Shown here in pieces: positions 1 to 52,095 of a stretch of 52,095 nucleotides of DNA; positions within the stretch are counted from its first letter, which is position 1; each line of letters opens with the position of its first letter. The notes under the pieces were generated by a model that ran no database searches, was not told where the DNA came from, and saw only the letters and a program-made list of their open reading frames with translations. A program made the translations under genes and the position numbers. The DNA comes from an uncultured Acidimicrobiaceae bacterium (lineage in GTDB: Bacteria > Actinomycetota > Acidimicrobiia > Spongiisociales > ZC4RG35), in contig CAZTXD010000003.1 in assembly GCA_964617995.1 (NCBI GenBank), positions 18,470 through 70,564 on the forward strand, in the 5' to 3' direction.

Positions 1-440
1 GCCACTCGATGTCGGCCTCGAACGTGCTCCCGTCGTCGTCACGGAAATCGGTCGTCGGCCCCGTCGCCGGCAGGTCGGGGAGGGCCCGATGCAGGAACGC
101 CGCCATCTGGCCGCGGGTCACCACCACGTCCGGGCAGAAACGGTCGTTGGCGGGGGGATTGCATCCCCGCGTCACCCCCGTCGCCGCCAGCCACTCGATG
201 TCGGCCTCGAACGTGCTCCCGTCGTCGTCACGGAAATCGGTCGTGGGCCCCGTCGCCGGCAGGTCGGGGAGGGCCCGATGGATGAAGGCCGCCATCTGAC
301 CCCGGGTGACGGGGTCGTTGGGACAGAAGAGCGAGTTGGCCGGGGGGTTGCAACCGCGGGTTATGCCTGCCGCCGCCAGCCACTCGATCTCGGTCTCGAA
401 GGTATGGCCCGAGGTATCGGTGAAGGATCCGCCCCCCGAG
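1..440 (-). repeat. In-frame 189-nt (63-codon) tandem repeats encoding the SLH-like modules
   Basis: Positions 1-92 and 189-280 are identical except for one base (C at 56 vs G at 244), while the rest of each unit has diverged. A third, more diverged unit starts near 377 (gccagccactcgatctcgg). Confidence 0.85.
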
Positions 441-1570
441 CCGGCACCGACAGAGACCGTATAGGCCCCGTTGGAGGCGCTCGCCACCGAGACCGACCGA
501 CCGGCTACCGTCTTGGAGCTGCCGGGCCTGATGACGTGTGCGGGGGTAGAGCCGGCCTGGAAGGGCACTTTCCCCAGCGGAGTGATGATCCGGAAGCCCA
601 TCTGGAAGTCCGGGTCGAACAGGCAGTAGTAGGGGTCGACCTCCGGGCACGGAGTCACCTCATAGACCTCGACCCCCTGCCACGAGGTGGGTATGGGGTC
701 GTAGGTGGAACTGGTCCGGGCACCCAGGGTGTAGTAGCGGGAACCTGCGGGAATCACCGCCATCTGCAGTCCCGAGCCGGGTGAAGGGTTGAGGGTGAAG
801 CTGGCGCTGCTGCTTCCCAGCACTCTCACCTGGTTGGTGGCGATCCACCCGGCCGCGTAGCGATTGATGACGGCCGCGTCGTAGGGCTGGGGGTGGGTGC
901 CGCCGTGTGTTCCCAGGTTCCCCGACATGAGATCCATGGCGTTGTCGTAGTCGCTGCCACTCACCCCGGTGGTCGAGTGGGGCCAGGTGACGGTGTGGCC
1001 CATCTCGTGAGCCGCCACCATGGAGAAGGCGAAGGGATAACCCACGAACGCCCACCGTCCGTTGTCCGGGAACGAGGGCCCGTTGTTGCCGGGAGTTGCC
1101 AGACCCCCCGACCACGGGCCGGCGAAGAGGACACCGTTGGCGTTGCCGCTGGCGTTGGCGGCGGCGGTGTCGTAGCACTTCTGCTCGCCTCCCGTTGCGG
1201 CCGACTTGGCCACGAAGTCCAGCTGGTAGGCGCCTCCCGAATGAGCGGTGAAATACGTCACGACCTCGCTGTCCAGTTGTGCCACGATCGTGTTCACCGA
1301 CACATCCAGGTCGCAGGTCCACACGTCGATGACGTCCTTGCCCAGGCTGTGCGCTCGCAGAAAGTCGATGCCGGGCAGCAGCCCCAGGGGGTCGTCCGCC
1401 TGCAGGGACAGGCCCTCGAGAGCGGATGGGTCGGGAGGCAGATACCCTCGCTCCCAGGCCTCTTCCCAGTCGATTGCCGGCGCTGGGCTCTGGGTCTGTC
1501 CCGCCGCCGGGATGAGTGGCACAACCAGCAGCACGGCCGCCAGCGACAGTCTCAGCGCGTATTGCTTCAC
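1..1570 (-). CDS. Secreted zinc metalloprotease (HExxH) with C-terminal SLH-like repeats; the 3' end runs off the left edge
   Basis: Absent from the ORF track because no stop is reached. My translation of the minus strand from GTG at 1570 (SD GGAGGAG 5 nt upstream) stays open to position 1. The N-terminus MKQYALRLSLAAVLLVVPLIPAAG looks like a signal peptide. AAHEMGHT is encoded around 995-1018. The C-terminal part carries repeated F.D..G.TFE.(D/E)IEWLAA.G(I/V)TRGCNPPAN..FCP...VTRGQMAAF(I/L)HRAL modules. Confidence 0.8.
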   Translation of the reverse strand, partial: MKQYALRLSLAAVLLVVPLIPAAGQTQSPAPAIDWEEAWERGYLPPDPSALEGLSLQADDPLGLLPGIDFLRAHSLGKDVIDVWTCDLDVSVNTIVAQLDSEVVTYFTAHSGGAYQLDFVAKSAATGGEQKCYDTAAANASGNANGVLFAGPWSGGLATPGNNGPSFPDNGRWAFVGYPFAFSMVAAHEMGHTVTWPHSTTGVSGSDYDNAMDLMSGNLGTHGGTHPQPYDAAVINRYAAGWIATNQVRVLGSSSASFTLNPSPGSGLQMAVIPAGSRYYTLGARTSSTYDPIPTSWQGVEVYEVTPCPEVDPYYCLFDPDFQMGFRIITPLGKVPFQAGSTPAHVIRPGSSKTVAGRSVSVASASNGAYTVSVGAGSGGGSFTDTSGHTFETEIEWLAAAGITRGCNPPANSLFCPNDPVTRGQMAAFIHRALPDLPATGPTTDFRDDDGSTFEADIEWLAATGVTRGCNPPANDRFCPDVVVTRGQMAAFLHRALPDLPATGPTTDFRDDDGSTFEADIEW

Positions 1571-1711
1571 GCTCTCTCCTCCGCCTACGTGGTAGGCCAG
1601 CCCCTCCTGAGAGAACACCCGACCGCCACTCCGATCTAGAACCCGGCGAGTCTATCGCCGCGGTCCGGTCTCGGGGTGGGTCTTCCGACCCGTTGCAGCC
1701 ATACTGCGGCC

Positions 1712-2212
1712 ATGGGTGCGGATATATATGACTTCATCCTCGGACTGAGGGCAATTCGCTCGTTCCGCGACGAAGAGCTGGCCGACGACGATCTGGCGGC
1801 GATCCTGGAGGCAGCCCGCTGGACCGGCAGCTCCAAGAATCGCCAGAGCTGGTCCTTCGTGGTGGTGACCGGCGACGATGAGCTGGGCGCTCTGGCCGCC
1901 TGCGGCGACTTCACCGACCCCGTACGCGACTCGGCCGCCACCATCGTGATCGTCCAGGAACCCGAGGGCTACGAGTTCGACTCGGGCCGCGCCGCCCAGA
2001 ACATCATGCTCGCCGCCAAGGCGCTCGGGGTAGCGTCGTGTCCCATAACCCTCCATCGTGACGGCGATGCCCGAGCCCTCCTCGGCGTTCCCGCCGATCG
2101 ACGGACGCGCTACGCCGTCGCTCTCGGCTACCCGACCGACGACGCCTCCCCGCGCCGGTTCGGCGGGCGGAGGCCCCTCGAGTCCCTGGTGCACCGGGGA
2201 CGATACGGATGA
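1712..2212 (+). CDS. Nitroreductase family protein
   Basis: MGADIYDFILGLRAIRSFRDEELADDDLAAILEAARWTGSSKNRQSW..AAQNIMLAAKALG is the typical nitroreductase N-terminal and core pattern. The start is placed at the internal ATG 1712 rather than the track start at 1676. Confidence 0.8.
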   Translation: MGADIYDFILGLRAIRSFRDEELADDDLAAILEAARWTGSSKNRQSWSFVVVTGDDELGALAACGDFTDPVRDSAATIVIVQEPEGYEFDSGRAAQNIMLAAKALGVASCPITLHRDGDARALLGVPADRRTRYAVALGYPTDDASPRRFGGRRPLESLVHRGRYG

Positions 2213-2655
2213 CCCCACCGTCACCTCTCACCTGGCAGGAGGTGGCCGACGCCGCGGAGACGATCTCATGGATCACCTATGTCGCCACCGTCGGCAAGGA
2301 CGGCCGCCCGCACGTCGCCGTGGTCGCCCCCGGGCTGGCCGAGGAAGGGCGGGTGTGGTTCGCCACCCGCCGCCACACCCAGAAGCATCGCAACCTCGTC
2401 GGCAACGGGGAGGTGTCGTTCCACTGGCCGGTGACGACCGGTGCCGGTCCCGGTGAGCTGTTCGGTCGGGGAGTGGCACGGCTCCACGACAGCGAGGCCG
2501 CCCGACGCAGACACTGGAACCGGGTCGTCCCCTACGACATGAGCAACTTCTGGGGTTCACCCGACAACCCCGACCTGATCCTGGTAGAGGCGGTGATGAC
2601 CAGGGTCTCGCTGACGGGGCCCGAGTTCGTCCGCCGGGTATGGACGCTCGGGTGA
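2209..2655 (+). CDS. Pyridoxamine 5'-phosphate oxidase (PPOX)-like, possibly F420/FMN-binding, small protein
   Basis: ATGA overlap with the upstream gene. WITYVATVGKDGRPHVAVV...VWFATRRHTQKHRNLVGNGEVSF resembles the PPOX split-barrel family. Confidence 0.65.
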   Translation: MTPPSPLTWQEVADAAETISWITYVATVGKDGRPHVAVVAPGLAEEGRVWFATRRHTQKHRNLVGNGEVSFHWPVTTGAGPGELFGRGVARLHDSEAARRRHWNRVVPYDMSNFWGSPDNPDLILVEAVMTRVSLTGPEFVRRVWTLG

Positions 2656-2671
2656 CCGACACCGGGAGGGC

Positions 2672-2702
2672 TTGACTTCAAGTCGACTTGAGGTCGTAAT
2701 CT
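2672..2702 (+). promoter_or_regulatory. Sigma-A-type promoter with a 14-bp perfect palindrome (candidate operator) in its spacer; probably a leaderless or near-leaderless transcript
   Basis: TTGACT lies at 2672-2677. CGTAAT (2695-2700, 17-nt spacing) or TAATCT (2697-2702) can serve as the -10. TCAAGTCGACTTGA at 2678-2691 is its own reverse complement. The ATG at 2712 has no SD upstream. Confidence 0.5.
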
Positions 2703-2711
2703 CTCGTCGTC

Positions 2712-3689
2712 ATGTCGGAAACAGCTCGAAACATGTCCCATCAGGCGAGTACCGTTCCCCGGATGCTCGACCCTCTCGTACAAGCACGCGGGCTGACCAA
2801 ACGGTTCGGGGAGTTCGTGGCCGTGAACGGAGTCGACTTCCAGATCACGTCGGGTGAGGCCTTCGGCTTCCTCGGCCCCAACGGCGCCGGCAAGACCTCG
2901 ACGATGAAGATGATCACCACCGTCAGCCCCATCTCCGACGGCGAGATGACCGTGTTCGGCCTCGACCCCGCCACCGACGGTCCGTCCATCCGGAGCCGCC
3001 TCGGGGTCGTTCCCCAGGAGAACAACCTCGATGAGGAGCTCACCGTGGCCGAGAACCTGTACATCTACGGCCGCTACCACGACGTTCCCAAGGCGACGAT
3101 CCGGGCGCGCATCGACGAGTTGCTGTCGTTCGCGCAGCTCGAGGAGAAGCGCACCGCCAAGGTGGAGGCTCTGTCGGGCGGCATGAAGCGGCGGCTGATC
3201 ATCGCCCGAGCGCTGATCAACAGCCCCGACCTGGTCATCCTCGACGAGCCCACCACCGGCCTCGACCCCCAGGCTCGCCACATCCTCTGGGACCGCCTCT
3301 ATCGGCTCAAGCGGGAGGGCGCCACCCTCATCATCACGACCCATTACATGGACGAGGCCGAGCAGCTCTGCGACCGCCTGGTGGTGATGGATCAGGGCAA
3401 CATCGTCGCCGAGGGGTCGCCCTCGGAGCTGATCTCCCGGTACTCCACCAGGGAGGTGGTGGAGTTGCGGTTCGCTCCCGGCGAGATCGACGGGGAGGTC
3501 GAGCGCCTCGACGGCCTGGCCAAGCGCATGGAAGCCCTCGCCGACCGGGTGCTGCTCTACACCGACGACGCCGACACTCTCATCGACGGCATCCACGATC
3601 GGGACGTGCAGTTCGACCAGCGGCTCACCCGCCGCTCCACCCTCGAGGACGTTTTCTTGCATCTGACGGGACGAAGGCTGATCGACTGA
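2712..3689 (+). CDS. ABC transporter ATP-binding protein (DrrA/NodI-like, ABC-2 exporter type)
   Basis: Walker A GPNGAGKTS, signature LSGGMKRRL, Walker B LVILDEPTTGLD and H-loop TTHYMDEAE are all present. Confidence 0.92.
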   Translation: MSETARNMSHQASTVPRMLDPLVQARGLTKRFGEFVAVNGVDFQITSGEAFGFLGPNGAGKTSTMKMITTVSPISDGEMTVFGLDPATDGPSIRSRLGVVPQENNLDEELTVAENLYIYGRYHDVPKATIRARIDELLSFAQLEEKRTAKVEALSGGMKRRLIIARALINSPDLVILDEPTTGLDPQARHILWDRLYRLKREGATLIITTHYMDEAEQLCDRLVVMDQGNIVAEGSPSELISRYSTREVVELRFAPGEIDGEVERLDGLAKRMEALADRVLLYTDDADTLIDGIHDRDVQFDQRLTRRSTLEDVFLHLTGRRLID

Positions 3690-4483
3690 TGGCTGCGGTC
3701 ACCAACGCCCTCCACGTCCAGGAGTCCTTCTACATCGGCTACCGGCGGACGTGGAGAGGGCGAATCATCTCCACGTTCCTCAACCCGGTGCTGTTCCTGG
3801 CGGGGATGGGTTTCGCGCTGGGCAGCATGGTCGACCGGGGAGCGGGTGAGGCCGAGCTGCCGATCCCCTTCCTGACATTCGTCGCCACCGGCCTGCTGGC
3901 AGCCACGTCCATGCAGACGGGCTTCGGCGAGGGAGCCTGGCCGGTGATGGCCGGCATCAAGTGGCGCAAGACATTCGACGCCGTCCTCACCACTCCGGTG
4001 ACCGTGGCCGACCTCATCAACGGCATGCTCGTGTGGGGGGCGATCCATCTCACCTTCACGATCGGGGTCTACGCCGCCGTGGCGGTGGTGGTGGGGGCCA
4101 TCGAGCCGATCCCGGCTCTCGTCGCCCTCGTCCCGGCCGTGCTCGGCGGACTCGCCTTCCAGGCCACGGCTACCGCCATCACGTCACGAATCGAGGACGA
4201 GACCGGTCTCACCACCATGTTCCGCTTCGGGATCATCCCCATGTTCCTCTTCTCCGGCACGTTCTTCCCGATCTCCCAGCTCCCCGACTTCCTCGAGCCG
4301 GTCGCCATCGCCACGCCGCTGTTCCATGCCGTCGAGCTGGTGCGGAAGCTGGCGTTGCCCGAGGTGGGGGCACCGGTGGTGTCGTCGATCCCCCTGTGGG
4401 TCCACGTCGCCTATCTGCTGGCGATGACGGCGATTGCCTGGGTCCTGGCGATCCGTTTCCTGCGTGAGAGGCTCCAGAAGTGA
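3689..4483 (+). CDS. ABC-2 type transporter permease
   Basis: The start overlaps the upstream stop (TGATG). The protein is multi-pass and hydrophobic, about 264 aa, in the position expected of a DrrB/NodJ-like partner. Confidence 0.85.
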   Translation: MAAVTNALHVQESFYIGYRRTWRGRIISTFLNPVLFLAGMGFALGSMVDRGAGEAELPIPFLTFVATGLLAATSMQTGFGEGAWPVMAGIKWRKTFDAVLTTPVTVADLINGMLVWGAIHLTFTIGVYAAVAVVVGAIEPIPALVALVPAVLGGLAFQATATAITSRIEDETGLTTMFRFGIIPMFLFSGTFFPISQLPDFLEPVAIATPLFHAVELVRKLALPEVGAPVVSSIPLWVHVAYLLAMTAIAWVLAIRFLRERLQK

Positions 4484-5280
4484 CCACCGTGACCACGGCG
4501 CGACCGGCCGTCCGGCCCGGGTGGCGGGCCCACCGCCTGCTGGAACGCAACCTCCTCGTCTACCGCCGGCTCTGGAAGGTCATCTTCAGCGGCTTCTTCG
4601 AACCCGTCTTCTACCTCTTCTCGATCGGGATAGGGCTGGGGGCCCTCGTCGGCGAGGTCACCGGGCCCGGAGGGGCGTCGGTCTCCTACACCGAGTTCGT
4701 GGCGCCCGCCCTCCTGGCGGCATCGGCGATGAACGGGGCGGTGCTCGAGTCGACGATGAACGTGTTCTTCAAGCTCAAGTTCGGCAAGGTCTACGACGGC
4801 ATGGTCACCACACCCCTCCAGGCGATGGACATCGCCGTCGGTGAGATCACGTGGTGTCTCATCCGCGGCCTCATCTATGCCGCGGGGTTCGTGGTGGTGG
4901 CACTGATCATGGGTCTCACCACGGGCTGGCTGTGGCCGCTGGCGCTGGTGTCCGCCGTGGTGATCGGGTTCGCCTTCGCCGCCTGCGGGCTGGCCGCCAC
5001 GACCTTCATGAAGAGCTGGCAGGACTTCGACCTGGTCCAGCTCGTGACTCTGCCCCTGTTCCTGTTCTCGGCGACGTTCTACCCGCTCGACGTCTACCCC
5101 CCGTTCCTCCAGGCGGTCACCCGACTCTCCCCGCTCTACCACGGCGTCGAGTTGATACGGGGCTTCATGCTCGGGATCCTCGACTGGTCGATGGTCGGCC
5201 ATGCTGCCTTCCTGTTGGCGATGGGCTCGATCGGCCTGGCCATAACCCGTCGCCGCCTGGAAAAGCTCCTCCTCACCTGA
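4480..5280 (+). CDS. ABC-2 type transporter permease (second paralog)
   Basis: GTGA overlap with the upstream gene. Its 266-aa hydrophobic profile parallels the preceding permease. Confidence 0.85.
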   Translation: MTTVTTARPAVRPGWRAHRLLERNLLVYRRLWKVIFSGFFEPVFYLFSIGIGLGALVGEVTGPGGASVSYTEFVAPALLAASAMNGAVLESTMNVFFKLKFGKVYDGMVTTPLQAMDIAVGEITWCLIRGLIYAAGFVVVALIMGLTTGWLWPLALVSAVVIGFAFAACGLAATTFMKSWQDFDLVQLVTLPLFLFSATFYPLDVYPPFLQAVTRLSPLYHGVELIRGFMLGILDWSMVGHAAFLLAMGSIGLAITRRRLEKLLLT

Positions 5281-5338
5281 CCCCGTTTTCGCGCATCGAA
5301 TGCGCGCTATGGCGCGCATTCGATGCGCGAAAACGGGG
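5281..5338. repeat. REP-like nested palindrome, copy A
   Basis: CCCCGTTTTCGCGCATCGAATGCGCGC-TATG-GCGCGCATTCGATGCGCGAAAACGGGG starts directly after the permease stop codon. Each arm also contains its own sub-palindrome, GCGCAT-CGA-ATGCGC. Confidence 0.9.
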
Positions 5339-5358
5339 AGGGGCGTACCCTCGGCGGC

Positions 5359-7014
5359 ATGATCGACCTCACGTTTCCACTCCGGGCACCCCGGGGCGCC
5401 GACCTCAACACGCCCGGGTGGCTGCAGGAAGCTGCCCTGCGTTGCCTTCTCAACAACCTCGACCCCGAGGTGGCCGAGGACCCCGAAGGGCTGGTCGTCT
5501 ACGGCGGGCGGGGAAAGGCCGCCCGCTCGGTGGAGGCCCTCACGGCCATCGTCCGCACCCTCGAGCGCCTGCCCGGCGATCACACCATGCTCGTCCAGTC
5601 GGGCAAGCCGGTGGGAGTTTTCCGCACCCACGACATGGCCCCACGGGTGCTCATCGCCAATTCGCTGCTGGTTCCCCGCTGGGCCACCCTCGATCACTTC
5701 TGGGAACTGGAGGAGGCCGGACTGATGATGTACGGCCAGATGACGGCCGGTTCTTGGATCTACATAGGTACCCAGGGGATCCTCCAGGGCACCTACCAGA
5801 CCTTCGCCGCCATCGCCGAGAAGAGTTTCGGCGGTTCGCTCGCCGGCACCCTCACCCTCACCGCCGGTCTGGGCGGCATGGGCGGCGCCCAGCCACTGGC
5901 CGTGACCATGAACGGAGGGGCGGTCGTATGTGTGGAGGTTGATCCCGAGCGGATCAGCCGCCGTCTCGAGACCGGATACCTCGACGAGGAAGCCGACGAC
6001 ATCGAAGACGCCATCGAGCGCGGTCTCGCGGCGCGAGCGGAGCGCAAGGCCTTGTCCATCGGTCTGGTGGGCAACGCCGCCGAGGTCTTCCCCGAGCTTC
6101 TGCGCCGCGGCATCGACTTCAACATCGTCACCGATCAGACCTCGGCCCACGATCCCCTCTTCGGGTATGTGCCCGTCGGCCACGACCCCCGTTCCGCCGC
6201 CGAGCTGCGAACCTCGGATCCCGACACCTACATCAAGGCGGCCCGTGAGTCGATGGCGACGCATTGCCAGGCGATGGTGGGCTTCAGCCGCGCCGGCAGC
6301 GAGGTGTTCGACTACGGCAACAACCTGAGGGGGGAAGCGCAGACGGCGGGCTTCGCCGATGCCTTCGCCTACCCGGGGTTCGTGCCCGCCTACATCCGTG
6401 ACCTCTTCTGCGAGGGGATGGGGCCGTTCCGGTGGGTGGCCCTGTCGGGGGATCCGGCCGACATCGACGCAACCGACCGAGCTCTCCTCGACCTCTTCGG
6501 CGACAACGAGCCCCTGCGACGCTGGCTCACGATGGCCGGCGACCGCGTTCGGTTCCAGGGGCTGCCCGCTCGAATCTGCTGGCTGGGATACAAGGAAAGG
6601 CATCTCGCCGGCCTCGCCTTCAACGAACTGGTGCGCTCCGGCGTGGTGTCGGCGCCCATCGTGATCGGCCGCGATCACCTCGACTCCGGCTCTGTGGCCT
6701 CGCCCTACCGGGAGACGGAAGCCATGGTCGACGGCTCCGACGCCGTGGCCGACTGGCCGATACTCAACGCTCTCCTCAACACAGCCTCGGGGGCAGCGTG
6801 GGTGGCGGTACACCACGGGGGAGGCGTGGGCATAGGCAACTCGATCCACGCCGGCGCCCAGGTGGTGGCCGACGGCACCGACCAGGCGGACCTGCGTCTG
6901 GAACTGGTGCTCACCAACGACCCCGGCACCGGTGTCATGCGCCACGCCGACGCCGGCTACGACATCGCCCGGCGCGTCGCCACCGAACGCGGTCTGGACA
7001 TCCCCCTCCAATGA
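5359..7014 (+). CDS. hutU: Urocanate hydratase
   Basis: [56 protein letters not shown] and [12 protein letters not shown] are characteristic of urocanase. The track start at 5323 lies inside the palindrome, so the start is moved to ATG 5359. Confidence 0.93.
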
Positions 7015-7019
7015 CCCTC

Positions 7020-7077
7020 CTCCGTTTTCGCGCATCGAATGCGCGCTATGGCGCGCATTTGATGCGCGAAAACGGAG
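7020..7077. repeat. REP-like nested palindrome, copy B
   Basis: CTCCGTTTTCGCGCATCGAATGCGCGCTATGGCGCGCATTTGATGCGCGAAAACGGAG has one arm mismatch (C to T) relative to copy A. It begins 6 nt after the hutU stop and ends 8 nt before the hutF GTG. Confidence 0.9.
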
Positions 7078-7084
7078 AGGGGGG

Positions 7085-8305
7085 GTGGCGTTGAAGCGGT
7101 GGCATCTGCCGGTGGCGTGGACGGGGAGGTCCTTCGAGTCGGATGTGGTGGTGGAGACCGAGAAGGGCCGGATAGCCTCGATCACCACGGGCGCTGCGGC
7201 CGCCGCCGACACCGAATCCCTGCCGGGGCTGGCGTTCCCCGGGTTCGCCAACACCCACTCGCATGTGTTCCATCGTGTGCTCCGTGGCCATGTCGCCCCC
7301 CGGAAGGGCGACTTCTGGTCGTGGAGAGACGCCATGTACGACGTCGCATCCGGCCTCGATCCCGACTCCTACCGGGCCGTCGCCGTCGCCACCTTTCGGG
7401 AGATGCTGGCCGCGGGGTACACCTCGGTGACGGAGTTTCACTATCTCCACCATCAGCCCGACGGCACCCCCTATTCGGAACCCAACATCATGGCAGACGC
7501 CTTGTGCGACGCGGCGGCGGAAGCCGGGATCCGTCTGACGCTCCTCGACACCTGCTACCTGTCGTCGGGCTTCGGCCGTCCCCCGGAAGGCCCCCAAAGA
7601 CGTTTCAGCGACGGAACCGTCGACCGGTGGCTGGACAGGGTTTCCCGGTGGACTCCCCCCGCCGGGGTGGAAGCCGGAGCGGCCATCCACTCGGTGCGCG
7701 CCGTCGATCCCGAGCAGATGGCGGTGGTGGCCGAATGGGCTCTCGGCCGGCCCCTCCACGTCCACGTGTCGGAGCAGCCCGCCGAGAACCGCGACTGCGT
7801 GGCTCACTATGGGCGGACCCCCACCGAGCTGCTGGCCGACAGCGGCATACTCGGCCCCACCGTCACCGTCGTTCATGTCACTCATGCCGCACCCACCGAT
7901 ATTCGGCTCCTCGCCGCCGAGGGGACCGTTGCCTCCATCTGCCCGACCACCGAACGATGGCTCGCCGACGGGATCGGGCCGACCGCGGCGATGGAGGACG
8001 CAGGGATCGAGCTCGGGATCGGCAGCGACTCGCAGGCGGTGATCGATCCTTTCGAGGAGATGCGTCTCCTCGAGCTGCATCAGCGCCTGGCCACCGGGAC
8101 GACGGGGAGCCACGACGTGGCCTCCCTGCTCCGGGCCGGCACCGCCGGCTCGAGCCTGGAGGTGGGGGACCGCTTCGATGTGGTCGTCGTCGGCAGGGAG
8201 ACGCCACGCACTGCCGGGGTTCCCGACGAGGGGGTGATCTTCGCCGCCACCGCCGCCGACATCATCGCCGTCGTCGTGGAGGGACGAAGGGTCGCCTCGG
8301 CCTGA
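7085..8305 (+). CDS. hutF: Formimidoylglutamate deiminase
   Basis: GFANTHSHVFHRVLRG...DFWSWRDAMY...EMLAAGYTSVTEFHYLHH...RRFSDGT matches my recollection of HutF-type amidohydrolases. A GTG start at 7085 follows GGAGAGGGGGG. The upstream part of the track ORF only reads through the palindrome. Confidence 0.85.
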   Translation: MALKRWHLPVAWTGRSFESDVVVETEKGRIASITTGAAAAADTESLPGLAFPGFANTHSHVFHRVLRGHVAPRKGDFWSWRDAMYDVASGLDPDSYRAVAVATFREMLAAGYTSVTEFHYLHHQPDGTPYSEPNIMADALCDAAAEAGIRLTLLDTCYLSSGFGRPPEGPQRRFSDGTVDRWLDRVSRWTPPAGVEAGAAIHSVRAVDPEQMAVVAEWALGRPLHVHVSEQPAENRDCVAHYGRTPTELLADSGILGPTVTVVHVTHAAPTDIRLLAAEGTVASICPTTERWLADGIGPTAAMEDAGIELGIGSDSQAVIDPFEEMRLLELHQRLATGTTGSHDVASLLRAGTAGSSLEVGDRFDVVVVGRETPRTAGVPDEGVIFAATAADIIAVVVEGRRVASA

Positions 8306-8341
8306 CTGGCCCGGCAGGTCGACGCTACGTACCCTCAGCCC

Positions 8342-8965
8342 ATGTCGATCTCGGCGCTCGCCCGTTCCGAGAGGGAGGAACTGTGCGAGCTGATGGAGGA
8401 GGTGGGAGCGGACGCCCCCACCCTCAACGAGGGTTGGGCGGTGCTCGATCTCGCCGCTCACCTGGTTGCCCGCGAACACGACGTGTGGTCGGGGCCCGGG
8501 ATCATGCTGAAGCGCTCGCTGGGATTCCTCACCGAGTTGGCGATGGAGCGTCGCCGTCGTGAGGGTCTCGAATCGCTGATCGAGGTGATCCGGCGCGGGG
8601 AGCCCATCTGGTTCCGTCCGCTGCCGGCCGGGGGCCAGCTCTACGAGTACTTCCTGCACCACGAGGACGTGCGACGGGCCAGCGGACTCGGACCCCGAAC
8701 CGATCGCTCCGACCTGGATGAGGGTCTGGCGAGGCTGATTCGGATCGGGGGCCGCCTGCTGCTCAGACGGGTGGACGTGGGGGTCGACCTGGTGTGGCAG
8801 GGTGGGGTCATCCACCGTCACGGTTCCGAGCCCCGGGCCATCGTCGACGGCGCTCCGGGGGAACTGATGCTGTACATGACCGGGCGCGGCCGGGTGGCGG
8901 AGGTCACCCTCGGAGGAGACGAGACGGCGGCCGAGCGGCTGGCCGAAACCGACCTGAGGATCTGA
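8342..8965 (+). CDS. DinB/MDMPI-superfamily (TIGR03085-like, mycothiol maleylpyruvate isomerase N-terminal-like) protein
   Basis: The N-terminal pattern ER.EL..L....G.DAPTL.EGW.V.DL.AHLV.RE, a HHEDVRRA motif and the ~207-aa size fit this family. Confidence 0.6.
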   Translation: MSISALARSEREELCELMEEVGADAPTLNEGWAVLDLAAHLVAREHDVWSGPGIMLKRSLGFLTELAMERRRREGLESLIEVIRRGEPIWFRPLPAGGQLYEYFLHHEDVRRASGLGPRTDRSDLDEGLARLIRIGGRLLLRRVDVGVDLVWQGGVIHRHGSEPRAIVDGAPGELMLYMTGRGRVAEVTLGGDETAAERLAETDLRI

Positions 8966-9022
8966 GAACCGCCCGTTCGGTGCGCCTGCTGGAACCACCG
9001 ATCGGCCAGCGCGGTCGGTTCG

Positions 9023-10168
9023 TCAGCCGCCGGACACGACCAGCTCCGCCTCCCGGTCGAGGCCGTGGCTGGTCCGGGTGTCGAGGAACCCGGGAGGGAG
9101 CTTCACCCGTCGGGCGCCGCCGCTGTGGCCCCGAACCATCCGGTGGGCGGCTTCGGGGAAGGGAATCGTCGGGTCGAGGAGCGACACGAGCAGGTCGACT
9201 TCTTCCACCCCCGACACCCGGGAGAGCCTGTCGCGGATCTCCCGCCCCACCGGGAATCCCTTGAGATACCAGCTGGGGTGGCGCCGGAAGAGGTTGGTGC
9301 CGTGGCGGGGGCCGAACTGATCGACCAGCAGACGCACGTGGCGGCGCATCACCTGCCCCACCTCGCCCAATGTCGGGGCAGGCGGCGGCGGGTCACCGGC
9401 CATCACGGCTGCGAGATCGCCGAACAGCCATGGACGGCCCAGACAACCCCGGCCCACCACCACACCGTCGCAGCCGGTCTCGGTCATCATGCAAACGGCA
9501 TCCCCGGCGGTCCAGATGTCGCCGTTGCCCAGCACCGGGACGGTCCGGACGGTCTGCTTCAGCGCCGCGATCGCCTCCCATCGGGCCGAACCCGAGTAGC
9601 GCTGCGCCGCGGTCCGGGCATGGAGGGCGACCGCCGCCGCGCCCTCTCCTTCCGCCACCCGGCCCGACTCGAGATAGGTGAGGTGATCGTCGTCGATTCC
9701 CATCCGGAACTTCACAGTGACGGGTACCGCTCCGGCGTTGGCCACGGCCTCGGCGACGATCGACGCCAGCAGGTCCGTCTTCCAGGGAAGGGCGGCGCCA
9801 CCGCCATGGCGGGTGACCTTGGGGACGGGACAGCCGAAGTTCAGGTCGATGTGATCGACCCGGTGATCGTCGACGAGGATCCGGGTGGCTCGCCCCACCG
9901 ATGTCGGCTCGGTGCCGTAGAGCTGGATCGACCGCACCTGCTCGTCGGCGCCGAAACCAGCGTTGGCCAGCGTTTTGGCGTCTCCCTCCACGAGGGCACG
10001 GGCGCCGATCATCTCCGATACGTACAGGCCGACCCCGTAGTGCCGGCACAGGGTGCGGAAGGCGGCGTTGGTCACTCCCGCCATGGGGGCGAGCACGACA
10101 GGGGGGTCGACGCGGAGCGGCCCCACATGGAGACGACGGGACATGGACGTCAGGGTAGGGCGACTCAC
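9023..10168 (-). CDS. dus: tRNA-dihydrouridine synthase
   Basis: PPVVLAPMAGVTNAAFRTLCRHYG..YVSEM, DLNFGCPVPKV and ALHARTAAQRYSG are Dus family motifs. The GTG at 10168 directly abuts the upstream stop. An alternative start is ATG 10144. Confidence 0.9.
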   Translation of the reverse strand: MSRPTLTSMSRRLHVGPLRVDPPVVLAPMAGVTNAAFRTLCRHYGVGLYVSEMIGARALVEGDAKTLANAGFGADEQVRSIQLYGTEPTSVGRATRILVDDHRVDHIDLNFGCPVPKVTRHGGGAALPWKTDLLASIVAEAVANAGAVPVTVKFRMGIDDDHLTYLESGRVAEGEGAAAVALHARTAAQRYSGSARWEAIAALKQTVRTVPVLGNGDIWTAGDAVCMMTETGCDGVVVGRGCLGRPWLFGDLAAVMAGDPPPPAPTLGEVGQVMRRHVRLLVDQFGPRHGTNLFRRHPSWYLKGFPVGREIRDRLSRVSGVEEVDLLVSLLDPTIPFPEAAHRMVRGHSGGARRVKLPPGFLDTRTSHGLDREAELVVSGG

Positions 10169-10594
10169 TCAGGTCGCCGCCATGCCCCCGATCACCGACG
10201 CGTCTGACAGGTTCTGGAGCCGAACCTGGCCCCGAGCCATCAACTTTCCGTCGCCCTGGCGGGTCACCTCCACCTGCCAGAGCTGCTGGGTGCGGCCCCG
10301 GTGAATGGGTGTGGCCTCCCCCACCAGTACCCCCTCCCGGGTGGAACGCAGGAAATCGGTGGCGTTGTGGACCCCCACGCATCCCGCCATCCCCTGGTCC
10401 AACGCCCACATGGCTGCTCCCGTCGACGCCAGCGTCTCCACCAGGGTGCAGTAGACGCCGCCGTGCACGACGCCGTACGGCTGGTTGTGGTGAGGCGCCA
10501 GCGCGATCTGCCCCACCGCCCGATCGGGGCCGACCTCGGTGATCTCGATGTTGCTGTGATTGACGTAATTGATGCCGGGGTGGAGATCATCCAT
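10169..10594 (-). CDS. PaaI-family hotdog-fold thioesterase
   Basis: QPYGVVHGGVYCTLVETLAS...HRGRTQQLWQVEV is the typical PaaI/4HBT pattern. Confidence 0.8.
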   Translation of the reverse strand: MDDLHPGINYVNHSNIEITEVGPDRAVGQIALAPHHNQPYGVVHGGVYCTLVETLASTGAAMWALDQGMAGCVGVHNATDFLRSTREGVLVGEATPIHRGRTQQLWQVEVTRQGDGKLMARGQVRLQNLSDASVIGGMAAT

Positions 10595-10637
10595 GATGGC
10601 GCGACCCTACCGTCGCCCCGGTAGCCTCGGGATCGTT

Positions 10638-10979
10638 ATGGAGATAACCCGATATCAGGACGTGGCCCCCTACCAGTTCGCCGACCTGTGGTTGCGCGAG
10701 CTGTCCCCGGCGGTGATGCAGGCAGGATCCATCGCCGAGGTCACGCTGCCGATCGGGGTGCAGCGGCCTTCACGGAGGTCGAAGAAGGTCGACCGCGTGT
10801 ATGTGGGACTGGTCGGCGAGGTCCATTTCACCGTCGACGGTGAGAGCGTCCACGTCGGTCGCGGCGACGTGATCCACATCGCCGACGGCGAGGAGTACGG
10901 CTACTTCAACGGCGGGCAGGAAGAGGCGCGCCTTCTCCTGTTCCGGTCCCCGGCACCCTCGGCGCCGGAGGAGAGCTGA
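10638..10979 (+). CDS. Cupin domain protein
   Basis: VYVGLVGEVHFTVDGESVHVGRGDVIHIADGEEYGYFN is a cupin beta-barrel motif. The start is set at MEITRY (ATG 10638). Confidence 0.6.
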   Translation: MEITRYQDVAPYQFADLWLRELSPAVMQAGSIAEVTLPIGVQRPSRRSKKVDRVYVGLVGEVHFTVDGESVHVGRGDVIHIADGEEYGYFNGGQEEARLLLFRSPAPSAPEES

Positions 10980-11003
10980 CCAGCACGACGGGGTATGACG
11001 CTC

Positions 11004-11582
11004 TCAGGCGACCAACGCCACGCCGTGACGGGCGAGGAGCTTGCGGGTGGCGGGGAGAGGTAAGCCGATGATGGTGCTGGGATGGCCTTCGATGGAGGAA
11101 ACGAACACCCCTCCTCGCTCCTGGAGGGCGTAAGCACCGGCCTTGTCCAGCGGCTCGCCGCTGACGACGTAGGCGTCGATCTCGTCCTCGGTCATCGTCG
11201 TGAAGCGGACCAGCGCCGTCTCCACCAGCGACTCCACCACCAGGCGACCTTCCTCGGTCGTCGCCACCGCAACGCCGCTCACGACGTGATGGCTGTCGCC
11301 GGAGAGCCGGCGCAACATCGATCGCGCCTCGGCGGGATGAACGGGCTTGCCCATGACCACACCATTGTGGACCACCACGGTGTCGCCGCCCACCACGACT
11401 GCATCGGGAGCGGCGACGGCGGCCGCCTTGGCGCGAGCGAGACGCTCGACGTAGGCATGGGGCTGCTCGCCGGGGTGACGGGACTCGTCCACCTCCGGCG
11501 CTACCACCTCGAACTCGACGCCGAGCAACGACAACAGCCCGGCACGACGGGAGGAGCCCGACGCCAGTATGAGGCGTTTCAT
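11004..11582 (-). CDS. maf: Maf-like nucleoside triphosphate pyrophosphatase
   Basis: MKRLILASGSSRRAGLLSLLGVEFEVV..DES and DKAGAYALQE..G..FV..IEG..S.IIGLPL are present. Confidence 0.9.
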   Translation of the reverse strand: MKRLILASGSSRRAGLLSLLGVEFEVVAPEVDESRHPGEQPHAYVERLARAKAAAVAAPDAVVVGGDTVVVHNGVVMGKPVHPAEARSMLRRLSGDSHHVVSGVAVATTEEGRLVVESLVETALVRFTTMTEDEIDAYVVSGEPLDKAGAYALQERGGVFVSSIEGHPSTIIGLPLPATRKLLARHGVALVA

Positions 11583-11612
11583 CGCTTCAGTACCGGTCTT
11601 CCGTCGGGTTGT

Positions 11613-12695
11613 TCACCGTATCCTCCTCCCGGCCCGCAACGCCGCCACCGGCCGCTGGAGGGTGGCGGGATCCTCCCTGGGGTCGGCATCGTAGAAGACG
11701 GCGTCGGCCAGCTCGCCCACCTCGAACCCGGGGGACCGCCCTAGGTATCGACGCGCCACCTCGCAGGCTGCTCCCACGGCTCGTGTCGGCTCCAGACCCA
11801 GGCGGATCAAGGCTTGCACCTCTCTGCTCACGTCACCCGGCTCCGTCGCCAGGTCGGTCCCGGCCAGCACCGCCAGCTCGGGAGGAGCTTCCCGCAGCAG
11901 GCTGGAGACGTTGGCGAGCCCTTCGTGGATGAGACGACCTCCCGTCGACTCCGATCCCAGCTGTTCGCCAATGGCCTCCATCCGCAGAACGGTGGGAACC
12001 CATGCCCCTCCCCGGGCCGAGAGAGCCTCCAGGTCGTCAGGCGTCAGGAACAGGCCGTGTTCGATCGAATCCACCCCGGCCCTCACGGCCATGGAGGGAA
12101 CCTCGGGAGCCATGGTGTGGATCGCCACCCGAACATCGGCACCATGGGCCACCTGGACGGCCGCCGACAGCTGCTCCTCGGTGAAGTTGGCTACCGCTCC
12201 TCTTCCCTTCCGCGGCCAGTCTCCCACCAGCTTCACCCAGCCGCGCCCCTGCTCGGCCATCTGCAACACCCATCCCGTCAGGCCATCGGCGTCGGTCTCG
12301 ATCGCGAACCCGGGGTAGTAGCCCCCCTCGACCGCGATCATGCGTGAGGCCGCCTGGAAATCGGGTCGAACGGTGGGCGCCGCGTCGGTGAGCGTCATCA
12401 CCACCGAGCCGTCTCCCCACCCCTTGTCGACTATCAGGAAGGTTCCTCGTTCGAGGCAGGCGTATGCCCGGGTGCGTATCTCCTCTGGTCTCCCCGGCTC
12501 CATCACCAGCTCGTCCGCCGCCAAATGCGAGTGGGCGTCGACCAGGCCGGGCAGCGCCCACATCCCCGAACCGAGGTCCACGTCTCCCGGTCCCGCCTCG
12601 AGCCAGGTGCCCTGCGACGAGACGGCGAGTAGGTCGGCGGTTACCCCGCCGGGGGGCCGGAGAGCGACGAGCATCTGGACCAACGCTAACGGCAA
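11613..12695 (-). CDS. Metal-dependent amidohydrolase family protein
   Basis: PGLVDAHSHL, the IHTMAP/IEHG histidines and a C-terminal DADPRED pattern are typical of amidohydrolase_1 enzymes. The substrate is unknown. Confidence 0.7.
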   Translation of the reverse strand: MPLALVQMLVALRPPGGVTADLLAVSSQGTWLEAGPGDVDLGSGMWALPGLVDAHSHLAADELVMEPGRPEEIRTRAYACLERGTFLIVDKGWGDGSVVMTLTDAAPTVRPDFQAASRMIAVEGGYYPGFAIETDADGLTGWVLQMAEQGRGWVKLVGDWPRKGRGAVANFTEEQLSAAVQVAHGADVRVAIHTMAPEVPSMAVRAGVDSIEHGLFLTPDDLEALSARGGAWVPTVLRMEAIGEQLGSESTGGRLIHEGLANVSSLLREAPPELAVLAGTDLATEPGDVSREVQALIRLGLEPTRAVGAACEVARRYLGRSPGFEVGELADAVFYDADPREDPATLQRPVAALRAGRRIR

Positions 12696-12811
12696 CGTAT
12701 TGTGTCAGGGCGCAAGCAGGTGAGGCATCGGTTGGTGTTGGATACGGATCAACGGTCGACGTACCGCCCTCCTGTCCTCGGCGCGCCCGACGACCGGGGC
12801 GTCACTCCGCC

Positions 12812-14206
12812 GTGAAGATATCGCCTCTCCTCCTCGCGGCTGCGCTGGTGGTGACGGCGTGTGGCCCGTCTCCGTCCCCCACCACTGCCGGCGACATCAC
12901 CACCACCGGTGCCCCTGCCACGTCGACCACCACGACCGTGGCCTCGGCCGGACCCACCCTCGTCGAGTACACGGTGGCGGGCTGTCGCACCCCTCCCGTC
13001 ACATTCGCCCTCCTGTGCGACGTCTACAAGCTGATCGAACGCCACCACATCGACGCACCTGTCGATCCCGCGGTCCTGGCTGCCGGTGCAGCCCTGGGCG
13101 TGGAGGGTCACGAAGCGAGCGATGAGGGCGAGCCGATCGAGAGCTTCACCTGCGCCATCCCCGATCCGGCCTTCGAGACGATCTGCTCCCTCCTGGCGGA
13201 GCGGCTCCAGGCGGTACCGCTGGAGCTGGAGGACGCCGTCGAGGCTGGGGTGGCGTCGATGATCGCTCTCAGCCTCGACCCCTTCACCTACTACCTTCCG
13301 CCCGAGCTCTCCGGCGCCCTGTCCGAGGACGGCATCGTCACGGCCGTCGGGCTGATGCTCACCATCACCAACCAGGTCGGGTCGACCTGCACCGTCGTAG
13401 AGGGGGGTTGTCGTCTCGAGGTGGTGCTCGCCGTGCTGGACGGGCCCGGCTACGAAGCGGGGATGCGGGCCGGTGACGTCATCACCGCCATCGACGATGA
13501 GCCGGTGGCCGGCGCCACTCTCGTCGACGTGACCGCTCTCCTGGATGGGACGTCGGGCACGACGGTCACCGTGGACGTCGAGGGCGAGGGGGGCAACACC
13601 CGGTTCATCATCGAGCGGAGCGACCCGCCCACCGCCGGCCTCGAAGCGGAGCAGCCCCGGCCCGGAGTGGGTTACGTCCGGCTACCGGACTTCGAGCCTG
13701 ACATCCCCGTGTTCCTCCACACCGTGCTCGGGTCTCTCGACGAAGCGGGCATCGACCGACTGGTGGTCGATCTGCGTGACAATCCGGGCGGCTACCTCGA
13801 CGTTGCCACGCTCGTCGCCAGCGAATTCCTCGCCGACGGGCTGGTCTTCCGCAGCCTGGGACCGGCGGGGGACCTCGACTACCCGGTCCAGGATGGGGGG
13901 CTGGCGATCTCCAACGTCGAGATCACGGTGGTCGTCAACGCCGGATCCGCCTCGGCCGCCGAGATCCTGGCGGGTGTCCTCCAGGAACGGGGACGAGCGA
14001 CCATCGCAGGTGAGCCCACCTTCGGTAAGAACACGGTCCAGATAGGATTCCCTCTCAGAAACGACGGTCAACTGAGGGTGACGATCGCCCGGTGGGTTAC
14101 CCCTGACGGGGCCAGCGTGGCAGGCACGGGACTGGTCCCCGACGTCCTGGTCGACATCCCCATCGATGCCACACCCGAGGAGGTCGTGGACCTGGTGCTG
14201 GGGTAG
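12812..14206 (+). CDS. S41 family (C-terminal processing) peptidase, lipoprotein
   Basis: GTG start at 12812. The lipobox is LVVTAC, followed by a Thr/Ser-rich linker and a PDZ-like segment. The catalytic motifs are VVVNAGSASAAEILAG and PTFGKNTVQ. Confidence 0.88.
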   Translation: MKISPLLLAAALVVTACGPSPSPTTAGDITTTGAPATSTTTTVASAGPTLVEYTVAGCRTPPVTFALLCDVYKLIERHHIDAPVDPAVLAAGAALGVEGHEASDEGEPIESFTCAIPDPAFETICSLLAERLQAVPLELEDAVEAGVASMIALSLDPFTYYLPPELSGALSEDGIVTAVGLMLTITNQVGSTCTVVEGGCRLEVVLAVLDGPGYEAGMRAGDVITAIDDEPVAGATLVDVTALLDGTSGTTVTVDVEGEGGNTRFIIERSDPPTAGLEAEQPRPGVGYVRLPDFEPDIPVFLHTVLGSLDEAGIDRLVVDLRDNPGGYLDVATLVASEFLADGLVFRSLGPAGDLDYPVQDGGLAISNVEITVVVNAGSASAAEILAGVLQERGRATIAGEPTFGKNTVQIGFPLRNDGQLRVTIARWVTPDGASVAGTGLVPDVLVDIPIDATPEEVVDLVLG

Positions 14207-15640
14207 ATGATGTCTCGACGTATCCGACAGATCGGGTGGCTGTTCGCGGCCCTATCCCTGCTGGCTGCTTGCGCCGGACCCGAAGCCGAGGAAACGACTT
14301 CGACCTCGTCGGAGGCCTCCCCGGCAACGACCACCGCCCCCACCGTCGCCGACACCACCTCCACCACCACGACGGAGACCACCTCCACCACGGTCGGGGA
14401 CCGCGACTTCGAGACCGCCGCCTGCGGGGAGCTCTCCGGTGTCCTCTTGTGCGAGGCCTACGAGCTGATCCAGCGTCATTACGTAGATCCCGTCTCGGAC
14501 GCGGACCTGGTCGATGCGGCCGTCTCCGCGCTGGCGGGCGCAGAGATCCCATCCGGCACCGGGATCGAGACCTGCCCCCTGCCTTCCGGGGAGTTCCTCG
14601 CTCTCTGCGACGTCATCGACGACGCCGGCTTCGATGGCGAGGTCGCCCTCGAGGAGGCGGTGACGGGGATGGCATTTCTCGGATTGGACCCCAACAGCGC
14701 CTATTTCAACGCCGAGGCGTTGACGCTCATCGAAGAGGAGCAGTCGGGGCAGGTGGAGGGCATCGGCGCCCTCGTCGCCACCGAGGAGGAGGGATCCGAT
14801 CAGCCCAACTCGTGTCAGATCGTGTCGCCGTCGTGCCGGCTCAGGATCGTGTCGACGATAGAAGGGGGACCCGCGCAGGCCGCGCTGCTGCAGCCCGGCG
14901 ACGAGTTCCTCCGCGTCGACGGCGAGTCGATCGAGGGGTGGACCGTCGACGAGGTCACCTCGGTGGTTCGGGGACCGGCCGGTACCGATGTGGAGCTGAC
15001 CTTCCTCCGGGAGGAAGAGGAGTTCACCATCACCATCACCCGCGCTGCCATCGAGGTCCCGGTGGTGCAGTCGGAGGTGGTGGGCGAGGTCGCCTACCTC
15101 CGCCTCAATGTGTTCACCGACAACGCCGACGAGCAGCTACGGGCCGAGCTGGAGCGGATGCTGGCCGATGATCCGGCCTCCCTGGTCCTCGACCTGAGGA
15201 ACAATCCCGGTGGCCTGCTGGAGACGGCCGTGCAGGTCACCTCCGAGTTCGTCGATGGGGGCCTGGTCGTGTCCACCCAGTCACCAGAGAGCACCACCCC
15301 CTACGAGGTGCAGCCCGGTGGGGTGGCGACCGACCCCGACCTGCGGCTGTATGTCGTGGTCAATCAGGGAAGCGCCTCCGCCTCAGAGGTCGTCGCCGGT
15401 GCACTGGCCGACGCCGGGCGGGCCACCATCGTGGGAGAGAACACGTTCGGCAAGAACACGGTCCAGCAGCGATTCCCGCTCTCCAACGGCGGGGCGCTGA
15501 AGCTCACGATCGCCCGTTGGCTGACACCGGAGGGACGGGATTTCGGTGGCGACGGCATCACCCCCGATGTCACCGCCGAGCTCCCGGAGTCCCTCACGGT
15601 GCCCGAGTTGGTCGCCGCGGTGACGGGCGGCACCGCCTGA
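14207..15640 (+). CDS. S41 family peptidase, lipoprotein (tandem paralog)
   Basis: The start follows the upstream stop directly. The lipobox is LLAAC, followed by a Thr/Ser-rich linker. The catalytic motifs are VVVNQGSASASEVVAG and NTFGKNTVQ. The three Cys pairs of the upstream paralog are conserved. Confidence 0.88.
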   Translation: MMSRRIRQIGWLFAALSLLAACAGPEAEETTSTSSEASPATTTAPTVADTTSTTTTETTSTTVGDRDFETAACGELSGVLLCEAYELIQRHYVDPVSDADLVDAAVSALAGAEIPSGTGIETCPLPSGEFLALCDVIDDAGFDGEVALEEAVTGMAFLGLDPNSAYFNAEALTLIEEEQSGQVEGIGALVATEEEGSDQPNSCQIVSPSCRLRIVSTIEGGPAQAALLQPGDEFLRVDGESIEGWTVDEVTSVVRGPAGTDVELTFLREEEEFTITITRAAIEVPVVQSEVVGEVAYLRLNVFTDNADEQLRAELERMLADDPASLVLDLRNNPGGLLETAVQVTSEFVDGGLVVSTQSPESTTPYEVQPGGVATDPDLRLYVVVNQGSASASEVVAGALADAGRATIVGENTFGKNTVQQRFPLSNGGALKLTIARWLTPEGRDFGGDGITPDVTAELPESLTVPELVAAVTGGTA

Positions 15641-15669
15641 ACGGATCCGCCCTGCCGGCGACCCCGCGG

Positions 15670-16320
15670 TCACCGGCGGGATCCCTCCCGGGGATAGGGA
15701 ACACCCGTGGTGATGTGACAGTCGTAACCGTGAGGGTTCTTGGCGAGGTACTGCTGGTGGTAGTCCTCCGCGTAGTAGAAGTCCCCCAGCGGGGTGATCT
15801 CTGTGGTGATGTCGCCCACACCGGCTGCCGACAACACCTCCTGGTAGACGTCACGCGACTCCTTCGCCTCCTCGAGCTGGCCGGGGGTGGTGGTGTATAC
15901 GACCGACCGGTACTGAGTGCCGACGTCGTTGCCTTGACGCATGCCCTGGGTGGGATCGTGCATCTCCCAGAACATCGCCAGGAGATCCCGATAGTCGACC
16001 CGGGAGGTGTCGTAGGCGACGAGAACCACCTCGGCGTGGCCGGTTCGGCCACTGCACACCTCCTCGTAGGTCGGATTGGGTGTGTACCCGCCGGCGTACC
16101 CGACCGCCGTCACGTGCACCCCCGGGACCTGCCAGAAGCGTCGCTCCGCTCCCCAGAAGCACCCGTTCCCGAAGACGGCGGTATCGACGCCGTCGGGAAA
16201 GGGACCCCTCAGGGCCCGTCCGTTGACGAAGTGCTCGGCGGGAACCGTCACCGCCTCGGTCCGTCCCGGCAGCGCCTCACCCGAACCGACCATGCCTTGT
16301 TTTCCTCTGGCGAACCACAT
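15670..16320 (-). CDS. msrA: Peptide-methionine (S)-S-oxide reductase
   Basis: [43 protein letters not shown] is present. The start is chosen at ATG 16320, behind GAGGAGG. Confidence 0.92.
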
Positions 16321-16425
16321 GTGACCTCCTCTGATCTTCCCACCGTTCAACAACTATGGGGCGTGTTTGGTTCCCGGCGCCGGTGTGTTCACCGATTCGT
16401 AACGAGTCCGGCGGCGCCGGTCCGC

Positions 16426-17076
16426 TCATCTCTTTCGGGCGAGGGTGAGGCCGTCGGCCACCGCCACCATCGCCACCTCGTAGCGGTCGTCGCGGGCGAG
16501 GGTCTCGTTGAACCTGCGAATGGCCTCGGTGTCGGAGCTATCGTCTTCCGGGTCGATCACCCGGCCGGACCACAACGTGTTGTCGACCATCAGCAGGCCT
16601 CCGGTACGCAGCCGCGGTGTCGCCTGCTCCAGATAGTCGAGATAGCCCGATTTGTCAGCATCGATGAACACCGCGTCGAAGGTATCGGCGATGTTTCCGA
16701 TCGTCTCGTGGGCGTCTCCCAGCACCAGCTCGACCCGATCGTCGACACCGGCCTCCTCCCACAGCCGGCGAGCGTGGTCGGTCCATTCGGCGCTTCGATC
16801 CAAACACACCACCCTTCCATCGGGCCCGACGGCGTCCGCTATGACCAGGGCACTCAGACCGAGGAAAGTGCCGATCTCGAGTACACGCCGCGCTTCGAGC
16901 GTCCGTAGAACGAAGCGCAGGAAAAGGGCCTGATCGGGGGAGACCTGCATCGACGCCCTCCCCATCCCGGCCGCCCGCCGGATGGCGCCGGCGACGGCGG
17001 GAGGAAGGGGCTCGGAAACCGAAAGGACATAGGAGAGGAGATCGTCGGACAGGGGGACCTGTTGGGACTCGCTCAC
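16426..17076 (-). CDS. Class I SAM-dependent O-methyltransferase (caffeoyl-CoA OMT-like family)
   Basis: VLEIGTFLGLSAL, the FIDADK and MVDNTLW metal/SAM motifs are present. The GTG start at 17076 overlaps the upstream stop (GTGA). The 5' part of the 337-aa track ORF is Arg-rich and overlaps the next gene. Confidence 0.85.
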   Translation of the reverse strand: MSESQQVPLSDDLLSYVLSVSEPLPPAVAGAIRRAAGMGRASMQVSPDQALFLRFVLRTLEARRVLEIGTFLGLSALVIADAVGPDGRVVCLDRSAEWTDHARRLWEEAGVDDRVELVLGDAHETIGNIADTFDAVFIDADKSGYLDYLEQATPRLRTGGLLMVDNTLWSGRVIDPEDDSSDTEAIRRFNETLARDDRYEVAMVAVADGLTLARKR

Positions 17077-17378
17077 GACTCGAGCCTCTCCACCACATCT
17101 TCCAGGAAACGGCCCATTCCCTCCGCCGGGTCGTCGCGGTCGAAGACCGGCAGGTCGGGATTCCGCTCCTGGATCTCGCCCAGGAACCCCTCTCTGGTCT
17201 CGTCGTCTATCCCGGAGCGGAGAACGACCGCGTCGAACCTCTCGTTTCGCCATAGATGGCGAAGGTCGGCGTTGGCCGTCACCCCCACGACGTCGTATCC
17301 GAGGGCTCTCGTCTCCCGGATCGTCCTGGCGAGGATCGAAGGGTCCTGCCCGACGATCAGAATGCGGGGGGTCGCCAT
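17073..17378 (-). CDS. Small CheY-like receiver-fold protein, atypical (possible pseudo-receiver)
   Basis: MATPRILIVGQDPSILARTI...FDAVVLRSGI... gives a beta1 ILIVGQD in place of the DD pocket and an Asp at the beta3 end. No clear T87 or K109 equivalents are seen, and the protein is only ~101 aa. Confidence 0.45.
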   Translation of the reverse strand: MATPRILIVGQDPSILARTIRETRALGYDVVGVTANADLRHLWRNERFDAVVLRSGIDDETREGFLGEIQERNPDLPVFDRDDPAEGMGRFLEDVVERLES

Positions 17379-17471
17379 GTAGGGCCTTTCTCTGTCCGGA
17401 TGAGCCAAAGCCTAGGACGACGAGCCTTCCGTTTCCCACGCTGGGGTGTCGTCGGTAGGCTGAATGGCTCG

Positions 17472-18602
17472 ATGCGGCTTCTCCGGGCGCTGAGTGCCGC
17501 CCTCCTCCTCGTGATCTCGCTCGCCCTGGTCGTCGGCGAGCACGGACCGGCGCGCGCTCAAGACGTCGAGGAGGCCGAGGAGAGCGCCGACGAGGCCCGC
17601 CGCCGCTCCGACGTCGCCGCCGGAATCGTCGATGACGCCGCCGAACGGCGCGCCGGGATCGAAGACGACCTGGCGGCGTCCTTGACTCGTCTCGGGGAGA
17701 TCAACGCCGAGCTCACGCGGGTGTCCATTCGTCTCGACGAGCTCCGTCACGCGCTGGCCATGGCCGATACCGACCTGGCGGGTCTGACCGAGGACCTGAA
17801 TCTCCAGGCGATCGATGCCTACATCCGGGCTGTGGCCGTGCCGGCGGCCGTGGTGGTCGGAACGGGTAACGCGGAGTCGGCGATCGTCGCCACCACGTCC
17901 CTCGACTCGGCCATCGGCTCCGACCAGGCGGAGATGGCCAACCTCACCGTCAAGCGGCGCGAGCTGGAGCGCCTCCGACAGGACTATTCGGTCGAGGAAG
18001 CGAGAGTGGCAGATCTGCGACGCGAGGCCGACGACGAAGCGGCCCACCTCGAGGAGTTGCTGGCGGAGGCGGACACCGATCTGGCGGAGGCCGCCGCCGC
18101 CGCCCGGGCAGCGGACGCGGAGTACCGCCAGGCACTGGACGCCGTCGACCTGGCGCGGGCCCGCCAGGAGGAGCAACGGCGCCAGGAGCAGCGGAGCACG
18201 ACCACGACGACCTCCCCGCCTCCGGCGACCACCACGACGACGGGAACTCCCGATACGACCACACCCCCACCCCCGCCGGTGACAGGAGGGGACTTCCCTC
18301 CCAAGGTGGAGCGGTGGCGCCCTCTGGTGGCGACCTACTTCCCGTCCGCGAGGGTGGACGACGCCCTGACCGTGCTTTCGTGTGAGAGCGGCGGCGATCC
18401 CAACGCCTACAACCCCTACAGCGGAGCCAGCGGCCTCTTCCAGTTCCTCCCATCGACCTGGGCGACGGTCAGCCCCCGGGCCGGGTTCGCGGGGGACAGC
18501 GTCTTCGACCCCGAGGCCAACATCGGCAGTGCCGCATGGCTCACCGACTATTACGAGTCGCGTGGATCACACCCCTGGGCGGCGTGGAACTGCCGGCCCT
18601 GA
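17472..18602 (+). CDS. Secreted coiled-coil protein with C-terminal lytic transglycosylase (SLT/Rpf-like) domain
   Basis: The signal peptide is MRLLRALSAALLLVISLALVV. About 230 aa are Ala/Glu/Arg/Leu-rich, followed by a TTTTTSPPPATTTTTGTPDTTTPPPPP linker. The C-terminal catalytic-type motif is CESGGDPNAYNPYSGASGLFQFLPSTW. Confidence 0.8.
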   Translation: MRLLRALSAALLLVISLALVVGEHGPARAQDVEEAEESADEARRRSDVAAGIVDDAAERRAGIEDDLAASLTRLGEINAELTRVSIRLDELRHALAMADTDLAGLTEDLNLQAIDAYIRAVAVPAAVVVGTGNAESAIVATTSLDSAIGSDQAEMANLTVKRRELERLRQDYSVEEARVADLRREADDEAAHLEELLAEADTDLAEAAAAARAADAEYRQALDAVDLARARQEEQRRQEQRSTTTTTSPPPATTTTTGTPDTTTPPPPPVTGGDFPPKVERWRPLVATYFPSARVDDALTVLSCESGGDPNAYNPYSGASGLFQFLPSTWATVSPRAGFAGDSVFDPEANIGSAAWLTDYYESRGSHPWAAWNCRP

Positions 18603-18628
18603 TCGGGGACCCCGAGGTCGCCGTCCAG

Positions 18629-19702
18629 TCATCCGGCGGTCAGGGCTCTGCCGCTGACCGGGTCGTAGATCCTCACCAGGGTGGGGCTGACGTACCAGTC
18701 GAGGCGTTCGCCGGGATGCACAACGAGAGTCGCGTCGACCTCCGCCACGAAACCGACACCCGGCTGGTCCCCCAAGCCGAACAGCACCCGTTGGGAGGCG
18801 CCGACCGTCTCGACCCTCCCCACCGTGGCCCGCAGCCTGCGATCGAAGGGTATCCCCTTGGCGGCGGGGACCAGATCGGACGGTCTGAGCCCGATCACGA
18901 CCCGCCGGCCCTCCACGAGACCGACGGGCACGGGATCGACCGACAGACGAGATCCTGCCACTACCAGCTTCCAGCCGTCGACGGCGGTGACGGAGGCAGG
19001 TACCCGATTCACTTCCCCGGTCAGGTCCGCCACCGCCAGGGAGATGGGTGCCCGGTGCACGGCCCGGGGAGGGCCCACCTGCGCGATTGTTCCGTTGTCG
19101 AGGGCGACCATCCGGTCGGCCCAGCGCATCGCGTCCGATGGGTCGTTGGTGGAGAGGACCACCGTGAGATCGGACCGCGACATCACTGCAGCCACCAGCC
19201 GGGAGCGTCGATGCGGGTCGGTGCCCACCATCGGCTCGTCCAGCAGGACCACCGACACTTCGGGGCGGACGACGGCGCGCGCCGCCGCCACCACCCGGCG
19301 CTGACCCGACGAGAGCGTCTTCGGGCGACGCGGAAGCAAACGGCGGATGGAGAACCTGCTCGCCACCGCTGCTACCACATGGTCGCGATCGGGGACGTCC
19401 TCGGTGACCCGGAGGGGGAAATCGAGGTTCCCCGAGACGTCCAGGTGCTCGTAGACCGTGTCGTCCTGGAACACCATCGTCACATCCCGTCGGGTACCCG
19501 AGGTGGGAGTGCCGCCGATGGCCACGGTTCCCTCGCTGGCCGTGTCGAGACCGGCGATGACCCTCAGCAGCGACGTCTTTCCAGACCCGGACGCACCCAC
19601 CAGGCAGACCTTCTCCCCCTCGTCCACCTCCAGGTCGACTCCCTCCAGGACGGTCGTCCCTCCCCTCACCACGCTGACACCGGAAAGGGATATGGAGCTC
19701 AT
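18629..19702 (-). CDS. MalK/MsiK-like ABC ATPase with regulatory C-terminal domain; degenerate signature and H-loop
   Basis: Walker A GASGSGKTS, Q-loop MVFQDD and Walker B VVLLDEP are intact. The signature reads LSSGQRR. The H-loop position reads LSTNDPSDAM where MalK-type proteins have VTHD..EAM. Confidence 0.8.
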   Translation of the reverse strand: MSSISLSGVSVVRGGTTVLEGVDLEVDEGEKVCLVGASGSGKTSLLRVIAGLDTASEGTVAIGGTPTSGTRRDVTMVFQDDTVYEHLDVSGNLDFPLRVTEDVPDRDHVVAAVASRFSIRRLLPRRPKTLSSGQRRVVAAARAVVRPEVSVVLLDEPMVGTDPHRRSRLVAAVMSRSDLTVVLSTNDPSDAMRWADRMVALDNGTIAQVGPPRAVHRAPISLAVADLTGEVNRVPASVTAVDGWKLVVAGSRLSVDPVPVGLVEGRRVVIGLRPSDLVPAAKGIPFDRRLRATVGRVETVGASQRVLFGLGDQPGVGFVAEVDATLVVHPGERLDWYVSPTLVRIYDPVSGRALTAG

Positions 19703-19725
19703 GGCGGCGTGAAGATGGGGATCTC

Positions 19726-21693
19726 GTGCTCGGACATTCCTCGCCTCCGGCGAGCCGACCCCCCTGCGGCTCGTGTTGCAGCAGGATTGTCTCCTGCTCC
19801 TTTCCCTCCGAGCCTACGCTGCCTGCGGTGCCCGGCCTCGTCCTAACTCCCACAGGTGCCGATGCCGCCTGGTTCGCCCCATCAGCCGAGACGGTGCAGG
19901 TATGCATCTTCGATCGGGACGGGATGGAAACCCGCCATGGCCTGCGCAAGGACTCCGAGGGCATGCACCGTGGGGAGATCGCGGGGGTGAGACACGGAGA
20001 CCGCTACGGCCTCCGTGTCCACGGCCCCTGGCAGCCGGAAGCGGGGATCTGGCACGACGAGGGACTCCTCCTCGTCGACCCATATGCCCGGGCCGTCTCC
20101 GGAGGGTTCGTCGACCACCCTTCTCTGCATCACGACGGGCCCCGCGGCGACACGGCGCCCTGGGTGCCCCGGGCGGTGGCCATCGAGTCCCCTCCCCCTC
20201 CCCGCCCGGGTCCCCGCGTCCCATGGGACGAGACGGTCATCTACGAGACCCACGTTCGGGGTCTGACGATGCGTCATCCGCACATACCACCCGGCCAGAG
20301 GGGCACCTACACGGCGGCTGCCTCCGATCCCGTCGTCGAGCATCTCCAGCGGATGGGGATCACCACCGTCGAGCTCCTGCCCGTCGCCCACCATGTCACC
20401 GAGCCATTCCTGCAATCGGCTGGACGCAGCAACTATTGGGGATACTCGACTCTGGCGTGGTTCGCTCCCCACTCCGGCTACGCCGCCGGCGACGACGGAC
20501 GCCAGGTGACCGAGTTCGCCGCCATGGTCGATGCGTTCCATGCCGCCGGGATCGAGGTCATATTGGACATGGTCTTCAACCACACCGCCGAGGGCGGCTT
20601 GTCGGGCCCCATACTGTCGATGAAAGGACTCGGCAACGCCGGTTGGTACCGGGTCGATGCCAACGGGCGCTATATCGACTGGACGGGAACCGGGAACACG
20701 GTCGACACGGCCGATCCCCGGGTCCGGACGGCGATCCTGGAGGCGCTCCGCTGGTGGTCGCAGAACCTGGGTGTCGACGGCTTCCGCTTCGACCTGGCCG
20801 TGACGCTCGGTCGGGACGGCGAGCAGTTCTCGCCCGAGAACCTGGGCTGGATCACCTCCGACCCGGCCCTGGCCTCCACGAAGCTGATCGCCGAGCCGTG
20901 GGATCTGGGACCGGGGGGCTACCGCCTGGGCGGCTTCGGACCCGGGTGGGCCGAGTGGAACGACCGCTTTCGCGACGACATTCGCGACGTGTGGCGAGGA
21001 CGGGGTGACGGCCCCGACCTCGCTCTCCGCATCGGCGGATCGCGGGACGTGTTCGGGTCCCGCCGCGCCACCTCCTCGGTCAACTTCGTCACCGCCCACG
21101 ACGGCTTCACGCTGCGGGATTTGGTCTCCTACGACGACAAGCACAACGAGGCGAACGGAGAGGACAACCTCGACGGTCACGACGACAACCGATCGTGGAA
21201 CTCGGGAGCTGAGGGCCCGACCGACGACGCCCATGTGCTGGAGGTCCGCCGTCGTCGCTCGGCTTCCCTGCTCACGACGCTGCTCCTGTCGGTCGGGGTG
21301 CCGATGCTGCTGGGAGGCGACGAGCTGGGTCACACCCAGGAGGGGAACAACAACGCCTACTCCCTCGACGGTCCCCTGACCTGGTACGACTGGTCGGCCG
21401 CTCCGTTCGTGGAACTCATCTCCCGGCTCGTGGAGCTGCGAGGGCGGTATCGACCGACGGGTGCAGGCGTTCATGCCGTGGACGGCTCCACGGCGATCGA
21501 GCTGGGAACCGGCGCCGATCGGCTAGTGGTGGCTGCGAACCCGTCAGCCGAGTCGGTTGATCTGCCCCTACCCGATGGGACCTGGCTGCTCGAGCTGGAC
21601 TCCACCGACGCGGCCGCATCCGGAGCCTGGTCGGGCACCGTCCCGGTCCCTGCCTGGACGGTCCGCGTCCTGGCTGCATCTCCGGCCGGTTGA
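19726..21693 (+). CDS. glgX: Glycogen debranching enzyme
   Basis: GH13 motifs are present: DMVFNHTAEG, GVDGFRFDLA, EPWD and FVTAHDGFTLRDLVSY, plus an N-terminal CBM48-like FAPSAETVQVCIF. The start is uncertain, either ATG 19726 or in-frame GTG 19828. Confidence 0.9.
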   Translation: MLGHSSPPASRPPCGSCCSRIVSCSFPSEPTLPAVPGLVLTPTGADAAWFAPSAETVQVCIFDRDGMETRHGLRKDSEGMHRGEIAGVRHGDRYGLRVHGPWQPEAGIWHDEGLLLVDPYARAVSGGFVDHPSLHHDGPRGDTAPWVPRAVAIESPPPPRPGPRVPWDETVIYETHVRGLTMRHPHIPPGQRGTYTAAASDPVVEHLQRMGITTVELLPVAHHVTEPFLQSAGRSNYWGYSTLAWFAPHSGYAAGDDGRQVTEFAAMVDAFHAAGIEVILDMVFNHTAEGGLSGPILSMKGLGNAGWYRVDANGRYIDWTGTGNTVDTADPRVRTAILEALRWWSQNLGVDGFRFDLAVTLGRDGEQFSPENLGWITSDPALASTKLIAEPWDLGPGGYRLGGFGPGWAEWNDRFRDDIRDVWRGRGDGPDLALRIGGSRDVFGSRRATSSVNFVTAHDGFTLRDLVSYDDKHNEANGEDNLDGHDDNRSWNSGAEGPTDDAHVLEVRRRRSASLLTTLLLSVGVPMLLGGDELGHTQEGNNNAYSLDGPLTWYDWSAAPFVELISRLVELRGRYRPTGAGVHAVDGSTAIELGTGADRLVVAANPSAESVDLPLPDGTWLLELDSTDAAASGAWSGTVPVPAWTVRVLAASPAG

Positions 21694-21707
21694 CGAATCG
21701 AGACCGT

Positions 21708-22940
21708 TCAGCCGACCACCTCGCCTTTGGCTACCGCTACGACACCGCCGGCGGATACGGTGAACCGCTCGGTGTCGAGCTCCGGCCCGACACCGAGCCG
21801 GGTGCCGGGGGGAACGTCGACGTTCTTGTCGATGATCACGTTCTTCAGCACCGCCCCCGAGCCCACCCGCACGTCGTCCATCAGTATCGCCCCATCGACT
21901 ACGGCCCCCGGCTCGATACGCACCCCCGGGGACACCACCGCTCGGCGTACGTAGGCACCGGACACGATGACCCCGTTCGACAGGATCGAGTCTGCGATGT
22001 CTCCCGCTCCGTGTTCGGCCACCGCCACGACCTTGGCCGGCGGGCTGGGCCGCATCGACGTGAAGATCGGCCACTGATCGTTGTAGAGACTGAAGACCGG
22101 ATCCGCCGAGACCAGGTCCATGTGGGCGTCGAAGTAGGAGTCGAGAGTCCCCACGTCTCGCCAGTAGCCGCGCTCCCGCTCTCCCACCCCCGGCACCTCG
22201 TTGAGGGTGAAGTCGTAACAGCCGGCCACTCCTTTGTCCACCAGTTTGGGGACCAGGTCACCTCCGACGTCGTGGCGGGAGCTGTCGTCGTCGGCGTCCT
22301 CGTGGACCTGCTCCAGCAACGCCTCGGTCGTGAAGACGTAGTTGCCCATCGAGGCCAGGGACGCGTCGGGGTCGTCGGGAGTGGCCGGGGGGTCGGTAGG
22401 CTTCTCCCAGAACCGGGCGATCCGGTTGCCGCCCGCCTCGAGCTCGATCACCCCGAAGGCGGATGCCTCCGAGCGGGGCACACGGATCCCGGCCACGGTT
22501 GCCCCGGCGCCGCTCTCGATGTGAGCCTGGAGCATCTGGGAGGGATCCATGCGGTAGATGTGGTCGGCCCCGAAGACGAAGATGTAGTCGGGTTGCTCGT
22601 CGGCGACGATGTTGAGGTTCTGGTAGATGGCATCGGCCGACCCCAGGAACCATCGCTGACCGACCCGCATCTGGGCCGGCACCGACGTCACGTAGTTCCC
22701 CAGGAGCGTCGACATCCTCCAGGTCCGGGACAGATGGACGTTGAGGCTGTGGCTCTTGTACTGGGTCAGGACCACTATCCGGCGATGACCGGCGTTGACG
22801 AGGTTGGAGAGGGCGAAGTCTATGAGCCGGTAGTGTCCCCCGAACGGGACGGCGGGCTTGGCCCGGTCTCGCGTCAAGGGCATCAGCCGGTTACCCGCCC
22901 CACCTGCCAGCACCATCGAGAGCACCTGGAAGCGGTTCAT
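21708..22940 (-). CDS. glgC: Glucose-1-phosphate adenylyltransferase
   Basis: [39 protein letters not shown]...[11 protein letters not shown] is present, with a C-terminal left-handed beta-helix region. Confidence 0.93.
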
Positions 22941-23036
22941 GTCGCTAGACCCGTGGCTGGCCGGGTTCCCGGATGACGGCTCTCAGGGGACACCCCGGGA
23001 GCGTAACCCCTGGAGGCCATGGACGGTGGATGTCGC

Positions 23037-23447
23037 TCAGGTTTGGTCGTCACCCACGAAGCGATGAGCCAGGACGCGGAGCATCGACACGGCGATCGAC
23101 GGTTCCGTGCGAATGAGCTCGGTGAGGTCGTTACGCCGGATCGCCACTGCCCTCAGATCGTCGGCGACACACACCCGCGCCGTGCGCGGAGTGTCCGCCA
23201 GCACCGACAGCTCACCCACGAACTCGCCCGGACCGAGTGTCACATGGTCCCCTCCGGGCAGGTCGACCCGTACGGACCCCTCCTCGATGACGAAGATGCC
23301 GGTTCCGGGCTGACCCCTCTCCATCAGAACATGACCGCTCGGCGCGTCGAACTCGTTGGCAATGGCGGCAAGGCGTTCGAGGCCGGATTCGTCCAGGTCG
23401 GAAAAGAGAGGGACCTGGCGGAGACGGTCGACGTTTTCCCTGCTCAT
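23037..23447 (-). CDS. Stand-alone cyclic-nucleotide-binding domain protein
   Basis: VPLFSDLDESGLERLA..., and a phosphate-binding cassette FVGELSVLADTPRTARV (GEL....R[ST]A). At 136 aa it has no HTH or other output domain. Confidence 0.8.
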   Translation of the reverse strand: MSRENVDRLRQVPLFSDLDESGLERLAAIANEFDAPSGHVLMERGQPGTGIFVIEEGSVRVDLPGGDHVTLGPGEFVGELSVLADTPRTARVCVADDLRAVAIRRNDLTELIRTEPSIAVSMLRVLAHRFVGDDQT

Positions 23448-23480
23448 CGGTTTTCGCTTCTGCTCATCGCGACAGGCAGG

Positions 23481-24371
23481 CTAGTGGGCGCCGCCCGGAT
23501 CCGGATCACCGGTCGGACCCTTCCCGGTACCCCGGGTACCGAACCAGCGGCCCAGCCACCAGATGGCCGAGTTGGCCAGCAACCCCAGGAAGGCCCCCAC
23601 GATCACGATGAGCCGGAGCCAGGTCCGCACCGTCCCCAGATCCGACCGGGCGGTGGCGACCGACGACAGGGCAGTATCGATCGACTGCTGATAGTGGCCC
23701 AGGAGCCGGCGTGAGCCTTCGACGCTTTCGGCCAGGGCGGCCAGGTCCTCCCCGAGACCGGAGGCGGCGGCACCGAAGTCGTCCACCCCCGCCGCCACCT
23801 CCAACATACGGACTCCCTGGGCGCGAAGGCGCGGGGACATAGCCGCGATGCGGGCATCCACGTCGATCAGAGCCTCATCCATGGGCACCTCCGGGTCGTA
23901 GGGAACACCCAGGAACGAGAGCGCTCCGAGGACTCCGTCCACCACGTTGGCGGTGTCCACCACACCGTCGAGCGCTCGCCGGATCGCTTCGATGTCGCCG
24001 GGCAGATCCTCCGCCAGGAGGTCGGCGGTGTCCCGGACGGCGGCGGACACCTCTCCCACCATGCCTCCCATACCGTCGATCGAGGTTCCCAGTCTTTCGG
24101 ACGACTCGACCACCACCGAGAGGGTCTCTTCGGCGATCTCGAGCGTCTCGGTGACCGCTCCCAGACCCTCAGATGTGATCATGAGCGACTGATTCATGGT
24201 GTCCAGGCCGGAGTCGATCACGACCCATGCGCCGACGGCCACGACCGCGGTCGCCAGCGCCCCGACGGCTCCTCCCCATTCCCATGCTCGGACGAGCAAG
24301 CGCGGGGGTCCCGGTGACGAATGGGACGGCATGCACCCCCATTGTGGCTTTCCCTCATGCGAGCGCGGCAA
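23481..24371 (-). CDS. Hypothetical membrane protein with two terminal TM helices flanking a ~210-aa helical extracytoplasmic region
   Basis: TM1 is GGAVGALATAVVAVGAWVVI and TM2 is WLRLIVIVGAFLGLLANSAIWWLG. The central part is Ala/Asp/Glu/Leu/Val-rich and helical. I recognise no family. The start may instead be ATG 24332. Confidence 0.5.
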   Translation of the reverse strand: MPRSHEGKPQWGCMPSHSSPGPPRLLVRAWEWGGAVGALATAVVAVGAWVVIDSGLDTMNQSLMITSEGLGAVTETLEIAEETLSVVVESSERLGTSIDGMGGMVGEVSAAVRDTADLLAEDLPGDIEAIRRALDGVVDTANVVDGVLGALSFLGVPYDPEVPMDEALIDVDARIAAMSPRLRAQGVRMLEVAAGVDDFGAAASGLGEDLAALAESVEGSRRLLGHYQQSIDTALSSVATARSDLGTVRTWLRLIVIVGAFLGLLANSAIWWLGRWFGTRGTGKGPTGDPDPGGAH

Positions 24372-24409
24372 TCGTTCAAGACCTGAGCCGTATGTGACGA
24401 TCAGACACG

Positions 24410-26071
24410 GTGACCTCCACCACTCCTCCCATCTCTCACTCCTTCACGGGCGAGCTCGCCCTGGCGGACGAGCCCGTGGCCGTCTCCGTGGTGTTCGCGG
24501 AGGGATCCGTCCGTCTCCTCCTGGGCGGTGACACGGTGGGAACCTGGCCGGTCTCCGAGGTCAGATTCGTCCCCTCCGAATCCGGCTACGAGCTGCACGC
24601 CGAGGGCGACTCACTCCCCTTCGTCCCACACGATCGGGACGGCTTCGCCAGCTTCATGAGCGAAGGCCCTCCCGACCCCGAGGCGGGACGACCGCCCCTC
24701 GGAGCCCAAGAAGGGGGGGATGAGCCCGGTCACCGCCATGAAACGGCCCAGCCGCCCTCAGCCGACGAGGTCGGGCCACAGGCCGGACCGGAGGACCGAA
24801 ACGGCTTCTCCGACAGCCTCGAACCGGAATTCGTCGAGCCGGAGGAGGAGCGGGCGTCGCCTCTCGCTCCGGACGACGAAGCCGACGAGTTCTTCGCCGC
24901 CGGGTTGAACAGGCCCGGGACCGAGCCTCCCCCGTATCACTTACGGTCACCACTCCTCCAGCCGCCCCCGACGACGAACGACGGGGTGGATACTCCCGAC
25001 CCGGCGCCCGGCGATGCGTTCGCTGCGCCCAACGCGGGAGACGAGAAGCCCACCACCGATAACGGCGGTGCCGGGCCGAGATTCTTCATCGACGAGCAGT
25101 CGCCTTCGCCGCCGAACGGCAACGGAAACCGCCCGCCGGCCCCGGAACCGAACTCGCCGGGCCCGACCGGAGGCTATGCCCCCGAACCCGTCCCCTCGCT
25201 CCATGGAGACCCGCCCCCCGGAGTCGATGACGACGTCACCGGACCCTTCGATCAGGAGGAACGCTTCGACGACCACCCCGCCGACGGCGCAGCCGAGGTA
25301 GAGACCACCGGCGTGGACTCCGCCCGCCCGGGAAGGATCGCCCGGCTCCTCCAGGGGATGGCCCGGTCGGGGGAGACGGAAGACGAGGCCGACACCATCG
25401 GGGTCGGTGGCACCGACGCCGACGACGAGAAACCTCAGCCTCTGGACGATGCCGAGAACCTGCGACAATGGGGCCTCGTCGCCGCCGGGGGACTGGTGAT
25501 AATGGCGGTCGCCGTGATGGTCATCTGGGGCGTCGCCTCCATCCTCGGGAAAGGCAACGGTGACGTCGAGGAGAATGCCCCCGTGACAACGGTTGCCACT
25601 GTACCGCAGGAACAAGCGGCCGCTCCGGAGCCGACCACCCCACCCGTGGTGCCGACATCGGCCTCCCCCGAGAGCGTCGCCGCCGCGGCGGCATTCGTCG
25701 AAAGCTGGAACTCTCTGGCCTCCGAATACGCCAACCATCTGTCTATCTCAGCGGAGTCACTCCCCATCGCCACCGCCCCCGAGCCCACGATCCATCTCAC
25801 CTACGACCACGACGGGATCCTTCGCCTCAAGATGGCGCCGAAGGGCAACGGCAGGGACCGCAACATCCTGCTCTCCATGGGACTGGCCATCGCCTGGGCC
25901 GACCCCGACATCAGCCCCGAGGGACGAAAAGCCCTGCTGGCCGACCTGGGGGTCGACGTGGACGATCCGGTCCTCGGCGATATGGGAGGCGAGCTGACCA
26001 GGGGCGGCGTCACCTACCGCGCTTCGGTGGACGAGACGATCCTCAGCTTCGAGGTCGACCCGACCGGCTGA
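24410..26071 (+). CDS. Hypothetical single-pass membrane protein with a long Pro/Glu/Asp-rich disordered region
   Basis: An ~85-aa N-terminal globular segment is followed by ~280 aa of low-complexity Pro-rich sequence. The TM helix is WGLVAAGGLVIMAVAVMVIWGVASIL. A ~150-aa C-terminal domain follows. Codon usage is coherent, but no family was recognised. Confidence 0.5.
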   Translation: MTSTTPPISHSFTGELALADEPVAVSVVFAEGSVRLLLGGDTVGTWPVSEVRFVPSESGYELHAEGDSLPFVPHDRDGFASFMSEGPPDPEAGRPPLGAQEGGDEPGHRHETAQPPSADEVGPQAGPEDRNGFSDSLEPEFVEPEEERASPLAPDDEADEFFAAGLNRPGTEPPPYHLRSPLLQPPPTTNDGVDTPDPAPGDAFAAPNAGDEKPTTDNGGAGPRFFIDEQSPSPPNGNGNRPPAPEPNSPGPTGGYAPEPVPSLHGDPPPGVDDDVTGPFDQEERFDDHPADGAAEVETTGVDSARPGRIARLLQGMARSGETEDEADTIGVGGTDADDEKPQPLDDAENLRQWGLVAAGGLVIMAVAVMVIWGVASILGKGNGDVEENAPVTTVATVPQEQAAAPEPTTPPVVPTSASPESVAAAAAFVESWNSLASEYANHLSISAESLPIATAPEPTIHLTYDHDGILRLKMAPKGNGRDRNILLSMGLAIAWADPDISPEGRKALLADLGVDVDDPVLGDMGGELTRGGVTYRASVDETILSFEVDPTG

Positions 26072-26641
26072 TCAATCGATCTGATCGCCGAGCCACCCAT
26101 CCACCCGATCGAGCAGGTACTCGCTGACCTCCCGTGAACGGTCGAGGGCGTCGCAGAGCTGATCCCGTCCCATGAGCATGTCGACCAGCGACACCGAGGT
26201 GCTGCCTATCAGCGTCAACCTCCGATCGGGAGCGTCGGTGACCGCCCCGTAAGAGTCGATCGCCGACACCTCCACCGATAGGGCCATGCCCCCGATGCCT
26301 GCCAGGTCGGTCGCCAGCACCAGCAGATCGGGAGGGTGCGCCAGGGGGGGCACAGCCCAGTTGAAGAAGAGATTCAAGTGGAAGTCGTCGGGCGGCTCCT
26401 CCCAGTCGTCGGCCATCTCCTCGAGCTTGTCCTGCAACGCCAGCAGGACTCGGGGATCCACATCGAGGGCTAGGTGGAGGTCGAGGGGACGGCCGCAACC
26501 GCTCTCGGGATGCAGGTCGACCTCCCACGACTGGCGCAGGGAGTATGTCTCGACGATGTGCCTCTCGTCGTGGACATGGAAACCGTGATCTATGGCGTGT
26601 TCCTTGAGGTCCGTGACGAATCCGGCGATGTCAATTGCCAC
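26072..26641 (-). CDS. Hypothetical acidic cytoplasmic protein
   Basis: The 189-aa ORF has gene-like composition. It lies downstream of, and on the same strand as, the molybdoenzyme genes. Its stop abuts the convergent stop (TGATCA at 26069-26074). Confidence 0.45.
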   Translation of the reverse strand: MAIDIAGFVTDLKEHAIDHGFHVHDERHIVETYSLRQSWEVDLHPESGCGRPLDLHLALDVDPRVLLALQDKLEEMADDWEEPPDDFHLNLFFNWAVPPLAHPPDLLVLATDLAGIGGMALSVEVSAIDSYGAVTDAPDRRLTLIGSTSVSLVDMLMGRDQLCDALDRSREVSEYLLDRVDGWLGDQID

Positions 26642-26680
26642 AACCGCAGCCTACCGGCGGTCCGGGACTGGGACACGGGG

Positions 26681-27655
26681 TCAGTCGAGGCCCTGCTCGC
26701 CCCAGGCGAGCTCGGTCGAGGTGGACCCGGCGATCGCTCCCTCGATGACGTCGCCCACCACGGCCCGCAGGAGCGGGACTTTGTGACCGGTCATCGCCAG
26801 GGGCGAGACTCCGCCCACGGCCAGGGAGGCGACCGCCTCCAGTCTGTCGCCGTCGTCGATCGAGACACCGACCAGCGCCTCCTCCACCCGGCCGAGCCGC
26901 AGCGGCACCGGGGCGACTCCCCCGACTGCGACGGCCGCCCAGGCGACACGACCCGCCTCTACCCCGAGACGGCATACGGCCTCGACGATGGGCCACTCGG
27001 CGCGGATCCGCTCTGTGACCCGCCGATAAGCGGCCCTCTCTGCGGTCACCTGCGCCGGCAGTCCGACGGCGGTGAGCACCACGCCGTCGGGGAGGGTGTG
27101 ATCGCGGCTGCCGTCCCGGCCGTCTCCCATGAGTGAGGCCACCGACATCTCTCCGGTGGTGGTCTCGACCGTGCCGTCGTAGGTCAGCAGGACCATCGCC
27201 AGCGATGACGGGTGGGGGGCGACGCATGGTCCGAGGTCGAAGATGACACCATGCCGGTGATCCCCCGATCGGGCCGGGCAGTCGGATCCACCGGACTTGA
27301 GACACGTCAGCTCGGGATGCCGGTAGTAGGGGCAGCGGGTCCGCTGGAGGAGGTTCCCTCCGATGGTGGCCACCGCCCGGATCTGGGGGGTGGCCAATGA
27401 ACCCGCGGTGAGTGCCAGCGCGGGGTACCGGGCCATCACACGTCGGTCCCCGGCCACGGTGGAGACACGCACCATGGCACCGATGCGGGCGCCGTCGCCG
27501 TCCACGTCCAGACGCCGAAGCTCGTCGACACCCCGGAGGTCGACGATCTCTCCGTGGTCGATTCCCAGTCGACGACGGGCGATGAGGTCGGTGCCCCCGG
27601 CCCGGAAGCTTCCTGCGGCCGCCGTCGCCGAGGCCACGTCGCCGGGGCGGATCAC
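26681..27655 (-). CDS. FAD-binding subunit of a xanthine dehydrogenase-family molybdoenzyme, PaoB/YagS-like with a four-Cys insertion
   Basis: FRAGGTDLI and ATIGGNL FAD-binding motifs are present. The insertion RTRCPYYRHPELTCLKSGGSDCPARSGDHRHGVIFDLGPC supplies four Cys. The GTG start at 27655 overlaps the upstream stop (GTGA). Confidence 0.82.
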   Translation of the reverse strand: MIRPGDVASATAAAGSFRAGGTDLIARRRLGIDHGEIVDLRGVDELRRLDVDGDGARIGAMVRVSTVAGDRRVMARYPALALTAGSLATPQIRAVATIGGNLLQRTRCPYYRHPELTCLKSGGSDCPARSGDHRHGVIFDLGPCVAPHPSSLAMVLLTYDGTVETTTGEMSVASLMGDGRDGSRDHTLPDGVVLTAVGLPAQVTAERAAYRRVTERIRAEWPIVEAVCRLGVEAGRVAWAAVAVGGVAPVPLRLGRVEEALVGVSIDDGDRLEAVASLAVGGVSPLAMTGHKVPLLRAVVGDVIEGAIAGSTSTELAWGEQGLD

Positions 27656-30288
27656 CGAAAGCTCCCGGCCAGGTCGGAGGGACGTATCGGCAGCTTCCTC
27701 TGTCTCTTCCCGGTGGCGGCGGTGACAGCGGAGGCGACCGCGGCGGGAACGGCCACGATGGCGAGCTCGGCCAGGCCCACGCCGCCGCCGGGAACGTGCT
27801 CGAATCCCCACTCGACGAAGTCGACGCTCATGTCCGGGGTGTCGCCGATGCCGGGCAGGTGGTAGTCCTCGAGGTTGGACGACAGGACGGCACCGGTGTG
27901 TGGGTCCACGATCCGCTCTTCGTGGAGGGCCATGCCCAGGCCCTGCACCACACCTCCGAGCACCTGGCTGCGGGCGAGCGGGGGGACGTGGATAAGGCCC
28001 GCCGCCAGGGCGGTGTCGACGGCGAGGACTCGCACCGTCCCCAGGGAGAGGTCGACTTCCACCTCTACCACGTGGGCCGACTCGGTGAGGCCGAGCCCGA
28101 ACTGGACACCTCGGATCCGATGGGGAAAGGGGAGGATCCGGCGGGAGTCACGGGGCCGCCCAGCTGTGACCGACATCTCACCCAGCCGAGGCAACACCTC
28201 CTCCCACGACAGCGCCTCTCCGGCATGGACCACGCCGCCGTCTCCCGCCTCGATCCCCGGGCCGAGGACGTCTCTCGCCACCTCCAGGAGCCGCTCCCGG
28301 GCGAGTGCGGCCGCCTCCCGGGCGGCCGGCCACACCGATGCCGTGGTCCGCGAGCCGGCCGACAGCAATCCGGGACCGGTCCCGGATCGGCCCACGACGA
28401 CCTCCACCGACCCCGGGTCCACTCCGAACTCGTCGGCGACCGCCGAGGCCAGCACCGCCCGGCTGCCGTTCCCCATGTCCTGAACTGCGGCGACCACGCG
28501 CAGGCCTCCCGGTCCCGACTCCACCGTCACCTCTATCCGGGGGTCGTGTCCGTAGAACCACGATCCGAAGGCGACCCCCACCCCCCGGCGGTTACGGCCC
28601 GAGCCGGGAGCGGTCCGCCCACGCCACCGTGCATTCGCCTCCACCCAGTCATACATGGCGCTGCGCAGGGGCCGATCGTTCCATGAGCGCCGCAGGGCGA
28701 TCGGATCGAGGTCGAGCCGGGCGGCGAGCTCGTCGACGGCGCCTTCCAGGGCGAGGAGGGCCGGTGGTCCCCCCGGAGCGCGAAAGGCTGTGCCGGGTGG
28801 CGCATTGGAGACGGCGTCGAAGTCGAGAAGTGTCCGCGGCGCCCCCGGATAGACGAGTCGGGGGAGGAATGAGGCCACCAGGCTCCCCGCCGAAGCACCC
28901 GAGTCGGCCACCGAGCGCACCCTCAACGCCTTCAACCGTCCCGATGGCGATGCCGCCATCGCCACGTCGACGGTGGTTCCCGGCCGGTTCCCGCCCACGG
29001 TGAACTCCTCCACCCGGTCGAGGATCACACGGACGGGCCGCGAGGCGCGTCGAGCCAGGCGAGCGGCGAGAACGGCCTCGGGGCCGAGGGACTGTTTGGC
29101 CCCGAAGGCCCCACCGACGTAGTCGGCCACCACCTCGACGCTCTCCTCGGGAATCGACAGCTCCTTCGCGAGCCGCTTTCGGCTCTGTGTGACTCCCTGG
29201 GTCGAGAGGTGAACGACGAGGCGGCCTCCCGGTTGCCACTCCGCCACCGCCGCGTGTGGCTCCAGTGCGGTGTGGGAGTGGACGGATGTGCTCCAGCGGC
29301 CTTCCACCAGGTGGGATTCGTCGTCTTCGGCGGCATGCCGGAGGCGCCTGCTCACCAGCCACGGGTTGATGGCGCCGGGGAGGGTGGGGCCGACCAGGTT
29401 CTTGCGCCGAAGGCCCGGCATGGGAGGCGCCTCGTTGTTGGAGGGCGGGATCCACCAGCCGTGGACGTCCGGGGCTTCCTCCGCCAACGACTGGGGAGCG
29501 CCGACTGCCGACGGCAGCGGACGGAGAGCCACCTCGACCAGGTCGGCGGCTCTCCGCGCGGTCTCCTCGTCGACGGCGGCGACCCCTCCCAGTGCCTGGC
29601 CCCGGAAGCGGATCCTCTCCCCCGGCTCGGCCATCGGAACGAACGCCTCTACCCCCGGAAGTGCCAGCGCCGGCGTGGGGTCGATCGCCACCAGCTCGGC
29701 GTGTTCCCGGTGGGAGCGCACCATCCGCCCCACCAGTGCGTCGAGACGGACATCGGTGGTGTAGGCGGCGGCGCCGGTGGCCTTGGCCCGTCCGTCCGGG
29801 CGGGGCTCGAACGGATCGGTGTCGTCGAACATCCCGGCGCAGGCGTCGGATGTGGCCCGGAGGATGGCGTCGTACGCTCCGCAGCGGCAGAGATGCCCGG
29901 CGAGGGCCCGTGCCACCTCCTCTCTCGGCGGGCGCCGGGTCCCGTTGGAGGCGCGCCAGCGATCGAAGAAGGCCACTGCCTCGATGACGAACCCGGGGGT
30001 GCAGTAGCCGCACTGGAGGGCATCGTGATGGAGGAAGGCTGCCTGGATCGGATGCAGGCGATCGCCCTCGGCGACTCCTTCGACTGTGACGACGTCGCGA
30101 TCTACGAGATCCTCAGCCGGGAGGACACACGACGCCACCGGCACGCCGTCGACGGCGATGGTGCAGGCACCGCACACGCCGGTGCCGCACACCAGCTTCG
30201 TTCCCGTCAGGCCGAGCCCCCGCCGCAGCATCTCCACCGCCGATTCGTATGCATCGGGGATCTGGGCGTGGCGGCCGTTTATCGGCAT
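27652..30288 (-). CDS. Fused [2Fe-2S] small subunit and molybdopterin-binding large subunit of a xanthine dehydrogenase/aldehyde oxidoreductase-family enzyme
   Basis: The N-terminus has CGTGVCGACTI, QCGYCTPGF and CRCGAY (two 2Fe-2S sites). From about residue 160 it has R.DGRAKATGAAAYTTDV and the remainder of a ~720-aa Moco-binding subunit. No twin-arginine signal is visible. Confidence 0.88.
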   Translation of the reverse strand: MPINGRHAQIPDAYESAVEMLRRGLGLTGTKLVCGTGVCGACTIAVDGVPVASCVLPAEDLVDRDVVTVEGVAEGDRLHPIQAAFLHHDALQCGYCTPGFVIEAVAFFDRWRASNGTRRPPREEVARALAGHLCRCGAYDAILRATSDACAGMFDDTDPFEPRPDGRAKATGAAAYTTDVRLDALVGRMVRSHREHAELVAIDPTPALALPGVEAFVPMAEPGERIRFRGQALGGVAAVDEETARRAADLVEVALRPLPSAVGAPQSLAEEAPDVHGWWIPPSNNEAPPMPGLRRKNLVGPTLPGAINPWLVSRRLRHAAEDDESHLVEGRWSTSVHSHTALEPHAAVAEWQPGGRLVVHLSTQGVTQSRKRLAKELSIPEESVEVVADYVGGAFGAKQSLGPEAVLAARLARRASRPVRVILDRVEEFTVGGNRPGTTVDVAMAASPSGRLKALRVRSVADSGASAGSLVASFLPRLVYPGAPRTLLDFDAVSNAPPGTAFRAPGGPPALLALEGAVDELAARLDLDPIALRRSWNDRPLRSAMYDWVEANARWRGRTAPGSGRNRRGVGVAFGSWFYGHDPRIEVTVESGPGGLRVVAAVQDMGNGSRAVLASAVADEFGVDPGSVEVVVGRSGTGPGLLSAGSRTTASVWPAAREAAALARERLLEVARDVLGPGIEAGDGGVVHAGEALSWEEVLPRLGEMSVTAGRPRDSRRILPFPHRIRGVQFGLGLTESAHVVEVEVDLSLGTVRVLAVDTALAAGLIHVPPLARSQVLGGVVQGLGMALHEERIVDPHTGAVLSSNLEDYHLPGIGDTPDMSVDFVEWGFEHVPGGGVGLAELAIVAVPAAVASAVTAATGKRQRKLPIRPSDLAGSFR

Positions 30289-30298
30289 CCACCCGATC

Positions 30299-31420
30299 CT
30301 ATTTGCCGCTGCTCCGCCGGGCGGCCCATCCGGTGACGAGGCCGATCAGGAAAGCGACGATCGGGGTGCGGGCAGGCGGTTCGGCCGGGGGGACGGTGCC
30401 CAGGCTCTGTGCCTGCAACGAGGCCGCCTCGCGCTGGGAGGGGGCCATCACATCACCGTGCCCCAGGAAGTCGGAGTAGACCTTGGTCACCTCCGCCCCG
30501 AACAGGTAGATGATCCACATCAGGTTGAAGAAGAAGAGCAGGATGGCGGCACCCCCCACCGCCCCCAAGGCGCCCCCGCCCCCGAACTCGCTCAGGTAGG
30601 CGCCTACCAGGAAGGCGCCGACCAGGCCGATGACGGCCGTGAAGAGCCCGCCGCGTCGCGCAGCCTGCCAGGGGATCTTCGCTCGGGTGAGAAGCTGGAA
30701 CGTCATACCCACCACGACCACCATCAACACGAGCGAGGTCAAAGGCACCACCACTCCCAGCACGGTGCGCAACCACGGGAGGTCGATGAGGTCACGGAGG
30801 AAGTTGACCCCCGCCACCGCCACCAGCGGAACCAGCACCAGCAGGGCCAGGATGAGCGCCGACCCGAGTGCGATGGCCCGCTGGACGATGAGGTTGACGA
30901 ACCCCTTGTGACGCTCCTGGGGCACGTGGAACACGTGGTTGAGAACCGCCTGCACGTGGAGGAAGATCGACGATGCGCTGAAGGCGACCAGTGCGATACC
31001 CAGCCCGAGAGCCTGGGGAGCGGTCGCCGCCGCCTGGCAGGTGAGCACTGCGAGCTGGTCCGCCACCGCGTCACCGGCGACCTCGTGCACCTGGAGGATC
31101 ACACGGTCGAGAGGATTCGAGGGAGCCTCCCCGAGCATGGCCACTTCCGCCTCACGGCAGTTGACTCCGGTGAAGGCCGAATCCGACGACACGAACCCGA
31201 CCACCGCCACCGTGAGGAACAGGATCGGAACCAGCGAGAACAGCGTGTAGAAGGAGAGAGCTGCGGCAAACCGGGTCGCCATGTCCTCTCCGAACTCCTG
31301 GGCGGCCGCTTTCAGCAGCCGGAAGACCCGTTGATGAAGGGGGAGATCACGATGGGGCACAGACTCGGATCGTACCGGCCGTACACTCCTCGACTGATAT
31401 GCGGCACCCGTTTCCACCAC
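30299..31420 (-). CDS. YihY/BrkB-family membrane protein
   Basis: RFAAALSFYTLFSLVPILFL and a multi-pass profile are present. The true start may be the GTG of ..SVPHRD.., about 60 nt downstream of 31420. Confidence 0.7.
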   Translation of the reverse strand: MVETGAAYQSRSVRPVRSESVPHRDLPLHQRVFRLLKAAAQEFGEDMATRFAAALSFYTLFSLVPILFLTVAVVGFVSSDSAFTGVNCREAEVAMLGEAPSNPLDRVILQVHEVAGDAVADQLAVLTCQAAATAPQALGLGIALVAFSASSIFLHVQAVLNHVFHVPQERHKGFVNLIVQRAIALGSALILALLVLVPLVAVAGVNFLRDLIDLPWLRTVLGVVVPLTSLVLMVVVVGMTFQLLTRAKIPWQAARRGGLFTAVIGLVGAFLVGAYLSEFGGGGALGAVGGAAILLFFFNLMWIIYLFGAEVTKVYSDFLGHGDVMAPSQREAASLQAQSLGTVPPAEPPARTPIVAFLIGLVTGWAARRSSGK

Positions 31421-31431
31421 CCCTGCCCACC

Positions 31432-32427
31432 ATGGAGGCCCGCACGTCAGAGCGTTGGCCCAAAGGGGACTTCGCCTACGAGCCCAAGTGGGACGGCTTC
31501 CGGGCCCTGGCCTGGTCCGCTCCCGAGATCCGGCTCGACTCCCGCAACGAGCGGCCCCTCCTCCGCTACTTCCCCGAGCTGGAGCCGACCTTGGGGCAAC
31601 TGCCCGAAGGCACCATCGTCGACGGCGAGGTCGTGGTGGTGGTCGACGACGTAACCCGGTTCGACACCCTCCAGCAGCGGATCCACCCCGCCGAGTCCCG
31701 GATCACGAGACTGGCCGCCGAGACGCCGGCCGAGCTGGTGGCATTCGACCTGCTGGCCCTCGAAGGCGAGGACCTGAGAGGACTTCCCTTCCACCAACGC
31801 CGACGCCGGCTCACCGACCTCGCCGATCGCCTCGACCACCCCTGGCATCTCACACCCTCCACCTCCGAGGAGGACACGGCGCGACGATGGTTCGACGAGT
31901 TCGAATCGGCCGGCTGTGACGGGATCGTCGCCAAGGACCGGGACGGCACCTACCAGTCGGGGAAGAGGGCGATGATCAAGATCAAGCACCGCCGCACCGT
32001 CGACGTGGTGGTGGGAGGGTTCCGGGAGCACAAGGACGGCGGCAAGATCGGGTCCCTCCTGCTGGGGCTGTACACGGCGGACGGTGAGCTCTCGTTCATC
32101 GGCCACTGCTCCGGGTTTCCCGACACCGACCGTACCGAGTTGTTTCAAAGGTTCACCGGCCTGGCCGCCGACGAGTCGTTCGGGGAAGGGGTGCGGGTCC
32201 CGGGTGCCGAGAGCCGCTGGTCGGGAGGAAAGGACCTCGACTGGACGCCCGTGGTTCCGGGTGTGGTGGTGGAGGTGTCCTACGATCAGCTGGAGGGCGA
32301 CCGGTTCCGGCATGCCACCCGCTTCCACCGCTGGAGACCCGACAAGGATGCCAGCAGCTGCACCCTCGACCAGCTGGAGCGGCCCTCCGGACCCGGCTTC
32401 GGAGACGTGGTGGTCGGCGGTGAGTGA
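31432..32427 (+). CDS. ligC: ATP-dependent DNA ligase, stand-alone (LigC-type)
   Basis: Motif I is EPKWDGFRA, motif IV is DGIVAK and motif V is MIKIKH, followed by an OB-fold tail. There are no fused polymerase or phosphoesterase domains. The start is set at MEARTS. Confidence 0.88.
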   Translation: MEARTSERWPKGDFAYEPKWDGFRALAWSAPEIRLDSRNERPLLRYFPELEPTLGQLPEGTIVDGEVVVVVDDVTRFDTLQQRIHPAESRITRLAAETPAELVAFDLLALEGEDLRGLPFHQRRRRLTDLADRLDHPWHLTPSTSEEDTARRWFDEFESAGCDGIVAKDRDGTYQSGKRAMIKIKHRRTVDVVVGGFREHKDGGKIGSLLLGLYTADGELSFIGHCSGFPDTDRTELFQRFTGLAADESFGEGVRVPGAESRWSGGKDLDWTPVVPGVVVEVSYDQLEGDRFRHATRFHRWRPDKDASSCTLDQLERPSGPGFGDVVVGGE

Positions 32428-33339
32428 GTGACCACGTCGTCGTCGGTCGTCTCGACCGCAGGCCTCACCCACGACTACGGCCCGGTGGTGGCGCTGCAGG
32501 AACTCGACCTGGAGATCCCGCCCGGTGTAACGGGCCTGGTGGGAGCGAACGGCGCCGGGAAGACCACCCTCTTCCGGATCCTCCTCGGCCTCCTGCACCC
32601 CACCGCCGGTTCCGTGACCGTTCTGGGCACCGACGTCGGGGCGGACCCGCTCTCGGTGCGGAACCGCGTGGGATACATGCCCGAGGGCCGGTGCCTCCCC
32701 GACGAGCAGACCGCAGCGGACTTCGTCGCCTACACCGCCGAACTGGCGGGCATCCCACCGGGGGAAGCCCGCCGGCGCTCGTCGGAGACCCTCTTCCTCG
32801 TCGGCTTGGAAGAAGAGAGGTTCCGTTACCTGGGTGATTTCTCCACCGGGATGCGGCAGCGGGTGAAGCTCGCTCAGTCCATCGTCCACGACCCGACCCT
32901 GGTGCTCCTCGACGAGCCAGCCTCGGGCCTCGATCCCGAGGGACGTGACCAGATGCTGGATCTGATCCGCAGACTCCACCAGTTCGACATCAACGTGATC
33001 GTGAGCTCCCACGTCCTAACGGACATCGAACGCACGTCGGGATGGGTGGTGATGCTCGACGGGGGGCATCTCATCCGCTCGGGTCCGCTGGAGTCGGGTG
33101 GTGATCGCCGCAGCGTGGTGGCCGAGGTGCTGGAACGGCCCGACGAGGTGGCGACCGCTCTCGGGGCCCGCGGCTACGAGACCACCGTCAGCGGTCTGCG
33201 GATCGCGGTGACGGGCGACGACGGGGCGGTGGAGAGGGCCATCACCGAAGAGGTGGCCTCGGCCGGTGCCGGCCTCGTCCGCCTCGTGCGGGGTGCCGGG
33301 TCCCTGGAGGACGAGTTCCTGGCGGGGCGGAGAAGATGA
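32428..33339 (+). CDS. ABC transporter ATP-binding protein
   Basis: The GTG start directly follows the ligase TGA, and it is the only start codon before the conserved N-terminus. Walker A GANGAGKTT, signature FSTGMRQRV, Walker B LVLLDEPASGLD and H-loop SSHVL are present. Confidence 0.9.
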   Translation: MTTSSSVVSTAGLTHDYGPVVALQELDLEIPPGVTGLVGANGAGKTTLFRILLGLLHPTAGSVTVLGTDVGADPLSVRNRVGYMPEGRCLPDEQTAADFVAYTAELAGIPPGEARRRSSETLFLVGLEEERFRYLGDFSTGMRQRVKLAQSIVHDPTLVLLDEPASGLDPEGRDQMLDLIRRLHQFDINVIVSSHVLTDIERTSGWVVMLDGGHLIRSGPLESGGDRRSVVAEVLERPDEVATALGARGYETTVSGLRIAVTGDDGAVERAITEEVASAGAGLVRLVRGAGSLEDEFLAGRRR

Positions 33340-34220
33340 CAGACGAAGTGATCTTCGATCGTGGCTATCGCCGCTATGACGGCCTCCGGCTGGGGATGGC
33401 CGGTGCCCGGCGGGCGGTGGTGCGCGACGGTGTTCGTCGGGTGCTGGGGCTTCGTCGGAAGGCCCGGCGGAAGATACTCCCCTGGTCGTTGCTCGCCATC
33501 GCCACCACCCTGGCGGCGGTCTTCATCGGGCTCCACTTCGTCGCCTCGCAGCTGCCCGTCGACGTCGCAGCCGAGTTACCCCGATACGGTGAGCTGTTCG
33601 ATTTCTTCTCGTGGATCGGGATCCTGTTCATCGCCCTGGCCGGGCCCACTCTTCTCATACCCGACCGGACCCAGGGAGTGCTTTCAGTGTACTTCTCGCG
33701 GCCCCTGACGGTAGGGAGCTATCTGGGAGCGAAGCTGACGGCCTTCCTGGGCGTCACCGCCATCATCTACCTGGCTCCCCAGGTGGCGTTGCATCTCGGC
33801 CTCGCCTTTCTGGCTGAGGATGGGTTCCTGGGTTACCTGGGCGCCAACCTCGACGTGCTATGGAAGATTCCGGTGGTCGCCGCCGGTTACCTGGCGCTCC
33901 ACGGCGGGATCGTCACCGCCATCTCGGCCGTGGTGAACCGAACGGGCGCCGCCGCCGCCATCTTCCTGGGCATCCTCACCGCCGGAGGCTCGATCGCCTC
34001 ACGGATAGGCCTCATCGAAGCACCGATGACCCGCTTCGTCACACTTCTCGCCCTCGACCAGCATCCTCGTGTCATCCGGGACTGGGTCTTCGACATCCGC
34101 ACCAGCGACTACCCGGCCATCCAGGTGGGGTTCGAGCCGTGGGTCTCGCTTGTGGTGATTTCGGTCGTCGCCGCGGGAGGAGTCTGGTGGATCCACCGTC
34201 GTTACGGACAGCTGGCATGA
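33336..34220 (+). CDS. ABC-2-like permease
   Basis: ATGA overlap with the upstream gene. A basic cytoplasmic N-terminus is followed by about 6 hydrophobic segments. Confidence 0.7.
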   Translation: MTDEVIFDRGYRRYDGLRLGMAGARRAVVRDGVRRVLGLRRKARRKILPWSLLAIATTLAAVFIGLHFVASQLPVDVAAELPRYGELFDFFSWIGILFIALAGPTLLIPDRTQGVLSVYFSRPLTVGSYLGAKLTAFLGVTAIIYLAPQVALHLGLAFLAEDGFLGYLGANLDVLWKIPVVAAGYLALHGGIVTAISAVVNRTGAAAAIFLGILTAGGSIASRIGLIEAPMTRFVTLLALDQHPRVIRDWVFDIRTSDYPAIQVGFEPWVSLVVISVVAAGGVWWIHRRYGQLA

Positions 34221-35134
34221 CCGACACGGTCCTGCTCTCGGAAGTATCGAAGTGGTTCGGCCAGAAGGTGGCTGTATCCGACGTGACTCTCCAGTTCGGA
34301 CCCGGCGTCACCGGGCTCCTGGGCCCCAACGGAGCCGGCAAGACCACCCTGCTCCGGGTGATGACCGGACTCCAACGTCCCTCCGCCGGTTCTGTGACCG
34401 TACTCGGCGCCGACCCGCGCCGGGAGGTGGCCGTCTACGGGAGGCTGGCGATGGTTCCGGAGGACGAGGCCGTCTACGACCGTCTGTCGGCTCGCCAGTT
34501 CGTCCGGCTCAACGCCGAGTTGCGGAAGGTAGGCGACACCGAGGGGGCGGTCTCGGGGGCCCTCCACACCGTCGAGATGGAAGCCGACGCCGACCGGGAC
34601 CTGGGGGGTTTCTCGAAGGGGATGCGGCAGCGGGCGAAGGTGGCGGCGGCGCTGGTCTCCGACCCGGAGATCCTCGTCCTCGATGAGCCTCTCAACGGTG
34701 CCGACCCGGTGCAACGAGCCTCGCTCATCGATCTTTTCGTCCGGCTGGGCGAGGCGGGCCGGACCGTGATCGTGTCCTCTCACGTCCTGGGCGAGGTGGA
34801 GAGGATGGCCACCCGCATAGTGGCCATGGTCGACGGGCGTCTCGCCGCCATCGGCACCGTCGCCCAGCTACGGGCCGCCATGACCGACCGGCCCCGCCTC
34901 ATCCGGGTCGACTCCGACCGACCGCGCGAGCTGGCGACCTCCTTGATGGGCGTCGAGGGAGTGGACGGCGTGCGTCTCCGGGGTCCGACCATCGAAGTCG
35001 AGACCAGCGACGCCCTGTCTTTCGCTCATCGATTGCCTGGCGTGGCCGCCGAAACCGGCGTCGAGCTCCGTCGGGTCGAACCGACGGACGAGTCGCTGGA
35101 GAGCGTGTTCCGCTACCTGGTGGGAACAGGATGA
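34217..35134 (+). CDS. ABC transporter ATP-binding protein (second)
   Basis: ATGA overlap with the upstream gene. Walker A GPNGAGKTT, signature FSKGMRQRA, Walker B LVLDEPLNGAD and H-loop SSHVL are present. Confidence 0.9.
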   Translation: MTDTVLLSEVSKWFGQKVAVSDVTLQFGPGVTGLLGPNGAGKTTLLRVMTGLQRPSAGSVTVLGADPRREVAVYGRLAMVPEDEAVYDRLSARQFVRLNAELRKVGDTEGAVSGALHTVEMEADADRDLGGFSKGMRQRAKVAAALVSDPEILVLDEPLNGADPVQRASLIDLFVRLGEAGRTVIVSSHVLGEVERMATRIVAMVDGRLAAIGTVAQLRAAMTDRPRLIRVDSDRPRELATSLMGVEGVDGVRLRGPTIEVETSDALSFAHRLPGVAAETGVELRRVEPTDESLESVFRYLVGTG

Positions 35135-35865
35135 GGCGTGCAATCTTCCTCCACCAGTTCCGGATGCTGCTTCGGCCGGGTCGTCTGGTCGGGTTGGGGG
35201 TGCTGGCCGGGGTGCCGGGAATCGTCACTCTGGTCGTCGGCTCCACGGGTGGCGGGATCAGCCCCGAGGACGCCATCGGCATCGTGGCCGCGGTGGGAGC
35301 CACCACCTTCCCCATCGCCGCTCTCATCCTGGCGGGCGCGACGCTGCGAGACGAGAGAGACGACGGGACGATGCCGTACCTGTATCTGACCCCGATCCGA
35401 CGGTCGGGGCTGTCCGCCCTTTCGATCGGTGCCGCCGTCGCCGCGACCAGCCTGGTGGGGATATCGGCGGCGGGATTCGTCCTCGCCGCCGGACTGGTCG
35501 TGGGGGCCGATCCGGCGGCCGGCCTGGCGGCCTTCCCCTTGTATCTGCTGTCGGCAGTCGGCTATTCCGCCTTGTTCGTTCCCGTCGGGTATCTCATCCC
35601 GAGAGTCATCCTCACCGGGCTGGGATACGTCATCGTCTGGGAGCAGATCGTCGCCCGCCTCGTCACGGGTGTGGCCAACACCTCGGTGTGGCGGTTCGGA
35701 CTTTCGGTCTACGCCGACCTGGTACCGGCAGGCAGCGTCGAGTTGTCCGATGCGCTCGGACCGGTCGCTCCCGGCTCAGGGGGAGGCGGCGCCAAGATCC
35801 TGGCGGTGGTCGTAATCGGTTGGGCGGCCCTCACATGGGCGCTGCACCGCCGCGACGCGATCTGA
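35131..35865 (+). CDS. ABC-2-like permease (second)
   Basis: ATGA overlap with the upstream gene. The 244-aa protein is multi-pass and hydrophobic. Confidence 0.7.
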   Translation: MRRAIFLHQFRMLLRPGRLVGLGVLAGVPGIVTLVVGSTGGGISPEDAIGIVAAVGATTFPIAALILAGATLRDERDDGTMPYLYLTPIRRSGLSALSIGAAVAATSLVGISAAGFVLAAGLVVGADPAAGLAAFPLYLLSAVGYSALFVPVGYLIPRVILTGLGYVIVWEQIVARLVTGVANTSVWRFGLSVYADLVPAGSVELSDALGPVAPGSGGGGAKILAVVVIGWAALTWALHRRDAI

Positions 35866-35871
35866 CCCGGA

Positions 35872-36879
35872 TCAGTACTCGTCGTCGGGGCGGCGCTGCT
35901 TGGACGGCTGCACACGCGGCGGCTCGCCCGGCTGCTTGGGATAGTGGGGCGGCCAGGGCGCGTCGCCGATCCCGTCGGCGTCGTCGCGGACCACCCACTC
36001 CAGCAGCGTCTCGATCCGTCCCGGTGAGTCGTCGATGCCCCTGGTGAGGTCCCCGACGGCGGTGTAGCGGTCCCCGGCGTAGCTACCGAGGGGGAAGTCC
36101 TCGATGTGCACGTCGTCGAGCTCGTCCCACCGGAAAGGCGCCGAGACATAGCCGGTGGGTCGGATGCCGTAGGCGGAGGAGACGGTCTTGTCGCGGGCGT
36201 TCTGGTTGTAGTCGATGAACACGCCCTCCCGCTCTTCCTTCCACCACTTGGTGGTGACCAGGCCGGGGAGCCTCCGTTCCAGCTCCCGGGCGAACGCCAG
36301 CACGGCGCGACGGGTCTGGAGGAAGTCCCACAGGGGCTCGATCCGTACGTACACGTGGATGCCGCGGCTGCCCGACGTCTTGGGCCATCCCACCAGGCCG
36401 ACCTCGTCCAGCAGGTCCTTGGCTCCCGCCACCGCCGTGCGCACGTCGTCGAAGTCGTACCCGGGAGTCGGGTCGAAGTCGAAGCGGAGCTCGTCGGGAT
36501 GGTCGATGTCACGGTCGCGCACCGGCCAGGGATGGAAGTCGAGGCAGCCGAGTTGGGCGAGACGGATGACGTCGGCCTCGGTGCGGGGAACGTTCATCGA
36601 GCCGGGGCGCTGAGAGGGAAACCGGATCTGCACCGTGTCGAAGGGGGTGTTCTTGGCCGCCCGCTTGTGGTAGACGGGGTCCTCGTCCACGCCGTGCATG
36701 TATCGCTTCAGCATCGTCGGCCGGTCGCTGATTCCCCTGACGGCGCCCTCGGCGACGGCGCGGAAGTGCTCCACCACATCCAGCTTGGTCCACCCTTGCC
36801 GGGGAAACACCACCCGGCCGGGAGAGCTGACCCGTACTCGTTCTCCGCCCACCTCGACGTGGGTTTCGTCCTTTCCCAT
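35872..36879 (-). CDS. LigD-type primase-polymerase (AEP; Prim-PolC-like) stand-alone protein
   Basis: LRFDFDP is the DxD metal site, and KTSGSRGIHVYV and DYNQNARDKT are present. This is the typical NHEJ/BER polymerase-domain pattern. TACCAT lies 6 nt before the ATG, which suggests a leaderless mRNA. Confidence 0.88.
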   Translation of the reverse strand: MGKDETHVEVGGERVRVSSPGRVVFPRQGWTKLDVVEHFRAVAEGAVRGISDRPTMLKRYMHGVDEDPVYHKRAAKNTPFDTVQIRFPSQRPGSMNVPRTEADVIRLAQLGCLDFHPWPVRDRDIDHPDELRFDFDPTPGYDFDDVRTAVAGAKDLLDEVGLVGWPKTSGSRGIHVYVRIEPLWDFLQTRRAVLAFARELERRLPGLVTTKWWKEEREGVFIDYNQNARDKTVSSAYGIRPTGYVSAPFRWDELDDVHIEDFPLGSYAGDRYTAVGDLTRGIDDSPGRIETLLEWVVRDDADGIGDAPWPPHYPKQPGEPPRVQPSKQRRPDDEY

Positions 36880-36954
36880 CGTCTGATGGTACGGCCATCC
36901 GGAAACGGATTAGCCTCTACCCGCAGGTCGGCCAGCCCCGTCGGGAGGTAGGAA

Positions 36955-37242
36955 GTGAAGTTCAGTCAGCACATCGTCGTCTACGCCTCGGACGAGCAGG
37001 CGCTCCGTGAGCTCGTCGAGGACGACAGCGCAGTCCCCGACGGATACATCGGTGGCCGACTCCTGAAGTTCCGTGACAAACCCGGCCGCTATGTCATCCA
37101 AGCCGACTTCGACTCGTGGGAGAGCGCCGAACGCAGCAACGACCTCCCCGAGACCCAGGCATGGGCCGAGCGCCTCCTGGCCCTGATAGACGGCGACCCC
37201 AAGTACGAGAACCTCGACGTCCTGCTGGAGCTCGACGCCTGA
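36955..37242 (+). CDS. Small hypothetical protein (possibly ABM/dimeric alpha-beta-barrel-like)
   Basis: GTG start behind GGGAGGTAGGAA. The 95-aa product has gene-like composition. The fold assignment is only a guess. Confidence 0.45.
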   Translation: MKFSQHIVVYASDEQALRELVEDDSAVPDGYIGGRLLKFRDKPGRYVIQADFDSWESAERSNDLPETQAWAERLLALIDGDPKYENLDVLLELDA

Positions 37243-37247
37243 CAGAG

Positions 37248-37282
37248 TTGTCGGTTTTCGGTTGTCGGTTGTCGGTGCCTGG
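37248..37282. repeat. Heptamer tandem repeat in a convergent spacer
   Basis: GTTGTCG GTTTTCG GTTGTCG GTTGTCG GTGCCTG lies between the stops at 37242 and 37293. The minus-strand RNA over this stretch would be C-rich and G-poor. Confidence 0.8.
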
Positions 37283-37292
37283 TCAGGGTCGG

Positions 37293-38480
37293 TCAGGTCA
37301 CCGCTTCGAACAGGCCGGCGGCGCCCTGGCCTCCACCGACGCACATCGTCACGACCCCGTATCCCCCACCGCGCCGTCCCAGCTCCCGGAGGAGATGACC
37401 CACCTGCCGAGCGCCCGTCATGCCGTAGGGATGACCGATGGCGATAGCCCCGCCGTTCACGTTGAATATCTCGTTGTCGATCTTCAGGCGGTCCCGGCAG
37501 TAGAGGGCCTGCACGGCGAAAGCCTCGTTCAGCTCCCACAGGTCGATGTCGTCGGTGGTCAGACCGGCTCTCTCCAGCAGCGGCGGCACGGCGAAGACCG
37601 GTCCGATGCCCATCTCGTCGGGATCCACCCCTGCCACGGTCATCCCGCGGTAGTAACCCAATGGCTCGACGCCCCGTCGTCGGGCTTCTCCCGCTTCCAT
37701 CACCACCGTCGCCGCCGCTCCGTCCGAGAGCTGGGATGCGTTACCTGCGGTGACGGTCTTGTCTTCTCCGCGAACCGGGCGAAGTGACGCCAGGGCTTCC
37801 AGGGTCGTGTCGGGCCGGTTTCCCTCATCGAGACGCAGCGTCACCTGCTCGGCCGACTCCTCGGTGGTTTCCCTGTCCGTCACCTTCTTCGTGACGGTGA
37901 CTTCGATGATCTCGTCGTCGAACACACCCGCCTCCTGAGCGGCGGCTGTCCGCTGCTGGGACTGCAGGGCGTATTCGTCGCTCGACTCACGGGGGATTCC
38001 ATATCGCTCTGCCACCACCTCGGCCGTGTCGATCATCGGCATGTAGGCGTGGGGCTGTATCTCGAGGAGGGCCGGGTCCATGCCCCGATGGAGGTTGAGA
38101 TGCTCGTTCTGGACCAGGCTGATCGAATCGACCCCACCGCCTACCACGATGTCGTGCCCGTCGACGATCACCTGCTTGGCGGCGGTCGCCACAGCCATGA
38201 GACCCGACGAACACTGGCGGTCGATGGACATGCCCGGCACCGACGAGGGAAGACCGGCGGCGAGGGCCGCGAGACGGCCGATGTTGGGCCATTGGGTGCC
38301 CTGCTGCATGGCGCATCCCAGGATGACATCGTCGATCTCGTCGGCGCCCACTCCTGCCCTCTCGATCGCCGCCATGATCGGGAGGGCAGCCAGCGACGGA
38401 GCCTCGGTGTCGTTGAAGGCCCCCCGGTAGGCCCGCCCGATGGGTGTTCGGGCTGTCGAGACGATGACGGCTTCACGCAT
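37293..38480 (-). CDS. Acetyl-CoA C-acetyltransferase (thiolase II family)
   Basis: The active-site Cys context is [27 protein letters not shown] and MCVGGGQG C-terminal motifs are present. Confidence 0.93.
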
Positions 38481-38600
38481 GCTGCGGCGCTCCTGATCGC
38501 GGAGTGGTTTGAGGCGAAAGCTACTCGACGCGGCCGATCACCTCACCATGGACGAAGTGCGCCATGGTGCGATCGCGTCCGAGTCGGTACCCTTTGGCCC

Positions 38601-40265
38601 ATGACGGACCTCGTCAGGAAGATCCGCGACTCGGTGATAGGAGCGGACACGGCCGTGGCCACCCCTTTCGGAATGCGCCGGGTGACCTACGCCGACTACA
38701 CCGCCTCCGGCCGCTCGCTCGGCTTCATCGAGGACTACATCCGCACCGCGGTCCTGCCTCTGTATGCCAACACCCACACCGAGACGTCGGGAACGGGGCT
38801 CCAGACCACCCGATTTCGGGAGGAAGCCCGTGACATCATCCGTCGCTGCGTAGGCGCCAACCGCGACGAGCACGCCGTCATATTCGCCGGCTCCGGTTCC
38901 ACCGGTGCCATCGACCGGCTGATCACCATTCTTGGGATCCGCATCCCGGCAGGTCTGGACGACCGGTACGGGCTGTCGGACTGTATTCCGCCCGACGAGC
39001 GCCCCGTGGTGTTCGTTGGGCCATACGAGCACCACTCCAACGAACTCGGGTGGCGGGAGTCGATCGCCGACGTGGTCGAGATACGCGAGGACCCCGACGG
39101 CCACATCGACCTCGGTGACCTGGAGGCCCGCCTCATCGAGTTCTCCCGGCGTCCCCTGCGAATCGGCAGCTTCTCCGCCGCCTCCAATGTCACCGGCATC
39201 ATCTCGGACACGTCGGCCATCTCCGCCCTCCTCCATCGCCACGGCGCCCTGTCCTTCTGGGATTTCGCCGCCGCCGCTCCCTATGTCGGCATCGAGATGC
39301 GATCACCGCAGAACGACGGTGACGACTACAAGGACGCCATCTTCATATCCCCTCACAAGTTCATCGGCGGCCCGGGCACACCCGGGGTCCTGGTGGCGCG
39401 GCGGGATCTCCTCGTCAACCCTGTTCCCTCGGTCCCGGGTGGAGGCACCGTCACCTATGTCAACGAGGATCACCATCGATACGTCGCCGAGCCCGAGCAT
39501 CGCGAGGAAGGCGGCACCCCGGCCATAGTCGAGTCGATTCGCGCCGGCCTGGTGTTCGCCCTCAAGGAGGAGGTGGGGGCCGACCTGATCCGCAAGCTGG
39601 AGCACGAGTTCATCCGCCGTGCCATCGACTCCTGGTCCAAGAATCCCTCCATCCGCATCCTGGGCAATCCCGAGGCCGACCGGCTCTCGATCGTCTCCTT
39701 CGTGGTCAGAGCGCCCGAGCACCTGGGCGCCGACCGCTACCTGCATCACAACTTCGTGGTGGCGGTGCTCAACGACCTGTTCGGTATCCAGGCCCGGGGA
39801 GGATGCTCTTGCGCGGGACCGTACGGGCACCGGCTGCTCGGCATCGACAACGCCACGAGTGCCCGTTTGGAGACGGAGATCGCCGCCGGATGCGAGGTGA
39901 TCAAGCCGGGATGGGTGAGGATCAACTTCAACTACTTCATATCCGAAGAGGAGTTCGACTATCTGGTGGACGCCGTCCATCTGGTGGCAGAATCGGGATG
40001 GCGTCTGCTCCCCCGGTATCGATTCGAAACCGCCACCGGAGGGTGGCGGCATCGGGACGGCCTCGCCGCCACCCCGCTCACCCTGGATGCGTTCCTGGGA
40101 GGAACCGCCACCGAGCGGGACGTCGAGCCTCTGGAACGACTGGCGGATCACCTGACCGAGGCCCGCAGGATCCTCGCGAGCGTCCATCCCGACGGCGACA
40201 GCTCCGGACAGCTCCCCATCTCGTCCGAGGCTCTCCGGTGGTTCCCGTTGCCGGCGGAAGTCTGA
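38601..40265 (+). CDS. Class V-fold PLP-dependent enzyme (cysteine desulfurase/selenocysteine lyase-like, long form)
   Basis: YADYTASGR, NTHTE and the PLP-lysine context FISPHKFIGGPG are present, along with a C-terminal RGGCSCAGPYGH. The start is set at ATG 38601. The upstream part of the track ORF is antisense to the thiolase. Confidence 0.8.
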   Translation: MTDLVRKIRDSVIGADTAVATPFGMRRVTYADYTASGRSLGFIEDYIRTAVLPLYANTHTETSGTGLQTTRFREEARDIIRRCVGANRDEHAVIFAGSGSTGAIDRLITILGIRIPAGLDDRYGLSDCIPPDERPVVFVGPYEHHSNELGWRESIADVVEIREDPDGHIDLGDLEARLIEFSRRPLRIGSFSAASNVTGIISDTSAISALLHRHGALSFWDFAAAAPYVGIEMRSPQNDGDDYKDAIFISPHKFIGGPGTPGVLVARRDLLVNPVPSVPGGGTVTYVNEDHHRYVAEPEHREEGGTPAIVESIRAGLVFALKEEVGADLIRKLEHEFIRRAIDSWSKNPSIRILGNPEADRLSIVSFVVRAPEHLGADRYLHHNFVVAVLNDLFGIQARGGCSCAGPYGHRLLGIDNATSARLETEIAAGCEVIKPGWVRINFNYFISEEEFDYLVDAVHLVAESGWRLLPRYRFETATGGWRHRDGLAATPLTLDAFLGGTATERDVEPLERLADHLTEARRILASVHPDGDSSGQLPISSEALRWFPLPAEV

Positions 40266-40276
40266 ATCCCGGGTCG

Positions 40277-40699
40277 ATGTACGAGGCAACCACCGTCACC
40301 GTGTCGATCACCCGCCCCGCCGACACGGTGTATGCCTACATCTCGGATCCCTCCAAGCTGGCGGAGTGGTCCTTCTTCCAGTCGGCGGTGCCGACCGACG
40401 ACGGCTGGCGGATGGGAACACCCGCCGGGGAGGCCCTGTTGAGACTCGTCGACGCCAACGACTTCGGCGTCGCCGACCACACGATCCAGACGAGCGACGG
40501 CCGTGAGGTGTACATCCCGATGCGGGTCGTTCCCAACGGCGAGGGCAGCGAGGTGATCTTCACCGCCTTCCGGGCTCCCGGCATGTCCGACGAGGAGTAC
40601 GCCGCCGACGTGAGTCAGGTCGAGGCCGACCTGGGGCGGCTGAAGGAGCTGCTGGAGGCGGCCACCGGCCCGACGCGTCAGCCATTGAGGTACACGTAG
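40277..40699 (+). CDS. SRPBCC (START/polyketide-cyclase-like) family protein
   Basis: The ~140-aa protein begins VSITRPADTVYAYISDPSKLAEWS, which is typical of SRPBCC ligand-binding proteins. Confidence 0.65.
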   Translation: MYEATTVTVSITRPADTVYAYISDPSKLAEWSFFQSAVPTDDGWRMGTPAGEALLRLVDANDFGVADHTIQTSDGREVYIPMRVVPNGEGSEVIFTAFRAPGMSDEEYAADVSQVEADLGRLKELLEAATGPTRQPLRYT

Positions 40700-41163
40700 C
40701 TCAGCGACTCCCCCTTGTAGTCGGCGGTGACCCGCCAGCAGCCGGGCTCATCGGGATCGACTCCGGCGATCATGAACCAGCCGTCGATGGCGGTGTGAGC
40801 GTTGGTGCCTGGGCCGGGCTCCATGATCCGAGCTCGGTCGGCATCCAGGCGCTCCCACGTCACCGATATCTCGGGGCGCTCCTCCTGGCGGCCTCCCGGG
40901 AACCGGGTCGACCACCACACGCTCTTGCGGGGAACGTAGACGCCGTCGACCGGCAGCACCGTCCAGAGGCTCCCTGAGCCGTACCAGGCGAGGTCGTTCG
41001 TTCCTTTCACCGAGGGATTGACCGGGAACGGTCGGGGCGCCGCCAAGCCCTCTCCGGGGAGAGTCACCGGACACTCGTCGGTCGCGGTCGCCCCATCGCC
41101 GGCTGCCATCGCCACCCAGGATGCGATCAGAGCCGCGATGATCACGGCCATGGCTGTGCGCAT
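40678..41163 (-). CDS. Secreted hypothetical protein
   Basis: The signal peptide is MRTAMAVIIAALIASWVAMAAG. The 161-aa protein has its 3' end overlapping the convergent SRPBCC gene by 22 nt. Confidence 0.5.
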   Translation of the reverse strand: MRTAMAVIIAALIASWVAMAAGDGATATDECPVTLPGEGLAAPRPFPVNPSVKGTNDLAWYGSGSLWTVLPVDGVYVPRKSVWWSTRFPGGRQEERPEISVTWERLDADRARIMEPGPGTNAHTAIDGWFMIAGVDPDEPGCWRVTADYKGESLSYVYLNG

Positions 41164-41238
41164 ACCCGTCCATACACCGGTACCCGGACGTGGGTTCCGG
41201 GTCGCCGGCGGAACCGAGCGGCGGCGACTGGTGTAGTC

Positions 41239-41820
41239 ATGGTGATGAGGAAGTCGGTGGAGGGCCGTCCACTGAACGAAGCGGAGCTGATCGAAAGGAC
41301 GATCGACGGTGACCTCTCGGCCTTCGAGGAGCTGGTGCGGGCTCACCAGCAGGTGGCCCTGCGGGTGGCCTACGTCGTCCTGGGCGACTCCGATGAGGCG
41401 CAGGACGTGACCCAGGAAGCGTTCGTCAAGGCCCATAGGGCTCTGGGCAGGTTCCGACGGGAATCACCGTTTCGCCCCTGGCTGCTGAGGATCGTCCGCA
41501 ACGAAGCCCTCAACCGTCGACGTCGCCGGGGGCGTCAGGATCGATTGGCCCTCCGGGTCGTCAACGAGGAGGCGACGGGAGGTGCGGCCCCATCTCCCGA
41601 GGCCTCCCTACTCGTCGACGAGAGCAGAAGGCAGGTCCTCGACGCCGTGGAGAGGCTACCCACCCGCTACCGGAACGTGATCGTCCACCGCTTCCTGCTG
41701 GAGCTGTCCGAGGCGGAGACGGCGCGGACGCTGGGTGTGCCGGCCGGAACGGTCAAGTCTCGTGTCCATCGTGGGCTCGCCCGGTTGCGGGCGATGATGC
41801 GAGAGGTCGACGATGAGTGA
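41239..41820 (+). CDS. ECF-type RNA polymerase sigma factor
   Basis: Region 2 reads DVTQEAFVKAHRAL..F......RPWLLRIVRNEALN. Region 4 reads LPTRYRNVIVHRFLLELSEAETARTLGVPAGTVKSRVHRG. Confidence 0.92.
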   Translation: MVMRKSVEGRPLNEAELIERTIDGDLSAFEELVRAHQQVALRVAYVVLGDSDEAQDVTQEAFVKAHRALGRFRRESPFRPWLLRIVRNEALNRRRRRGRQDRLALRVVNEEATGGAAPSPEASLLVDESRRQVLDAVERLPTRYRNVIVHRFLLELSEAETARTLGVPAGTVKSRVHRGLARLRAMMREVDDE

Positions 41821-42586
41821 CCGCGCCGACATCGAAAGGGCCCTGGCCGACCTGTCGACCCGGATCTCCTGGCCCGACGACGCCGATCTGGTTCCCGTCG
41901 TGAGGAGGCGCCTCCTCGAGACCGCGGATGCCCGATCGCTCCCGGGCCGGCCGTTCAAGGTCGCCGCCGCGGCCCTGTTGATCATCGTCGGGATCCTGGC
42001 CCTGCCCGCCGGGAGGCAGGCCGTGGCCGATCTGCTGGGCGTAGCTGGGATCGAGATCTCGTTCGGATCCGCCTCCGGCTTCGAGGCACCCGGCGACCTG
42101 GAGCTCGGTGAGCCCGTTTCGGTCGTCGAGGCCGCAGAGGCGGCTCCTTTCCCCCTGCTCGTCGCGTCGCATCCCCGCCTGGGCGCACCCGACGACGTCT
42201 ACTTGATCGCCGAGGATCCCATCCAGGTGACGCTCGTGTGGCATGGAAACGACGTGCTGCCGGCTGCCGGTGACGGCGGAATCGCTTTGCTCCACACCCA
42301 GTTCCGACCCGACGGAGATGTGATAGCGAGAAAGGAGATCGGAGCGACGACCGCTCTGGAGCCGGTGACGGTTCGGGGCCGTGACGGCTGGTGGATCGGC
42401 GGAGCGCCCCACATCATCGATGTCCCGGACCTGGAGGGCCCCGCCGACAGGACCCGTCTACGTCTCGCCGCCAACGTCCTCATGTGGGAGGAGGGCACCG
42501 TCACCCACCGGATCGAGACGACGCTCGACCTGTCGCAGGCCCTAGAGATCGCCGAATCACTCCACCCCGTGGGAGCCATTCCGTAG
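41813..42586 (+). CDS. Putative single-pass anti-sigma factor
   Basis: It overlaps the sigma gene by 8 nt. A short cytoplasmic N-terminus precedes the TM helix AAAALLIIVGILAL and a ~190-aa extracytoplasmic domain. Confidence 0.6.
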   Translation: MSDRADIERALADLSTRISWPDDADLVPVVRRRLLETADARSLPGRPFKVAAAALLIIVGILALPAGRQAVADLLGVAGIEISFGSASGFEAPGDLELGEPVSVVEAAEAAPFPLLVASHPRLGAPDDVYLIAEDPIQVTLVWHGNDVLPAAGDGGIALLHTQFRPDGDVIARKEIGATTALEPVTVRGRDGWWIGGAPHIIDVPDLEGPADRTRLRLAANVLMWEEGTVTHRIETTLDLSQALEIAESLHPVGAIP

Positions 42587-42622
42587 CGAAGGCGGCGATG
42601 GCCGTCTCCCCCGCCTACCGGG

Positions 42623-43162
42623 TCAGCCACCGGTGGGACGGCTGTGGCGAATCGACACCACCAGAGCGGTCAGTGCCAGCGCCAGGGCGGCACCCGTGAC
42701 CATCCTCCACCCTCGTTCGCCGGTCACCTCGACACCCGGAGGAGCGAGGCCTTCGACCCGGGCGGAGACGGCGGAGTCCTCTGCGGTCACCGCCGGATCA
42801 CCCACGATCAGGACCCCGGCCATTCCCTCGCCCGCCGTCGTGCCGTGCAGGGTGCAGTAGACACGAACGACACCCGGATCGTCCACAGCGACCTCGAAGG
42901 TATCCCCGGGCTGGAGCAGGCCGCTGTCGAAGGATCCGTCCACGGCGGTGACGCTGTGGGGCAGGTTCCCGTGGTTTCTCACCGTGACCGAGGAGCCGGC
43001 CGGGACGAAATGGGCCACCCCGTCATAGCAGGAGTCCTCCATGCCCAGCTCGGCACCTTCCGAGAAGCCTGGGCAGGGGTTCGTGTGCCCCCCGCCTCCC
43101 GCCAGGGCGGACCCCGGCAGAATGAGGAGGAGGGCGACCGACATCAATAGTGCCTTTCTCAT
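42623..43162 (-). CDS. Membrane-anchored cupredoxin (type-1 copper protein-like)
   Basis: The start is ATG 43162 behind GGAGG, with the signal peptide MRKALLMSVALLLILPGSALA. Candidate Cu ligands are H in NLPHSV and C/H/M in YCTLHGTTAGEGM. The C-terminal TM helix is MVTGAALALALTALVV. Confidence 0.7.
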   Translation of the reverse strand: MRKALLMSVALLLILPGSALAGGGGHTNPCPGFSEGAELGMEDSCYDGVAHFVPAGSSVTVRNHGNLPHSVTAVDGSFDSGLLQPGDTFEVAVDDPGVVRVYCTLHGTTAGEGMAGVLIVGDPAVTAEDSAVSARVEGLAPPGVEVTGERGWRMVTGAALALALTALVVSIRHSRPTGG

Positions 43163-43246
43163 CGTGACCTCCTGACGGCAAGTACACCGGAAGCACGGAT
43201 TCGGTTCCGGCTTCGTCGAGCCACCCGGCCCTCTACGCTGCCTGTA

Positions 43247-43720
43247 ATGGTCGATCCTGTCGAGAACCCGGCCGACGAGGACATAGCCAGGTGGCATCGG
43301 ACGTTCGCTCCGCGGTTCTTCAACCGCACATGGGAGCTGATGGACCGCTCCGACCTCGACGACGACGAGCGCCACGAGATGCTCACATCGGCTTTCGCCC
43401 AGCGTGCCCACTGGTATGCGGTGGGCGACGCCAGGAACCGGGCCATCGCCGACTGGCTGGTGTCACGGGCGGCGGTACTCGCCGGCTACCCCACTCTGGC
43501 ACGTCATTTCGGCGAGCACTCACTCGAGACGTCGGCCGGATTGGATCCCTTCGTGGCCGGGTTCGCTCACGAAGCCATCGCCCGGGCGGCAGCCCTCGTG
43601 GACGACCTCGCCACCTTCGAGGCCCACATGAAGGCGGCGCGCGCCCTTCTCGTCCAGGTCGATGACCAAGAGGAGCGTCGGGTGTTGGAGGCCGACCTCG
43701 ACGAGATGGGGTCCGGGTGA
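43247..43720 (+). CDS. Hypothetical helical protein
   Basis: The 157-aa ORF has coherent codon usage. No family was recognised. Confidence 0.45.
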   Translation: MVDPVENPADEDIARWHRTFAPRFFNRTWELMDRSDLDDDERHEMLTSAFAQRAHWYAVGDARNRAIADWLVSRAAVLAGYPTLARHFGEHSLETSAGLDPFVAGFAHEAIARAAALVDDLATFEAHMKAARALLVQVDDQEERRVLEADLDEMGSG

Positions 43721-43814
43721 CGTTCGTCGTCATGGGGCAGGACCGGCCGGGCCGGCCACGGTCCCCGATCCGACGAAGCACGGAGAATGCCGTGCCGCAA
43801 AGGGGAGGATCGGC

Positions 43815-43856
43815 TTGCCGGCAGCGATGACCGTCGTCGCTCCCGCCATCGCATGA
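43815..43856 (+). CDS. Possible 13-codon upstream ORF coupled to the SDR gene
   Basis: AGGGGAGGA (43801-43809) lies 5-6 nt before TTG 43815. The frame stays open to TGA 43854-43856, which overlaps ATG 43853 of the next gene. That gene has no SD of its own. Confidence 0.2.
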   Translation: MPAAMTVVAPAIA

Positions 43857-44773
43857 CGAAGATCCTCGTGACCGGCGCCGCCGGGTACCTCGGCCGTCTG
43901 GTCGGGACCCGCCTCGCCGCCCAGGTGGACGTGATCGGGGTGGACATGAGGCCGGCGTCCGTCCCTTTCGATCTGCGGCGGATGGACGTCGGGGATCCCA
44001 CGATCGGTGACATGATGGCGGCCGAGGGAGTGACCCATGTGGTCCATCTGGCGGCGGTCCCGGAGACCAGCGGAGATCGCGGCCGGCACTACGACCCGGA
44101 CGTGAACGGGACCCGCAACGTGGTGGCGGGATGCATCTCCGCCGGGGTGGGCCACCTCACGGTCACCAGCTCCGAGGCCGCCTACGGCTATCACGCCGAC
44201 AACCCCATGCCCCTCAACGAGGACGACCCGCTGCGCGGGAACCCCGAGTTCCCCTACTCCGACCGCATGCGCCGGGTGGAGGAGGATCTGGCACAGACCC
44301 GAAGGGACAACCCTGCCCTGGGCCAGTTGATACTCAGGGTCGGGACGGTCCTGGGGGCGGGAACAGACGACCTCACCAGTGCGCTCTTCCGCCGGCGGAT
44401 CCTGCTCACGGTCTCGGAGTCGGCGCCTTTCGTGTTCATCTGGGATCACGACCTGGCCACGGTCATCGAAACGGGCGTGGCGCACGACAGAACCGGGATC
44501 TTCAACGTGGCCGGAGACGGGACCGTCACCATGGAGCGCATCGGACAACTGCTCGGCAGGCCGGTCGTGTCGGTGCCGGCCGGTCTACTGCGGACGGTAC
44601 GGTCGGCGGCGCGCAAGGTCGGTATCGGGAGGTACGGCCCCGAGCAGGTCGATTTCCTGCGCTATCGACCGGTCCTCGACAACACCCGCCTGAAGACCCG
44701 GTTCGGATTCGTGCCCTCCCGGAGCTCCGAGGAGGCATTCATCTACTTCGCCGACGCCCTCCGTCGCCGATGA
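43853..44773 (+). CDS. NAD-dependent epimerase/dehydratase (extended SDR) family protein
   Basis: MTKILVTGAAGYLG is a Rossmann motif, with VVHLAA and SSEAAYG also present. Confidence 0.8.
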   Translation: MTKILVTGAAGYLGRLVGTRLAAQVDVIGVDMRPASVPFDLRRMDVGDPTIGDMMAAEGVTHVVHLAAVPETSGDRGRHYDPDVNGTRNVVAGCISAGVGHLTVTSSEAAYGYHADNPMPLNEDDPLRGNPEFPYSDRMRRVEEDLAQTRRDNPALGQLILRVGTVLGAGTDDLTSALFRRRILLTVSESAPFVFIWDHDLATVIETGVAHDRTGIFNVAGDGTVTMERIGQLLGRPVVSVPAGLLRTVRSAARKVGIGRYGPEQVDFLRYRPVLDNTRLKTRFGFVPSRSSEEAFIYFADALRRR

Positions 44774-44805
44774 CCGTCGTCCACCGGGGTTCGAGGTTTT
44801 TCCCC

Positions 44806-44837
44806 GCGCAAACGGTGCGCTGGACGCACCGTTTCGC
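44806..44837. terminator. GC-rich hairpin between convergent genes (candidate tail-less bidirectional terminator)
   Basis: GCGCAAACGGTGCG-CTGGA-CGCACCGTTTCGC forms a 10-bp perfect stem plus 3 bp beyond a one-base bulge. It is flanked by GGTTTTT (44795-44801) and AAAAAACC (44842-49). No U-tract follows it on either strand. Confidence 0.35.
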
Positions 44838-44848
44838 TGATAAAAAAC

Positions 44849-45481
44849 CTATTTGGTGCCGTAGAGGCGGTCGCCGGCGTCTCCCAGACCGGGAACGATG
44901 TAGCCGTGGTCGTTGAGATGGGAGTCGACGGCGGCGGTGAGGATGTGGACGTCGGGATGGTGCTCGGCCAGGTACTCGATCCCTTCGGGAGCCGCCAGCA
45001 GACACATGAGACGAACGGAACGGGGGCCGACCGCCTTGATGCGGTCGAGGGCGGCGGCGGCGGAGTGACCGGTGGCCAGCATCGGGTCGACGACGATGAC
45101 GTCCCGGTCGGCCATCTCCTCGGGCACCTTGAAGTAGTACTCCACCGCTTCCAGGGTCTCGGGATCCCGGTAGAGGCCGACATGACCCACCCGGGCCGAG
45201 GGAACGAGATCGAGGATCCCCTCCAGGAGACCGTTGCCGGCGCGCAGGATCGAGATGGCCACCAGCTTCTTGCCTTCGATGACGGGGGCGTTCATCGGGG
45301 CCATGGGCGTCTCGATGAGCTCTGTGTGCACGGGGAGATCCCGGGTCGCCTCATAGGTCATGAGGCCGGCGATCTCGCGAAGAAGGCGACGAAAGTCGGA
45401 CGAGGCCGTTTCCTTGCGCCTCATCAGCGTCAGCTTGTGCTGAATGAGCGGATGGTCGAGGACTGTGACGTTGTCTGCCAT
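44849..45481 (-). CDS. upp: Uracil phosphoribosyltransferase
   Basis: [20 protein letters not shown] and [12 protein letters not shown] (PRPP motif) are present in the 210-aa product. Confidence 0.93.
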
Positions 45482-45510
45482 GAAGCTCCTACCCTGCGGA
45501 CTGACGAATC

Positions 45511-45987
45511 ATGGCCGGTCGAGTTCACCAGATCAACGTGTCCAACGGGGGCGTACCCAAATTGCCCGTGGCGGAGGCCGTGGTCGCCGTCTCCGGAGTG
45601 TCCGGCGACGACCAGGCCGACAAGGTCCACCACGGCGGCCCCGACCAGGCGGTGTGCCTGTTCTCCGTCGACGTCATCGAGAGGCTCCGCCGGGAAGGCC
45701 ACCCGATCTTCCCGGGCGCGGCCGGGGAGAACCTGACGCTCGCCGGCGTCGACTGGGACCTCGTGAGACCCGGTGCCCGGTTACGGGTCGGCGAGGCCCT
45801 GCTCGAGATCACCTTCCCCGCTGCTCCCTGCTCCAAGAACGCCCGGTGGTTCCTGAACGGACGGTTCAACCGGATGAACGACCGCAAGCACCCGGGATGG
45901 AGCCGGATGTATGCCCGTGTCCTCACCGAAGGCCGGGTGAGCACCGGCGACCCGGTACAGCTGATATCGACCGAGGAGGAGACGTGA
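45511..45987 (+). CDS. MOSC domain-containing protein
   Basis: HHGGPDQAVCLFS, PGAAGENLTL.G and a conserved Cys in PAAPCSK are present. Confidence 0.8.
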   Translation: MAGRVHQINVSNGGVPKLPVAEAVVAVSGVSGDDQADKVHHGGPDQAVCLFSVDVIERLRREGHPIFPGAAGENLTLAGVDWDLVRPGARLRVGEALLEITFPAAPCSKNARWFLNGRFNRMNDRKHPGWSRMYARVLTEGRVSTGDPVQLISTEEET

Positions 45988-46349
45988 CCCCCATCGCCCG
46001 TTTCGCCCTGGTGGCGATCGACACCGACGACACCGAGTCCCTCTCCCGCTTCTACGCCGACCTGACCGGATGGCGGATCGAGCCATACGACGACACCAGC
46101 TGGATCCAGCTCGTCTCCGACTCGGGCGCCACCATCGCCTTCCAGGAGGTGAACGACCATGCCCCGCCGGAGTGGCCCGGCAGCGCCCACCCGCAGCAGC
46201 TGCACCTCGACTTCGACGTCGACGACCTCGACGTCGGGGAGGAATCGGTCCTCGCTCTGGGCGCCCGCAAGGCCGAGTACCAGCCCGGCACGACCTTCCG
46301 GGTGTTCCTGGACCCGTCGGGCCACCCGTTCTGCCTGGTACAGGCGTGA
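45984..46349 (+). CDS. VOC/glyoxalase-family protein
   Basis: GTGA overlap with the upstream gene. FALVAIDTDD...FYADLTGW, LHLDFDVDDLD and the C-terminal DPSGHPFCL are present. Confidence 0.75.
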   Translation: MTPIARFALVAIDTDDTESLSRFYADLTGWRIEPYDDTSWIQLVSDSGATIAFQEVNDHAPPEWPGSAHPQQLHLDFDVDDLDVGEESVLALGARKAEYQPGTTFRVFLDPSGHPFCLVQA

Positions 46350-46918
46350 GCGACCCGACGTCGACTCCTCCCACCGAACCACCTCCCCGGGGAACGAAGC
46401 GGGCTCCGTCGCTGGTGCTGGTCAACACGGGAGACGGCAAGGGAAAGTCGACGGCCGCCTTCGGCACCATGATGCGGGCGGTGGCCCGGGGATGGCGGGT
46501 GGCGGTGGTGCAGTTCCTCAAGTCGGGGGAATGGTCGGTCGGCGAGGAGGAGGTCGCCCGCCGGCTCGGTGTGGACTGGTTCACCCTCGGTGACGGTTTC
46601 ACCTGGGACTCCGACGACATGGAGGAATCCGAGGCGATCGCCGTCGCCGCCTGGGCCAGCGCCGTCGACATCATCGCCGCCGGCGAACATCGCCTCGTGG
46701 TCCTCGACGAGATCACCTACCCGATGAACTGGGGGTGGGTTCCGATCGCCGAGGTGGTGGCGACGATCCGGAGCCGGCCCGACGACGTCACCGTCATCTG
46801 CACCGGCCGCGACGCCCCCTCCGAGCTGGTCGATGTCGCCGACACCGTCACCGAGATGCGCAAGGTCAAGCACGCCTACGACCAGGGCATCATGGCCCGC
46901 CGGGGCATCGACTACTGA
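46346..46918 (+). CDS. cobO: Cob(I)yrinic acid a,c-diamide adenosyltransferase (CobO/BtuR type)
   Basis: GTGA overlap with the upstream gene. NTGDGKGKSTAAFG (P-loop), VVQFLK, LDEITY and TEMRKVKHAYDQG...RGIDY are present. Confidence 0.88.
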   Translation: MSDPTSTPPTEPPPRGTKRAPSLVLVNTGDGKGKSTAAFGTMMRAVARGWRVAVVQFLKSGEWSVGEEEVARRLGVDWFTLGDGFTWDSDDMEESEAIAVAAWASAVDIIAAGEHRLVVLDEITYPMNWGWVPIAEVVATIRSRPDDVTVICTGRDAPSELVDVADTVTEMRKVKHAYDQGIMARRGIDY

Positions 46919-46930
46919 CCACCCTCATCT

Positions 46931-46983
46931 CCTTTTCGCGCATCGAATGCGCGCTATAGCGCGCATTCGATGCGCGAAAACGG
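46931..46983. repeat. REP-like nested palindrome, copy C
   Basis: CCTTTTCGCGCATCGAATGCGCGCTATAGCGCGCATTCGATGCGCGAAAACGG lies 12 nt after the cobO stop. Its centre is TATA, which makes the core a perfect palindrome. Confidence 0.9.
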
Positions 46984-47013
46984 GTTCTCGCTCCCCGTGG
47001 GGTCATGCGAGCC

Positions 47014-47787
47014 CTAGCGCTCCGTCACGTCGAGCACGGCGATGAAGTGCTCCCCGGCCTCGCCTCCCGGAACGAGCAGATCCCGTCTCTCCCGAAGCAG
47101 CTCGACGAGGCGATCGTCGCAGTCCGACTCCACCGCGTCCCGTGTCCCCGCCTCCAGCGGGGGCGCATCGGGGAGGAGGGAGGCCGCCACGCCCCGGTCG
47201 AGAGCTTCGACCGTGGCCTGATCCACGACGACCCGATCCACGTCCTTCGCCTGCTCGGCAGTGTCGATGACCCGCGTGAGGCTGTCCGTCGGGACCTCCA
47301 CCACTATCAGGTCGGGCAGCGAAGCGAGGTCCACCGACGGCAGCGGCGCAGCCGGATCACCGCCGAAGCCCGATGATGCCTCTTCCAGCTCGGAGCCGGA
47401 GAGGACGACCGCGGAATGAACGCCCTCGCTCCGTTCCAGACTTTCCATGAGCTCGCCCACAGCCGCCGGATCGGCATCCACCGCCATCGACACAGCGAAG
47501 CGGGATATCCCGCGGTGGTGATCGACGTATGCCTGCAGCCATCGATCGAGTGGGGCAACAAACAGTGCCTCAGATCGGGCCCGATCGCCGAGCTGGTCGA
47601 GGAAGTGCTGAATGTCGGCCACCATGGCATCGGCTATCGCTTCACAGGTCTCCTCCACCTGCGTATCGGAGGAGACCGGCGCCACCTCGGCAGCCTCACC
47701 GCAGGCCATGAACAGGCAGACGCAGACGAGAGCCAACGACGTTCGGCGTCGCAGTCCACAACGGCGAATGTGTGTCACCCGAGTCAC
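47014..47787 (-). CDS. Hypothetical acidic lipoprotein
   Basis: The lipobox is LFMAC, after a basic N-terminus (VTRVTHIRRCGLRRRTSLALVCVC). The start is GTG at 47787 or 47778. The upstream part of the 356-aa track ORF is Pro/Arg-rich and unlikely to be coding. Confidence 0.5.
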   Translation of the reverse strand: MTRVTHIRRCGLRRRTSLALVCVCLFMACGEAAEVAPVSSDTQVEETCEAIADAMVADIQHFLDQLGDRARSEALFVAPLDRWLQAYVDHHRGISRFAVSMAVDADPAAVGELMESLERSEGVHSAVVLSGSELEEASSGFGGDPAAPLPSVDLASLPDLIVVEVPTDSLTRVIDTAEQAKDVDRVVVDQATVEALDRGVAASLLPDAPPLEAGTRDAVESDCDDRLVELLRERRDLLVPGGEAGEHFIAVLDVTER

Positions 47788-47948
47788 GCTCGGGCGGCAT
47801 CCTATGAGGATCGAAGGAAACGGCACCACTGAACGACGCCCTCGCTGGGTGAGGAGACGGTATCGGGGGTTCAGCATTGCCGGTGCCGTCACCGTCGGTC
47901 TGATCGACCGACGAGGCGACTTCACGACCGGCATACACTCGACCGCCG

Positions 47949-49604
47949 ATGACAGCGGTGGCGCCACTCCGGATACGTCGCTTTCGCGGCCTGTGGGTGA
48001 CGTCCCTCTTCTCCAACCTGGGCTCGTTCTTCTATGTGGTGGCGGCGTCATGGCTGATGCTGGAGCTGACGGGCTCGGCGACATGGGTCGGGCTCATGCA
48101 GGCCGCCAACACGCTGCCGCTTCTCTTCCTGGCTCTGGCCGCGGGCGCGATAGCCGACATGAGCGACCGCGCCCGGGTCATGCTGGCGTCTCAGATCCTC
48201 ATGGGTAGTGCCGCCGCCGTCATGGCGGTGGTGACGCTCCTCGACGCCATGACCCCCCCGCTCCTGCTCGGGCTCGGGCTGGTCATCGGCGTCGGCGTGG
48301 CCTTCAACCTGCCCGCGTGGCAGGCGATCGTTCCCAGCCTGGTGCCCCGGGGCATGCTGGCCTCGGCCGTGGCGTTGAACTCGGCCGGGTTCAACGTCGC
48401 CCGGGCGGTGGGACCGGCCCTGGCGGGTCTGGTGGTGGCGACCGCCGGGGCGGCGGTGGCGTTCGGTATCAACGCCGTGTCGTTCCTGGGCGTGATCGTG
48501 GCGATCGTCCTCATCGGTCGCAGACTCGACCTGCCCGCCCCCGAGTCGGCGTCCATAGCCTCCGCCATCGGCCTCGGGATCAGGTTCGCGCGCTTCACGC
48601 CCGCGTTCCGACGGCTCCTCGGCCTGCTGGCACTCTTCGCCATCACCACCGCGGTGGTGCAGAGCGCCCTCCCCTCGCGAACGGAGGAGCTGGGCGGCGG
48701 GGCGGGAACCTACGGATTCCTGCTGGGAGCCATGGGTGTGGGAGCGCTGGTGGCCGCTTTCACCCGCCAGCACGTCATGGAACGATTGGGAGGCCGCGCC
48801 ACTTCGTCGACGATCATCACCTTCGGGCTGGCAGGAATCGCGCTGGGGACCGTCGACACCGTGGTGGTGGTGGGAGTAGGCCTGGCGATAGCCGGTGCGT
48901 GCTGGGTCCTGACTCTCGTGACGTTGAACGCCACCACCCAGACGATCAGCCCTGAGTGGATCCGGGGCCGCGCCATGAGCCTCTACACGCTGGCCTTCAC
49001 GGGGATCCTCCCGCTGGGGTCCATTCTCGGTGGGGCGCTGGCCGACCTGGTGGGAGCTGGGGCAGCCATCGCCCTTCTGTCGGTCGGAACCGTCCTGCTG
49101 GGAGCAGCCGCGCCCTGGTTCCGGGTTCCCCCGCTCGACGAGGTGATCGCCCCCGAGTTCAGCGAGGACCACGGGCTCGCCGACCATCCCGAAGCCGTCG
49201 ACGGGGGCCCGGTGATGGTGGTCAGCACCTGGACCATCGACCAGGGCGACTACGAGGAGTTCGTGGGCCTGATGCGGAAGCTGCGCCTCGTGCGTCTCTC
49301 GACCGGTGCCTACCGGTGGCGCCTCTACCGGAACGTGGGACGGCCGGAGCGGTTCACGGAAGTATTCGTCGTCCAGTCGTGGACCGAGCACCTGGCCCAG
49401 CACAGGAGGATCGACGACGCTTCCCGTGCTCTCATCCGGCGGGCGCGGGACTTCGACCGCGGCGACGGTCCCCGCACCAGCCATCTCCTGGCAGTCGACA
49501 TGACCCACCCCGCCGACTGGGAGGAGCTGGTCGCCGCTCATGAGGAGATGCATCGCGTAGATGGCTCCATTCCCCTCGCCCCGGGAGACGATCGGACGGG
49601 CTGA
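47949..49604 (+). CDS. MFS transporter (EntS/MFS_3-like) with a ~140-aa cytoplasmic C-terminal extension
   Basis: A 12-TM-like profile begins FRGLWVTSLFSNLGSFFYVVAASWLM and includes AGAIADMSDR. The soluble tail is VMVVSTWTIDQGDYEEFVGLMRKLR...FVVQSWTEHLAQHRR. Confidence 0.8.
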   Translation: MTAVAPLRIRRFRGLWVTSLFSNLGSFFYVVAASWLMLELTGSATWVGLMQAANTLPLLFLALAAGAIADMSDRARVMLASQILMGSAAAVMAVVTLLDAMTPPLLLGLGLVIGVGVAFNLPAWQAIVPSLVPRGMLASAVALNSAGFNVARAVGPALAGLVVATAGAAVAFGINAVSFLGVIVAIVLIGRRLDLPAPESASIASAIGLGIRFARFTPAFRRLLGLLALFAITTAVVQSALPSRTEELGGGAGTYGFLLGAMGVGALVAAFTRQHVMERLGGRATSSTIITFGLAGIALGTVDTVVVVGVGLAIAGACWVLTLVTLNATTQTISPEWIRGRAMSLYTLAFTGILPLGSILGGALADLVGAGAAIALLSVGTVLLGAAAPWFRVPPLDEVIAPEFSEDHGLADHPEAVDGGPVMVVSTWTIDQGDYEEFVGLMRKLRLVRLSTGAYRWRLYRNVGRPERFTEVFVVQSWTEHLAQHRRIDDASRALIRRARDFDRGDGPRTSHLLAVDMTHPADWEELVAAHEEMHRVDGSIPLAPGDDRTG

Positions 49605-49636
49605 CGGCTTTCGACACCGTTGGTCGGGTACCTTCG

Positions 49637-50404
49637 GTGGATGGATCACCTCTCCGGGGGCTACCGGTGAACGCAAGCAGCAGCCATCTGCGCGCCGAGT
49701 TGCAGGCACGAACCGGGATCGACTTCGCCGACTATGCCGACGACGAGCTGGTCGACGCCGTCACCGGTTGGTCGGGTCTGGTCGGCCTGGTCGGGGATCT
49801 GCTGATCGCAGCCGGGACCGGTCTCGCTGTGCTGGTGTCCCTGTCGCTCGCCGCCGCTCTGGGCGAGTGGTCGCCGGAGGAGCGCATCGCCCTTGTGGCC
49901 ACCGGTGCCACGCTGGGGCTGGGAACCGCCGCACTCCTGCTGGTACGGCGGGTACGCCGGCGCACCCCCCGCGAGACCACCAGGGCGTTCGACCTGGCGG
50001 GGAGAATGGCCGGACGAGTCGCCTCCGACATCGAATCCGGAAGGTTGAAAGTGGGCGTCGGTGACGCCGCCCGGGGCCTGGTGATCGTGGCCGCTCTGCC
50101 CACGATGACGAGAGTTGCCCGCCGTCGGTTCCCCCTGGTGGGTCTTCTCGTCGCTCCCGTCACGACGGCTCTCGTGACCCGGATCCTGACCCGGGCCTGG
50201 CCACCAGGAGCCGCCGGCACGCCACCCGACTCGGTCGCGGCCACCGCCCGCCGGATCGAGTTCACCCTCGACTCTGCCCGCGACACGGTGGTCTCGAGAC
50301 TGGAGGCGGCTGTGCGCTGGGCGACGCTACCTCTCCTCGCCGGCGGCGTCACCCTGATCCTCGTCGGTGCCACCATCGCCCTCATCTCGCTGATGGGACC
50401 GTGA
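49637..50404 (+). CDS. Hypothetical multi-pass membrane protein
   Basis: The ORF has 4-5 hydrophobic segments, and its stop overlaps the sigma-factor start (GTGA). The start codon is uncertain. Confidence 0.45.
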   Translation: MDGSPLRGLPVNASSSHLRAELQARTGIDFADYADDELVDAVTGWSGLVGLVGDLLIAAGTGLAVLVSLSLAAALGEWSPEERIALVATGATLGLGTAALLLVRRVRRRTPRETTRAFDLAGRMAGRVASDIESGRLKVGVGDAARGLVIVAALPTMTRVARRRFPLVGLLVAPVTTALVTRILTRAWPPGAAGTPPDSVAATARRIEFTLDSARDTVVSRLEAAVRWATLPLLAGGVTLILVGATIALISLMGP

Positions 50405-50958
50405 GTGCAACAGCAGCGGGTGACCGGGGGTTCTATATGGTGATGGACGACCTCTGCCTGCGGCTTGCCTCCGACCTCGACGCTGCCTTCCCCGATCTCG
50501 TCGACCACCTGTCGACCGACGTCTTCTCCGGCCTGAGACGGCTGACAGGAGCCGACGAGGCCGAGGACCTGACCCAGGAGACGTTCATCAGGGCCTACCG
50601 GGCCCTGAGCGGCTACGACGCCGACCGCATCCGGGAGCTCCGGCTGCGGGGCTGGGTGTGGACGATCGCCCTCAACCTGGGCCGCAACCACATCCGCGAT
50701 CGGTCCCGCCGTCCCACTCCGGTGGAGCTAGAGGACCGCTTCGCTTCCGAGGACCCGGAACCGGCCGATGCCGCTGCCTGGGACCGGAGGCTGGCCGTGC
50801 TCCCGATAGCGCAGCGACGCGCCGTGGTACTGCGGCACGTCGTCGGACTCGACTACGAGGAGATCTCCGAAGCGATGCGCCGCCCGGAGACGACGGTCAG
50901 GAGCGACGTCCATCGTGGCCTGGAGAAGCTGAGACGAGTGATGGAGACAGAACAATGA
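50401..50958 (+). CDS. ECF-type RNA polymerase sigma factor
   Basis: Region 2 reads DLTQETFIRAYRAL...GWVWTIALNLGRNHIR. Region 4 reads LPIAQRRAVVLRHVVGLDYEEISEAMRRPETTVRSDVHRG. An alternative start is ATG 50437. Confidence 0.88.
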   Translation: MSATAAGDRGFYMVMDDLCLRLASDLDAAFPDLVDHLSTDVFSGLRRLTGADEAEDLTQETFIRAYRALSGYDADRIRELRLRGWVWTIALNLGRNHIRDRSRRPTPVELEDRFASEDPEPADAAAWDRRLAVLPIAQRRAVVLRHVVGLDYEEISEAMRRPETTVRSDVHRGLEKLRRVMETEQ

Positions 50959-51692
50959 CGAGCGAAATCGAAACCGGGTTGAGCAATCTGCGCTCCGCCG
51001 CCCCTGCAGGCACCGCCACTTCCGTTGCCCTGGGGGTGGGGATCGTGGCCGGCTTCAGCGTCCATGACGCCCCCGTGGGACGGGTGGGGGTGGTGTTCAC
51101 CCCGGCCGGAGTCCGGGAGGTGAGGCTCATCGACGAGGTCGACGATGCCGCCGTGGAGGCCAGGCCGCCGAGAGAGTGGGCGAGTCGCATCCCCCGGGCC
51201 CTGGAGGAAGGACGACCCGGCGACCTGCCGCTCGACCTCACCGACGTGTCCTCGTTCCGCCGCACGGTCCTGGAGCAGGCGGCCACCATCCCCCGGGGAG
51301 AGGTCCGGTCCTACGGCTGGCTCGCCCGGCACATCGGCAAGCCGGGGGCGTCACGGGCCGTGGGCTCGGCTATGGCCACCAACCCGGTGCCCCTCATCAT
51401 CCCCTGTCACAGGGTCGTGCGATCGGATGGTCGGATCGGCGCCTACTCACTGGGAGGGCCGGAGAACAAGTGGACGTTGCTCCGCCACGAGGGCGCCCAG
51501 CCGGAGCGCCTGGAGGATCTGGCGAGCTCGGGCGTCCGCTATCTGGGTTCGAACACGACCGGGATCTTCTGCGTGCCCTCGTGTCACGCCGCCCGCCGCA
51601 TCGAAGCCGATCACCTGGCCATGTTCCGGTCGGACGCCGAAGCAGCCGCCGCCGGGTTCCGGCCCTGCCGGATCTGCCGACCCCTGGGATGA
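50955..51692 (+). CDS. O6-alkylguanine-DNA alkyltransferase (Ogt/MGMT) fused to a C-terminal Ada-type Zn(Cys)4 domain, with no HTH
   Basis: ATGA overlap with the sigma gene. The AGT core has FRRTVLEQAATIPRGEVRSYGWLA....RAVGSAMATNPVPLIIPCHRVV. The C-terminal 50 aa read TTGIFCVPSCHAARRI.....F.S..EAAAAGFRPCRICRP, giving a C-x3-C ... C-x2-C pattern. Confidence 0.85.
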   Translation: MTSEIETGLSNLRSAAPAGTATSVALGVGIVAGFSVHDAPVGRVGVVFTPAGVREVRLIDEVDDAAVEARPPREWASRIPRALEEGRPGDLPLDLTDVSSFRRTVLEQAATIPRGEVRSYGWLARHIGKPGASRAVGSAMATNPVPLIIPCHRVVRSDGRIGAYSLGGPENKWTLLRHEGAQPERLEDLASSGVRYLGSNTTGIFCVPSCHAARRIEADHLAMFRSDAEAAAAGFRPCRICRPLG

Positions 51693-51703
51693 TCCGGACG
51701 TGG

Positions 51704-51735
51704 GACGGGCCCGCCCCCGATGGGGCGGGCCCGTC
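51704..51735. terminator. Perfect 14-bp GC hairpin between convergent genes
   Basis: GACGGGCCCGCCCC-CGAT-GGGGCGGGCCCGTC lies between the stops at 51692 (+) and 51737 (-). There is no U-tract. Confidence 0.55.
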
Positions 51736-51736
51736 G

Positions 51737-51880
51737 TCATCGTGACCTCCGGGGTTTGTCCCGGGGAGGTCTTCGGTAGCGGTCTCTGTCGTTCTTCCTT
51801 CGGACCGGCCTCTCGGCCTCAGGCCGGTGGTATCGGGCCCGACGGACGGCGTCGACCGCGCGGTATGAGGTATGCACCAT
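51737..51880 (-). CDS. Possible 47-aa highly basic small protein
   Basis: ATG 51880 lies 6 nt after GAAGGAG. The product is MVHTSYRAVDAVRRARYHRPEAERPVRRKNDRDRYRRPPRDKPRRSR. Arg-rich ORFs also arise by chance in GC-rich DNA. Confidence 0.3.
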   Translation of the reverse strand: MVHTSYRAVDAVRRARYHRPEAERPVRRKNDRDRYRRPPRDKPRRSR

Positions 51881-51969
51881 GGCATGCTCCTTCACTGCAG
51901 GGCGCGTCGGAGATGACGGCCCGGGGTCGGATGACTCGCGCGGAGTCGATTGACGGGCGTTTCGCTCCG

Positions 51970-52026
51970 TCAGCCGGCGAGGATGCCGGCGGCGGAGGGA
52001 ACGCCGTTGCTGATGAACATCGTCAC
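51970..52026 (-). CDS. Possible 18-aa hydrophobic peptide
   Basis: GTG 52026 lies 9 nt after GGAAGGAG (52036-52043). The product is (M)TMFISNGVPSAAGILAG, followed by a stop. Confidence 0.22.
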   Translation of the reverse strand: MTMFISNGVPSAAGILAG

Positions 52027-52056
52027 CTTTGGGTTCTCCTTCCGTCGGGAGCCGAC

Positions 52057-52085
52057 AACTTACGCTGCCCCAGCCGGACTGTCCA
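52057..52085 (-). promoter_or_regulatory. Sigma-A-like promoter driving the small-ORF unit
   Basis: On the minus strand, TGGACA (52085-52080) is followed by a 17-nt spacer and TAAGTT (52062-52057). The SD and GTG lie about 15-30 nt downstream. Confidence 0.4.
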
Positions 52086-52095
52086 GCCATTTAGC

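Follow-up and report, generated by a model that had tools for sequence, protein, structure and literature searches.

A sigma factor-alkyltransferase gene pair that may form a self-contained alkylation-response cassette

An ECF sigma factor and an O6-alkylguanine-DNA alkyltransferase (AGT), encoded by two overlapping genes in a 52,095-nucleotide stretch of DNA (the window), may constitute a self-contained two-gene alkylation-response cassette in which the alkyltransferase serves as an anti-sigma factor that is consumed by alkylation. This is the best-supported mechanism for the pair and is given a probability of about 0.45. The adaptive response to alkylation is the textbook example of a repair protein turned transcription factor, and it is understood only for Ada-type proteins that carry their own HTH.

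The sigma factor gene (50443..50958, forward strand) encodes a protein of 171 amino acids in which both sigma regions are recognised by Pfam (Sigma70_r2, 4.4e-13; Sigma70_r4_2, 8.1e-14) and which scores 62.3 on TIGR02937 against a cutoff of 42.9, while no named equivalog attains its cutoff in a comparison with TIGRFAM-type profiles. Its layout, with regions 2 and 4 alone and a small size of 171-173 amino acids, is that of an ECF (group 4) sigma factor, and among solved structures the protein comes closest to M. tuberculosis SigE and SigH. In region 2.2 the motif EAEDLTQETF has the usual form, and there is therefore no intrinsic defect in the sigma that would hint at another mode of activation. 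The most likely start codon is the ATG at 50443, in line with homologues that are mostly 170-173 amino acids long and with a conserved ATGGA(C/T) start located directly after the promoter described below; the alternative is the ATG at 50437, the choice of gene callers, which would give a protein of 173 amino acids. The GTG at 50401, from which the original prediction started the gene, lies too far upstream and would place the conserved promoter at 50406-50434 inside the open reading frame. The sigma stop codon is joined to the ATG of the next gene in a four-nucleotide ATGA overlap (50955..50958, forward strand), which can be read directly from the DNA as had been reported and which is indicative of translational coupling. 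An open reading frame for a membrane protein upstream of the pair (49637-50404) was considered as a candidate anti-sigma factor and rejected: it matches no family, is conserved in the three closest loci only and has the promoter at its 3' end. The earlier statement that the locus encodes no recognisable anti-sigma factor stands.

The pair is preceded by a conserved ECF-type promoter that combines an AAC-type -35 box (TGCAAC, 50406..50411, forward strand) with a GTT-type -10 box (GGGTTCT, 50428..50434, forward strand) in front of the sigma's own gene. It was identified by a dyad search and a position weight matrix, and it recurs at the equivalent position, with near-invariant spacing, in 44 related loci from Acidimicrobiia and Chloroflexota; in an alignment of 41 promoters the GTT core does not vary. 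The TGCAAC-N16-GGGTTCT dyad occurs once in the window where 0.08 occurrences are expected, and the matrix scores 23.3 bits at 50406-50434 compared to 13.5 bits for the runner-up site. The distance between GGGTTCT and the ATGGA start is fixed at 7-8 nucleotides (8 nucleotides before the sigma start in the window), and the transcript is predicted to be near-leaderless with a 5' leader of 0-1 nucleotides. Judged from co-occurrence only, this promoter would be the one that the sigma recognises, and its position ahead of the pair would imply positive autoregulation. Because the promoter travels with the cassette the sigma is likely to be autoregulated, which in turn calls for a negative regulator that acts as a brake. 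Further copies of the promoter that would mark regulon members were found neither in the window nor within 4 kb on either side of the related loci.

The second gene (50955..51692, forward strand) encodes an alkyltransferase of 245 amino acids which, on domain, alignment and model evidence, is composed of an N-terminal extension, an AGT core and an Ada-type zinc module. The core (residues 36-185, 51060..51509, forward strand) contains a PF01035 DNA_binding_1 domain (residues 101-181, 3e-30, 104.3 bits against a cutoff of 27; Pfam) and scores 93.5 on TIGR00589 against a cutoff of 46.4. PF02870 gave no match in Pfam, and the N-terminal lobe is seen instead in the AlphaFold2 model (pLDDT 92.4, pTM 0.83), which aligns with whole AGTs in Foldseek over 154-168 columns with TM scores of 0.72-0.80 on the target. 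The active site PCHRV (residues 150-154, 51402-51416, forward strand) includes the acceptor Cys151 (51405-51407). Alignment to Ada-C, human AGT and M. tuberculosis OGT places Y120, R134, N143, C151, H152 and E179 on the known catalytic positions, with Y120, R134, N143, H152 and E179 corresponding to human Y114, R128, N137, H146 and E172, and both PCHRV and the catalytic residues (Tyr, Arg finger, Asn hinge and Glu) are invariant in 20 diverse homologues. The complete AGT core of the original prediction is confirmed by the PF01035 match, the aligned catalytic residues and the two-lobed model, and with these residues intact the protein is predicted to be active as a suicide O6-alkylguanine alkyltransferase.

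The Ada-type Cys4 zinc module (residues 191-243, 51525..51683, forward strand) is located at the very C-terminus, with just two residues following it. As anticipated, this segment is recognised as PF02805 Ada_Zn_binding (1.4e-12, 47.8 bits against a cutoff of 23; Pfam), with a match that spans positions 13-64 of the 65 profile positions and misses the first 12; in the AlphaFold2 model the strands of the module are preceded by a helix at residues 183-191 that is not alignable to Ada. Alignment of the tail to E. coli N-Ada (1adn, 1u8b; E ~1e-9) places the zinc ligands Cys206 (51570-51572), Cys210 (51582-51584), Cys238 (51666-51668) and Cys241 (51675-51677, all forward strand) on C38, C42, C69 and C72, and the module can be superimposed on 1u8b by Foldseek with an rmsd of 2.3 Å over 51 columns at 45% identity. 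All four cysteines are invariant in 20 diverse homologues, and 48 related loci retain the full Cys4 pattern. No HTH was found in the protein with Pfam or TIGRFAM-type profiles, in agreement with the original prediction, and without an AraC-type HTH following an N-terminal zinc module it does not have the layout of an Ada/AdaA-type activator. In two close relatives without the zinc tail (L039 and L051) the promoter, the sigma and the ATGA overlap are all retained. The tail is also missing from a second alkyltransferase clade (L063, L070, L073 and L080), which is likewise sigma-coupled, with the ATGA overlap in three of the four loci; a promoter of the window type was not found upstream of L070, L073 and L080. 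Since tail-less variants remain coupled to a sigma, the zinc module is unlikely to be the coupling element and may rather be an optional extra input.

Data with one genome per species show that an ECF sigma is located directly upstream of the alkyltransferase with zinc module in all 52 testable loci, which belong to Acidimicrobiia, Chloroflexota, Rubrobacteraceae and one Verrucomicrobiia MAG, and this upholds the proposal of a dedicated sigma-partner unit. Of 48 intact related loci, 46 have the ATGA overlap. So does L059, which had been taken for a sigma-less exception until its open reading frames revealed a divergent ECF sigma with the same overlap. Apart from the promoter, only the sigma and alkyltransferase genes are conserved across phyla, in a set of more than 50 species, with flanking genes that differ between lineages and no other neighbour found to be common to the loci across lineages. 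Loci with more similar sigmas also have more similar partners (correlation of pairwise identities, r = 0.81-0.83). When the partner is divided, the zinc module diverges less in step with the sigma (r = 0.49) than does the rest of the protein (r = 0.81-0.83).

The feature that appears to track with the sigma is the conserved N-terminal extension of the alkyltransferase (residues 1-35, 50955..51059, forward strand), which carries the motif L..L...AP..L...V..(V/L)GL.D and is predicted by AlphaFold2 to form two helices (residues 2-10 and 20-28, pLDDT 73-88). The extension is conserved in all 51 sigma-coupled partners that were aligned, and 16 canonical AGT loci that have no sigma lack it. In AGT-only variants with an N-terminal extension, of either type, the sigma is still present. 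Pfam gave no match to the extension even at E<=10. With residues 1-100 of the partner as query, a word index returned 2 matches; an exhaustive single-sequence comparison returned 12, and neither number gives the size of the family. In class II (CnrY-type) anti-sigma factors, a two-helix segment of about 30 residues is able to span sigma regions 2 and 4. The extension resembles such segments in size and number of helices, without a detectable sequence relationship, and it differs in that it is fused to a soluble enzyme and not to a membrane protein.

It is proposed that the sigma would transcribe its own operon from the near-leaderless start while the unalkylated alkyltransferase keeps the sigma inactive, with the N-terminal extension as the most likely means. 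In the course of repair, the irreversible transfer of an alkyl group to Cys151 from O6-alkylguanine and/or to Cys206 from DNA methylphosphotriesters would then inactivate or destabilise the holder and free the sigma, and production of both proteins would rise until newly made alkyltransferase, still unalkylated, titrates the sigma once more. The cell would in this way sense the consumption of its own repair protein, with the zinc module as an added second input. A release step of this kind has a ready-made counterpart in the turnover of human MGMT, in which alkylation of the active-site cysteine is irreversible and the destabilised protein is subsequently degraded; degradation in bacteria would use different proteases, and no transcription factor is known to be held by MGMT. 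In its full form the proposal reads that the alkyltransferase represents a new class of anti-sigma factor, of which each suicide reaction at O6-alkylguanine or a methylphosphotriester removes one inhibitor and frees one sigma, that the two-helix extension binds the sigma, and that Acidimicrobiia, Chloroflexota and relatives thus have an Ada-independent response which measures the depletion of repair capacity; this more specific version is put forward tentatively, at somewhat less than even odds.

Several observations count against an anti-sigma role. The partner shows no similarity to any anti-sigma domain (zf-HC2, RsrA-like or other), even at E<=10. All catalytic residues are conserved, and a plain repair role already accounts for that conservation. 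Any two genes of an operon are commonly coupled by ATGA and inherited together. Natural fusions of sigma and alkyltransferase were found neither among the top homologues of either protein nor in an exhaustive single-sequence search, which was also counted against the role; three fusion candidates turned out to be an out-of-frame reading of the sigma gene (P0245), a chimeric contig (P0251) and an unrelated repeat protein (P0249).

The main alternative is that the sigma is a transcription factor dedicated to the repair gene and that the alkyltransferase only repairs, with the signal entering elsewhere through an unlinked anti-sigma factor, proteolysis or a second promoter. Such simple co-expression is in keeping with the intact repair residues and the lack of anti-sigma similarity, and operon coupling by itself would explain the ATGA overlap. 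A TAC[CG]GT element (TANNNT-like), which precedes the -35 box in 19 of the 44 loci, could moreover be a second promoter or the operator of another regulator. However, the co-travelling of the promoter across phyla points to self-recognition, there is no other conserved gene to supply the brake, and the confinement of the extension to sigma-linked alkyltransferases is left unexplained; this reading is rather unlikely.

Two other readings assign the alkyltransferase a signalling role by different means. Methylated Ada activates transcription by contacting RNA polymerase, including region 4 of sigma70, and the partner might likewise act positively by binding the sigma or the holoenzyme: methylation of Cys206 would give the zinc module affinity for DNA and stabilise the holoenzyme at the promoter, with the sigma replacing the missing AraC-type HTH. 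The full conservation of the site equivalent to Ada Cys38 and the absence of an HTH from the partner suit this idea; it is nevertheless improbable, since the sigma and the ATGA overlap persist in variants that have lost the zinc module (in L039 and L051 together with the promoter), the module follows the sigma less closely than the rest of the protein does, and no upstream DNA element conserved in all loci was found. Some SN2 agents are also known to methylate Ada directly, and RsrA is known to respond to thiol-reactive compounds. With two nucleophilic cysteine centres, the zinc-thiolate and the active-site cysteine, the partner could react with free alkylating or electrophilic compounds in the absence of DNA damage, in a chemical-stress response similar to that of RsrA-SigR. 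The residues with which an AGT binds DNA and flips the base (here the counterparts of the Arg finger, Tyr and Asn hinge) are all invariant, which argues instead for DNA lesions as the substrate, and as a sigma-binding step would still be required this reading is given very little weight.

The known systems closest to the cassette include Ada-type proteins and zinc-binding anti-sigma factors. E. coli Ada and its split or fused relatives, B. subtilis AdaA/AdaB and M. tuberculosis AdaA-AlkA with Ogt, use the same two suicide methyl-acceptor chemistries, which the partner unites in one polypeptide; ligands and catalytic residues align, and the logic of sensing alkylation by self-methylation would be the same. 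The partner differs from them in its reversed domain order, with a C-terminal zinc module that lacks the first 12 profile positions, in the absence of an AraC-type HTH, in a transcription component that is a separate ECF sigma linked by the ATGA overlap, and in the extra N-terminal extension. With RsrA/RshA (class I anti-sigma factors) it shares a zinc-thiolate centre whose covalent modification could free an ECF sigma, and the relationship of the sigma to SigE and SigH as well as the AAC...GTT type of promoter fit such systems. Unlike RsrA/RshA, the partner has no anti-sigma domain or zf-HC2, its Cys4 site belongs to the Ada fold and not to a helical HxxxCxxC motif, and coupling to the sigma survives the loss of the zinc module. 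The analogy to zinc-binding anti-sigma factors that was drawn in the original prediction is confined to the chemistry; an anti-sigma domain is not detectable.

The pairing of a sigma with an alkyltransferase has already entered the ECF classification as ECF122 (Casas-Pastor et al. 2021, after the summary in PMC8999054), a group with a published representative from Cellulomonas that is described as having no anti-sigma factor and a conserved 6-O-methylguanine methyltransferase of possibly regulatory function, and whose mechanism is listed there as unknown. The window sigma resembles this group in its gene neighbourhood, namely an ECF sigma with an adjoining 6-O-methylguanine DNA methyltransferase and no recognisable anti-sigma factor. 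The Micrococcales-type pair L070 differs from the window pair in a sigma that is only about 31% identical and in a partner without the zinc module. A literature search turned up no account of the variant with the zinc module, of the promoter or of the N-terminal extension. If the proposal is correct, it would provide a mechanism for ECF122 and its relatives, an orphan group, and it would mean that the chemistry of the adaptive response has been wired through sigma release in phyla whose alkylation responses are essentially unstudied. The compact cassette, which consists of one promoter, two genes and an apparently private motif, would also be an appealing basis for an alkylation biosensor or an orthogonal expression switch.

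Rfam and tRNA scans of the window were empty, and ten other open reading frames of the window were assigned by Pfam to ordinary metabolism, with no DNA repair genes found among them. Just past the stop codon of the alkyltransferase gene lies a GC-rich hairpin (51698..51743, forward strand) which is probably the terminator of the operon, although it has no U-tract. It consists of a near-perfect 20-bp stem with a four-nucleotide loop, and the 81-nucleotide fold that contains it has a free energy of -54.7 kcal/mol (z = -3.25).

The ECF sigma factor gene of the window ends at position 50958 and overlaps a downstream ORF (50955-51692) in an ATGA at 50955-50958, which both the ORF table and the raw sequence confirm. 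The sigma protein matches Sigma70_r2 and Sigma70_r4_2 in Pfam, the only NCBIfam sigma model above its cutoff is a generic ECF model, and its nearest solved relatives are SigE and SigH. The downstream ORF encodes a 245 aa alkyltransferase, hereafter the partner, which scores 93.5 bits against the ogt superfamily model of NCBIfam (cutoff 46.4) and matches two Pfam families: DNA_binding_1 (PF01035) at residues 101-181 (3e-30) and Ada_Zn_binding (PF02805) at residues 191-243 (1.4e-12, 47.8 bits versus a cutoff of 23). In alignments to solved structures its core is in register with Ada-C, human AGT and M. tuberculosis OGT, including the PCHRV motif and the known catalytic residues, while C206, C210, C238 and C241 of its tail fall on C38, C42, C69 and C72 of N-Ada. 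An AlphaFold2 model with 20 homologues as input (pLDDT 92.4, pTM 0.83) superimposes on whole AGTs with TM 0.72-0.80 on target and on the N-Ada zinc domain with an rmsd of 2.3 Å over 51 columns. Pfam finds no HTH in the partner. The complete AGT core, C-terminal Ada-type zinc module, missing HTH and gene overlap of the original prediction are thus all borne out, and the gene pair is real and far beyond chance. A GGAG at 50943-50946, inside the end of the sigma gene and 8 nt upstream of the partner ATG, is a possible Shine-Dalgarno sequence besides the ATGA coupling. The NCBIfam 'sunset domain' model NF051437, 42 residues long, also gives a sub-threshold match to the zinc module (17.1 bits versus a cutoff of 27; 51546-51665, partner residues 198-237), which may reflect a distant relationship between small Cys-rich domains.

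Comparison of related loci reveals a strongly conserved dyad upstream of the sigma gene, TGCAAC(C/G)G - fixed spacer - G(G/T)GTTCT - 7-8 nt - ATGGA(C/T). In the window the conserved -35 box TGCAAC lies at 50406-50411 and the conserved -10 box GGGTTCT at 50428-50434, an AAC...GTT form that is typical of ECF promoters. The spacer has identical length in 39 of 41 aligned promoters, and a single copy of the motif exists in the 52-kb window (0.08 expected), with a PWM score of 23.3 bits, the runner-up site reaching 13.5. The originally proposed sigma start, GTG 50401, would place this promoter inside the ORF, which makes ATG 50443, downstream of the dyad, the likelier start; gene callers choose ATG 50437. 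Starting at 50443 the protein has 171 aa, in agreement with the 170-173 aa of most homologues, and this is most likely the true start. Because the -10 box is very close to the start codon, the mRNA probably has little or no leader. A further element, TAC[CG]GT (which fits TANNNT), precedes the -35 box in 19 of 44 loci (e.g. L019, L024, L029, L032, L033, L038 and L048) compared to 0.5% of random 40-nt windows. It is located 7-22 nt upstream of TGCAAC, mostly fixed at 7-8 nt from the -35 box, and may function as an operator or as an additional promoter of the housekeeping type; the window has GACCGT instead (50395-50400).

Searching GTDB representative genomes, one per species, with a profile of the partner recovers 80 loci (L001-L080). 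Synteny with ECF sigma genes, a check named with the original prediction, is complete: a sigma gene lies directly upstream on the same strand in 52/52 testable loci, i.e. those where the alkyltransferase-plus-zinc-module gene is full-length and the sequence reaches far enough upstream, three further loci being cut at a contig end. The ATGA overlap is found in 46 of 48 intact loci, with three frameshifted assemblies (L041, L057, L058) counted apart. The pair occurs in Acidimicrobiia, in many Chloroflexota (Limnocylindrales and others), in one Rubrobacteraceae MAG and in MAGs assigned by binning to Acidobacteriota and Verrucomicrobiia, and pairwise identities of sigma and partner correlate with r = 0.81-0.83. 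The flanks vary between lineages; clustering of all ORFs within 2 kb either side identifies no neighbour common to Chloroflexota and Acidimicrobiia or the window, and shared flanking ORFs are confined to Chloroflexota. The conserved unit is one promoter, one sigma factor and one alkyltransferase. The Verrucomicrobiia locus L059, considered as a sigma-less exception, was rejected as such on reading its ORFs: the ECF sigma present there is divergent and likewise joined to the partner by ATGA, and the locus counts among the 52.

The zinc module had been proposed as the regulatory link to the sigma factor, and this is probably wrong. L039 and L051, both in the window's own clade, lack the zinc tail without any remnant (partner genes at 3998-4579 and 3766-4353 of these loci, respectively) and still have the promoter, the upstream sigma gene and the ATGA overlap, which makes them natural 'tail-less' controls. 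A second alkyltransferase clade without the module (L063, L070, L073, L080) also has an ECF sigma upstream, with the ATGA overlap in most; these sigmas form a different family with the motif M.PFE.VV..HG.TVLRVCRAV, about 31% identical to that of the window. Since tail-less variants and second clade alike are still sigma-coupled, comparative evidence indicates that the link is independent of the zinc module. By contrast, no ECF sigma gene lies within 4 kb of the ordinary alkyltransferase gene in 16 loci. All sigma-linked partners, including those of the second clade, have additional sequence in front of the point where the AGT N-lobe normally begins. Within the clade of the window this extension spans about 35 residues and carries the motif L..L...AP..L...V..(V/L)GL.D, which is conserved across phyla; AlphaFold2 predicts two helices with confidence somewhat below the rest of the model, and Pfam gives no match to it even at E<=10. 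The extension is a better candidate contact element than the zinc module. L073 has the order alkyltransferase, sigma, extended alkyltransferase, its extra alkyltransferase-like ORF (…PCHRIVG…, about 3237-3385) ending just upstream of the sigma gene.

The partner is an AGT family member with a bona fide Ada-type zinc domain, and it differs from Ada/AdaA-type regulators in having no HTH and a reversed domain order. The general sigma-alkyltransferase pairing is already catalogued, because the ECF122 entry of a review from 2022, which cites the ECF reclassification of 2021, describes a group with a representative from Cellulomonas and without an anti-sigma, in whose neighbourhood 6-O-methylguanine DNA methyltransferases are conserved as possible regulators, the mechanism being listed there as unknown (PMC8999054). 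The literature searched yielded no other source on ECF122 and no experimental work on such pairs, and neither sigma factors nor an alkyltransferase-zinc module fusion come up in a review of the alkyltransferase family from 2023. The published group is more likely the Micrococcales-type pair without zinc module, as in L070, than the window type, and the sigma family of L063, L070, L073 and L080 is probably of this published type. By its neighbourhood, the window's sigma may fall within ECF122 or within a sister group. The pair is a variant of a catalogued but uncharacterised type; new are the zinc-module variant with its strict coupling to a sigma, the conserved and predicted near-leaderless promoter, the sigma-specific N-terminal extension and the existence of tail-less variants.

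The promoter travels with the cassette across phyla; the simplest assumption is that the sigma encoded in the cassette recognises it, which would imply positive autoregulation. The region 2.2 motif (EAEDLTQETF) has its normal form, so nothing suggests an intrinsically inactive sigma. Positive feedback has to be held in check, and the cassette has only one other conserved component, the alkyltransferase. Alkyl transfer to alkyltransferases is irreversible and destabilises human AGT. In the most economical model, to which we give a probability of roughly 45%, the unalkylated partner would sequester the sigma, repair would use up the partner and set the sigma free, and newly made partner would switch the system off again; methylphosphotriesters, to which Ada responds, would be a second input through the zinc module. 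The comparative evidence strengthens the view that a repair protein is a plausible regulator of the sigma. Natural sigma-alkyltransferase fusions, a possible indirect sign of contact, are not found among the homologues searched. The suggested analogy to zinc-binding anti-sigma factors holds for the chemistry and not for the structure, as the partner has an Ada fold and no anti-sigma similarity.

This absence of anti-sigma similarity fits plain co-expression, with the signal entering elsewhere, as does the TAC[CG]GT element should it act as a second promoter or operator; such an arrangement is possible, if rather doubtful. That the methylated zinc module and the sigma together stand in for the HTH of Ada is improbable, a split co-activator of this kind being weakened by the tail-less variants, and direct sensing of free electrophiles is more improbable still.

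Positions 24000-48100 of the window hold ordinary metabolism and transport genes (MFS_3 transporter, thiolase, class-V aminotransferase, molybdopterin oxidoreductase, ABC ATPase, epimerase and a glyoxalase-like protein), and neither DNA-repair nor RNA genes were found among these neighbours. Of the Chloroflexota loci L013-L058, 29 are followed by an EamA/DMT-like membrane ORF in the same orientation and 26 are preceded by a SAM-methyltransferase-like ORF in the opposite orientation; both are absent from the Acidimicrobiia loci and the window. The last codons of a 255 aa ORF at 49637-50404 (+) overlap the sigma promoter. This ORF has several hydrophobic, transmembrane-like stretches as judged by eye, matches no Pfam or NCBIfam family, and its conservation (44-49% identity) is limited to L001-L003, the three closest loci. 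A hairpin at 51698-51743, directly behind the stop codon of the alkyltransferase gene, combines a near-perfect 20-bp GC-rich stem with a 4-nt loop and has no U-tract; it may act for the convergent ORF 51737-52090 (-), itself without family match, as well.
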